Origin: a virus
Lineage: Duplodnaviria > Caudoviricetes
Virus record (IMG/VR): IMGVR_UViG_3300037782_000174
Span: 1-44,270 of that record
Length of the DNA: 44,270 nt
Direction: 5' to 3' (one strand)
How positions within the stretch are numbered: the first letter of the stretch is position 1; each line of letters starts with the position of its first letter. The notes under the pieces were generated by a model. The model was not told the DNA's origin. It saw only the letters and a program-made list of their open reading frames with translations, and did no database searches. A program made the position numbers and the translations under genes. This document shows positions 1 through 44,270 of the stretch, piece by piece.

Positions 1-654
1 CTAGGCCGCAGCCTTGCCTTTGCCGAGCTTGGCGGCTTCGCGCGCCAGAGCTTCGATCTCATCCCAGGCGCCCTTGGCAATGAGATCGTCCGGCGCAACC
101 CAAGACCCGCCGATGCAGATCACATTAGGCAGCGACAGGTAATCGCGCGCATTGGCGGGCGTGATGCCGCCTGTCGGGCAGAAGCTGATGCTGGCCAGCG
201 GCGATGATATCGACTTCAGAAACGAAGCGCCGCCAGCCTGTTCGGCCGGGAAGAACTTCATCATGCGGTAGCCCTCTTCGCGCAATGCCATCATTTCCGA
301 TGGCGTAATCGCGCCCGGCAGGAAGGGCGTCTGATGCTCATGAGCCGCGTCCAGCAGTTCCTGCGTCGTGCCGGGGCTGACGATGAAGCGCGCGCCCGCT
401 CTGGTAGCGGCACTGAAGTCGCGCGATGAAAGGATCGTACCGGCGCCGACGATCGCGTCCGGAACCTCGGCGGCCGTCAGCGCGATGGCGTCGATCGCGT
501 CGTCGGTGCGCAGCGTGATCTCAATCGCCTTCAGCCCGCCCTTTACCAGTGCGCGCGCCAGAGGCACGGCGTCGGCAAGCCGGTCGATTTTCAACACCGG
601 AATCACCGGCTGTCCGGCGATCAGTTCGATGATGGCTTTCGATCTGTCTTTCAT
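1..654 (-). CDS. eda: 2-dehydro-3-deoxyphosphogluconate (KDPG/KHG) aldolase, host gene
   Basis: Motifs IEITLRT, VGAGT, FIVSPG, KFFPAE, FCPTGGI and GGSW. ATG at 654 (MKDRS) preferred over the ORF-track start at 705. Confidence 0.95.
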   Translation of the reverse strand: MKDRSKAIIELIAGQPVIPVLKIDRLADAVPLARALVKGGLKAIEITLRTDDAIDAIALTAAEVPDAIVGAGTILSSRDFSAATRAGARFIVSPGTTQELLDAAHEHQTPFLPGAITPSEMMALREEGYRMMKFFPAEQAGGASFLKSISSPLASISFCPTGGITPANARDYLSLPNVICIGGSWVAPDDLIAKGAWDEIEALAREAAKLGKGKAAA

Positions 655-726
655 GCGTCCGTCGATCCGTTGGTCTAATCGATTTATTTCGGGCGCTTCT
701 ATCACAGGTTGGGTGACTGGCCAGCA

Positions 727-1608
727 TCAATTGCGGCAAGTGAGGAAGGTCACAATCCGCGCCCACCACCGACGCAGCCGGCCCCCGAGCGAGAGCCGGG
801 CGCGCAGGGCGGCGAGCGTACCGGTGTCGGCGACGCCGTTCGCGGGCAGGCCTTCATCCTCCTGGAAGCGGCGGAGAGCCATCGCAGTCAGCCGGCCAAA
901 TCGCCCGTCGATTGCGAGCGGATAGCCGGCGGCCGACAGCGCTGACTGTAGGTCGGCGACCGCTTTGCCGCTCGCGCCACGCCGAAGCGTTCCCTCTCCG
1001 ACGGGCTTTGGCGCAGGCGTGCCGTTCTTTGCGTATCTGGCGTAGGCAGTGGTAAGTTTCTTGTGGTAGCGGTTCTTGCGGTAACCGGGGCCGTTATAGC
1101 CGCGTGCAAAGCGCGCCCAGTCCCGGTCGGCAAGCGCATCGCGCAGCCCGGCTTTCACGATGTAGCGCGCCATCAGGCGCGCCTGGCCGCCTACGCCGGA
1201 TCGCGCTTCGGCAACCAGCGCGTCGACATTTGCGAATCCAAGCCACGCCCAATGCGCGCCCATGACCTGGCCAAGCCCCCAGGATACGGATTCATAGGCT
1301 GCCTTGCGGTCGATGCGCGCAGCACGTTCCAACATCCGCCATCTGGCTGCCTGACTGGCTGGGTTGGCGATCTTGCCGGCTTCGGGCGCGGACAGGCCGG
1401 CGCGGCGGGCGCGACTTCGTTTGTCGCCCACCAGACGGCGGTCAAAATAATGTCCCTCGAAGCGGATCAGCGGTTCGCGGCGGCCTTCAAAAAGCGCATA
1501 GGCCCTGCCGCCCGCCTCGACCTCGGCGACGGCGAGCAGCGCTGCCGGCTCGATGCCGAATTCCGTTGCCGTTGCGGCGATCGCGTTTCTGGTTTTGTTG
1601 GTGAACAT
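727..1608 (-). CDS. N-acetylmuramidase (DUF3380-like) with C-terminal peptidoglycan-binding domain; probably host
   Basis: Muramidase motifs AVAEVEAGG, IRFEGHYF, SWGLGQVMG and FARGYNGPGY; PG-binding motif LRRGASGKAVADLQ..L...IDGRFG.T..A...FQ. ATG at 1608. Confidence 0.85.
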   Translation of the reverse strand: MFTNKTRNAIAATATEFGIEPAALLAVAEVEAGGRAYALFEGRREPLIRFEGHYFDRRLVGDKRSRARRAGLSAPEAGKIANPASQAARWRMLERAARIDRKAAYESVSWGLGQVMGAHWAWLGFANVDALVAEARSGVGGQARLMARYIVKAGLRDALADRDWARFARGYNGPGYRKNRYHKKLTTAYARYAKNGTPAPKPVGEGTLRRGASGKAVADLQSALSAAGYPLAIDGRFGRLTAMALRRFQEDEGLPANGVADTGTLAALRARLSLGGRLRRWWARIVTFLTCRN

Positions 1609-1919
1609 GTCTCGCCCCGCTGTTGTCTGCCACCGGGTCTTAGAATTAGTGGGAATAGGTGGGAACAGCCGGGAAGAACTGAAAAGTCGCGGCAAAACAA
1701 TCACATAAGCGAACGGTAGTGGGAGCAGCCGGTTCGGTCGACTTGACGGCGGGTTTTAGAAGGAACGGCGCGCCAAGCACCGGAAGGGCATGCGATGACC
1801 AGCGCGTCCGACCAGGCTTTATGAACACTCAAATGAGCACCTAAAGCCCAGAAAACCAGCCTTTAGAGCCATTTCGGCGGCCGCACAGTTCTTGGTCAAA
1901 TCGGCGCGAAAACCAAAAT

Positions 1920-2017
1920 CAAGTTGGACGCAGCATCCAAGTTCGTCGAGAACGGCGACAAGAACAATAAAAACAATAGGATACCAGCGGTAAGCGATCA
2001 CATTGCAAGTTGGATGC
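1920..2017. repeat. Three copies of a CAAGTTGGAYGC-like motif; candidate transposase end-binding sites
   Basis: CAAGTTGGACGC at 1920-1931, an inverted near-copy GCATCCAAGTT at 1933-1943, and CAAGTTGGATGC at 2006-2017, all in AT-richer non-coding DNA at the prophage left edge. Confidence 0.55.
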
Positions 2018-2346
2018 TATTCCACAAATCCATAGCTCTTTGCGATGCGCCTGATCTGGGCGCAGTGGGCTGTTTTGGCTGAGTCCGACATCTCATCAAG
2101 ATCATACCCGGCACCTTGTGTCATGGTCGCCAATATTGACGGGAACTGCATGTCGTCGTCCGGAACCCGCTCTTCAATGAAGGCCTCGATTGCTGCAGGG
2201 TTGTAGGACAGGGAACAGACCGATTCCGAGCCGAGCACCGTCCCCAGCGCCTGTGCAAGCTGGAGACGATCCAGGTCAGACAGCGCCAAAGAACCTATAG
2301 TGGAGCAGACTAGAGCTACCACTGCTATTGCGACCCTATACGGCAT
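2017..2346 (-). CDS. Small exported protein of unknown function
   Basis: 109 aa with a hydrophobic N-terminal signal-like segment; co-directional downstream of the repressor. Confidence 0.7.
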   Translation of the reverse strand: MPYRVAIAVVALVCSTIGSLALSDLDRLQLAQALGTVLGSESVCSLSYNPAAIEAFIEERVPDDDMQFPSILATMTQGAGYDLDEMSDSAKTAHCAQIRRIAKSYGFVE

Positions 2347-2350
2347 TCGT

Positions 2351-2668
2351 TCAATCCTTTCGTGGATTGTGCTGGCCGGGAATGTCTTCGGTGATCAGTG
2401 TGCGTTGGCCACGCGTGAAAAGCGTTATCAGGCCTAAGATCAAAGCGCCCGCCACCCAGAAGAACAGAAGCATGCCGGTCGCAAGCGTAGCGCCCACGGC
2501 ACCGCCAGCCCGTTCAGCCTCAGACTGCATCTCAGACATCAGGTTTCCAGCTGACACCCAATACGTAATCAACCAAAGTAACATCAAGAGGTTGAACGCG
2601 ATAAAGAGGAACTTCGCTAGCTTGCCGAAGAAGCCCCTCTTCCGAACTTCTCTTTGAATCGTTGCCAT
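2351..2668 (-). CDS. Small two-TM membrane protein
   Basis: Basic N-terminus and two hydrophobic helices; strong RBS (AAGGAGGAGG on the - strand). Confidence 0.8.
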   Translation of the reverse strand: MATIQREVRKRGFFGKLAKFLFIAFNLLMLLWLITYWVSAGNLMSEMQSEAERAGGAVGATLATGMLLFFWVAGALILGLITLFTRGQRTLITEDIPGQHNPRKD

Positions 2669-2696
2669 GGTTTGAGAGCCTCCTCCTTATCTTGAT

Positions 2697-3344
2697 TCAG
2701 ACTGCGCCGCCGGTCCATCGGACCCGCCCCTCAATTATCAATTCGGGCTGCTCGTGCGGTCTGACTTCTTCAGTCTGGTAGGCCGGATTGTCGCTTTTCA
2801 ACAAGACAACACCGGAAAGAAGAACCTGGATGCGCTTGAGCTTCACCAAGCCGGCATACACCAGGACATAGATGCCCTCGTCTACGACCTTGTCGATTGA
2901 CCGGTCGACGAGCACGAGATCGCCGTGGCTGATGGTCGGGTACATCGAATCGCCTTCGGCCACAATGATCTGAGCGTGCTTCGGGTTAACTCCCAGTCGC
3001 CTTAGCCAATCGCGGCGGAACGCGACCACTTGGGTATCCGCCTCCTCGATCACTGCTAGACGCCCGGAGCCGGCGCTCGCTCGAACATCTAGGTGAGGAA
3101 TCGCAATGAAGTCGTCGCCTGTGCGCATCATCTTTTGAGAAGTATTCTCCTCGTTGACCAGCCAGTCCATGGAGACCCCATACGCGCGCGCGATGGCAAG
3201 AGCGTTTGAAAGCGTTGGCTGAGAACCGCTCAGATATTGGCGAATCGACGCCGGGTCCAGTTCAGAACGCCGCGCTAGCGCCGATTGGTTTCCCCCTTCT
3301 TCTGCATCGATCAACTGCCGTAGTCGCTCTTTGAATCCCAACAC
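2697..3344 (-). CDS. Prophage repressor, XRE HTH plus S24 (LexA/CI-type) autopeptidase
   Basis: N-terminal HTH (NQSALARRSELDPASIRQY), cleavage-site-like ASAGSG, catalytic GDSMYP and LKRI; divergent from ner. Confidence 0.93.
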   Translation of the reverse strand: MLGFKERLRQLIDAEEGGNQSALARRSELDPASIRQYLSGSQPTLSNALAIARAYGVSMDWLVNEENTSQKMMRTGDDFIAIPHLDVRASAGSGRLAVIEEADTQVVAFRRDWLRRLGVNPKHAQIIVAEGDSMYPTISHGDLVLVDRSIDKVVDEGIYVLVYAGLVKLKRIQVLLSGVVLLKSDNPAYQTEEVRPHEQPELIIEGRVRWTGGAV

Positions 3345-3400
3345 TCCCCCTCGGTAGGATAATTCTCCTTGACATCTAAGGAGAATACTCCCAATCCTTA
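3138..3400. promoter_or_regulatory. Divergent immunity switch: operator-like AGGAGAAT(A/T) sites and an early promoter -35 TTGACA
   Basis: AGGATAATTCTCCT (3356-3369) and AGGAGAATACTCCC (3379-3392) flank TTGACA (3369-3374). A third copy, AGTATTCTCCT (3141-3151), is the exact reverse complement of 3379-3389 and lies inside the repressor gene. Confidence 0.65.
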
Positions 3401-3436
3401 GGCTGCATCCACGACCGTGGATTTAGACCACCGAAA

Positions 3437-3465
3437 GAAGGGAGGCCCTGGACCGGCCTCCCTTC
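3437..3465. promoter_or_regulatory. 11-bp hairpin in the early (ner) leader
   Basis: GAAGGGAGGCC-ctggacc-GGCCTCCCTTC. Confidence 0.55.
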
Positions 3466-3481
3466 ACCACCGGAGCGCAGT

Positions 3482-3775
3482 ATGGACCCGATCGCCCGTG
3501 CGGCCAAGATCAGGGGAGACCTCTTCGTCAGAGGTCTCACCTTCGCCGACATCGACCGTCGCTACGACCTTCCCGAAGGCACCGCCTACCGGACGGCGCA
3601 CCGGGAGCCCAACGCAAAGGGCGAGGCTGCGATTTCCGCCACTCTCGCTGTCGAAGCCAATGAGCTTTGGCCCGAACGCTATGAAGCCAGCGGTCAGCGG
3701 AAGCACCCGCAACCTCCCGAAAATTATGAGCGGCCCCCGACGCTGCGGCAACGCCGAAACGAAAGGGCCGCATAG
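3482..3775 (+). CDS. ner: Ner/Nlp-like HTH transcriptional regulator
   Basis: Ner-family pattern I...L..RGLT...I, GEAAI...L......LWPERY; Mu ner position. Confidence 0.85.
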   Translation: MDPIARAAKIRGDLFVRGLTFADIDRRYDLPEGTAYRTAHREPNAKGEAAISATLAVEANELWPERYEASGQRKHPQPPENYERPPTLRQRRNERAA

Positions 3776-3777
3776 AC

Positions 3778-3918
3778 ATGGTGCCTGTCAAAATCGTCCG
3801 CGGATTTGGCTGCCGCCGAATGCCACGTGACCGTTCAGCTTCACTCATCGCCGCGGCGGCAACCCTCGCCATTGTTGCTGGGGTCCTGATCTTCGTTTCC
3901 GCGGGGGTCCGGCCATGA
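3778..3918 (+). CDS. Small 46-aa single-TM protein (below the ORF-track cutoff)
   Basis: Translates to MVPVKIVRGFGCRRMPRDRSASLIAAAATLAIVAGVLIFVSAGVRP*. Fills the gap and ends in an ATGA overlap with 3915; alternative start at 3820. Confidence 0.55.
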   Translation: MVPVKIVRGFGCRRMPRDRSASLIAAAATLAIVAGVLIFVSAGVRP

Positions 3919-4280
3919 ACGCACCGTTCTCCGTTGACCGCCCGGACCTCTTGCATCGCGCTGTTGTCGAAGTCCTCACCGGCGTTTTCCCGACGATCCG
4001 GGAAGATACGCTCCTGTCTTCTGAAAAGCTCAACCACACGACCAGCTGGGTGCGCCAGGTCGGCATGTATCTGATGGCGTCACGTCTCCAGGCCGGCCAA
4101 ACCCCGACTGCCCGTCATTTCGGCAGGGACCGCACGACGGTCAGCCACGCTTGCCAGCTCTGCGTGATCGAAGCGGCCGAGCGGCCGTCAACAGCGGCCT
4201 TTTTCGATTTCCTTGAACGCGAGGCGCTCGCTGCGCTCGATCGCTTTGCGCGGCAAGAGCAAGAGTGGGGTGTCGTCTGA
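3915..4280 (+). CDS. DnaA C-terminal-like (domain IV) HTH protein
   Basis: RQVGMYL...TARHFGRDRTTVSHAC matches the DnaA domain IV signature. Confidence 0.75.
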   Translation: MNAPFSVDRPDLLHRAVVEVLTGVFPTIREDTLLSSEKLNHTTSWVRQVGMYLMASRLQAGQTPTARHFGRDRTTVSHACQLCVIEAAERPSTAAFFDFLEREALAALDRFARQEQEWGVV

Positions 4281-5080
4281 TGGCCGAGTTCAAGACGATA
4301 CCGCTTGAGAAGATCATCGTGCCGGAGCGGCTGCGCGCGGTCGAGGAAGACCACGCCTTCATGATTGGCCAGTCGATCGCTCGTATCGGCCTCCTTAACC
4401 CGGTCACCGTCAGACCTACACCCCGCGCGGAACGGCCCTATACGCTGATTGCGGGTGCCCACCGGCTGCGTGGTGCCGAACTCGCCGGGCTTCAGGCAAT
4501 CGAAGCAACGGTGGTCAAGGCCGACAAGGCCGATGGCCAGATGGTGGAGATCGAGGAGAACGTATTCCGCAATGAGCTGTCAGCACTGGATCGGGCGGTG
4601 TTTGTGCTGCGCTACCGGGAGCTGTGGGAAGAAAAGCACGGCTGGAACAAGGGCGGCCGACCGAATGCGGAAACCTCCGCCAACTTGGCGGAGGTTTCTG
4701 AAGACACTGCCCAAGATCACTTCTTCGAACGGGTCAGCGAGCGCATGGGGCTATCGCGGCGCGCAGTTGAGCGCGCCCAGCAGATAGGTAGATCGCTCAC
4801 CCCGGAACTGCGCCAGCGACTACGCGGTACGGACGAGGCCGACAATCAGAGCCTGCTGCTGAAGCTCGCCAAGCTCGACCCGACGCGACAGCACCAGATC
4901 GCCATCGCAGCAAGCGACGGCTGCAACATCCGAGATGCCATCGAGGTCACAGACAAGACGAGCCGTGCGCAGAAGTCCGCCCAGGAGGAGCTGTTCGACA
5001 GGCTCGTTGCGACCTGGTCGCGCGCCGACGAAGCGACGCGCGCGCGCTTTCTTTCGGAAATCGGTGTGAGGGGAGCCTAA
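4280..5080 (+). CDS. ParB/RepB/Spo0J N-terminal domain protein
   Basis: IGLLNPVTV, LIAGAHRLRGA and EIEENVFRNELS motifs; TGATG coupling at 4278-4282. Confidence 0.85.
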   Translation: MAEFKTIPLEKIIVPERLRAVEEDHAFMIGQSIARIGLLNPVTVRPTPRAERPYTLIAGAHRLRGAELAGLQAIEATVVKADKADGQMVEIEENVFRNELSALDRAVFVLRYRELWEEKHGWNKGGRPNAETSANLAEVSEDTAQDHFFERVSERMGLSRRAVERAQQIGRSLTPELRQRLRGTDEADNQSLLLKLAKLDPTRQHQIAIAASDGCNIRDAIEVTDKTSRAQKSAQEELFDRLVATWSRADEATRARFLSEIGVRGA

Positions 5081-5084
5081 CCCG

Positions 5085-5555
5085 ATGCCGGCGAGGAAAC
5101 AGCGCGACACGGCGCAGGGCGACCTGTTCGAACCGATCTATCCATCACGGATGCCGAAGACCGGCATGGACGGAGCCGCCCTGCGTTCCAAGGTGGCGCG
5201 GGCCATGTCTGAAGCGCTGCGCGAGTGTCCTGACGACCGATATGCGGTTGCCATGCGCATGGCCCAGGAACTCGGCCAGCCGTCATTCTCCAAGGCGATG
5301 CTCGACAGCTACACTGCCGAGAGCAAGGACGCCCACAATATCAGCTTCGTGAAACTGGTCGCCTTCGTTCGGGCGACCGGCTGTTCGTGGCTCTGGGACT
5401 TTCTGCTCAAGGACGAGGGTTACACCGTGCTGCAGGGAGACGAAGCCCGGCTGGCCGAGATCGGCCGCGTTCAGCAGGAAATGAAGGAACTCGACCAGCG
5501 TCTGAAAGCATTGCGTGCCGAACCTGTCGTGATCGGACGGAGGCAGCGCGGGTGA
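5085..5555 (+). CDS. Phage protein, probable DNA-binding regulator
   Basis: 156 aa with RBS, coupled to the transposase start; C-terminal coiled coil. Confidence 0.7.
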   Translation: MPARKQRDTAQGDLFEPIYPSRMPKTGMDGAALRSKVARAMSEALRECPDDRYAVAMRMAQELGQPSFSKAMLDSYTAESKDAHNISFVKLVAFVRATGCSWLWDFLLKDEGYTVLQGDEARLAEIGRVQQEMKELDQRLKALRAEPVVIGRRQRG

Positions 5556-7480
5556 GAAGCTTGGACGCGGCAGCGCGGAAGGAATGGTTCAGCCCGGCCG
5601 AAATCGTCGCTGCCGGCGCGCCGGAGCTTCCTGGAACGGTTCGTACCATCAACAGCATGGCGGTCGCCCGAGGCTGGCGAGCGGACCCCGCCAAAGCGCG
5701 CCGGGCTACACAACGAGGCGGCGGATGGGAATATCACATCTCTGTGCTGCCGCCTGGCGCTCGGGCGCGGCTTTTGCTCGCGGCCGAACCGCTGCCCGAG
5801 CGCAAGCAAAGCCCCGCCTCGAAGGCCCTTTGGGCGCGGTATGAGGCGCTCTCAAACCGCCAGAAAGAGGAATGCAGGCGACGGTTGCAGGCGCTCGATC
5901 TTATGGAGGGGCACCTGTCCGCAGGGCGCACGGTCACCGCAGCAGCAGCCCTGACAGCCAACCGTTTCGACACATCGCCCGCCACCATCTTCAACTGGCG
6001 TCGAATGACAGCGGGCACTGACCGGGCCGATTGGCTTGCCACGCTGGCGCCAGCCTACAAGGCAACGGCCAAGTTCGCCGCGTGCCACCCAAAGGCCTGG
6101 GAGATACTAACTGCCGACTGGTTACGATCGGAGGAGCCGAGCTTTTCGTCATGCTACAGGCGCATGCGCAAGGCGGCATCTGCGAACGGTTGGCTTCCAA
6201 TTCCTTCAGAGCGCGCACTACGGCGACGCCTGGAAGCCGAAGTGCCCCGTGCCGTCGCCACACTCGCACGCGCCGGCCGGGACATGGCAAAGACGCTCTT
6301 TCCGGCACAACAGCGCATCCGTTCACATCTCCACGCCATGCAGGCCGTCAACATGGACGGCCACAAGCTGGATGTTTTCGTGCGCCGGGCCGATGGCGGT
6401 GTTGCACGCATGCACCTGATCGCCCTGCAGGACCTCTACTCGGGAATGATCATTGCCTGGCGCCTGGCCGAAACCGAAAACAAGGAGGCTGTGCGGCTCG
6501 TCATCGGGGACATGGTCGAGCGCCACGGGATACCGGAGGCCATCTATCTCGATAACGGTCGCGCCTTCGCATCAAAATGGATATCCGGTGGATCACCGAC
6601 GCGATACCGCTTCAAGGTCAGGGATGAAGACCCGCGCGGGCTGCTGACCACGCTCGGCATCTCAATCAACTTCACACTGCCCTATTCGGGCCAGTCCAAG
6701 CCGATCGAAAGGGCCTTTCGCGACCTCGCCGACGCGATTGCCAAGCACCCGATCTGCGCCGGCGCCTACACAGGCAACCGTCCCGACGCGAAGCCCGAAA
6801 ACTATGGCTCGACGGCCATCGATGAAGACCGGTTCCGCGCTCACGTGGCCAGGGAAATCGAAGCCCACAATCAGCAGCCAGGCCGCCGAGCGGCGTCCTG
6901 CGCAGGCAGGTCATTCCTTGAGACCTTCAAGGACAGCATGGCACAGCCAACGACGCTCGTGCGCTACCCCACTGACGCGCAGAAGGCGCTTTGGCTGTGT
7001 GCCGCAGATCGCGTTCGCGCAAAGCGCGGCTCCGGCGAGATCGAGTTCTTCGGCAACCGCTACTGGGCCGCACCGCTCAATGCCTTTGCGGGCAAAAGCG
7101 TGACCGTCAGGTTCGATCCCGACAACCTCCAACAGCCGATCAGGGTCTATGACCGGGATGAACGGCTTATCTGCGAGGCCGACTGCATAGCACCGGTCGG
7201 GTTCGATGATGCCGATGCCGCACGCGCGACGGCGCGCGACCGGGCGGCCTTCCTGAAGGCGCTGCGCGACCATGAGCGGCTCCGCGACAAGCTCTCCGCA
7301 GATGAGCTGGCGCGGCTCTACGGTGCCGACGATCCGGCACCTGCGGCCGACCCCATACCACCGAAAGTGAAACGTCTGGCGGTTGGCGGCAGGACAGCTG
7401 CGCCAGCTCCTGAAGCAACCGAGGATTTCGAGAACGCATTCAGCCGGGGCCTCCGTCTGATCGCGAGCCGAGACGACTGA
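5552..7480 (+). CDS. Mu-like DDE transposase A
   Basis: N-terminal Mu DNA-binding motif (KEWFSPAEI...GGGWEYHIS), DDE core (MDGHKLD, YLDNGRAF, SKPIERAF) and Mu transposase C-terminal region (VRFDPDNL). GTG start overlaps the upstream stop. Confidence 0.95.
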   Translation: MRSLDAAARKEWFSPAEIVAAGAPELPGTVRTINSMAVARGWRADPAKARRATQRGGGWEYHISVLPPGARARLLLAAEPLPERKQSPASKALWARYEALSNRQKEECRRRLQALDLMEGHLSAGRTVTAAAALTANRFDTSPATIFNWRRMTAGTDRADWLATLAPAYKATAKFAACHPKAWEILTADWLRSEEPSFSSCYRRMRKAASANGWLPIPSERALRRRLEAEVPRAVATLARAGRDMAKTLFPAQQRIRSHLHAMQAVNMDGHKLDVFVRRADGGVARMHLIALQDLYSGMIIAWRLAETENKEAVRLVIGDMVERHGIPEAIYLDNGRAFASKWISGGSPTRYRFKVRDEDPRGLLTTLGISINFTLPYSGQSKPIERAFRDLADAIAKHPICAGAYTGNRPDAKPENYGSTAIDEDRFRAHVAREIEAHNQQPGRRAASCAGRSFLETFKDSMAQPTTLVRYPTDAQKALWLCAADRVRAKRGSGEIEFFGNRYWAAPLNAFAGKSVTVRFDPDNLQQPIRVYDRDERLICEADCIAPVGFDDADAARATARDRAAFLKALRDHERLRDKLSADELARLYGADDPAPAADPIPPKVKRLAVGGRTAAPAPEATEDFENAFSRGLRLIASRDD

Positions 7481-7488
7481 AAAAAGAA

Positions 7489-7507
7489 GGCGGGGTCGAA
7501 CCCCGCC
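7489..7507 (-). terminator. GC hairpin between A and B; U-tract on the - strand
   Basis: GGCGGGG-tcgaa-CCCCGCC preceded on + by an A-run (7480-7485), so it reads as a terminator for a - strand transcript. Confidence 0.5.
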
Positions 7508-7552
7508 AAGCAGCCGGCCCGCATGGGGCCAACACAACAGAGGAAGATATAC

Positions 7553-8563
7553 ATGACCGATCAGACAGTTTCAATCTGGGCACTCCCCGCAACCGCACCA
7601 TCAGCGGATGGCGCCGGCCGCAGCGTCGAGGATGTGGCGGAGTGGCGGAAACTCATTGCGAAGGTAAGCGCGCTCGCCGGAGCACGCGGCTGGTCGAAGG
7701 CCGAAGTCGCCCGGCAGGCTGGCATGGCCGATGGAACGCTCAACCAATGGTTTTCGGGCAAATATGGCGGGCGCCTCGACACGATGAACGCCAAGGTTCG
7801 TCAGTGGCTCGAAGCGCTCGATGAGATGGAGCAACTGACAGAGGGCGTTCCGGCATCGCCAGGCTTTGTCGAAACCCGTACCGCGCGCGAGATCGTCGAG
7901 ACGCTCACCTACGCTCAGATGCTGCCGGAAATGGCAGTCATCACGCTCGCAGCCGGAATGGGCAAGAGCTACACCGCCAAACACTACTGCTCGATCCGAC
8001 CGCACGCCTATCACGTCACCATGACGCCGCACACGAAGACCGTGCACGGTATGCTCGTCGAGATATCCACCGCGCTCGGCATCACCCAGCAAAACCCGGC
8101 GAAGCTGCATCGCGCGATCGGTGACCGGCTGCAGCGCAACGGCCGCAAGACGCTGCTGATCGTCGATGAAGCCCAGAACCTGGTCGATGCAGCGGTCGAC
8201 CAGCTGCGCAGTCTGTTGGACCTCAACGAGTGCGGCATCGCTCTCATCGGCAACGAGGAAATCTACGACCGGTTCAAGAACCGGCCGGACGGGCCCTCTT
8301 ACGCCCAGATCAAGCGGCGCTTCGGCAAGCGGCTCCGCCGTCTGCATCCCTATTCCGAGGACATTCAGATCGTCATCGACGCGTGGGGAATTACCGATGC
8401 GTCCGCCCGGAAGCTGTTGACCGGAATCGGCAACAAGCCGGGTGCGCTTGGACAGATCGACAAGACACTGAAACTCGCCGGGCTGGTCGCCGCCGGCAAA
8501 GGCGAAGCGATCAACGAGCGCCACATCCGCGCCGCCTGGGAAAATCGAGCGGTGGAGGACTGA
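7553..8563 (+). CDS. Mu-like transposition ATPase B (HTH plus AAA)
   Basis: Walker A AAGMGKS, Walker B LLIVDEAQ, N-terminal HTH; RBS GAGGAAG before ATG 7553. Confidence 0.95.
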   Translation: MTDQTVSIWALPATAPSADGAGRSVEDVAEWRKLIAKVSALAGARGWSKAEVARQAGMADGTLNQWFSGKYGGRLDTMNAKVRQWLEALDEMEQLTEGVPASPGFVETRTAREIVETLTYAQMLPEMAVITLAAGMGKSYTAKHYCSIRPHAYHVTMTPHTKTVHGMLVEISTALGITQQNPAKLHRAIGDRLQRNGRKTLLIVDEAQNLVDAAVDQLRSLLDLNECGIALIGNEEIYDRFKNRPDGPSYAQIKRRFGKRLRRLHPYSEDIQIVIDAWGITDASARKLLTGIGNKPGALGQIDKTLKLAGLVAAGKGEAINERHIRAAWENRAVED

Positions 8564-8566
8564 TCG

Positions 8567-8875
8567 ATGAGCAAGGTTCAATGCTCAGTCTCGGAGAGCC
8601 TTTCGCAGTTGCGGCGGTTCTTCGCCGACTACGAAGGGACCGGCGTTCAACTCTCGGGAGATGCGGTTCGCACGCTGCGCAGCGAACTCAAAGAAATGCT
8701 GATTGCCGCACGGCGGATTGAGCATGCGGCCGAGCGCTCGGACTGGAAACGACCGAGCGCTGATCGCGAAACAACCAACGCTGTGGTGGCGGAGCTGGGC
8801 CGGCCGGACAGCAATCTGAGGCTCTTCCCGGTCATTCACCGTACTTTCCATGATGGCCAGGGAGGTGCGGCATGA
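8567..8875 (+). CDS. Hypothetical phage early protein
   Basis: RBS GGAGG; tightly packed operon. Confidence 0.7.
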   Translation: MSKVQCSVSESLSQLRRFFADYEGTGVQLSGDAVRTLRSELKEMLIAARRIEHAAERSDWKRPSADRETTNAVVAELGRPDSNLRLFPVIHRTFHDGQGGAA

Positions 8876-9132
8876 GCGACAGTCTGGAACGGCAAATCGC
8901 CGAGCGGCTGTCGCCGCTTATCTCAGAGCACCTGGCGCAGGCGCAGGCGCGGCTCCAGCCGAGGATAGTGCGTGAGCCGGACCCGACCCTGATGGATGCG
9001 GCTCGCGGCGTTGCCGACGCGCTCGGCCGACTTGAGCAAGCCCGCTATTCGCGCGGCGAAATCCACGCGCGCATGGCCCTAGAAAAGCAGGCGCGTGCAT
9101 TGCGGAAAGCGCTTGGGCGGAGGGGAAAATGA
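8872..9132 (+). CDS. Hypothetical phage early protein
   Basis: ATGA overlap and RBS GGAGGT. Confidence 0.7.
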   Translation: MSDSLERQIAERLSPLISEHLAQAQARLQPRIVREPDPTLMDAARGVADALGRLEQARYSRGEIHARMALEKQARALRKALGRRGK

Positions 9133-9467
9133 ACGACCCCCGCAACGTCGCTCTTCTGCGCCTGGCGGCCGAGATCGATGTCATCGATCTTGCCGGCCAG
9201 ATCATCGCCAATCCTCGCGCGACAAGGGTTAGCCTGGCAGGCGAGCTTGCCCTTGCTCATGCCGTCGAGCGCTTCTGGGCCGTCTGCCTCGAAACCGAGC
9301 TGCTGATCCGGGCGCTCGATATGCCGATTGTCGGCACCTCAGAAAACGCCGCCACCCGCCATCACGCAATCTTCACCCAGATCGCCACTGTGCGCCGCCT
9401 AATGGCGGAGCTGCGGGACGAAACAAACACAGCCAAACAGGAGACGAACAGTGGAACAGGCGACTGA
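9129..9467 (+). CDS. Hypothetical phage early protein
   Basis: ATGA overlap and RBS. Confidence 0.7.
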   Translation: MNDPRNVALLRLAAEIDVIDLAGQIIANPRATRVSLAGELALAHAVERFWAVCLETELLIRALDMPIVGTSENAATRHHAIFTQIATVRRLMAELRDETNTAKQETNSGTGD

Positions 9468-10107
9468 GACGCAGGGCTTCGACGACGGCATCACGTCGAT
9501 CGATGGCAAGGACTACATGACCGATCCGAAGGGCGCGCTCATGCCCGTCGAACTGGTCAAGCCGCAGCACAAGCTCGAAGACGAGACCGTCCGCAAGGTG
9601 GTCGGCTACGCGCGCGAACTCAACGCGCAGATCGGCCGGTTCCGCGGGCACACAATGACCGACCTCGGCGAGTTCGATGCGCTGCTCGACCAGGAATATG
9701 GCGGCCGCGCGCGGGCATCCATCAAGGGCAACCGCTCCTACCAGACCTATGACGGGCTGATGAAGGTGCAGGTGCAGGTGGCCGACAAGGTCGATTTCGG
9801 GCCGGAACTGCAAGTCGCGAAGGGGCTGATCGACGAGTGCCTGACCGAATGGGCTGACGACGCGCGCCCCGAAATCCGGGCTGTGGTGACCCGCGCCTTC
9901 AACACCGACAAGGAAGGCCAGATCAACCGCTCCGAAGTATTCATGCTTTTGCGTCTCGACATCGAGGACCAGCGGTGGAAGCGCGCCCAGGCGGCGATCC
10001 GCGACGCCATGCGCGTGGTCGGTTCGCGCGAATATGTCCGCTTCTACGAGCGCGATCGGCCGGATGGCGAGTGGCGGGCAATCACCATCGACCTGGCGAA
10101 GGCGTAA
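9451..10107 (+). CDS. DUF3164 family Mu-like phage protein
   Basis: Family-typical motifs YMTDPKGALMP, KGNRSYQTYDG, FGPELQVAKGLIDECL and YVRFYER. Confidence 0.85.
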   Translation: MEQATETQGFDDGITSIDGKDYMTDPKGALMPVELVKPQHKLEDETVRKVVGYARELNAQIGRFRGHTMTDLGEFDALLDQEYGGRARASIKGNRSYQTYDGLMKVQVQVADKVDFGPELQVAKGLIDECLTEWADDARPEIRAVVTRAFNTDKEGQINRSEVFMLLRLDIEDQRWKRAQAAIRDAMRVVGSREYVRFYERDRPDGEWRAITIDLAKA

Positions 10108-10111
10108 GGAC

Positions 10112-10366
10112 ATGGAGCACCCGGTCCCCGTCGAAAGCCTCGTGCCGGGCGGCATCAGGCTCACCGATCACTGGCACATCAGGACTGATGACGGCACATG
10201 CTCGCGTTGTCGCCAGACACCGCCCGAGCGCGACGTTCCACTGCTGATGTGGAGCGAGGGAGGCCAGAACATGCTGCGCTATTGCGAGAGCTGCCTGGGC
10301 GTTTCCGAAGACCCCTTCAATCCTGCCGGCTCCGGCCCGGTGCCGATCGAGCCAAGGGAGGGCTGA
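10112..10366 (+). CDS. Small CxxC...CxxC zinc-ribbon-like protein
   Basis: RBS AAGGA before ATG 10112; CSRC and CESC motifs. Confidence 0.65.
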   Translation: MEHPVPVESLVPGGIRLTDHWHIRTDDGTCSRCRQTPPERDVPLLMWSEGGQNMLRYCESCLGVSEDPFNPAGSGPVPIEPREG

Positions 10367-10369
10367 GCG

Positions 10370-10588
10370 ATGGCTGGCCTGGCAACGCCTCGGCATTTCA
10401 CCCCAAAATCGATGGCCTCATTCAGTCGCAAGCGCATCGCCCGGATGGGCGATGCTCTCCTAGAGATCGCCGGCTGCTACGGCGATGTCGACCAGATGAT
10501 TGTCGATGAGTGCGACAGGCTGCGCGACGAGTTCTCGCAGCTTCTGGAACTGGTCGAGGAAGCCGAACGCGAAGGGAAAACCCTATGA
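10370..10588 (+). CDS. Hypothetical phage protein
   Basis: RBS GGAGG; packed operon. Confidence 0.65.
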   Translation: MAGLATPRHFTPKSMASFSRKRIARMGDALLEIAGCYGDVDQMIVDECDRLRDEFSQLLELVEEAEREGKTL

Positions 10589-10734
10589 AACGCAGTCAGA
10601 AACGCAGCCGCTCCGGCGCGCAGGAAAAGTGTCCCGAATGCGGGAAGAAGCTGCGCGGGGTCAAGGGGCTCGTCGCGCACCGGCTCGTCGCGCACGGCAT
10701 AACGCCCGACCGCGTCGTTGCGAAGAGGGCGTGA
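10585..10734 (+). CDS. Small C2H2 zinc-finger protein
   Basis: CPECGKKLRGVKGLVAHRLVAH; ATGA/TGATG coupling on both sides. Confidence 0.65.
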   Translation: MKRSQKRSRSGAQEKCPECGKKLRGVKGLVAHRLVAHGITPDRVVAKRA

Positions 10735-11210
10735 TGAACACAGATCGCCAGTGCCGGGAATGCGGCATCACCCATATCGAGCCAGGCATGGAGATCGACG
10801 GCGAGCCGCTCGCCTGGGCTGACGACGATCTGTGCTCGCATTGCCAGGACCGCATCCAGACGGCGCTGGAGCGGGATGCCGCGCGCTACCGTTTCCTGCG
10901 CAATCGATCGACCCAACGGACTGCAATCGCGATGGGTGGCATCTTCGCCGGGCAGGTGCCGGAAAATGTCATCCTTGGTGGCGAGGACCTCGACCGAGCG
11001 ATCGACCGAGAACTCGGCGAAGACGTTTCGGAATTGGAGCCGCTTGAAACGCGCCTGGCGAAATGCCTGGCGTCAGCTGTCGATACGCCTTTGATAACAG
11101 GTCGCGACGAAGTCGGCGGCTTCTCGTCTCCGCTCGATATTCGCCTGGGCTTTTTCCAGCCCAAGATCGCTGAGCTGGCAGCCGAGCTGCTGGAAGAGGC
11201 CGGGCGATGA
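10734..11210 (+). CDS. Hypothetical phage protein with a CxxC pair and DAARYRFLR motif
   Basis: CREC...CSHC; DAARYRFLR...LDRAID is a motif common in small phage proteins. Confidence 0.7.
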   Translation: MNTDRQCRECGITHIEPGMEIDGEPLAWADDDLCSHCQDRIQTALERDAARYRFLRNRSTQRTAIAMGGIFAGQVPENVILGGEDLDRAIDRELGEDVSELEPLETRLAKCLASAVDTPLITGRDEVGGFSSPLDIRLGFFQPKIAELAAELLEEAGR

Positions 11211-11473
11211 AGCGCGCACTTACCGATGAACAGAACGCCGTTGCCGACAGGGTGATGGCCGCAATCGCCGGGTCGGCGCACAACGACGCGTTCGCGGCTT
11301 TCGCCTCGATCATGGCCGCGACCATCAACAGCCAGACGGGCAGCCAGGCGGAGGCGCTGGCGGTAGGTGAAATGTGGGGCCAGCTGTTTGTCGACATGCT
11401 GGTCGAAGGCCGCAAGGGGGCATTTGCCGAGACCGGCAAGTCGGCGGCCATCGATGCGAGGTTTCTCATATGA
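11207..11473 (+). CDS. Hypothetical phage protein
   Basis: ATGA coupling. Confidence 0.65.
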   Translation: MKRALTDEQNAVADRVMAAIAGSAHNDAFAAFASIMAATINSQTGSQAEALAVGEMWGQLFVDMLVEGRKGAFAETGKSAAIDARFLI

Positions 11474-11673
11474 GAGCCTTGATCCCCTATGCCGGTAAGG
11501 ACCGGTCGGTGCGCGACCGCTGGCTTCTCCAAGAGCAGCGGCTGGAGCGCGTCGCCTATCTGTTCGGGATCGGCCGGCGCACCGACCAGATCGCAGAATT
11601 GCTGCGGCTGCCGGAGGCGGATGTCGCCAATCACCTCGCCCGTGTACGTGAAGCGGAAACGCAGCGGCCATGA
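11470..11673 (+). CDS. Small HTH protein
   Basis: LIPYAG N-terminus; GRRTDQIAELLRLPEADVANHL HTH. Confidence 0.65.
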   Translation: MRALIPYAGKDRSVRDRWLLQEQRLERVAYLFGIGRRTDQIAELLRLPEADVANHLARVREAETQRP

Positions 11674-12293
11674 ACGCGCTCGCCGCCATCCATGTTGCCA
11701 GGAAGCAGCTCGGCCTGGACGACGAGACCTATCGCGCCGTGCTGGTCCGGGTGACCGGCAAGGCATCCTCGAAGGACATGAGCGAGCGCGAGCGCGGCCA
11801 GGTGCTCGACGAACTGCGCAGGCAGGGCTTCAAGCCATCGAAAAAGGCCCTTGAAGGACGCTTTGCGAAGAAGCTGCAAGCGTTGTGGATTGCAGCCTGG
11901 AACCTCGGCATCGTGCGCAACCGGGCGGATGCCGCGCTGATCTCATTCGTGCAGCGCCAGACGGGCATCGAACATGTGCGGTTCCTGCATCATCCGGAAG
12001 ACGCCGACAAAGCAATAGAGGCGCTCAAGGCATGGATGACGCGCGAGGCCGGCGTTGACTGGACGCTTGGCCAGCACATGGCGGGCTGGGAGCGCATGCC
12101 GGGCGCAAAAATCGCAATGGCACAGTGGCAACTGCTCGCCAAGGCCGGCGAAGCCCTGCCGCCGTTCCATGCCTTCAAATCCTATTGCGAAGATCACTCG
12201 TTCAACCCGCTCGATCGAATGACGGCTGGTGAGTGGGCGGGGATCATGAACCGGCTCGGCGAGCGCATCCGTGCGCTTCGCAAGGTGCAGTGA
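11670..12293 (+). CDS. gemA: GemA/gp16 family protein
   Basis: IHVARKQLGLDDETYRAVL..VTGK.S, KLQALW and AIEALKAW motifs. Confidence 0.9.
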   Translation: MNALAAIHVARKQLGLDDETYRAVLVRVTGKASSKDMSERERGQVLDELRRQGFKPSKKALEGRFAKKLQALWIAAWNLGIVRNRADAALISFVQRQTGIEHVRFLHHPEDADKAIEALKAWMTREAGVDWTLGQHMAGWERMPGAKIAMAQWQLLAKAGEALPPFHAFKSYCEDHSFNPLDRMTAGEWAGIMNRLGERIRALRKVQ

Positions 12294-12535
12294 TGGCGAA
12301 GCGGCAGCGCACAGGCCGTGTGAATGTTGACTTTGCGGTGATCGAGAAGTTCGCCGCGACCGAGATCGGCGAGCATCCGCTGGCGGCCGCTGGCCGCAAC
12401 TGGAAGCTGTCGCGCAAATCATCACTGCACCGGCGCAAGGACGGCAGCTACACGCTGTGCCTGATCTGGCGCTCCGAAGAGGGCATGCAGCTCACCTCGA
12501 CAATGCGAGGGCTGCAGCTGGAAAGGGCAAGATGA
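12293..12535 (+). CDS. Hypothetical phage protein
   Basis: TGATG coupling; 80 aa, basic. Confidence 0.6.
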   Translation: MAKRQRTGRVNVDFAVIEKFAATEIGEHPLAAAGRNWKLSRKSSLHRRKDGSYTLCLIWRSEEGMQLTSTMRGLQLERAR

Positions 12536-12771
12536 TGCCCGTTATCCAGCCTTTCCCGCCCGGACTGACCACGCCACCTCCGATCGGTGAGCCACCGTTG
12601 CCGGTGCGACCGGCTCCCGTTTCCAGCGACTATGCCCGCCTGCGCGAACGGCGGCAGGCGCTTGTAACCAGGCTGAAGTTCGAGAAGTCCGCAAAGAAGC
12701 GCGGAGAGCTAGCCGGGTGGCTACGCGCCATCACCGCAGAGATGCTCAAGATGGAGACGCGTGGACAATGA
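12532..12771 (+). CDS. Hypothetical phage protein (Pro-rich N-terminus)
   Basis: ATGA coupling on both sides. Confidence 0.6.
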   Translation: MMPVIQPFPPGLTTPPPIGEPPLPVRPAPVSSDYARLRERRQALVTRLKFEKSAKKRGELAGWLRAITAEMLKMETRGQ

Positions 12772-13157
12772 GTACGCGCTCCATGCTTCCGGCCGTGCTG
12801 GCCGAAATCGCGGAAGTGGCGGGACCGGAAGCCGCCTGGGCACTCGCGCGGGCGAAGGGTGGTACCACCGTCTATATTCCCTACAGCGCTGGCGAGGACC
12901 ATTGGCTGACTGAGTTGGTCGGCACGGAGGCGGCCGAGCTGATCTGCGCGCACTTTCGAGTTGCCAATACCGGCACGCGGGTGCTGATACCGATCGCGAA
13001 GCAGGGGCATCAGAGACAGCGGCTTTACAAGGCACTCAAGGATGGAATGTCGGCGCCGCAGGCAGCTAGCGCGGCCGGCATGCATGAGCGCAGCGCGTTC
13101 CGTGCCCGCAGCCGGATGAAGGAAGAGCGCGACGACAAGCAGCGCAAACTGCTTTAG
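12768..13157 (+). CDS. Mor/C-like transcription activator
   Basis: LAEIAEVAGPEAAWALA...GGTTVYIP and a C-terminal HTH; position after gemA as in Mu. Confidence 0.8.
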   Translation: MSTRSMLPAVLAEIAEVAGPEAAWALARAKGGTTVYIPYSAGEDHWLTELVGTEAAELICAHFRVANTGTRVLIPIAKQGHQRQRLYKALKDGMSAPQAASAAGMHERSAFRARSRMKEERDDKQRKLL

Positions 13158-13168
13158 GGATCGAGACC

Positions 13169-13525
13169 ATGAAGGCTTTGCTGATTCTGGCTGTCACTGC
13201 CACCTTTGCCATCGACGGCGACACGATCGAGGTCGCAGGCGAGCGCATCCGCATTGCCAACATCGACACCCCGGAAATCCACCACGCACAATGCGATGCC
13301 GAGCGCCGGCTCGGCCTGGTTGCGAAACGGCGCGTCGAAGAGCTGCTGGCACTCGGCGCAATTGTTGTTACGCGTGGTGACCCGGATACCGGCCGAATGA
13401 AAGACCGCTTCGGCCGCACTCTGGCTGTGGTTTCGGTGCACGGCCGTGACATTGGGGACATGCTGATCGCAGAGGGTCTGGCACGCAAATGGGCCGGCAA
13501 GAGGGAGCCCTGGTGTGAGCGGTGA
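13169..13525 (+). CDS. Thermonuclease (SNase) family protein with signal-like N-terminus
   Basis: IDGDTI, RIRIANIDTPE, DRFGRTLA and LIAEGLAR motifs. Confidence 0.9.
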   Translation: MKALLILAVTATFAIDGDTIEVAGERIRIANIDTPEIHHAQCDAERRLGLVAKRRVEELLALGAIVVTRGDPDTGRMKDRFGRTLAVVSVHGRDIGDMLIAEGLARKWAGKREPWCER

Positions 13526-14288
13526 GTACGAGAAGTCCGCAGACAACAATGTCGAGCACGTCATCGCGAACGCACGGCGACTGATTGATGACGCACGACT
13601 TATACTAAAGGGAGGTGGAAGCCATGGCACAGCGCTGGCTCTTGCTATCCTTGCATTTGAGGAGATCGGTAAGGGGCACGGCCTCGAAATGCACGCAACA
13701 AAAACCAAGTACACTCCGTCGTGGCATCAGTTCCGCCAGTCTCTAGCAGCCACCTTGATGATCCTTTCCCTATTTCAGAAATATGGGATTGCTACTCCTG
13801 AGTTTAGCGAAGCTGCACAATCGCTTTCCAAGAAGCACCGCGGACGCCACAAGAGCCTTTCTGAAATGGCAGCTGCGCCGATTCCTGAAGACTATCGACG
13901 CGAAATATCGGCGGCCTTAGAGGGAAAATTGCCGCCGCTGACCACGCTGGAATGGGCTCGGTTTGACGTGGAGCGGAGGTGGGTCTCGAAGGTAATGATG
14001 GAAGCCTACAGGGGAGACCTGGAAAAGCTACGCCAGCAGGCCATCTACGTCGACTTCAATGATGATGCGGTGTCGACGCCAGAAAGCATTTCGGCACTGG
14101 AGGCCGAGCGATGGATACTGGTTGCAGAGCGGGCGCTGGTGCTTCTGGAAACTGGAGATTTCGAGCTGCCGTATAGTCCGCTGGCAGAGCATCTTGAGAA
14201 AACCGGCGCTGATCCCTTGGAACTGCTCGAAAAACTAAAAAAACAGTTGGGAGAGATCGCCGAGGGCGAAACCCCTGATACTCCCTAA
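13515..14288 (+). CDS. AbiV-family (HEPN) abortive-infection-like protein
   Basis: NARRLIDDA.L......TALALAILAFEEIGK, conserved H (WHQ) and LRQQAIYVD; lower GC and atypical codons relative to its neighbours. Confidence 0.75.
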   Translation: MSGEYEKSADNNVEHVIANARRLIDDARLILKGGGSHGTALALAILAFEEIGKGHGLEMHATKTKYTPSWHQFRQSLAATLMILSLFQKYGIATPEFSEAAQSLSKKHRGRHKSLSEMAAAPIPEDYRREISAALEGKLPPLTTLEWARFDVERRWVSKVMMEAYRGDLEKLRQQAIYVDFNDDAVSTPESISALEAERWILVAERALVLLETGDFELPYSPLAEHLEKTGADPLELLEKLKKQLGEIAEGETPDTP

Positions 14289-14290
14289 CA

Positions 14291-14305
14291 CCTGACACTG
14301 TCAGG
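14291..14305. promoter_or_regulatory. Late-activator palindrome 1 (lysis operon)
   Basis: CCTGACA-C-TGTCAGG, with exact copies at 23094 and 36371. Confidence 0.8.
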
Positions 14306-14374
14306 GCCGCATGGGGCGGCATCGACAGGCACATATGAGCGGAAACCGACCTTCCGTTCAAGCAGGTGCCTCAG

Positions 14375-15325
14375 ATGCAAACGAGCCCCAAGGGCATAGT
14401 CTTCCTCGAAGCGCATGAAGGCGTGGTGCTGAAAGCCTACCGATGCCCGGCCGGGCGTTGGACCATTGGCACAGGCATCACTTCGGCGGCAGGCGTCGGC
14501 AAGGTTACGGCCGGAATGACCATCACCCGCGAGCGCGCTTCGCAGTTGCTCGCAACAGCCCTTCGCCGCAACTATGAGCCGCGCGTCGCCAAGGCGATGC
14601 CGAAAGCCAAGGCGCATGAATTCGATGGCGGTGTCTCGTTCGACTTCAACACCGGAGCGATCGACCGCGCAGGCTGGGTCAAGCTGTGGCTGAAGAACGC
14701 CACGAAGAAAGCTATCCGCGCGAGCCTTGGCCAGTGGCGCAAGGGCGGCGGAAAAGTGCTGCCAGGGCTTGTTCGCCGCCGCGCCGAAGAAGCCGATCTC
14801 ATCCTGGACAACAAGTGGCCTGCACATCTGAAGATTGCTTCGACCGCCAAGCCGTCGGTCGCCTACGCCGTTTTTGTCATCGCAATGTCGGTCGACGAGA
14901 TCGTGGAGGTGCGCCGCGCCTTCGCCAAACTCGGCTACGCCCCTGGCGCAAGAGAGGGTGCAGTCCGGCTTGAGGCCGTTACCACTTTCCAGCGCAAACA
15001 TGACCTCACGGTCGATGGCAAGATCGGCCGGGCGACACTTTCAACCTTGCAGCGTGAACTCGACGCGCGGTCGAAAGGTGCTGCCACCATTGTCACGGGC
15101 GGCGGCGCAACTGTCGCGACCGGTGGAAATGAGGCCGCTGCTCCCGATCCCACCGCCTTGGATTCGAGCCTCATCGGCGATCCGTGGCTGACGACGATCG
15201 GTGTGCTCGTGATCGGTTGCGCTGCGCTCTACGGCTGCTGGCTCGCCTGGCAATACCGAGACGTGATCGCAGCACGTGTGCAGGGCAGCGCGCCCCGCTT
15301 TGCCAAATGGCTGAGGAGCTTCTGA
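14375..15325 (+). CDS. Endolysin: GH24 lysozyme, PG-binding domain and C-terminal TM
   Basis: HEGVVLKAYRCPAGRWTIGTG and LPGLVRRRAEEA; FQRKHDLTVDGKIGRAT; hydrophobic C-terminal helix. Confidence 0.92.
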   Translation: MQTSPKGIVFLEAHEGVVLKAYRCPAGRWTIGTGITSAAGVGKVTAGMTITRERASQLLATALRRNYEPRVAKAMPKAKAHEFDGGVSFDFNTGAIDRAGWVKLWLKNATKKAIRASLGQWRKGGGKVLPGLVRRRAEEADLILDNKWPAHLKIASTAKPSVAYAVFVIAMSVDEIVEVRRAFAKLGYAPGAREGAVRLEAVTTFQRKHDLTVDGKIGRATLSTLQRELDARSKGAATIVTGGGATVATGGNEAAAPDPTALDSSLIGDPWLTTIGVLVIGCAALYGCWLAWQYRDVIAARVQGSAPRFAKWLRSF

Positions 15326-15327
15326 CA

Positions 15328-15672
15328 ATGACCACATACCTACGCACCTTTGGGCTGATCATTGCCCTTCACATTTTTGTCGTGATGGTGACCCTGGCTG
15401 TCGGCATGCGAATAGGCTTCGCGGGCACCGGCGCGGCGGCAGAAAGTCCCGCGCTTGTGGATGTGAACGCCGTCCTCTTCTGGATCATTGTAGGCGATGC
15501 CATCGTGATCCTGCTCTTCGGCATTGCCTGCGCGATTGCCGTCCTGTCCGGCTTGAAGGCAGATCGGTTTTGGGAGCGGGCGCCGCCTGCGATGCTGATA
15601 CTCGTCGGCAGCAGTCTTGGCGGTGCTGCGTTGCTCTGGGGTGCCGGCTATCTGTTCGGTGGCGCAGCATGA
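15328..15672 (+). CDS. Three-TM membrane protein in the lysis block
   Basis: Three hydrophobic segments; ATG directly after the endolysin stop. Confidence 0.65.
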   Translation: MTTYLRTFGLIIALHIFVVMVTLAVGMRIGFAGTGAAAESPALVDVNAVLFWIIVGDAIVILLFGIACAIAVLSGLKADRFWERAPPAMLILVGSSLGGAALLWGAGYLFGGAA

Positions 15673-15851
15673 GTGCGTTCGAGGCCATTGCCCTGGTCGG
15701 AATCTGCGGTATCGCGACCTACGTCGTCTTTCTGCTTACCGATCCCGCACCCACCGATTTCGTCGGCAGGATCATGTTTGTCTCGGGGTTCGCCGGAGTG
15801 TGTCTGGTGATCCTGGCAATCGCCCTGGCAATGATCGGAATACTGTTATGA
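15669..15851 (+). CDS. Small two-TM membrane protein
   Basis: 60 aa, hydrophobic, ATGA overlaps. Confidence 0.6.
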   Translation: MSAFEAIALVGICGIATYVVFLLTDPAPTDFVGRIMFVSGFAGVCLVILAIALAMIGILL

Positions 15852-16408
15852 GTGCGATCGGAGCGATCTTGGCAGGTGTTGCGTCGAAGGTCGGCGCAAC
15901 GCTCGTCAAAAACGTGCTTGAGGGAAGGCTTGGCGCAAGCGTCGGCCAGGCTGGCGGCGACCTTGCCGGGACGGTCATCGACACGATCGCTGAGAAGGCC
16001 GGCGTAGCACCCGAAAAGCTGCCCGACCTACCGGAGAAGGACCTTGGCGCCGCCATCAGGGAAACCGAGGCCATTGCGCCGGAACTGATACAGCTCTGGC
16101 AGGCGGGCCTTGCTGGGCAGTTCGCACTGCTCCAGGCAGAGCAGAATGAGGCCTGGTTTCAGAGCGCCTGGCGCTGGGGGTGGATGTATCTGCTGGCGTT
16201 CTTCTGGACCTGGCGCATCATCATCCTGCCCGTCATCAATGCCGGCTCCGAAGCAGCGATCGAGGCGATCGACCTCGCCGTCCTGCTCACACTGACCACG
16301 TGGTTCATCTCGCTCTACATGGGCGGCCATACGGTCAAAGCCCTCGGTGAGAGCGCCATAAATGCCGTGCGCAGTTGGCGCGACAAGCCTGCGGACAATG
16401 CAGCATGA
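15848..16408 (+). CDS. Holin-like membrane protein
   Basis: WRWGWMY..TM..TM LYMGGHT C-terminus resembles 3TM/GTA-type holins; located in the lysis block. Confidence 0.65.
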   Translation: MSAIGAILAGVASKVGATLVKNVLEGRLGASVGQAGGDLAGTVIDTIAEKAGVAPEKLPDLPEKDLGAAIRETEAIAPELIQLWQAGLAGQFALLQAEQNEAWFQSAWRWGWMYLLAFFWTWRIIILPVINAGSEAAIEAIDLAVLLTLTTWFISLYMGGHTVKALGESAINAVRSWRDKPADNAA

Positions 16409-16641
16409 ATTTCGGCGAGCGTGACTTCGACATCGCCGAGCGGCGCGCTGAACAGGAGCGCGCCGCCGGCATAATGCGCGCCAGGCAAGCAGCGGCACGC
16501 GGCATTGTCGCCTCCGGTGTCGGTGTCTGCATCGATTGCGGCGAACCGATCGAGCCGGCGCGGCGCGCAGCGTTGCCCAGTGCCCAGCGTTGCATCGGCT
16601 GTGAAACCTTCATCGAACGGCAGACCAGGAGACGTGCCTAA
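16405..16641 (+). CDS. TraR/DksA C4 zinc-finger protein
   Basis: CIDCGEPIEPARRAALPSAQRCIGC. Confidence 0.9.
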   Translation: MNFGERDFDIAERRAEQERAAGIMRARQAAARGIVASGVGVCIDCGEPIEPARRAALPSAQRCIGCETFIERQTRRRA

Positions 16642-17003
16642 TGGAACAGATCGAGAGCTACATCGCGCTGGCACTCTCCGCGATCGCGCTGTTCGGCATC
16701 GTCTACAACTGGTTTACGGCCGGCGAGAAGAAGGTCGCCAAAGACCTTGCAAATTTCATTTCCGCGCACCGGGACAAGCACGAAGAGATCGACCGGGAAA
16801 ACAGCGCGATGGATCGTCGTATCCAGCGGTGTGAGGACGAGCTCAAACATCTCCCCGATCAGAAAGCGGTGCACGAGCTGGCGCTGGCACTGAAGGACAT
16901 GCAGGCCGAGATCGCAAAGATCGGCGCGTCGGCCGATCAGTCGGCGCGCACGTCCAAGCGCATCGAGGAATATTTGTTGGCAGAGAAGAAGAGCCGTAGC
17001 TGA
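16641..17003 (+). CDS. DUF2730 / Mu gp25-like protein
   Basis: N-terminal TM, coiled coil and LKHLP motif; position. Confidence 0.75.
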   Translation: MEQIESYIALALSAIALFGIVYNWFTAGEKKVAKDLANFISAHRDKHEEIDRENSAMDRRIQRCEDELKHLPDQKAVHELALALKDMQAEIAKIGASADQSARTSKRIEEYLLAEKKSRS

Positions 17004-17299
17004 TGGACTACCCGGAATTCGTCACTCAGGACGCCCGCCTGATCATCCTTAAGGAGTTGGCGAGGCAGACCTCCGGCTCGCTCAACGAGACGATCCTGAC
17101 GGCCGTGCTGGACAGCTTTGGACATCGGCGTTCGCGCGACTGGGTCCGCACCCAACTGCGCCAGATGGAGGAACTCGGAGCGCTTAGGTGCGTCGAAACG
17201 GGCAGTGTGCTCATTGCCTCCATCACCCGATCCGGTGCCGACCATTGCGAGCGCCGATCGTTCATCGAGGGTATCGCGCGCCCTTCGCCGGAGGCGTGA
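17003..17299 (+). CDS. Mu gp26-like winged-helix protein
   Basis: DARLIILKEL, SRDWVRTQL and ITRSG.D......EGIARPS motifs. Confidence 0.8.
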   Translation: MDYPEFVTQDARLIILKELARQTSGSLNETILTAVLDSFGHRRSRDWVRTQLRQMEELGALRCVETGSVLIASITRSGADHCERRSFIEGIARPSPEA

Positions 17300-17300
17300 G

Positions 17301-17897
17301 GTGGCGCGGCGCGCCGGCCGGGGCCGGCTGTCGGCGATCGACCAATTGCCCGACGAGTGTTCGGAGATCATCACCTGGGCAGCGAAGGAGCTTGCGCAGC
17401 GGGATTTAACCCAGCTCGCCATCTACGCCGAGTTCAAGCAAAAGCTGATCGCGCTGCAGGGCGAAACGGGACTGGGTTTCGACATCCCGTCATTCTCTTC
17501 GTTCAACCGCTATTCGCTGCGGCTGGCATCGATGACGCGAAGGCTTCAACAGACACGCGAGATCGCAGCGGCCATTTCCGAGCGCTTCGATGCCGGCACC
17601 TCAGACGAACTGACACTGATGGCGGCCGAGGCGATCAAGACACTGGTGTTCGAGATCCTCGACACCAGGGGTGAAGCCGGCCTCGATCCCAAGGGCGCAA
17701 TGCAGCTGGCCGGCGCGCTTTACCGTGCCGCGCAGGCACAGGGGGTTTCGACTTCCAGGCGTATCAAGGTTGAGGCCGAATTTGAGAAGAAGGCCGACGC
17801 GGCGATCGACAAGGTTGCCGGTGAACTTGGCCTGACCGCCGATCGCACCGCGCAGCTGCGCCGCGAGTTCCTGGGCGTCAAGGCCGCAGCCAAATGA
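17301..17897 (+). CDS. DUF3486 / Mu gp27-like protein (small terminase candidate)
   Basis: GRGRLSAIDQLP and PSFSSFNRY motifs; precedes the large terminase. Confidence 0.8.
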   Translation: MARRAGRGRLSAIDQLPDECSEIITWAAKELAQRDLTQLAIYAEFKQKLIALQGETGLGFDIPSFSSFNRYSLRLASMTRRLQQTREIAAAISERFDAGTSDELTLMAAEAIKTLVFEILDTRGEAGLDPKGAMQLAGALYRAAQAQGVSTSRRIKVEAEFEKKADAAIDKVAGELGLTADRTAQLRREFLGVKAAAK

Positions 17898-18094
17898 GGG
17901 AGCCGCCTTACGTTCCGCTCGTTCTGTCGCTGGACCAGGCGGTAGCCGTGGAGAACGCATTGCGGCGCGAGATCGTGTTCATGGAAAGTTTGCAAGACGG
18001 CCATCCGGCGATGATTGGCGCCATCGAATGTCGCCGGCATGCCGAAGCTGCGCTCCGCAAGCTGACCTCAGCTTCCAGACACGTGAAGGCGTAG
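17894..18094 (+). CDS. Hypothetical protein between the terminase subunits
   Basis: ATGA coupling; 66 aa. Confidence 0.55.
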   Translation: MREPPYVPLVLSLDQAVAVENALRREIVFMESLQDGHPAMIGAIECRRHAEAALRKLTSASRHVKA

Positions 18095-18097
18095 CCC

Positions 18098-19759
18098 GTG
18101 ACCACGCCCGAACTTCCCGAAACGAAGTGGATCGATCCGCCAGTCTTGCCGCGCTCGGAAGAGGAGTTGCCGGCCGAGTTGCCCCATGGGGCGGAAATTC
18201 CGGCGGACCTCGACCCGCTAGCGGACGGCATCCTGATGGAACACCAGGCCGACTGGCTGGCCGACCTGTCCGACCTGAAGCTCTGTGAGAAGGGACGCCG
18301 TACCGGCATCACATTCGCCGAAGCCCTCGATGACACCTTGATTGCCGCCGCTGCGCGCTCGGCCGGTGGCGACAACATCTTCTATATCGGCGACACCAAG
18401 GACAAGGGCCGTGAGTTCATCGGCTACGTCGCACACTTTGCCCGCGTGGTGGCAAAGGAGCTGGCGACTGTCGAGGAGTTCATGTTCCTGGACCAGCGCG
18501 AAGACGGCTCATCGAAGGAGATTGCAGCTTACCGGGTGCGCTTTGCCTCTGGCTTCAGGGTTGAAGCTCTGTCGTCGCGGCCGGAGAATATTCGCGGCCT
18601 GCAGGGCATCGTCGTCATCGACGAAGCGGCCTTCCACAAGGACGTGCGCGAGTTGCTGGACGCGGTCAACGCCCTGCTGATCTGGGGCGGCAAGGTTCGC
18701 ATCATCTCGACCCACTACGGCCATCTCAATCCGTTCAATGAGCTGATCCGGGAAGTGCGCGCCACGGGCAAGCCGCCTTATTCGATCCACACCATCACAT
18801 TTGCCGACGCGGTTCGGAACGGTTTGTTCAAACGCCGTTGTCTGATCCGCGGCGAGGAGTGGTCGCAAGAGGCGGAGGACGCCTGGGAAAAGAAAATCCG
18901 CGACAGCTACGGCAAGCGCACCGCCAAGATGAAGCAGGAGCTTGACGCGGTGCCGTCCGAATCGGAGGGCGCAGCGCTTACCCGCGTCCAGATCGAAGCG
19001 GCGATGCAGCCAGGCATTCCAACCGTGCGCTGGGCTCGCGACGACGATTTCAAGAACGCCCCTGCCCATGTCCGCACGGCAGACGCACAAGACTTCTGCG
19101 AAAAGGAGTTGCGGCCGCTTCTCGAAAAGCTCAATCCGCGCCGCGCCCACGTCTTCGGCGAGGACTTTGCGCGCTCCGGCCACGCCACGGTCATCCTGCC
19201 GGTTGAAATCGGCACAGACCTTGTGCGCCGCTCATGCTTCATCGTTGAGCTGCGCAACGTGCCGTTCGATCAGCAAAGAGAAATCCTGTTCTACGTGGTG
19301 AACAGGTTGCCGCGGCTGGCAGGTGGCGCGCTCGACGCAACCGGCAACGGGGCGTACCTGGCGGAAGTGGCTGCCCAGAAATACGGCTCGACCGTGGTCG
19401 AAGTGAAGCTGTCCGAAGCCTGGTACAAAACGGAGATGGTTGCCTACACCGAAGCGATCGGCGACCGCAGCTTCATTCTCCCCAGGGACGAAGACATTCT
19501 GCGCGACCACCAGGCGCTCTCGTTCATCAACGGCATCATCAAGGTTCCCGACGATCACGAGGTGAAAGGCGCGGATGGTTTCGAGCGTCACGGTGACAGC
19601 GCGGTCGCGGGCGCGCTCGCTCACTACGCCAGTCGGGCCGATCTCGAAGAATTCGACTACCAGTCAGCGGTCGAACCGGATCGTGATGGCAGGGTCGACA
19701 TGTTCGAGCAGCCGTCGAGCGGCGGGCTGAACCCCGACCTGCGCGGAGGCTTGTGGTGA
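18098..19759 (+). CDS. Terminase large subunit (Mu gp28-like)
   Basis: EKGRRTGIT (Walker A), VVIDEAAF (Walker B), GEDFAR, DATGNG and RHGDSAVA nuclease motifs. Confidence 0.93.
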   Translation: MTTPELPETKWIDPPVLPRSEEELPAELPHGAEIPADLDPLADGILMEHQADWLADLSDLKLCEKGRRTGITFAEALDDTLIAAAARSAGGDNIFYIGDTKDKGREFIGYVAHFARVVAKELATVEEFMFLDQREDGSSKEIAAYRVRFASGFRVEALSSRPENIRGLQGIVVIDEAAFHKDVRELLDAVNALLIWGGKVRIISTHYGHLNPFNELIREVRATGKPPYSIHTITFADAVRNGLFKRRCLIRGEEWSQEAEDAWEKKIRDSYGKRTAKMKQELDAVPSESEGAALTRVQIEAAMQPGIPTVRWARDDDFKNAPAHVRTADAQDFCEKELRPLLEKLNPRRAHVFGEDFARSGHATVILPVEIGTDLVRRSCFIVELRNVPFDQQREILFYVVNRLPRLAGGALDATGNGAYLAEVAAQKYGSTVVEVKLSEAWYKTEMVAYTEAIGDRSFILPRDEDILRDHQALSFINGIIKVPDDHEVKGADGFERHGDSAVAGALAHYASRADLEEFDYQSAVEPDRDGRVDMFEQPSSGGLNPDLRGGLW

Positions 19760-19926
19760 TGCCCAGCTTCGGTTGCGACGAATACGGTTCGGCCGAGGAA
19801 TGCAGGCGCCGCCGCGCCTGGGAGGCGCACTACAGGGCCAAAGGCTGCTCAGTCCGCAAGGCAGCTGAAGTCGCTCTGCGCAAATGCACTCGCGCCAGCA
19901 CCTGGCCGGCGAAAGGAAATTCCTGA
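19759..19926 (+). CDS. 55-aa basic, Cys-containing protein between terminase and portal (below the ORF-track cutoff)
   Basis: MPSFGCDEYGSAEECRRRRAWEAHYRAKGCSVRKAAEVALRKCTRASTWPAKGNS*; TGATG-coupled, with its stop abutting the portal ATG. Confidence 0.55.
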   Translation: MPSFGCDEYGSAEECRRRRAWEAHYRAKGCSVRKAAEVALRKCTRASTWPAKGNS

Positions 19927-21576
19927 ATGGCACCGACACCGCGGCTTCTCGACCAGTGGGGCAAACCGGTCTCGCTCACATCGCTCACCCAGGAGTTCGC
20001 CGAACCGACGCGCGCTTCCATCAACTCTGTGTGGACCGAAAGCGTAGCGACGGCGATGGACCCGATCGCGCTCGGCGAAATCCTGCGCCAGGCAGCGCGC
20101 GGTTATCCCGACCGGTTCTTCGTACTGGCTGAGGAAATGGAGGAGCGCGACCTGCACTACGGTTCGGTGCTCGGCACACGCAAGCTCGCCATCACCGGAA
20201 TAGAGCCGATCGTGGTTGAAGGCGGTAAAGACGCGACCGCCAAGCGCATCGCAGAGGTGGTCGGCGAGCTGGTTGCCGAGCCGGAGTTCGTCGACGACAT
20301 GATCGCCGACCTGCTTGACGCGCTCGGCAAGGGCTATTCGCTTGTCGAGACGGTTTGGCAACGTTCGGCCAGTGAGTGGTGGCCGAAGGCTTACAAATGG
20401 CGTGACCAACGCTTCTTCCAGCTCGACCAGGTGGACGGTCGTACACTTCGCAAGAAGTCACCAGGTTCCGCCGATGGCCTCGATCTGCCACCGTTCCTGT
20501 TCGCCATTCATCGGCCCAAACGCAAGTCCGGCCTGCCGATCCGTGGCGGGTTGGCGCGGCTCGCAGCATGGGCGTTCCTGTTCAAGCACTATTCGCTGAA
20601 GGACTGGATGGCCTTCCTGGAAGTTTACGGCATGCCGCTGCGCGTCGGTCGCTTCGGCCGTGGGGCCAGCCACGACGACAGAAGGGTCTTGCTCAAAGCG
20701 GTGCGCGATATCTCGACCGACGCAGCCGCGATCATCCCCAAGGAGATGGAGATCGAGTTCATCGAAGCCAAGGGCGGTGGTAGCGGCAGCGGCAACGGAT
20801 TGTTCTCCGGGATGGCCGAGTATCTCGACAAGCAGATGTCGAAGGCGGTGCTCGGCCAGACTATGTCGACCGATGACGGCGCTTCGCTTTCCCAGGCGAA
20901 AATCCATGAGAACGTACGCCACGACATTGCCCGCGCCGACGCCAGGCAAGTGGCGGTGGCTGTCAACCGTGATCTAATCCGACCGTTCGTTGACCTGAAT
21001 TTCGGGCCGCAGGAGCGCTACCCAACCGTTGTCATTCCGGTCATCGAGAACGAGGACGTTAAGGCACTGGCAGAAATCGTTTCGACGCTGGTTCCGCTGG
21101 GCATGGAAATCGGCATGGCGAGCCTGCGCGAACGGCTCGGCTTCGAAGACCCCGACGAAGGTGACGTGCTGCTCAAACCCGCAGCGTCGTCTAAGCCCAA
21201 GCTACCGAACAAGCCAGGCGCGGAAAACGACAACCTTGATGATGATGAAGGCAGCCAGGACAACAAGGCGGCGGCGCGAAGGCTTTCTGCCTGCCCGCAT
21301 TGCGGTGGGCATCACGCCCTTGCGGCCGAGCAGCTGCGCGACCAGGACGAGCTTGACCTTCTGGTTGAGGAGGCCTTGTCGCACTGGCAGCGCGACATGG
21401 ACCCGATGATGGAACCGCTGCGCCAGCTCGTCGCGCGATCGGCGAGCTACGAAGAATTACTCGCCGGACTGGAGCAGCTGCGCACCGGCTCTTCAGGAGA
21501 ACTCGTGGCCGCGCGGATCGCTGAGCTGCTGATGAAGGCGCGCGGCCTCGGGGATATCGCCCAGGGCCGGAGCTGA
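19927..21576 (+). CDS. Portal protein (DUF935 / Mu gp29)
   Basis: LAEEMEERDLH, FLEVYGMPLRVG and MSKAVLGQT motifs. Confidence 0.93.
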   Translation: MAPTPRLLDQWGKPVSLTSLTQEFAEPTRASINSVWTESVATAMDPIALGEILRQAARGYPDRFFVLAEEMEERDLHYGSVLGTRKLAITGIEPIVVEGGKDATAKRIAEVVGELVAEPEFVDDMIADLLDALGKGYSLVETVWQRSASEWWPKAYKWRDQRFFQLDQVDGRTLRKKSPGSADGLDLPPFLFAIHRPKRKSGLPIRGGLARLAAWAFLFKHYSLKDWMAFLEVYGMPLRVGRFGRGASHDDRRVLLKAVRDISTDAAAIIPKEMEIEFIEAKGGGSGSGNGLFSGMAEYLDKQMSKAVLGQTMSTDDGASLSQAKIHENVRHDIARADARQVAVAVNRDLIRPFVDLNFGPQERYPTVVIPVIENEDVKALAEIVSTLVPLGMEIGMASLRERLGFEDPDEGDVLLKPAASSKPKLPNKPGAENDNLDDDEGSQDNKAAARRLSACPHCGGHHALAAEQLRDQDELDLLVEEALSHWQRDMDPMMEPLRQLVARSASYEELLAGLEQLRTGSSGELVAARIAELLMKARGLGDIAQGRS

Positions 21577-21580
21577 GCCG

Positions 21581-22780
21581 GTGGCCGAGCTATTTGCGAC
21601 TGCACCGGACGAAGTTGTCCGCTATTTCCGCTCGAAACGATCGCTGCCTTCTTTCGATTGGCGCGATGTCGCGCCGCATGAGCACGCCTTTTCCTGGACC
21701 GTTGCCAAGTCGATGGAGCAGGATGTGCTGGAAGACATCCGCGCGGCCGTCGATGACGCCATCGTCAACCGGACACCTTTCGACCAGTTCGCCAAGCAGC
21801 TCACGCCGATCCTTCAGGAGAAGGGTTGGTGGGGAAAGGGCATCCAGGCGGACCCGAGAGACGGCTTGCCGCGCGTCGTGCAGCTTGGCAGTCCGCGCCG
21901 GCTCAGAACCATCTATTGGGCGAACGTGCGCAGTGCCCATGCCGCTGGCGAATGGGATCGCACGCAACGCAACAAGCGCTTCCTGCCCTTCCTCCTCTAC
22001 ACGTTAAGCCAGGCCGAGCGTCGCCGGCCGGAACATGAAGGCTGGGTGGGGATCGTACTTCCGGTAGATGATCCATGGTGGGACACTCATTACCCGCCGA
22101 ACGGATGGGGCTGCCAGTGCGGTGTGCGGCAGATATCGGAGCGCGAGGCGCGCCGGCTTGGCTGGTCGGACGGCATGGAAGGCCCGCAGATCGTGATGCG
22201 CGCCTGGAAGAACCGCCGCAGCGGGGAAACAGAGATGGTGCCGCTTGGCATCGATCCTGGCTGGGCCACCAATCCGGGCAAGAACCGCGCTTTGAACGCC
22301 GCCGAGTTTCTGCACGGCAAGCTCGGCGGCCTGACCGCCAACCGTCAGCGCGTGGCAATCGAGGACATCGTCGGCTCTCCCGCGTTTCGCGCGCTCGCCG
22401 AAGGCAAGTCGCCGGCCATGTCGTACATGCCGGTCGCGCAGATCGGCGAGGCGGTAGCCGAAATCTATGGCGGGCGGTCGGGTCCGGTCCTGTTGTCGGC
22501 CGACAGTGCCAGGCACATTCTCGACCACCCCGGCAGGCGCGGTCTGACAGTCGATGATCTGCGCGCGGCACTCGCCATCATTGCAGCGCCCGCGGCAATC
22601 ATCCGAGGTGATGCGAGTGCCTTGTTCCTCGGCGAAGCGGGCGGCACCTGGTGGCGCGCGGCTGTGAAGAACGTGCCGGTGCGAAACGAATGGTGGCTTA
22701 CAAGCTTCCATCGCAAGAACGCGGACGAAGCGCGCAAGATGATCGAGCGCGCAGAACGGGCAGACAGACGGTTGCGGTGA
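21581..22780 (+). CDS. MuF (gp30) minor head protein with C-terminal PBECR/BECR-like nuclease extension
   Basis: MuF core: LGSPRRLRTIY, RRPEH..W.G..LPVDDPWW..HYPPNGWGCQC, GIDPGWATNPG. Extra ~130 aa: VLLSADSARHILDH...LFLG....WWRAAVK.....EWWLTSFHR. Confidence 0.85.
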   Translation: MAELFATAPDEVVRYFRSKRSLPSFDWRDVAPHEHAFSWTVAKSMEQDVLEDIRAAVDDAIVNRTPFDQFAKQLTPILQEKGWWGKGIQADPRDGLPRVVQLGSPRRLRTIYWANVRSAHAAGEWDRTQRNKRFLPFLLYTLSQAERRRPEHEGWVGIVLPVDDPWWDTHYPPNGWGCQCGVRQISEREARRLGWSDGMEGPQIVMRAWKNRRSGETEMVPLGIDPGWATNPGKNRALNAAEFLHGKLGGLTANRQRVAIEDIVGSPAFRALAEGKSPAMSYMPVAQIGEAVAEIYGGRSGPVLLSADSARHILDHPGRRGLTVDDLRAALAIIAAPAAIIRGDASALFLGEAGGTWWRAAVKNVPVRNEWWLTSFHRKNADEARKMIERAERADRRLR

Positions 22781-22782
22781 AA

Positions 22783-22850
22783 AGGCACGGCGGGGCGTCA
22801 CTCCCGCACGGGTCCGGCAAAAACCGTCCCGGTTGAACTGGCTCGCGCCT
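22783..22850 (-). ncRNA. Putative tRNA-like small RNA convergent on muF
   Basis: 7-bp acceptor-like stem, anticodon-like arm and a 5-bp T-like arm directly adjoining the acceptor 3' strand. A G-U pair forms only on the - strand. It has its own promoter candidate. Confidence 0.6.
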
Positions 22851-22856
22851 GCTCGC

Positions 22857-22885
22857 AATATGATGCATGTTCGCGCTCTGAGCAA
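22857..22885 (-). promoter_or_regulatory. Sigma70-like promoter for the tRNA-like RNA
   Basis: On the - strand: TTGCTC (22885-22880), 17 bp, CATATT (22862-22857). Predicted +1 at about 22850, the first base of the stem. Confidence 0.6.
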
Positions 22886-23093
22886 CTGCGGCCGCGCGTG
22901 CGTCCTTGCGCTCACATCTCCCGAAAATACACGTCGGAAAAAACCGGCCGCACAAGCTCGCGGGCGGCGTTTGCGGCCAGTGACACGCGATCACCCCTCG
23001 ATTGCGCTTCTAGGGGCCTTCAAGAGCCTTTAGAGATAGGTTCAAGCTGCCGGGGAGGAGCGGGTGTGAACATCCGGGGCAATCAGCCGCTCC

Positions 23094-23108
23094 CCTGACA
23101 CTGTCAGG
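23094..23108. promoter_or_regulatory. Late-activator palindrome 2 (head operon)
   Basis: CCTGACACTGTCAGG, extending to CCCCTGACACTGTCAGGGG (23092-23110), upstream of the protease gene. Confidence 0.8.
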
Positions 23109-23145
23109 GGCGGATGCGGAACGCGAAGCAGTGAATTTGTCGCCC

Positions 23146-24255
23146 ATGACGAAGGCGACGGCAACAGCGATTTTCAACACCGATCTGGCGAGCGAGGCGA
23201 AAGCCGCGCCCGACTGGGTCGAACTCTTTCCGGCCGGTCCCGAAATCCAGGCCCGTGATGGCCGCAAGTGGACGGCTGATCCCGCCGCCGTGCTTGCCTC
23301 CTTTCAGGCAAACAATGGCCCGCTGGCGATCGACTACGAACATGGCCAGGACATTCTGGCTGAGAACGGCCAGGAGGCGCCGGCAGCTGGCTGGATTATC
23401 GAGTTGGATGATCGAGCCGGTGCTGTATGGGCCAAGGTCGAGTGGACCGCCCGTGCCGCCAAGATGATTGCGGAGCGCGAGTACCGCTACCTTTCGCCAG
23501 CCTTCAATCACACCAAGGATGGGCGCGTTTCGGGGTTGCTCGGCGCTGGCCTGGTCAACCGCCCGGCGCTCGTGATGACGGCGCTGAGCCGAAAGACTTC
23601 CAAAACCAATGAGGAAAACGACATGAAGGCAATCGCCAAGGCGCTCGGCCTCGGTGAGGACGCGGACGAAGCCGCCATCCTCGCCGCGATCACCGCGCGC
23701 GGCACCGAGCAGACCGAACTCTGCAAGGCGCTGAAGCTCGACCCGGAAAAGGCGGACGCAGCGGCCGTACTGGCTGCGATCAGCAAGCTGGCCGGCGACC
23801 TGGAAACGGCAACCGCACGTGCCCAGGGCAAGACGGAAGGCGGCGATGCCGAGCTGGCGGCGCTCAAGACCCAGCTCGCCGACACCCAGAAAGCACTCAC
23901 GTCGCTGCAGAAGAAGGACGCCGATCGCGAAATCGACGCAGCACTCGATGAGGCTGCCTCGGCCGGCAAGATCACGCCGGCTTCTCGCGAAACCTACCGT
24001 GCCATGTGCGCGACGGATGGTGGACTTGAACGCTTCAAAGCGCTCGCGGCCACGCTTCCGGTCATCTGCGATCCGACCGATCTGGACACGTCGACCGCTA
24101 CCACCACGGGCGCCGACGACGAAGACCCGGTCGCACTCGCCGCCCGTGCCCGCAAGTACCAGGACGAACAGTGCGCCGCCGGCCGCAACATCGATACCGC
24201 AACCGCGGTCATCGAAGTGAAGGCGGGAGCGGACAAGAAGGAGACCGCGAAGTGA
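23146..24255 (+). CDS. Mu-like prohead protease I with probable nested scaffold Z
   Basis: IDYEH, APAAGWI, VEWT..A...I..REYRYLSP and GLVNRPAL motifs; internal RBS and ATG at 23623. Confidence 0.92.
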   Translation: MTKATATAIFNTDLASEAKAAPDWVELFPAGPEIQARDGRKWTADPAAVLASFQANNGPLAIDYEHGQDILAENGQEAPAAGWIIELDDRAGAVWAKVEWTARAAKMIAEREYRYLSPAFNHTKDGRVSGLLGAGLVNRPALVMTALSRKTSKTNEENDMKAIAKALGLGEDADEAAILAAITARGTEQTELCKALKLDPEKADAAAVLAAISKLAGDLETATARAQGKTEGGDAELAALKTQLADTQKALTSLQKKDADREIDAALDEAASAGKITPASRETYRAMCATDGGLERFKALAATLPVICDPTDLDTSTATTTGADDEDPVALAARARKYQDEQCAAGRNIDTATAVIEVKAGADKKETAK

Positions 24256-24638
24256 CTTCCCCGATCCTCACGAAGAGCTTTCTCTGCGCCGCCGACATCG
24301 CCGGCTTCCTGATCGTGGCCGCCGAAGGCACCGACAAACAGGTCCAGGTCGCTTCCGATCCAACCGAGCTGCTCATTGGCGCTGCCGATGAGATGGGCGG
24401 CAAGACGGGAGGCATGGTCGACATCGATGTGGCCGGCTGGTCTTCCGTCCGGTTCGGCGACGATGTCGATTTCGGCACCCCGCTCACCACCGACGCCAAC
24501 GGCAAGGCCGTTGCGGCCGTGCCCGTTGCCGGTTCCGTCATCCGCTGCATCGGCTTCGCCATGTGCGACGCGGCCGATGGCGATGTCGGCCCCTACCAGA
24601 TCGCGCCTCACGTGATCGCCACCCCGGCGGCCGCGTAG
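24252..24638 (+). CDS. Head decoration/cement protein (DUF2190-like)
   Basis: GTGA coupling; GTPLTTDANGKAV and IGFAM..AADGD motifs; lies between protease and capsid. Confidence 0.75.
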   Translation: MTSPILTKSFLCAADIAGFLIVAAEGTDKQVQVASDPTELLIGAADEMGGKTGGMVDIDVAGWSSVRFGDDVDFGTPLTTDANGKAVAAVPVAGSVIRCIGFAMCDAADGDVGPYQIAPHVIATPAAA

Positions 24639-24665
24639 CCGGTCAGCCACTGAAAAGGACCAACG

Positions 24666-25640
24666 ATGGCTCACAACCGCCCCTTTCCGGTCGACGCGAC
24701 GCTGACGGCGATCGCGATCGCCTACCGCAATCCAGACGCGTACCTGATCAACGACCGGGTGCTGCCGGCCGTGCCGGTCCTGTCGGAGAAGTTCAAATGG
24801 CAGGAATGGCCGCTCGGCCAGGCGTTCTCCGTGCCGGATCTCGAAGTCGGCCGCCGAGGCCGTGTCGGCCGCGTGGAGTTCAAGGCCGAGGAACGCGACA
24901 GCTCGGTCAAGGATTACGGCCAGGACACCGAAATTCCCTACTCCGATATGGAGGAGGCGCGGCGCGCCAGGGCAGAACGGCGCTCGACCTATGATCCGCG
25001 TGCAGCATCTGTCGGCCTGTTGACCGATCTGATCAATCTCGGCCGCGAGGTTCGCTGCGCCGAGATCGTTCAGGATAGCGACAACTACGTCGCCGGCCGC
25101 AAGATCGCCCTGGTCGGCAACCAGAAGTTCTCCGACTTCGAGAACTCCGACCCGTTCGCGGTCATCGACGAGGGTTTCGACAAGACACTCGTCTACCGGC
25201 CCAACCACATCGTCATGGGCCAGCCGGTCTGGTCGAAAGTGAAGCGGCACCCGAAGCTGATCAAGGCGGTCAAGGGTGGCCTCACCGAGGACGGCGCGAT
25301 TACCAAGGCGCAGTTTGGTGAACTGTTCGAGATCGAAGCGCAGAACGTGCTGATCGGCATGTCGCAGGTGAACCTGGCCGCGCGCGGCCAGGACCCGAAC
25401 CTAGCGCGCGTGTGGGGCAAGTCGATCCAGCTGCTCTATCTCAACCGCGCCAAGCAGGCGCCCACCGATGGCGTCATGACCTTCGGCTTCACCGCCGAAT
25501 ACGGGACGCGCCTCTCCGGCTCTATCGAGGACAAGGATATCGGCCTTGAGGGCGGCGAGCGGGTGCGCGTTGGCGAGAAGGTGCGCGAGACGGTCTGCGC
25601 CAAAGACCTCGGCTACCAGATCGCGGACGCGGTGGCCTGA
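24666..25640 (+). CDS. Major capsid protein
   Basis: 324 aa; PFPVDATLTAIAIAYRN N-terminus typical of this capsid group; strong RBS; position. Confidence 0.85.
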   Translation: MAHNRPFPVDATLTAIAIAYRNPDAYLINDRVLPAVPVLSEKFKWQEWPLGQAFSVPDLEVGRRGRVGRVEFKAEERDSSVKDYGQDTEIPYSDMEEARRARAERRSTYDPRAASVGLLTDLINLGREVRCAEIVQDSDNYVAGRKIALVGNQKFSDFENSDPFAVIDEGFDKTLVYRPNHIVMGQPVWSKVKRHPKLIKAVKGGLTEDGAITKAQFGELFEIEAQNVLIGMSQVNLAARGQDPNLARVWGKSIQLLYLNRAKQAPTDGVMTFGFTAEYGTRLSGSIEDKDIGLEGGERVRVGEKVRETVCAKDLGYQIADAVA

Positions 25641-25678
25641 CACGGATAATCGCCGTCTGTTGCCGTCGGCGATTTCAC

Positions 25679-25720
25679 CCCGGCCGCGTCCCCAGCCCGG
25701 AGGGCGCGGCCGGGTCTTTC
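25679..25720 (+). terminator. Hairpin with short U-tract after the capsid gene
   Basis: CCCGGCCGCG...CGCGGCCGGG followed by TCTTTC. Confidence 0.5.
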
Positions 25721-25780
25721 GAGAGGGGCAGCTGCTGCCCCTGCCGCAAGACCCGCCTTTGAAACAGGAGTGAGACAAAG

Positions 25781-26134
25781 ATGGACGATCTGACCAAGAT
25801 CAAGGGTATCGGCAAAGGCACGGCCGAGAAGCTCGTGGCAGCCGGATTTGCGACTTACGCGGCTCTTGCGGCGGCGTCTGCCGAGGCGCTGGCGGAGATC
25901 GCGCCCAGCCCGGAGGTTGCTGCCGAGTGGGTCGCCGCCGCCGCGACGCTGGCCGAAGCTCCGCCGACCGAAGAGACCGAAAAAAAGAAGCCCGGCAAGG
26001 CAAAGGCCGGCCTCACCTGCAAATCCGAGGTGCGCTGGGGCGGCAAGACCTACCGTCCCGGTGATCCGTTGCCGGCCGACTTTCCTGCCGACGAGGTGCG
26101 CGGGCTGAAGGCCCGCGGCTTCATAGAAGAATAA
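25781..26134 (+). CDS. Helix-hairpin-helix domain protein (Mu gp35 position)
   Basis: DDLTKIKGIGKGTAEKL HhH motif; C-terminal GKTYRPGD..L..RGFIE. Confidence 0.8.
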   Translation: MDDLTKIKGIGKGTAEKLVAAGFATYAALAAASAEALAEIAPSPEVAAEWVAAAATLAEAPPTEETEKKKPGKAKAGLTCKSEVRWGGKTYRPGDPLPADFPADEVRGLKARGFIEE

Positions 26135-26258
26135 CCGAGGGGCGGGTCTGGTCCGGCTCGCGAGGCCGTCAGCACCCATCGACCCGGCTCCGGCCGGACA
26201 GGGAACCTTCGAAGGTAGGGGCTAAGCCCGCCCGCCCGAACATGTCTCGCGAGGCAAC

Positions 26259-26516
26259 ATGTCAGTCGACAAACAGCACTCAGGCCTTCCCGTCTTCGGC
26301 TACCGGCCGCAGAGCGATGACAAGATCAGTATCGTCAACACCAACAAGCAGATCGAAGAGAGCGTTCTGCGCCAGCTCGACGCTCTTGCCGCGCAGGGTG
26401 ATATTGACAAGCGCTGGCTGGCGATCGGTCGCACGCAGATCGAGCAGGGCTTCATGGCGGTGAACCGCGCCGTGTTCCAGCCGGATCGCGTCGAGCTTCT
26501 CGGCGAAAAGGGCTGA
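26259..26516 (+). CDS. acb2: Acb2/Tad1-like cyclic-nucleotide sponge (anti-CBASS)
   Basis: GYR.......I...N..K and RWLAIGRTQIEQGFMAVNRAVFQP match the Acb2 pattern GYR..N..K...RWLAIG.T....G.MA..RA..QP. Confidence 0.8.
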   Translation: MSVDKQHSGLPVFGYRPQSDDKISIVNTNKQIEESVLRQLDALAAQGDIDKRWLAIGRTQIEQGFMAVNRAVFQPDRVELLGEKG

Positions 26517-26518
26517 CC

Positions 26519-26938
26519 ATGCCCTACGCCACGCAGGCACAGCTGGAGCAGGTCTGGGGCGAAGGGTTCGTCACTGGCATCTTGCCAGAAGATGTCGAGC
26601 CCGCCGACGCAGTTGCAAGTGCGCTCCAGTCCGCTAGTGATGAGATCGATGTCTATTTGTCGGTGCGCTATCCGCTGCCGCTTGAAGCCGCGCCTGCCTC
26701 GCTGGTGACACCGGCCGCCAACATCGCCGTCTACATTCTTGCCAACCGCCACACCGCGCTCACCGAGACGATCGAGGAGCGCTACAAGCAGACGATCAAG
26801 ATGCTGGAGCGCATCGCGGACGGCAAAGCCGGGCTCGGCCAGGACGAGCCGAAGGTCAGCACCGGCGAGGATGGCTCGGCCGGTGGCGCTGCCTTCTCCG
26901 CCAATGACCGCATCTTTTCGCGGCGCACATTGCCATGA
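26519..26938 (+). CDS. Head-tail connector (Mu gp36/DUF1320)
   Basis: MPYAT, ASDEIDVYL..RYPLPL and L..IADGK motifs. Confidence 0.88.
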   Translation: MPYATQAQLEQVWGEGFVTGILPEDVEPADAVASALQSASDEIDVYLSVRYPLPLEAAPASLVTPAANIAVYILANRHTALTETIEERYKQTIKMLERIADGKAGLGQDEPKVSTGEDGSAGGAAFSANDRIFSRRTLP

Positions 26939-27414
26939 GCGGCGTCGCCCTCGAAATCACCGAGACCGGCCTGACCGAGGCGCTGCTTACGATCGACGGC
27001 ATCGCCGAAGCGCCGACTGGCGAGCTGATGGAGGGCATTGGCCGGCTGGTGCAGGAGCAGACGCGCCGCCGCATCGAGCAGGAGAAGACGTCGCCAGCGG
27101 GTGCAGCCTGGCAGCCGAACCGTGCCGGCACGTCGATCCTCTTTCAGTCCGGCGCCCTGTCACGTTCCATCGACTATGCGGCCGGCGAGGACAGCGTCCA
27201 GGTCGGCTCCGGCCTGGTCTATGCGCGCATTCATCAGGACGGCGGAACCATCCGCCCGAAGAATGCGAAAGCCCTGGTCTTTCAGATGGGCAATCAGCTG
27301 GTCTTCGCCCGCTCGGTCGACATTCCGGCCAGGCCTTATCTCGGCCTGTCGGCCGACAACCAGAACGAGGTGGTCGAGGCGGCCGAGGACTGGCTTGAAA
27401 GGCTGGTTCAATGA
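26935..27414 (+). CDS. Virion morphogenesis / tail completion protein (Mu G, P2 S family)
   Basis: YARIHQDGG and IPARPYLGLS motifs. Confidence 0.88.
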   Translation: MSGVALEITETGLTEALLTIDGIAEAPTGELMEGIGRLVQEQTRRRIEQEKTSPAGAAWQPNRAGTSILFQSGALSRSIDYAAGEDSVQVGSGLVYARIHQDGGTIRPKNAKALVFQMGNQLVFARSVDIPARPYLGLSADNQNEVVEAAEDWLERLVQ

Positions 27415-27953
27415 GCGATGCGATCGCCCGCATCAACGAATATCGCGCCGCCGTGGTCGCCGCGGTGAGCACAGCCATGCCGTTTCTGCGCGAATGCGAG
27501 GAGCAGTTCGGCCGCTTCAACCTCGACGAGCTGGAGCGCGAATCGGTCAAGACGCCGGCAGTGCGCGTCGCCGTGCTGAAGGCGAAGGTGACCAACGCGG
27601 CGTCAGGCCATGCAGACGCAATGCTCAGCTGCGCCGCCTTCGTCATCACGGATGGCAAGGACCGCGACGCAGCCGGCTGGACGATCGCCGAGGCGGTCGC
27701 GGTGCTTCTGCACTCCTCGCAACTTTTCGGCCTGACGAGGCTCGGAGCACCGTCTGGTGTGGAGATCATGCCGGCGCTGACCGTCAAGCTGAAGCAGCGG
27801 GCGGTGTCGCTGATCGCGGTCGAATGGAACCAGGAAGTGCGCCAGCTCGGGGCCACCATCTTCGACGAGGGCCACGTCCTCGAGGAGCTCTATGTCAACG
27901 ACGAGGAAGTCGACCTTGATGAGCTGGCCGGTGGCGGAGGCGAAGGCGCATGA
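27411..27953 (+). CDS. Tail terminator-like protein (Mu gp37 position)
   Basis: ATGA coupling; GRFNL.EL...S..TPAVRVA; position. Confidence 0.65.
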   Translation: MSDAIARINEYRAAVVAAVSTAMPFLRECEEQFGRFNLDELERESVKTPAVRVAVLKAKVTNAASGHADAMLSCAAFVITDGKDRDAAGWTIAEAVAVLLHSSQLFGLTRLGAPSGVEIMPALTVKLKQRAVSLIAVEWNQEVRQLGATIFDEGHVLEELYVNDEEVDLDELAGGGGEGA

Positions 27954-28483
27954 GTGGGATGACCGAACTACGGCGCGTCACTTCCGAGTTCCGCGGCATC
28001 TTCAAGGCGATCGACGATCTCAACCGCCGGGCGGCGGCCACGGTGTTGTCCGGCAAGGTCAGGGAGATCGATGGCGACTATGTCCGCCTGGAGTTGCTCC
28101 CGCCCGACAGCCGCACTGGAAAGCCGTTCCTGTCGCCTAAAGTGCTTGTGCAGGAAATGGCCGGTCGCACAGGATCGCGCTTCCCGGTCAAGGTCGGTGA
28201 CCCGATGCGGCTTCTTTCGCCCAATGGCGAGATCGGATCGCAGTCGCTGGCGATCCGCGACGGCTACACCGAAGACGCGCCGGCGCCGGGCGACGATCCA
28301 GACGAATTCGTTCTGGCCCATGGCGGCGTTTCGATCCGCATCAAGGATGGCCAGCTGCGCTTGGTCGCGGACGAGATCGCCGCCGAGGGCGCCGCGCTCA
28401 CCCACAATTCCAAGAATGTCGGTCACGACCACCGTCATGGCGAAGTCATGCCGGGCGGTGGGCAGACCGGCGTGCCGCAATGA
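27950..28483 (+). CDS. Baseplate spike (P2 gpV-like)
   Basis: VGDPMRLLSPNG and a C-terminal HRH metal-binding tip (GHDHRHGEV..GG..TGVP). Confidence 0.85.
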   Translation: MSGMTELRRVTSEFRGIFKAIDDLNRRAAATVLSGKVREIDGDYVRLELLPPDSRTGKPFLSPKVLVQEMAGRTGSRFPVKVGDPMRLLSPNGEIGSQSLAIRDGYTEDAPAPGDDPDEFVLAHGGVSIRIKDGQLRLVADEIAAEGAALTHNSKNVGHDHRHGEVMPGGGQTGVPQ

Positions 28484-28695
28484 GAAAGGACGGCTTGAGG
28501 ATGAAGAAAACCGATTTTGAAGTGACCGAAATGGCCGGCGCTTTTGTCGCCGGCCAGCGCTCGCCAGGCGTCGGCAAGAAGATCGCGCTCACCGAGGAGC
28601 AGGCCGAATACGCCCTGCGCGCCGGTGAGATCATCCGGCCCGGCCAGGCATCGAAGAAAACCAAACAGACCAAACCGGATACGCCGGCCGAATGA
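28480..28695 (+). CDS. Small hypothetical baseplate-region protein
   Basis: Coupled ORF; LTEEQAEYAL..G.I. Confidence 0.65.
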   Translation: MRKDGLRMKKTDFEVTEMAGAFVAGQRSPGVGKKIALTEEQAEYALRAGEIIRPGQASKKTKQTKPDTPAE

Positions 28696-29084
28696 GCACA
28701 CGCGCGGGCATAGACGCTTCGACAGGCGCTGTGCTGACCGGCTGGGACCATTGCGCCCAGTCGATCGGCAAATGCCTGACCACGCGCCGTGCCTCGCGCG
28801 TCATTCGCCGCCATCTCGGCTGCCTGGTGCCGGAGCTCCAGGATCAGAACGCCGACGCCGGCACCATCCTCGCTGCCTATGTCGCGATCGCCGAGGCACT
28901 CAACGACCCGGATGGCGGCGAGCCCGGCTTCAACCTGACCGGCATCGACCTTGCCGCCAGCGGCCGCAACGGCCGCTTCATGTTCATCCTTTCGGGCGAA
29001 TATTTCCCGCTCGGGCATCTGGGCGACTTCTCCATCCGCGAGGACCGTTCTCAGTCGTTTGCCCTTGAGGGCTTCGTGCAATGA
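28692..29084 (+). CDS. Baseplate protein W / gp25-like
   Basis: GIDASTG..LTGWDH..QSI..LTT...SRVIRR..G. Confidence 0.88.
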   Translation: MSTRAGIDASTGAVLTGWDHCAQSIGKCLTTRRASRVIRRHLGCLVPELQDQNADAGTILAAYVAIAEALNDPDGGEPGFNLTGIDLAASGRNGRFMFILSGEYFPLGHLGDFSIREDRSQSFALEGFVQ

Positions 29085-29944
29085 GCAGGCTGCCGCCCGA
29101 ATATGCCGGCCTGCCGGCGCCCGCCATCATCGAAGAGATCGACATCGAGGCGCTGCTCACGGCGAAAGTCGGGCGGCTGCAGAACAATTTCGACGTGGCC
29201 GGGCTGCCATACACGGTCTCGACCAGTGAATATGACCCGGCGGTCATCCAGTTGCAGGGGGCTGCCTATGACGATGCGCGCCTGCGGCAGCGCATCAACG
29301 AAGCGGTGCGTGCCAATCTGCTAGCCTTTGCACTCGGTTCCGATCTCGACCAACTCGGCGCGTTCCATAGCGTGGTCCGAATGGCCGGCGAGGATGACGA
29401 TCGCTACGCCTACCGCATCGTACTGAAGAACGCCGACCGCAATTCAGGCGGCACCGCGCCTCGCATCGAGTTCCTGGCCATGTCGGCCGACATTCGCGTG
29501 AAGGACGTGGTGGCCTACACGATTGGCCGCAGCCCGGTCATTCACCTGCCGGTCCTGTCGATCGACAACAATGGCGTTGCTGATGCTGCGCTGCTTGCAG
29601 CCGTTGATGGCGCGGTCAACGACCCTTCCAACCGCATGATCAACGACACGATCGAGCCGAAGGCTGCTGTGCAGCAGGTGGTCGATATTGCGGCCGATGT
29701 CTGGCTCCTGCCTGATGCACCGACAAGCGATGTCGATGCCATCGAACCTGCAATGCGGATGGCCTGGGCAGAGGACGGCAAGCTCGGCCGTGATCTTACA
29801 CTGTCCTGGTTGTCGGCCCAGCTGCAGCGTGGCGGTGTCCAGCGCGTCGAAATCATGGCACCGGCCGCCGCCGTCGAAGCGCCGTTCGACCAGGCGATCG
29901 CAATCGGCGACGTAACGCTGATATTCAAGGGGCGGGCCTATTGA
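29081..29944 (+). CDS. Baseplate J-like protein
   Basis: LPAPAIIE and RQRINEA.RA.LLAFA.GSDLDQLG motifs. Confidence 0.9.
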   Translation: MSRLPPEYAGLPAPAIIEEIDIEALLTAKVGRLQNNFDVAGLPYTVSTSEYDPAVIQLQGAAYDDARLRQRINEAVRANLLAFALGSDLDQLGAFHSVVRMAGEDDDRYAYRIVLKNADRNSGGTAPRIEFLAMSADIRVKDVVAYTIGRSPVIHLPVLSIDNNGVADAALLAAVDGAVNDPSNRMINDTIEPKAAVQQVVDIAADVWLLPDAPTSDVDAIEPAMRMAWAEDGKLGRDLTLSWLSAQLQRGGVQRVEIMAPAAAVEAPFDQAIAIGDVTLIFKGRAY

Positions 29945-31077
29945 TGAGCGCCGATCTGCTGCCCATCAATTCCACCGCATGGGAGCGCGCCGTTGCCGAC
30001 GCGGCCGGCTACCGGCCGGCGATCGAGGAGGCGGTGCCCAACGTCAAGCGCGCCAAGCTGATCGTCCGCCCGCCGGCCTTCCTGCCGTTCCTGCACTATG
30101 AGTACGGGCTGCGCGAGCTGGCGATCTATCTGCCCAACCCCTACGAACTGATCGATCAGGGGCGTGCCTGGCAGGAGCTGCGCGGAACAAAACCGGCGAT
30201 CGATCTCGGCCTGTCATGGCTCGGCTACGAAGCGGAGCTTGAAGAAAACCCGACCGAGCGCAATTTCTGGAACGCCTTCAGCCTGATCTTCACCGAGCTG
30301 CCTGCCAATGACGATCCGCTGCTTGAGCGTATCGAGGGCATTGCCTCATTGTCGGTGCCGATGCGCTCAAAGTTCCGCCGCGGCGTCCATGGCTACGATG
30401 TCCGCGCGCTGGAGGGCGAGTATTCGCGTCTCGACAACGCCATGCTCGACTGGTCGAGCGGTATCAAGGCAACGCTAGGCACGCGGCATTTCCCGGAGGG
30501 CGCAATCTGGTCCTTCGGCCGAACCCACGAGATCGATCACCTCTACACCGAGACAGAAGGCGCGGCGCTGGGCAACTGGCTGGAACCGGTCGAAGGCGAT
30601 CCGCTTGCATGGGTCGAGATGACCTATCCATGGATCGATGCAACATTCCCCTGGGCGGCAAGCGCCGAAGTCCAGCGCCGCGCTTTGCTAGCCGGCTGGT
30701 TCGCCGCGCGGCCGATCTATCTCGCCTTGCGTGACATTGAAGGCGCGACGATCGGCTACCGGAGGTGCCGGGCGGTGCGTCCGGTGAACGCCAGCTTCGG
30801 CGGCGCATATTCATTCGCCGGAACCGACTACGAGCCGACACCCGGCGGCAGCCGCCTCTATGTCGAGGCCATGACCGATTTCGAAAATGCCGATGCGGTC
30901 GACGTGGCGGAGGTGGCGCTGCTGGTTGATCCCGACCGGGCTGAAGGCGTGCCGCCCGGCCGGCTCTGGCTGCAACCCGGCGATCTTTCCGGCGGTGTGG
31001 AGTTCGCGGTCACCGATATCTCGGTTCCGCTTCGCAAGACTGTACGAGACCGTTTCAAATTCTTGGTGAGGTTCTGA
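29944..31077 (+). CDS. Baseplate/tail protein (P2 gpI-like, extended)
   Basis: LLPINSTAWERA, FLPFL..EYGL and RGT..AI..GL..LG motifs. Confidence 0.8.
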   Translation: MSADLLPINSTAWERAVADAAGYRPAIEEAVPNVKRAKLIVRPPAFLPFLHYEYGLRELAIYLPNPYELIDQGRAWQELRGTKPAIDLGLSWLGYEAELEENPTERNFWNAFSLIFTELPANDDPLLERIEGIASLSVPMRSKFRRGVHGYDVRALEGEYSRLDNAMLDWSSGIKATLGTRHFPEGAIWSFGRTHEIDHLYTETEGAALGNWLEPVEGDPLAWVEMTYPWIDATFPWAASAEVQRRALLAGWFAARPIYLALRDIEGATIGYRRCRAVRPVNASFGGAYSFAGTDYEPTPGGSRLYVEAMTDFENADAVDVAEVALLVDPDRAEGVPPGRLWLQPGDLSGGVEFAVTDISVPLRKTVRDRFKFLVRF

Positions 31078-34000
31078 TGGCGCATGAACATGAGAGCGGC
31101 CTGCCGCTGGCATTCGATCGGGCAAAGGCGCACCCAGAATGGCAGGGCCTCGTCTTCCATGGCCGCCGGCCGCTCATCCAGGCCGCCGAGTTGACCGAGC
31201 TTCAGACTGTCACGCGCGCCCGCCAGGCCCGTCTTGGCAGGCTGATTGCCAGCGACGGCGACCGCTATAAAGGCGCTGACGCTCTGGTCGATACTGACGC
31301 CGGCACGGTCACGCTCACAGCAGGTGAAATCTATGTCAGCGGCGACGTGCTTCCTGTGGCGGCCGCTGTGCTTGTCGGCGTGCCCATGGTGGGGCGCACA
31401 ACCATCGGCGTGCGGCTGGTCAAAAGCTGGATCACGGCGGAGCACGATCAGACACTTCACGGCCTGGTTCCCGGCTCCGACGCCGAGCTGGAGCCGGGTG
31501 CGGCCCGCGAAGTTCACACTATCAGCTGGGCCATAGAGGGTGACGAAGGAGAAGGCGCCTATCACCCGGTCTATCTGCTCCAGGACGGGACCATCCTCGA
31601 CCAGACGCCGCCACCGGCGCTTGACGGCATCATGCAGGGCCTGGCGCTCTATGATCGGCCACACGGCCACTACATCGTCAAAGGCTGCGAGGTGACGGCG
31701 CTCGGCGCTTCGGCCGGCGCGCAGGTGTTTTCGGTCGGCCAGGGCGAGGCCAACATCAACGGCTTCAAGATCACCCGCTTTGCCTCTCTACGGCATGCCG
31801 AGCCGGAGGATTGGGACGTGGGTGCCGTGCCCGGCGAGACCCACATCTACCCTGGCGGGGCCGATCACACCTTCGCCGTCGATCAGTTCCCGATCGACGA
31901 AATCACTTCGATCCTGCTCACCAAGGAAAAGACTGTCGCCGTGACCCGCGGTGCTATTGCCCACGGGCCAGATGGCCTGCCCGACACTTCGGTCATTGAG
32001 ATTGTCGAAGTTGTGCAGGACGCGACCACCTATGTGGAGGGGGCCGACTATGTTCGCACGGGCAATAGCGTCGACTGGGCGCCCGCCGGTGCCGAACCAG
32101 CCGGAGGGTCGAGCTACAACGTCACCTACCGCTACCGCGACAGCGTCGAGGCTGACGCCTTTGACGATCGCGAAATTACGGTTTCCGGCGGTGCTGATGG
32201 CGGTGACATCATCGTCGCCTATACCTGGAAGCTGCCACGCATCGACCGGCTCTGCATCAACGAAGCCGGCCAGCCGGTCTATGTGAAGGGCGTTTCGGCT
32301 GCTGCAAATCCCTGGCCGCCCGTGCCGCCCAGCCAGCTTCTTCCGCTTGCCGACATTCGCAATGACTGGATGGCTGCTCCGCATGTCACCAACAGCCGGG
32401 TGAAGTCGATCGACTGGGAAACGATGTGGCGGTTCTTCGACATGCTGGAGGACCATTCGCGCCTGCTTCAGCTGGAGCGCATCAAGTCGGGGATCGACGC
32501 GCGCGACCCGACAGCGCACCGTGACATGTTCGTGGATTCGCTGGTCGATGACAGCATGCGCGATGCGGGTGAAGCGCAGACCGGCGTGGTCGGCGACGGC
32601 ATGTTGCAACTGCCAATCGAAGTGACCGTTCATTTCGGCGATCTCGCCACGCCGGTCATGCTTGACCATGAGGAAGAGGTGCTGGTCGAGCAAGACCTGA
32701 AGACGCTTTGCACCGAGATCAACCCGTACCAGAACTTCACGCCGCTGCCGGGTGCGCTGGCGCTCACGCCGGCAACGGATTTCTGGACGGCCAGCCAGGT
32801 CGAATGGGCGTCACCGACGACGCTTGAGTTCAACCGCGGCGTCGCGCAGGCCGGCTCCCCGCTTCAGACTTCTTCCACGACGACCCAGCTTGCCGCCAGG
32901 CGAAGGGAGGCCGCGCAATTCCTGCGCCAAATCGATGTCGCTTTCACCATTCGCGGCTTTGGTGCCGGCGAAATACTCGACGTGCTGACCTTCGACGGCA
33001 TCGACGTGAAGCCGGCGGGCGAAATCCAGGCGGATGGTGCCGGCGTCATTTCCGACAGCTTCACCATCCCCGCCAATGTGCCGGCCGGCACCAAGGTGAT
33101 CCGTGCCGAGGGACAGGGCGGCACCTGGGCGCAGGCGCAGTTTACGGGGGCAGGCACAATCACGATCGACACGATGCGCCGTGTTACGACGATCGAGCGC
33201 TGGACCGCGCCGCCGGTGGTTGCGATGTGGGGCGGTGGCGGCGGCTGGCTGGATCGGGATGCAAACGGCTTCGGTGGCTTCGGCGGGTCGGACCCGCAGG
33301 CGCAAATTTTCACTATGCCGGAGCTACGCCAGCTGGTTGGCGTGGACTTTCATCTCTGCGCGATCGGCGAGCCAACCGACGCGATCGTCGTTCACCAGGT
33401 CGAGGTAGAAAATTCGATCCCGGTGCCCAGCCCGATGGCGGAAGCCTTCGTTGATATGTCGGCTGCCGAGGAAGGCTGGATCGAGGCGCGCTACAATTTC
33501 CCGGTGACCACGCCGGCGTCCAGGCAACATGCCTTCGTGGTCAAGACAGACGATCCAGACCACTCGATATCCGCCGCCGCGCTCGGCAGCTTCGATGCCG
33601 ACAAACAGCAATGGGTGACTGCGCACCCTTACCCGGTCGGGCCGCGCGCTTCCTCAGTCAACGCCGTCCAGTGGACCTTCCATCAGGACGAAGCGCTCGC
33701 CTTCCGCCTGGTTGCGGCGCGCTACCCGGTCACCGAGAAGGTGGTCGACCTCGGCGAAATCGACCTGGTCGATACATCGGACCTTCAGGTGCGTGCCGCC
33801 GTCGATCTGCCTTCATCGGAATGCAGCGTCGTCTTCGAGATCGAGCGCACCAACGGAACGATCTGGCGGCTTCTCCCCGACCAGGTGCTCCAGCTCAACG
33901 AGCATATCACCGAGACGGTGGAATTCCGGGCGGTACTGCGAGGCACCGAAAAACTGTCACCCGTGCTCTACGCCCCGGTCGAGCTTCTGGCCGGCAACAT

Positions 34001-34301
34001 TGCCGATGAGTTCACCTATGTCTCCAGAGCTTTTGCTCTGGGCGCGGATGTCGACCTGTCGGCTTACCTTTATGCCTTCCTGCCGGGCGGCGCGACGCTC
34101 ACCGTCGAATATGACGCGGCCGACGACAACTGGCAGCCGATGCCCCTCGATGAGACAGACCAGCTCGCCTTTCCGCTCTGGACCGACCGCAAATACGCCG
34201 CTGCGAACATCACGGCCGTGCAAGGCCGGCTGCGCATTACCGGCACCGGTGGCGCTGCCGCCAGGCTGATCGTCGGTAATCTCGGCGCGGCGAAGAAGTA
34301 G
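31077..34301 (+). CDS. Large DUF4815-like tail/baseplate structural protein
   Basis: 1074 aa; F..RPLIQAAELTELQ N-terminus; lies between baseplate and fibre genes. Confidence 0.75.
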   Translation: MAHEHESGLPLAFDRAKAHPEWQGLVFHGRRPLIQAAELTELQTVTRARQARLGRLIASDGDRYKGADALVDTDAGTVTLTAGEIYVSGDVLPVAAAVLVGVPMVGRTTIGVRLVKSWITAEHDQTLHGLVPGSDAELEPGAAREVHTISWAIEGDEGEGAYHPVYLLQDGTILDQTPPPALDGIMQGLALYDRPHGHYIVKGCEVTALGASAGAQVFSVGQGEANINGFKITRFASLRHAEPEDWDVGAVPGETHIYPGGADHTFAVDQFPIDEITSILLTKEKTVAVTRGAIAHGPDGLPDTSVIEIVEVVQDATTYVEGADYVRTGNSVDWAPAGAEPAGGSSYNVTYRYRDSVEADAFDDREITVSGGADGGDIIVAYTWKLPRIDRLCINEAGQPVYVKGVSAAANPWPPVPPSQLLPLADIRNDWMAAPHVTNSRVKSIDWETMWRFFDMLEDHSRLLQLERIKSGIDARDPTAHRDMFVDSLVDDSMRDAGEAQTGVVGDGMLQLPIEVTVHFGDLATPVMLDHEEEVLVEQDLKTLCTEINPYQNFTPLPGALALTPATDFWTASQVEWASPTTLEFNRGVAQAGSPLQTSSTTTQLAARRREAAQFLRQIDVAFTIRGFGAGEILDVLTFDGIDVKPAGEIQADGAGVISDSFTIPANVPAGTKVIRAEGQGGTWAQAQFTGAGTITIDTMRRVTTIERWTAPPVVAMWGGGGGWLDRDANGFGGFGGSDPQAQIFTMPELRQLVGVDFHLCAIGEPTDAIVVHQVEVENSIPVPSPMAEAFVDMSAAEEGWIEARYNFPVTTPASRQHAFVVKTDDPDHSISAAALGSFDADKQQWVTAHPYPVGPRASSVNAVQWTFHQDEALAFRLVAARYPVTEKVVDLGEIDLVDTSDLQVRAAVDLPSSECSVVFEIERTNGTIWRLLPDQVLQLNEHITETVEFRAVLRGTEKLSPVLYAPVELLAGNIADEFTYVSRAFALGADVDLSAYLYAFLPGGATLTVEYDAADDNWQPMPLDETDQLAFPLWTDRKYAAANITAVQGRLRITGTGGAAARLIVGNLGAAKK

Positions 34302-34312
34302 GAGCACAGGAC

Positions 34313-35353
34313 GTGGCCAATCTCACTGTCAACTTCAACTTCCCGAAGCCGGACCGGCTGGCCGACCCAGCTGAAAACGTCGATGAGGCCTTTGATGTCG
34401 TCGCCGCGGCGACCGATCAGGTGGACGCGCTGTTCAAGGCCCATGCCGATGCGATTGCGGGCAAGGCTGCAACCAACCACGTCCACACGATCGAAAACGT
34501 CACCGGCCTGCAGGACGCGCTCAATGCCAAGATGGCGGCAAATGCGACATTCGACCTCGACTGGCTGTCGAATGTCGCCGGAGCGGCCGCCGCGCCGGAT
34601 GGCTATGTGCTGATCAAGTCGGGCGGCGGCTGGATACCGGCCTCGGCGGCGGCGGCAATGGGCGCGCATGGGCACGCGATCGGAGAAGTGACGGGGCTGT
34701 CAACAGCGCTCTCTGGCCGGCTAGAGAAAGCGGACAATCTGGGTGCTTTGGCGGACAAGCCAGCTGCACTAAGCAATCTCGGCTTCTCGGAGTATGTTAA
34801 GTCGCTAAAGGCGGCAGCCAACGCGGCAGCCCTTCAGGCGGCCATAGGTCTCGGCGGCACTGTTTTGCAAGTGAAGACCGCCACGAAGACAGATACAGCC
34901 AGCTTTTCGTCGACTACCAACGATTTTACCACCTTTGGCCTGGCGGTCTCTATTTCGCCGAAACGCGCGACATCCAAAGTGCTGGTACTCGCTTTGCTGA
35001 ACATCAATGCGAACGTCGCGGGTGGCTCATTTACACTCGTAACCAGGCTGCAGAGAGGTGCGAACCCCATAGGTGTTGGTGATGCTTTAGGCGCTCGGCT
35101 ACAAGGCGGCGCCGCATTCCGAAAACGGGATGATGGCGCGGGCGGGCATGTCTTCGGCATGGAAAACGTGGCAATGATCGCGGTCGATACGCCCGGGAGC
35201 ACCGACGAGCAAACATATCAAGCTGCCGCGACCACAACGGTGACTTACCACAGCACAGTGTACGTCAATCGAACAGTCGCCGACCCGGATCAACCCTACG
35301 GTGCGCGCGCCTCTTCAACCATCGTTGCCGTTGAAGTCGGCGTGGAGGAGTGA
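34313..35353 (+). CDS. Tail fibre / receptor-binding protein
   Basis: HxH..I..V.GL fibre repeats (HVHTIENVTGL, HGHAIGEVTGL); beta-rich C-terminal domain. Confidence 0.75.
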   Translation: MANLTVNFNFPKPDRLADPAENVDEAFDVVAAATDQVDALFKAHADAIAGKAATNHVHTIENVTGLQDALNAKMAANATFDLDWLSNVAGAAAAPDGYVLIKSGGGWIPASAAAAMGAHGHAIGEVTGLSTALSGRLEKADNLGALADKPAALSNLGFSEYVKSLKAAANAAALQAAIGLGGTVLQVKTATKTDTASFSSTTNDFTTFGLAVSISPKRATSKVLVLALLNINANVAGGSFTLVTRLQRGANPIGVGDALGARLQGGAAFRKRDDGAGGHVFGMENVAMIAVDTPGSTDEQTYQAAATTTVTYHSTVYVNRTVADPDQPYGARASSTIVAVEVGVEE

Positions 35354-35356
35354 ACC

Positions 35357-35848
35357 ATGGATATCCCTGCTATCCTGCAGCAGATTCGCCCCGGCGCAAG
35401 CTGGTATCTCGCCGGCGAGAGCTATGAAGGCCTCGAATGGCGCGACGAGGTGCAGAGCAAACCCACTTTGAACGAGATTGAGGCTGCCTGGCCGCTGGGG
35501 CCTCTCGCTTCTGATATCAATGCCGAACGGGAACGCCGCATCCTCGCGGGCAAGACCTTCGCCATCACAGGCTATGGCGACATTCCGGTCGATGGTCGGC
35601 CGACCACTCAGCTCAACCTGCTGGCACTGAAGGACACGGCTCGCGACCTCAAGGCCGCCAACGTGACAGGTGCCGTCATCCCGTTCCGCGATACAGAAAA
35701 CAACCAGCACATGCTCTCGGCAGACCAGGTCATCGAACTGGTCAACGTAGGCAAGGCCTATGTCCAAGGGCTGTATTCCGCTTCCTGGGCGATCAAGCTT
35801 ATGGACCCAGTCCCCGACGACTTTGCAGACGACAGCCACTGGCCGTGA
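35357..35848 (+). CDS. Tail fibre assembly/chaperone (DUF4376-like)
   Basis: INAERERRI..G, FRD.EN....LSA.QV and VPDDFADDSHWP motifs; follows the fibre gene. Confidence 0.75.
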   Translation: MDIPAILQQIRPGASWYLAGESYEGLEWRDEVQSKPTLNEIEAAWPLGPLASDINAERERRILAGKTFAITGYGDIPVDGRPTTQLNLLALKDTARDLKAANVTGAVIPFRDTENNQHMLSADQVIELVNVGKAYVQGLYSASWAIKLMDPVPDDFADDSHWP

Positions 35849-35854
35849 TCGCTC

Positions 35855-35883
35855 TTGGATTTATGCCGGCCCACGGTTACTTT
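35855..35883 (+). promoter_or_regulatory. Sigma70-like promoter of the moron gene
   Basis: TTGGAT, 17 bp, TACTTT. Confidence 0.5.
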
Positions 35884-35906
35884 CCAGCGTGGCGGAGTTG
35901 CGGCAA

Positions 35907-36368
35907 ATGTCTGAAGCTATCTCTGATTTCAATACGGTGACAGGCCTGATCTTTGATCAGCTGTACCAGTCCTTTCCGACGCCCTCTCCGATAAGAGTGG
36001 AAGCCATCGCTGACGCCATGGGGCTGAAAGCTCTCGAAGTGCAGGAGGGTGATGAACCATGGATGCCAACCGTTGGAGAGCCATACGAGGCACTTCCGAG
36101 CGGCAGGGCGCTGGTTGACTTCGTCGACGCAACGATTCGCTGGTTGAGTGAAGAGGGATTTATTCGGACAGGCACGTTCAGGGAATCGGTCCTGACGGCA
36201 AAGGCTCTGACGATAATGAACGCCACTCCTGACAGCCTTAACGGCGAATCCCTCGGAGCCACCTTGAGCGGCGCTGCGAAATCGGCAGGTACGGAGGCGG
36301 GCCGAGCCGCTATAAGTGAAACCGTAGGTCAGATCATCGGTGCCGCCGCCAAGGCGATGGCGACCTAA
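35907..36368 (+). CDS. Moron: hypothetical protein (winged-helix-like IRWLSEEGFI...LT.K)
   Basis: RBS GGAG, own promoter candidate, codon usage unlike the structural genes. Confidence 0.7.
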   Translation: MSEAISDFNTVTGLIFDQLYQSFPTPSPIRVEAIADAMGLKALEVQEGDEPWMPTVGEPYEALPSGRALVDFVDATIRWLSEEGFIRTGTFRESVLTAKALTIMNATPDSLNGESLGATLSGAAKSAGTEAGRAAISETVGQIIGAAAKAMAT

Positions 36369-36370
36369 CC

Positions 36371-36385
36371 CCTGACACTGTCAGG
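36371..36385. promoter_or_regulatory. Late-activator palindrome 3 (tail operon)
   Basis: CCTGACACTGTCAGG upstream of the sheath gene. Confidence 0.8.
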
Positions 36386-36456
36386 CTCATGCAGCCTGGC
36401 GCGCGCGCGTATCCACGCTTCAAGCCCTCTTCAAACGGCCTTGGAGCACTCCGTTC

Positions 36457-37755
36457 ATGCCCATTTCTGGTTTCAACCATGGGGTCCGCGTCATCGATGC
36501 TGGCTCCGAGCCGCGCCCGATCGAGGTCGCCGATACGTCAACGGCAGCGCTGAACTTCATCGATTCCACTGCTGACAACGACGCCTTCCCTCTTGACGAA
36601 CCGGTGCTGCTCTTCACCCACGACACCGAAAAGGTGGCGCTGCTCGGCAACACGCCCGGCAACGAGGCAGTACGCCAGGTCAACGCCATCAAGGCGCAGG
36701 GCATCGAAGGCCGACTTGTCGTGGCGCGCGTCGCGCATTCGACCGAAGCCGATCCGGGCGACAAGGCTGCCGAGGAGCTGGCAAACTTGGTCGGTTCGGC
36801 GGCATCGATGACCGGCGTTCACGCGCTGTCCTATGCGCGCGGCCATGTCGGTGTGGAGCCAGATATCATCATCGGTGGCGGCAGGGCAGCCGGCCGCATC
36901 GACAACGCCAAGAACCCTTACGCCGACGCCTGTGAACAGGTCGGCGCGAAGCTGAAGGCGGTCACGGTCTTTGACACTGGCGGCGCCGACAGTGATGCCA
37001 GCCTTGCCTACCGGGCAGACTTTGACAATCGCTACACCTATCTGGTCGACCCCTTCGTTCGCATCTTGTCGGGGGAAGACATCGTCGCGGTACCGGCCAG
37101 CCCCTATGCCGCCGCCATGTTTGTCAAGAAGGACAAGCAGAAAGGCGGACCCTACTGGTCACCTTCTAACCAGGAGGTTGGCGGTATCCTCGGCACGGCA
37201 CGGCCGATCTCCTATTTCGATGGCGAGTTGGACCACGAGGCCAACCTCCTCAACGAGAACGGCATCGCTACCTTCATCCCTTCGCGCCTGGTGCAGGGAC
37301 CGGGCGGCCAGTTCTCGCCGAACGGCCGCATTCTGTGGGGCAACCGCAGCGCCTCGGAAGACCCGCTGTGGCAGTTCATCAACGTGGTGCGCACCCGTGC
37401 CACGATCGAGAAGGCGATCGTCGGTTCCTTCCGGCCCTGGGCAAACGACGAGAACATGACCAGCCAGCACGTGCTGGCGATCATGCGCTCGTTGCAGACC
37501 TTCCTCGACGAGCTGACGGCGGCCGGCGCGATCCTCGGAGGCCGTGCCTTCTGGGACCGGGACTTCAACACCAACGCATCGCTGAAGGCCGGCAAGCTGC
37601 GCATCGAGTTCGACGCGGAAGAGACGCCACCGCTCGAAGACCTGATCTTCGGTTCGCGTCGCAACGAGCGCTACTTCGACAATCTGGCCGCAGACATCCA
37701 GCGGCGCATCTCGGTCGAGTTCGGCGGCACCATCGCCGACTACCTGGCCGCGTAA
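36457..37755 (+). CDS. Contractile tail sheath (P2 FI-like)
   Basis: FNHGVRVI, YWSPSNQ, ANLLNENGI, LWGNRS and FINVVR motifs. Confidence 0.92.
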   Translation: MPISGFNHGVRVIDAGSEPRPIEVADTSTAALNFIDSTADNDAFPLDEPVLLFTHDTEKVALLGNTPGNEAVRQVNAIKAQGIEGRLVVARVAHSTEADPGDKAAEELANLVGSAASMTGVHALSYARGHVGVEPDIIIGGGRAAGRIDNAKNPYADACEQVGAKLKAVTVFDTGGADSDASLAYRADFDNRYTYLVDPFVRILSGEDIVAVPASPYAAAMFVKKDKQKGGPYWSPSNQEVGGILGTARPISYFDGELDHEANLLNENGIATFIPSRLVQGPGGQFSPNGRILWGNRSASEDPLWQFINVVRTRATIEKAIVGSFRPWANDENMTSQHVLAIMRSLQTFLDELTAAGAILGGRAFWDRDFNTNASLKAGKLRIEFDAEETPPLEDLIFGSRRNERYFDNLAADIQRRISVEFGGTIADYLAA

Positions 37756-37767
37756 GGGAGCTGAACC

Positions 37768-38286
37768 ATGACGCTTCGTATTGTCCGCGGGTTCACGCTC
37801 TACGTGAACGACGACACCAATCTCGCCCTCGACATCGACACGATGGCGCTGCCGACGCTGGAGGAAATCACCGAGACCTTTCAGCCGGGCGGCTCTGACA
37901 TGGAGTTGGAAATCGCCGGCCTCGGCGTGAAGGCGCTGGAGCTGAAGTTCAAGCTGAAGAGCCACACGCCCGAAACCATCGGCCTGTTCGGCGGCGCACC
38001 TGGTGTCAGGAACAACTTCACCGGCAAGAAGCTGGTCGTGTCCGAAGAAGACGGTACCGAGCACGAGCATGCGATCGATGTGCTCGGCCGGCTGTCCAAG
38101 CTCGAAGGCGAGGAGCTGAAGGGCGGCAAGGCCACCGGCTACGATCACGAGATCAAGTCGATCTGGTCCTACACCGAATACTGGGACGCCCGCGTCATGC
38201 ACCGCTTCAACTTCAAGAAGGGCGGCTGGGACATCCGCAATTTCGAGCCGGTCAATGAAGGCCGCCGCCGCGTGCTGTTCGGGTGA
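37768..38286 (+). CDS. Tail tube (P2 FII-like)
   Basis: LPTL...TE.FQPGG motif; follows the sheath gene. Confidence 0.85.
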   Translation: MTLRIVRGFTLYVNDDTNLALDIDTMALPTLEEITETFQPGGSDMELEIAGLGVKALELKFKLKSHTPETIGLFGGAPGVRNNFTGKKLVVSEEDGTEHEHAIDVLGRLSKLEGEELKGGKATGYDHEIKSIWSYTEYWDARVMHRFNFKKGGWDIRNFEPVNEGRRRVLFG

Positions 38287-38693
38287 GTGAGATGAGCGGA
38301 GCTGTTCACGAGGTCAAAATTCCGCTGTCCTTCCCAATCCCGGTGAAGGGCAGCGACGGCAGGGACGCCAAGCGCGACCTGCTGGTGATGCGCCGGCCGA
38401 AGACACGCCACGCCAAGCAACTGGCGGCCATCTGCGGCGCCGACCTGCTGCAGATGATCGCCGAAGCGCCGGATGGCGAGGTCGGTCAGCTGGACAAGGC
38501 GAAGATCGCGGCCGACCTCGCAAAGCGGCTGGTGACGATCGAGAACCTCGATGCCTTCACGGCCATCGTCGCCGACATGTGCAACGAGGAACCGGAAGTC
38601 ATCGACGAGCTGGATGTTGCCGATCTGATCGAGGTCGCAAAGGGCTTCGCCGATTTTTTTCCGTCGCTCCAGTCCTTCGTTTCCACGACCTAG
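38283..38693 (+). CDS. Tail assembly chaperone (P2 E / Mu gp41-like)
   Basis: LSFPI...LVMRRPK, IDELDVADL and DFF C-terminus. Confidence 0.85.
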   Translation: MSEMSGAVHEVKIPLSFPIPVKGSDGRDAKRDLLVMRRPKTRHAKQLAAICGADLLQMIAEAPDGEVGQLDKAKIAADLAKRLVTIENLDAFTAIVADMCNEEPEVIDELDVADLIEVAKGFADFFPSLQSFVSTT

Positions 38694-38815
38694 CGGCGGA
38701 GCTGGCGGTCTTCTACCGCTGGCCGCCGTCCGAAATCGACGCCATGGACTGGGGCGACTTCCTCGCTTTCCACGACGCCATGAAGCGCATGACCCGCGCT
38801 GCGCGGGCTGAGTAG
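38654..38815 (+). CDS. -1 frameshift extension of the chaperone (P2 E+E'-like)
   Basis: T7 run at 38654-38660; the -1 frame encodes AELAVFYRWPPSEIDAMDW.D (GpE motif) with no convincing start of its own. Confidence 0.8.
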   Translation, partial: FFSVAPVLRFHDLAAELAVFYRWPPSEIDAMDWGDFLAFHDAMKRMTRAARAE

Positions 38816-38823
38816 CAGGACCG

Positions 38824-41154
38824 ATGGAAGCTTCGCTCCTCATCAGGCTGATCGATCAGGTCACCGGCCCGGCCGGCAAGGTGCGTGACGCCTTGAAGGG
38901 CGTTGGCGACATGGCTGGCGAGATGAAGCGCGGCTTCAATCGGGCCATTCGCGATGGCTTCTCCGTCGAAAACATCGAGACCGCAACGCGCAATGCGGAA
39001 GCCGCGCTCTCTCGCGCGCGCTCGCGGCTGATTGGCGCAGTTGGAACCGGGCTTGCCCTTGCCGCGCCTCTGAAGATGGCCGGCCAATTCGATCAGGCCA
39101 TGAAGGGGCTGGAAAAGGTGCTCGACGCTCCTGTCGATCGCCTCTTGGCACTGCGCCGCTACGCGCTGGAGACCAGTGCGCTTATCCCGATCGCCGCCCG
39201 CGATGTCGTCGAGCTGATGGCCGAGGCCGCCCAGGGCGGTGTGCCGCAGGAAGAACTGGAAGCCTTTACGACCTATGTCGCCAACGCTGCCGTCGCCTTC
39301 GACATGGCCGGCCAGGAGATCGGTGACCGCTTCGCCAAGCTGCGCAACGTCTACAAGCTCACGCAGGATGGTATCGAGGATCTAGGCGACGCCACCAATC
39401 ACCTGTCGAACAACATGGCGGCGAAGGCGGAGCAGATCACCGATTTTGCTAACCGCGCGGCCGGCGCCGCAGCAATTTTCGAACTGACGGCCACGCAGAC
39501 GGCCGCGGTCGGCGCGGCGATGATCGCCGCCGGCATTGTCCCAGAGACAGCAGGCCGTGGGTTCACAGCCATGGCGACGCGCATTCTCTCCGGTGGCAAG
39601 GAGGTCGATGGCGCGTTCAAGTCGATCGGCATGAACCGCAGAGCCTTCCTGCAGGCGCTAGAGGAGGATGCCCCGGCCGCACTGGAATCGCTTTTCAATA
39701 CGTTGGCGACCCATAAGAACGGCATGCAGGCGCTGATCGACATTGTCGGCCGCGACTTCGCCGACGATTTCGCGAAGTTCCTGGGCAATCCAGAGCTTCT
39801 ACGTGCTGCCTTCGACCTGGTGGCCGATCGGGCAAGCTATGCGGGCTCCGCTGTAGAGGAAGCGGCGAAGCAGGCTGCCGGTGCGGAGAAACGCTGGGAG
39901 CTTCTCACCAACAAACTCTCCCGCATGGCAATCGTGCTCGGCGATCAACTGCTGCCGGCCGCGCTGGAAGCCGCAGATGCGATCGGCGGCGTGCTCGACA
40001 AGATGGCCGCTTTCGCAGCGGCGAACCCAGAGCTGACCGCAACGGCCGTTCAAGCTGTGGCGGCACTGATGGCATTATCAGTCGCATCGCGGCTCGCCGC
40101 GTGGGCCTTTGCCGGTACGCGGGTTGGGCTGCTCGCGGTCGTTCGATTGCTCGCTATGTTTGACAAGTCCGGTCGCAATGTCGGCACTGGATGGCGCGCC
40201 CTAGCGGTTAGCGGTCGGTTGCTGTGGATGGTCGTATCGGGCCTCGCATGGGCGGCTGGCGGCTTGGTGACGGTGCTCGCCGGCATCACTGCGCCTGTTT
40301 GGGCAGTGATTGCGGCACTCGCGGCAGCGGCCTTCGCGCTGTGGAAATACTGGGACGCGATATCGTCCTTCACGTCCGGCTTTGCATCGGTGCTCCTAGA
40401 GCTCTCGCAACCGCTTGCCGAGGTCATGTCGCAGATCGGCGAGTTCGGAATCAAGGCCTCTGAGCTTGCAGGCGTTGATACCTCGCAGCTCGCGGCAGGC
40501 TTCGGTCTTGTCTTCAATGCTGCCCGACGCCTGGTCGATGTGACGGCATGGGTCGATACCGCGCGCGCAGCAATTGATGAGTTTGGTGGCTGGATATCTG
40601 GCTTCTTCTCGCGTGACACGCTCACCGACGACGAGAAGGGCGCCTATTACGATGCCGGCCGGCGCATGGCGGAGCGTCTGGTGCAGGGAATCAAGGATCA
40701 TCTGTCGAACATGATCAAGCCGGTGCAGGACTTGTTCAACTTCACGATGTCGATCGACTGGCCGGAACCGCCAGCCTGGCTGTCCTGGCTGATCGAAAAG
40801 GGCGGCGGCCTGGTCGATGGCGTGAGCGATACGATCAGCGGCAAGGATGACCCGACTGCGGCGGCCGCTGGAGGTGGTGTGCGTGGCTGGATCAACAATG
40901 CCTGGGATGACCTCTTCGGCTCCGGCAAGGATGTTGCCGACCAGGTGATCAGCGGCGCGGGGGTGGCCGGCGACAAGCTCGGCGGGGCCGCGTCCGAAAG
41001 ACTGAATGCCGGCGCGGCAGCTGCCGGCAATGCGTTCGGCAACGCGGCCGTAGCCGTCATCAGCAAGGCCCGGGTGAATGTCGGGGTCGGCGGTGGCCTG
41101 TCAGGCGCGATCAGCGCGGCCAAGACGGCGGCGCTTCACGGAGGGACTGAGTGA
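38824..41154 (+). CDS. Tail tape measure protein (TP901-like core)
   Basis: 776 aa, Ala/Gly-rich; LIDQVTGP N-terminus; D..NHLSNNMAA core; TM segments. Confidence 0.92.
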   Translation: MEASLLIRLIDQVTGPAGKVRDALKGVGDMAGEMKRGFNRAIRDGFSVENIETATRNAEAALSRARSRLIGAVGTGLALAAPLKMAGQFDQAMKGLEKVLDAPVDRLLALRRYALETSALIPIAARDVVELMAEAAQGGVPQEELEAFTTYVANAAVAFDMAGQEIGDRFAKLRNVYKLTQDGIEDLGDATNHLSNNMAAKAEQITDFANRAAGAAAIFELTATQTAAVGAAMIAAGIVPETAGRGFTAMATRILSGGKEVDGAFKSIGMNRRAFLQALEEDAPAALESLFNTLATHKNGMQALIDIVGRDFADDFAKFLGNPELLRAAFDLVADRASYAGSAVEEAAKQAAGAEKRWELLTNKLSRMAIVLGDQLLPAALEAADAIGGVLDKMAAFAAANPELTATAVQAVAALMALSVASRLAAWAFAGTRVGLLAVVRLLAMFDKSGRNVGTGWRALAVSGRLLWMVVSGLAWAAGGLVTVLAGITAPVWAVIAALAAAAFALWKYWDAISSFTSGFASVLLELSQPLAEVMSQIGEFGIKASELAGVDTSQLAAGFGLVFNAARRLVDVTAWVDTARAAIDEFGGWISGFFSRDTLTDDEKGAYYDAGRRMAERLVQGIKDHLSNMIKPVQDLFNFTMSIDWPEPPAWLSWLIEKGGGLVDGVSDTISGKDDPTAAAAGGGVRGWINNAWDDLFGSGKDVADQVISGAGVAGDKLGGAASERLNAGAAAAGNAFGNAAVAVISKARVNVGVGGGLSGAISAAKTAALHGGTE

Positions 41155-41579
41155 TGCCGCTGCTCGCGCTTGGTCCCCACATTTTCGAGATTGCCCCGCT
41201 CAATTACCAGAAGCTGGTGACCGAGGTTGAGGTCAAATGGCCGGCCATCGCGCGTTTCGGCGGCCGTCCCGGCCGCCAGTTCACCGGCTATGGCGAAGAC
41301 CCGATCGTCATATCCGGCCTGCTCTTCCCGGAAGAGTTGGGCGGCCGCGAGGAACTGGAAGCTGTCCGCATCACGGCAAGAGCGGCGCTGCCGGTCATGA
41401 TGCTGGGCTGGGCCGGCGTGGCGGGCTTCGCCGCGCGCGTGCTGGGCCAGGTGGTCATCCTGAAGGCCAGCGACACACAGACCTATATCGACATCGCCGG
41501 CCGAGGCCGGCGTCTGGAATATTCCATCGACGTCGCGCCATCGGGCGGTGGCGGCAAGCCGATAGGACTGTTCGGATGA
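41154..41579 (+). CDS. Tail protein (P2 gpU-like)
   Basis: LLALGPHIF and QFTGYGED.I.ISG.LFP motifs. Confidence 0.85.
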   Translation: MPLLALGPHIFEIAPLNYQKLVTEVEVKWPAIARFGGRPGRQFTGYGEDPIVISGLLFPEELGGREELEAVRITARAALPVMMLGWAGVAGFAARVLGQVVILKASDTQTYIDIAGRGRRLEYSIDVAPSGGGGKPIGLFG

Positions 41580-41842
41580 GCGCGCGGATTATTCCAGCCG
41601 CGATTGCGACAGTGCGCGCCGAGGACGCCACGCTCGATCTCGTTTGTTTCGAGCATGCGCTTTCCGCGCTCGGCGATCGGCGCATGGCCGGCAAGATCAA
41701 AGGCTATGTCGAGGCGACTTTCGAGGCCAATCCCGGCCTCGCCGATCTTGGCCTGATCCTGCCGCGCGGCACTGTGGTGAAGCTGCCGGAATTCGTCATT
41801 CAGACCAGCGTGCCGGCGAAGCGGCTGTGGGACGATGACTGA
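41576..41842 (+). CDS. Tail protein X (LysM-like)
   Basis: TLDLVC, EANPGLA...LP.GT.V.LP and RLWD motifs. Confidence 0.85.
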   Translation: MSARIIPAAIATVRAEDATLDLVCFEHALSALGDRRMAGKIKGYVEATFEANPGLADLGLILPRGTVVKLPEFVIQTSVPAKRLWDDD

Positions 41843-42815
41843 TCGCACGCGGCCCTTCATTGAGGTTTCGGTCAACGGCCGGCCGGTCAGCGGCGTCTTC
41901 TATCAGCGGCTGAACAAGGCGACCATCCACGACGCTCCCGGCCAGGACGGCGACACGGTGGAACTCACCTTCGATGACGCCAACAATGAAATCCAGATAC
42001 CGGCCAAGGGCGCGATCCTGGTCGTCAAGTTCGGCTTTCGCGATGCCGGCAGCTGGAAGATGGGCCGCTTCACCTACGAGAAGTGGTCGTTCGGGGGCGG
42101 CGAAGGCGGCGAGCTTGTCACGCTCTCGGGCCGTGCAGCCGACATGCGTTCGGATGTGAAGGAGCCGGTTTCGGAGAATTTCGACGACATGACGCTCGGC
42201 GCGATCGTCCAGCAGCTGGCCGGCCGGCACGGCTACCAGGCGAAGGTCGCGGGTGAGTTTGCCGGCCTGCAGCTGCCCTATGTGGCGCGCTATGAGCAGT
42301 CGACAGTGGATTTCCTCACCCGGATGGCGGATCGCACCGGCGCGCTGTTTTCGGTCAAGGACAACAAGTTCCTCTTCGTTCCGCGCGGTGAGCTGCCGTC
42401 AATTACCATCGATCGCAGCGAATGCGAGAGCTGGAGCTTTTCCGGCGAGCCGCGCCCCCTCTATGGCAAGACCGAGGGCGGCTGGCTCGATCGTGCCAGC
42501 GGAGAGGTGAAGTTCGAGAGGCATTCAACGGGCCTTGAAGGCCCCGTTAAGCGGCTTCGAAACCTTCTGCCTGGCAAGGCCGAGGCGAAGCATGCAGCGA
42601 AAGCTGAAGGCGACCGGCTGGCGCGGGCCACGGGTTCCGGCTCCATCGACCTGGCCGGCCGGCCTGAGGTGATGGCCGACCAGCCGATCAATACCACCGG
42701 ATTCCGCCCGGAGGGCAACGGCATGTGGCGATGCTCCGGCGTCGATCACACCTTCGACAAGACCTACATGACCTCGATTTCGCTCGAAGCGCCGGAGAGC
42801 GGGAAAGGAGAGTGA
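41835..42815 (+). CDS. Baseplate hub / late control D (P2 gpD-like)
   Basis: D..G...D.VEL..DD and QS..DFL.R.A.R.GA.FSVK motifs. Confidence 0.88.
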   Translation: MTDRTRPFIEVSVNGRPVSGVFYQRLNKATIHDAPGQDGDTVELTFDDANNEIQIPAKGAILVVKFGFRDAGSWKMGRFTYEKWSFGGGEGGELVTLSGRAADMRSDVKEPVSENFDDMTLGAIVQQLAGRHGYQAKVAGEFAGLQLPYVARYEQSTVDFLTRMADRTGALFSVKDNKFLFVPRGELPSITIDRSECESWSFSGEPRPLYGKTEGGWLDRASGEVKFERHSTGLEGPVKRLRNLLPGKAEAKHAAKAEGDRLARATGSGSIDLAGRPEVMADQPINTTGFRPEGNGMWRCSGVDHTFDKTYMTSISLEAPESGKGE

Positions 42816-42827
42816 CAGGGCGCTGGT

Positions 42828-42964
42828 GACGGACGGCCGGGTCAATTCCCGGTAGGCGGGCCTCAGTTTGGCGACCAGGACCCGCCCGACAGCATTGGAA
42901 GATAACCGTCCCGTCCGCTGCCCCGAAGGGCAGCTCGGACCGTGACTGATTCCTTGAAAGTCAG
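42828..42964 (+). promoter_or_regulatory. Multi-hairpin structured leader of the methylase gene
   Basis: Hairpins at 42837-42852, 42855-42886 and 42913-42940, plus enclosing GGACGG/CCGTCC pairing. Confidence 0.5.
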
Positions 42965-42966
42965 AA

Positions 42967-43773
42967 ATGCAGATCGACACTGAATTCACAGCCGTTCGGC
43001 CTGTCAGCCCGGTGGCGGGCTACATCGGAGGCAAGCGGCGGCTCGCCGCGCGCCTGGTTGAACGGATCGCGGCCGTGCCACACCGAACCTATGCTGAGCC
43101 GTTTGTCGGCATGGGCGGCGTGTTCTTCAGGCGCCCGTCGAAGCCGCCGGCCGAGGTCATCAACGACCGCAACGGCGAGGTGACCAATCTCTTCCGCATC
43201 CTTCAGCGGCACTATCCGCAATTCATGGAAACGCTTCGTTTCCAGATCACGTCGCGGACAGAATTCGAGCGGCTGAAGGCCAGCGATCCGGCTACCCTGA
43301 CCGATCTCGAACGCGCCGGACGGTTCCTCTATCTCCAGCGCACCGCTTTCGGCGGCAAGGTGGCCGGTCAGAACTTCGGCGTCGACCCGCGCTCTGCCGC
43401 CGGGTTCAACCTTGCTCGCCTGGCTCCATTGCTGGATGAAGCGCATGAGCGACTTGCCGGCGTCGTCATCGAGAACCTCGACTGGCAGGATTTCATCGCC
43501 CGCTACGATCGCCCCGAGACGCTGTTCTACCTCGACCCACCATATTGGGGGTCGGAAAGCGACTACGGACGGGCGCTGTTCTCCCGCGACCAGTTCGACC
43601 TTCTGTCAGACGCTTTAAGGGGGCTCAAGGGCCGCTTCATCCTCTCGATAAATGATGTGCCGGAGGTCCGGGAGATGTTTGCCTGGGCAACGATCGAGGC
43701 TGTCGAACTGCTCTACACGATCACTGGCGGCCGCGGAACGAAAGCGAGAGAGCTGATCATCTCCTCTCCCTAG
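42967..43773 (+). CDS. D12-class N6-adenine DNA methyltransferase (mom position)
   Basis: YIGGKRRL, YAEPFVGMGGVF, EVIND and FYLDPPY motifs. Confidence 0.93.
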   Translation: MQIDTEFTAVRPVSPVAGYIGGKRRLAARLVERIAAVPHRTYAEPFVGMGGVFFRRPSKPPAEVINDRNGEVTNLFRILQRHYPQFMETLRFQITSRTEFERLKASDPATLTDLERAGRFLYLQRTAFGGKVAGQNFGVDPRSAAGFNLARLAPLLDEAHERLAGVVIENLDWQDFIARYDRPETLFYLDPPYWGSESDYGRALFSRDQFDLLSDALRGLKGRFILSINDVPEVREMFAWATIEAVELLYTITGGRGTKARELIISSP

Positions 43774-43823
43774 TTGACGCCCTTCGCCCCGTGCCCGTTA
43801 ATGGACGCGGGGCGCAGGAGGGC

Positions 43824-44270
43824 ATGAACATGAGCTGGCAGACATTTGCCGTATCGGTCATCACGGCGCTGATAACATCGATCGCGACGACGATTGCAGC
43901 AACTTACACCTATTGGAACACCGACCGCTCTCTGGATATCGAGATGGTTCGAATTTCCCTGTCCATCCTGAGCGGTGAGAACCAGGACACCTCGCTAAAC
44001 GGGCGCAAATTCGCGCTGCGCTCGCTCGCCAAATACAGTGACGTTGAAATCCCCGATGACGAATTCGAGCAATGGGCTCTGACCGGCACTGTTCCCGAGC
44101 CCACTGACTGGTCCAAGTGGGTTTTGGCGCGCGAAGGGGGTCTCGGACCTTCGCGAGGAGCCCCGACCGGCTCTGCCTGGGGAGTCCCGGCCGGCCCTGC
44201 ACCCGAGAAGGGCGGCACATACGGTCCGCCTCCGAAGAGCGAATACCTTCCGAACAGCACGGCGAATTGA
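43824..44270 (+). CDS. Membrane-anchored hypothetical protein (right-end accessory gene)
   Basis: RBS AGGAGG before ATG 43824; N-terminal TM; Pro/Gly-rich tail; TTGACG upstream at 43774. Confidence 0.65.
   Translation: MNMSWQTFAVSVITALITSIATTIAATYTYWNTDRSLDIEMVRISLSILSGENQDTSLNGRKFALRSLAKYSDVEIPDDEFEQWALTGTVPEPTDWSKWVLAREGGLGPSRGAPTGSAWGVPAGPAPEKGGTYGPPPKSEYLPNSTAN

Follow-up and report, generated by a model that had tools for sequence, protein, structure and literature searches.

Type III toxin-antitoxin systems (ToxIN, CptIN, TenpIN and AbiF) keep a pseudoknotted RNA repeat array upstream of a stand-alone toxin gene, in one operon with it, and the mimics of tRNA include the tRNA-like domain of tmRNA, bacterial Y RNAs and D-armless tRNAs. 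Nearer to the locus described here are the MuF polymorphic toxins, which come with protein immunity (Jamet 2017, PMC5576092); MuF is widespread in phage heads, and the sections of that paper covered here leave untested the proteobacterial C-terminal extensions that contain no known domain, to which they give no known role. The PBECR (or MuF-C) domains found at such positions were described by Iyer 2017 (PMC5512222; Pfam PF18810, PF18812 and PF18819), where mRNA or CRISPR RNA, not tRNA, is proposed as the target and gp30 of phage Mu is called inactive; the portions of that paper covered here make no mention of an RNA partner. A 2026 preprint (bioRxiv 10.64898/2026.08.28.747851) assigns PBECRs to the colicin-like group, in which tRNA is the usual target of those members that have been studied, and no PBECR substrate or regulator is named in the literature examined, part of it as excerpts. 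Finally, structured RNAs of unknown function, each tied to one protein domain and found in either orientation, have been described as the DUF3800, drum and skipping-rope motifs (Weinberg 2017, PMC5737381, in the part consulted).

The stretch of DNA analysed here (‘the window’; 44,270 nucleotides) belongs to a Mu-like temperate phage, with Pfam matches to a repressor, transposase, MuB, portal, MuF, I protease and tail genes. Directly behind its muF gene, on the opposite strand, sits a tRNA-shaped element that, on the comparisons set out below, is part of a widespread and apparently undescribed module: a tRNA-like RNA tied to active-looking MuF-PBECR nucleases. The genes that frame it are:

19927..21576, + strand: portal gene (context), Pfam Portal_Mu, E 6e-107
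21581..22780, + strand: muF, minor head protein of 399 aa; ORF call, between portal and I protease
23131..24255, + strand: Mu-like I protease/scaffold gene (context), Pfam Mu-like_Pro, E 5e-59

Residues 52-182 of the MuF protein match Pfam Phage_Mu_F (E 2e-13) and also PHROG 220; the protein is 60% identical to GP04 of Ochrobactrum phage POA1180, and the named hosts of its close relatives are alphaproteobacterial. A first-pass annotation of this DNA had noticed an extra C-terminal domain in MuF and had placed it among the BECR/PBECR nucleases, and both points are upheld by structure comparison:

22343..22777, + strand: predicted RNase domain at the C-terminus, PBECR-like (colicin-like BECR), residues ~255-399
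22514..22528, + strand: His312 and His316, candidate catalytic residues on the helix that precedes the core or immediately behind it, from homologue alignments

The predicted model of this domain (pLDDT 89.8) has a helix and a meandering four-strand sheet in a BECR-like fold; its structure matches in the ESM Atlas are named PBECR3 or PBECR2 (TM 0.68-0.80), and those in BFVD are MuF-C and nuclease proteins (E 1e-5). Unlike the named domains PF18810, PF18812 and PF18819, it falls below every Pfam PBECR model (no match at E 0.05), and its homologues give sub-threshold matches to PBECR3. The structure search that the annotation had proposed was productive in part: PBECR-like folds were returned, colicin-like ones at modest Z, and Foldseek of the window domain against the PDB gave nothing below E 0.001. 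The best solved folds are 7vd7 (Z 6.5), the CdiA-CT of E. coli NC101 (5i4q, Z 6.0) and BrnT (Z 5.3), the top matches being mostly RelE/ParE-like toxins, CdiA, BrnT and colicins D and E5, all at Z ≤6.5. The CdiA-CT of K. pneumoniae 342 (6cp9, Z 4.4) and colicins D and E5 (Z 4.2 and 3.9) are also among them; the two CdiA toxins cut tRNA acceptor ends. These tRNases and colicins share 6-13% identity with the phage domain and, unlike it, all have protein immunity partners.

Alignment of homologues gives a candidate catalytic set of His312/His316 with Lys363, Ser375, His377 and Lys379, in which His312, Lys363, Ser375 and Lys379 are invariant in 27/27 close homologues and His316 varies; a sister group has Lys and His at the His312/His316 columns. 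The arrangement matches the His plus Ser/Thr pattern given for PBECR by Iyer et al. (PMC5512222, in the part covered). Taken together, the modelling supports a PBECR-like domain of colicin-like BECR fold, predicted to be an RNase.

The locus therefore resembles the MuF polymorphic toxins as presented in the sections of Jamet 2017 covered here, in that a MuF1 domain is joined to a C-terminal effector-type extension, within a temperate phage head module, with a partner directly downstream. It departs from those toxin-immunity pairs in the nature of the partner, which is here a conserved non-coding, tRNA-shaped element on the opposite strand. The annotation had seen no credible immunity ORF behind muF, and this stands in the sense that there is no conserved one: the next real gene is that of the I protease/scaffold (start 23131, 350 nt 3' of muF), two 66-aa ORFs also exist, and spacer ORFs are not conserved among relatives. 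We take the window to lack a conserved immunity ORF because, in an 87%-identical relative, positions 22852-22935 are swapped for unrelated sequence (84 nt). No conserved small immunity ORF lies directly 3' of muF, and the RNA element takes that position in 38 of the 41 loci compared. In several homologues a plus-strand ORF lies beyond the promoter, and its product could act in immunity.

The element itself is made up as follows:

22783..22850, - strand: tRNA-shaped RNA element, 68 nt (minimum-energy fold, conservation, covariation)
22844..22850, - strand: 5' strand of a 7-bp acceptor-like stem, pairing with 22783-22789; compensatory change in 6/7 pairs
22832..22843, - strand: stemless 12-nt region replacing the D arm; its GUU (22838-22836) forms base pairs with a GAC (22799-22797) in the T-like loop
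22809..22831, - strand: arm in the anticodon position, built from 4 bp, then a 1x2 internal loop with A facing GA, then 3 bp and an apical loop; compensatory change in 4/7 pairs
22790..22807, - strand: T-like arm with a 5-bp stem and an 8-nt loop; compensatory change in 3/5 pairs

Its 5' end lies at 22850 and its 3' end at 22783, 2 nt beyond the muF stop. Folding 22850-22783 by minimum energy yields the very structure drawn in the first-pass annotation, whose coordinates, sequence and strand are likewise confirmed. The T-like arm, preceded by one linker base, runs on into the acceptor 3' strand as a 12-bp stack. Parts of the earlier drawing need amendment: the flank behind the 3' end, for one, does not read CCA. 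The D region indeed has no stem, but its 3-bp pairing with the T-like loop (a ‘kiss’) had been overlooked; likewise the arm in the anticodon position is present, but its apical loop is not conserved, taking 17 different forms among 25 copies.

Folded alone, the window element is not significantly stable (z -1.39, with 20/200 shuffles folding equally well), and the case for it is carried by comparison. Loci were gathered by protein alone, 41 of them having this MuF C-terminal domain and a readable stop; the element is present in 38/41, which reduce to 26 distinct sequences, some of the 38 being the same contig in two collections. The gap between element and stop is -2 to 12 nt in 37/38. The three loci without the standard element have, respectively, a sister-family RNA (L090), a variant with a 9-nt loop (L110, E 8e-6) and a weak same-strand match (L111). 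Our first descriptor was too strict and missed some elements; two weak model matches without the fold (L135 and L136) were set aside. BLAST of the RNA elements against plasmids, phages and E. coli matched POA1180 only, and model searches of sampled genomes gave matches in 5/151, 4/151 and 3/41.

For the alignment we used 25 of the 26 distinct copies, leaving out L089, a shorter form that is also the only one with a tandem pair. Over 22 named pairs, 98.0% of the 550 cells are paired, against 89.3% in shuffles, none of 500 reaching as high; controls slid along the alignment pair at 42-51%, and whereas the shuffle ignores kinship, the slid control retains it. Compensatory, two-sided change is found in 14/22 pairs, the kiss included, and RNAalifold, unprompted, returns the same 19 nested pairs. 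The kiss is paired in 74/75 cells, its middle pair being U-A in 16 copies and G-C in 8, and its outer two pairs change together in L110, L123, L125 and L126 (outside the alignment; read by eye). The terminal acceptor pair is broken in 7/25 copies and the D region is 17 nt long in some. The minus strand, which the annotation had favoured from one G-U pair that reads A-C on the other strand, is preferred across copies (26 G-U vs 3 A-C). In the 87%-identical relative the alignment stops at 22851, so that conservation ends at the first base of the RNA. The covariation and conservation that had been put forward as a test are thus both present; a conserved, covarying element on the minus strand is supported, and we regard the 68-nt element as a real, conserved feature of tRNA shape, confirmed at the level of sequence comparison.

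What kind of RNA this is can be narrowed down. A 7-bp acceptor and a 5-bp T stem in one stack are features of tRNA; a D stem, a 7-nt anticodon loop, a canonical T loop and a match to a tRNA model are all missing. ARAGORN found no tRNA or tmRNA in the window or in 32 related loci, and Rfam 15 gave no relevant match at gathering score in the window or 20 related loci, nor in 8 more at E 1. Because the anticodon-position loop varies and no CCA is encoded 3' of the element, both a decoding tRNA and an anticodon decoy are rejected; the idea of a decoy of the colicin D/E5 kind, read at the anticodon, is therefore given up. A tmRNA domain is ruled out in turn by the missing CCA and by pair 3 of the acceptor, which is G-C in 23/25 copies (no G3-U70); nor is there a tag frame. 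The D/T-loop pairing, which covaries, makes the element a pseudoknotted RNA unit.

Upstream of the RNA lies a motif of the sigma70 family, as judged from its sequence:

22857..22885, - strand: sigma70-type promoter motif, with -35 TTGCTC at 22885-22880, a 17-nt spacer and -10 CATATT at 22862-22857

The motif ends 6 nt before the first stem base, which puts the predicted +1 at or near 22850. Taken at this locus alone it is weak (7/12 consensus matches, and not flagged by a strict promoter scanner run on the window), but the promoter claimed in the annotation recurs among relatives: TTG, 17 nt and NANNNT (mostly CATATT), 6-8 nt 5' of the stem, is found in 22/26 distinct copies against 1.5% of shuffles. 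The spacer is always 17 nt in these 22, with most of its columns under 55% conserved. Most copies have no U-tract behind the element, and there is no conserved terminator. Metatranscriptomes offered two runs with a small share of the region, on contigs of the 87%-identical relative, at flat depth and informative on neither strand nor level.

The annotation's proposal of tRNA topology gains most from the relatives of this RNA. The RNA of a sister family forms a complete cloverleaf: it has a D stem, shares the internal loop and makes a kiss of 5 bp. Of ~260 IMG/VR matches to the pattern of this family, 120 were returned, and 72 remained once 10 duplicates and 38 with short flanks were dropped; among these matches listed, 64/72 lie directly after a BECR-type domain, one has the domain elsewhere and seven have none (three of these look like chance). 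The D stem, kiss and arm are paired in 98% of 460 cells; as some of the D arm was prescribed by the search pattern, only the arm and four protein-first rows count as free tests, and in two of those four the kiss has changed on both sides. The strict promoter motif precedes 25/64 copies.

Further along this series, Haemophilus phage SuMu has a kissing form, whilst the element of E. coli Mu-like prophages and of Pasteurella phage Pmp9 carries canonical D- and T-loop motifs, in a near-canonical cloverleaf in E. coli. The E. coli element, which lies on the minus strand directly behind the stop, is labelled tRNA-OTHER in RefSeq, and the region matches 231/5426 E. coli genomes. Kinship with tRNA is supported by this structural series, which reaches up to the near-canonical cloverleaf. 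The sister-family model (R2) does not match the window RNA and model R1 barely reaches other families; because neither recognises the other's families, homology across them is inferred from shared architecture, position and orientation.

Could the element then be a decaying tRNA pseudogene, or an integration scar carried along with Mu-like heads? Relatives with canonical D- and T-loop motifs and a tRNA-OTHER label would fit such an origin. Compensatory change in all helices, two different kissing geometries, a conserved promoter and conservation that ends exactly at the RNA 5' end in a close relative all speak against it; decay is contradicted by the covariation, and we consider this reading very improbable.

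The association of RNA and nuclease can be approached from either side. Starting from the RNA, 20/21 IMG/VR matches are convergent on MuF-BECR genes. Starting from the gene, a set of 67 distinct muF flanks, one of them passed over for insufficient length, was scored for promoter plus closing helix, the muF classes being taken from Pfam and our own profile, with many assignments below cut-off and three rows placed by inspection. So classed, the element follows 10/17 PBECR3-like, 4/11 MuF-C-like (two of these matches being mis-delimited parts of real elements), 1/18 PBECR2 and 0/5 PBECR2+3 genes, 0/5 with other extensions and 0/11 short MuF genes; controls gave 44/1340 in shuffles and 16/418 at other ORF stops, three of the latter being these same elements. 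The element is, in other words, not equally common beside MuF genes that lack the extension, as the annotation had anticipated. With two displaced copies, three model matches and one descriptor match added, the PBECR3-like count rises to 16/17; the sole locus of this class without the RNA is that of phage B23, which among the 11 aligned is the only one without the Lys/His motif.

The same holds among MuF-C domains (n=17), where the RNA is found with 11/12 that have the predicted catalytic His and 0/5 that do not (Fisher p 0.001, uncorrected for kinship); the one His-bearing exception also lacks the last-strand Ser/Thr. These calls rest on a loose descriptor with a background of ~20% (34/170 shuffles), which weakly called one RNA-less row, and lean on inspection and gene spacing: in five of the six RNA-less rows the next gene follows within 9 nt, and the sixth runs to the record end. 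The six are not one clade (at least three changes, p-AU 8e-36). Phage Mu itself has no His in the domain, has gene G overlapping the stop, and has no RNA, whilst a relative 52% identical to it in this domain has both His and RNA. By comparison, then, the RNA is linked to those nuclease domains in which the predicted catalytic His is retained.

At a finer scale the pairing that the annotation had foreseen loosens. In a mirror-tree of 22 close homologues, the identity of the RNAs follows that of the N-terminal part of MuF (rho 0.66) more closely than that of the nuclease (rho 0.35), and the partial correlation of 0.05 (p 0.33) gives no signal of cognate RNA-nuclease coevolution. There are also orphans: among 11 new genome copies, three face a full MuF-BECR gene, one a long ORF ending in BECR and one a BECR remnant, and six have no such neighbour. 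These orphan copies sit in reduced Mu-like elements or between host genes, with the strict promoter motif in 4/8 and a relaxed motif in 3 more, and no MuF of this family was found in four of their hosts, whose genomes may be incomplete. They show that there is value in retaining the RNA by itself, in line with either stolen immunity or an independent job. The RNA and promoter are kept where a 437-aa ORF separates them from muF, 1.4 kb away, which fits action in trans.

Synthesising these findings, we propose that the element likely makes a small RNA that binds and inhibits the predicted RNase domain of MuF, that is, an RNA antitoxin; on balance, we hold this to be probable. The RNA would be transcribed by the host sigma70 polymerase, both in the lysogen and as soon as the DNA has entered a cell, and trimming would halt at the acceptor stem. 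Its 12-bp acceptor-T stack and elbow would then present a tRNA shape with neither a CCA end nor a fixed anticodon, to which the nuclease, itself likely a tRNase reading the acceptor end or elbow, would bind unproductively; we suggest these contacts because conservation extends over the stack, the elbow and the internal loop but leaves out the anticodon-position loop. The nuclease would be produced late and would probably travel with the virion. It would meet this RNA in the producing cell, in siblings' lysogens and in the newly infected cell, all of which would be protected by an RNA standing in the position that a protein immunity gene takes behind other MuF toxins. A promoter independent of the late operon counts in favour of this reading. 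A role as tRNA-mimic antitoxin is, overall, plausible.

The joint loss of RNA and His is not specific to an antitoxin, since a nuclease that served to mature the RNA would lead one to expect it just as much. One could accordingly turn the relationship around and regard the RNA as the effector, a decoy for host tRNA-cutting defence enzymes or elbow-binding proteins, with the PBECR domain as a maturase or partner that trims or releases it. The promoter-bearing orphans in reduced Mu-like elements and host chromosomes, the 3' end without conserved terminator or CCA (so that processing is needed) and the lack of fine-scale coevolution would all sit well with this. Saying this, the orphans cut both ways, as copies that work without a cognate nuclease weaken the need for a maturase; moreover 20 of the 21 viral copies remain beside the gene, and a host-type promoter on the RNA set against a late-operon muF suggests that the two are rarely made together in the lysogen. 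We think this reversal unlikely, if worth keeping in mind.

Two further readings appear improbable to us. In one, the domain is not toxic at all and forms a ribonucleoprotein, using the RNA as a scaffold or taking it along in the virion, with a part in assembling the head, in ejecting the DNA or in an initial post-entry step. Strict pairing of gene and RNA across divergent families would follow naturally, a His at the binding face could help to hold RNA, and the DUF3800, drum and skipping-rope RNAs, each with one nearby protein, set a precedent (Weinberg 2017, in the part consulted); against this, phage Mu, JBD67, MuM16-1 and the short-MuF phages build virions without the RNA, and the promoter is not in the late orientation. 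The other reading, to which we give similarly little credence, is control in cis, whereby the convergent promoter damps leaky muF expression through antisense read-through or polymerase collision and the fold is a stabilising or processing handle. An element that abuts the stop so closely, mostly without a U-tract and hence expected to read through into muF, is what such control would look like, but RNA and promoter persist 1.4 kb from muF, as tandem copies and as orphans, and a conserved tertiary kiss and internal loop exceed the needs of an antisense leader.

Returning to the RNA antitoxin, its kinship with described systems is partial in each case. With type III systems it would share a structured, pseudoknotted RNA adjoining an RNase gene and a proposed direct inhibition. 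Unlike theirs, the element is single (two in L089), downstream, convergent, under its own promoter and tRNA-derived, and the protein is a virion-protein fusion instead of a stand-alone toxin with a co-transcribed repeat array. We set the element apart from both MuF toxin-immunity pairs and type III systems because the defining feature of each, an immunity ORF in the one and an upstream repeat array in the other, is missing. The 7-bp acceptor and 5-bp T stem, with the D arm reduced to a loop, recall the tRNA mimics, from which it differs in having no G3-U70, CCA, tag frame or Rfam/ARAGORN match, and in forming its elbow by Watson-Crick kissing. Compared with the motifs of Weinberg 2017, which in the part covered often end in terminators, the protein is a different one and there is no Rfam match. 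We found no description of a tRNA-like RNA and MuF-PBECR module in the open literature, nor any mention of it in the covered portions of PMC5737381, PMC10690425, PMC13502914, PMC4406740 and bioRxiv 10.64898/2026.09.22.753630. The 10,006 anonymous viral candidates of PMC10690425, as far as the covered part describes them, could include these RNAs.

More broadly, and more tentatively, as an idea that may well prove wrong, Mu-like phages across Proteobacteria and beyond might have domesticated a tRNA superfamily as RNA immunity against virion-delivered tRNases, the cloverleaf giving way to a D-armless kissing form that was stolen in turn by satellites and host chromosomes against the injected nuclease. 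That a tRNA-shaped partner is kept only beside domains in which the catalytic His is predicted argues for tRNA as their substrate, and the module, having two parts, is testable in one plasmid experiment. Should the RNA be an antitoxin, a polymorphic toxin would here have an RNA as its immunity factor and an antitoxin would derive from tRNA; we found neither described. The RNA would then work like a type III system, and would account both for the recurrent tRNA-OTHER annotation and for a phage Mu without either His or RNA. The series from canonical elbow to Watson-Crick kiss is a natural record of a tRNA becoming a mimic.

In one of the collected loci, the tRNA-shaped RNA beside muF, the gene for the phage head protein, is present as more than one copy:

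L089, positions 2630-2766, minus strand: two tandem copies of the RNA, which follow a single promoter (Candidatus Tokpelaia).

In two further loci, L051 (positions 3646-5118) and L055, muF and the RNA are parted by an inserted 437-aa ORF, for which no Pfam match was found; relative to L058, the 5-bp ‘kiss’ between the D-region and T-loop of their RNA is altered on both sides. In L091 muF itself is broken, and both the RNA and its promoter are intact; they lie beside an AbiEii gene and a stretch of CRISPR-like repeats. A match to the RNA model on the same strand as muF was seen solely in L111 (2441-2504, plus strand), and this is a weak one (E 0.0016). Within the window, the model of its own RNA family weakly matches 43356-43423 on the minus strand (E 1.2), inside an adenine methyltransferase gene, which is probably a chance match.

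By eye, a different structured element, with a short motif in common and a reverse promoter-like site, can be seen 3′ of the muF stop in L023, L030, L045, L046, L049 and L050, where it follows some MuF genes of the PBECR2 or PBECR2+3 domain classes. The Helicobacter Mu-like prophages L282 and L283, whose MuF is PBECR-like, have a hairpin 3′ of the muF stop and, on the minus strand, a longer structured region that is of a different type. In L001, L083, L087, L106 and L107, a plus-strand ORF with a start resembling a signal peptide lies after the RNA promoter; the L001 protein gave no Pfam match. Elsewhere in the window, between the early and lysis regions, sits a possible defence moron:

Window 13515-14288, plus strand: HEPN AbiV-family gene (E 8e-17).

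Copies of the RNA are likewise found away from a full MuF nuclease gene, two of them in host chromosomes:

L127, positions 1501-1568, plus strand: intact orphan RNA copy with a promoter-like motif.
L131, positions 1501-1780: RNA with its promoter, in convergent orientation to a BECR remnant of 67 codons.

The former is flanked by an NtrC-type regulator gene and ntrY, and the latter has a topoisomerase gene close by. In L288 (G002:C42) and L152, both reduced Mu-like elements in which no MuF of the window's family was found, the RNA lies immediately upstream of a mor-like gene, after which come the genes for the tape measure, head protease and major capsid proteins; these elements look like satellites of Mu-like phages.
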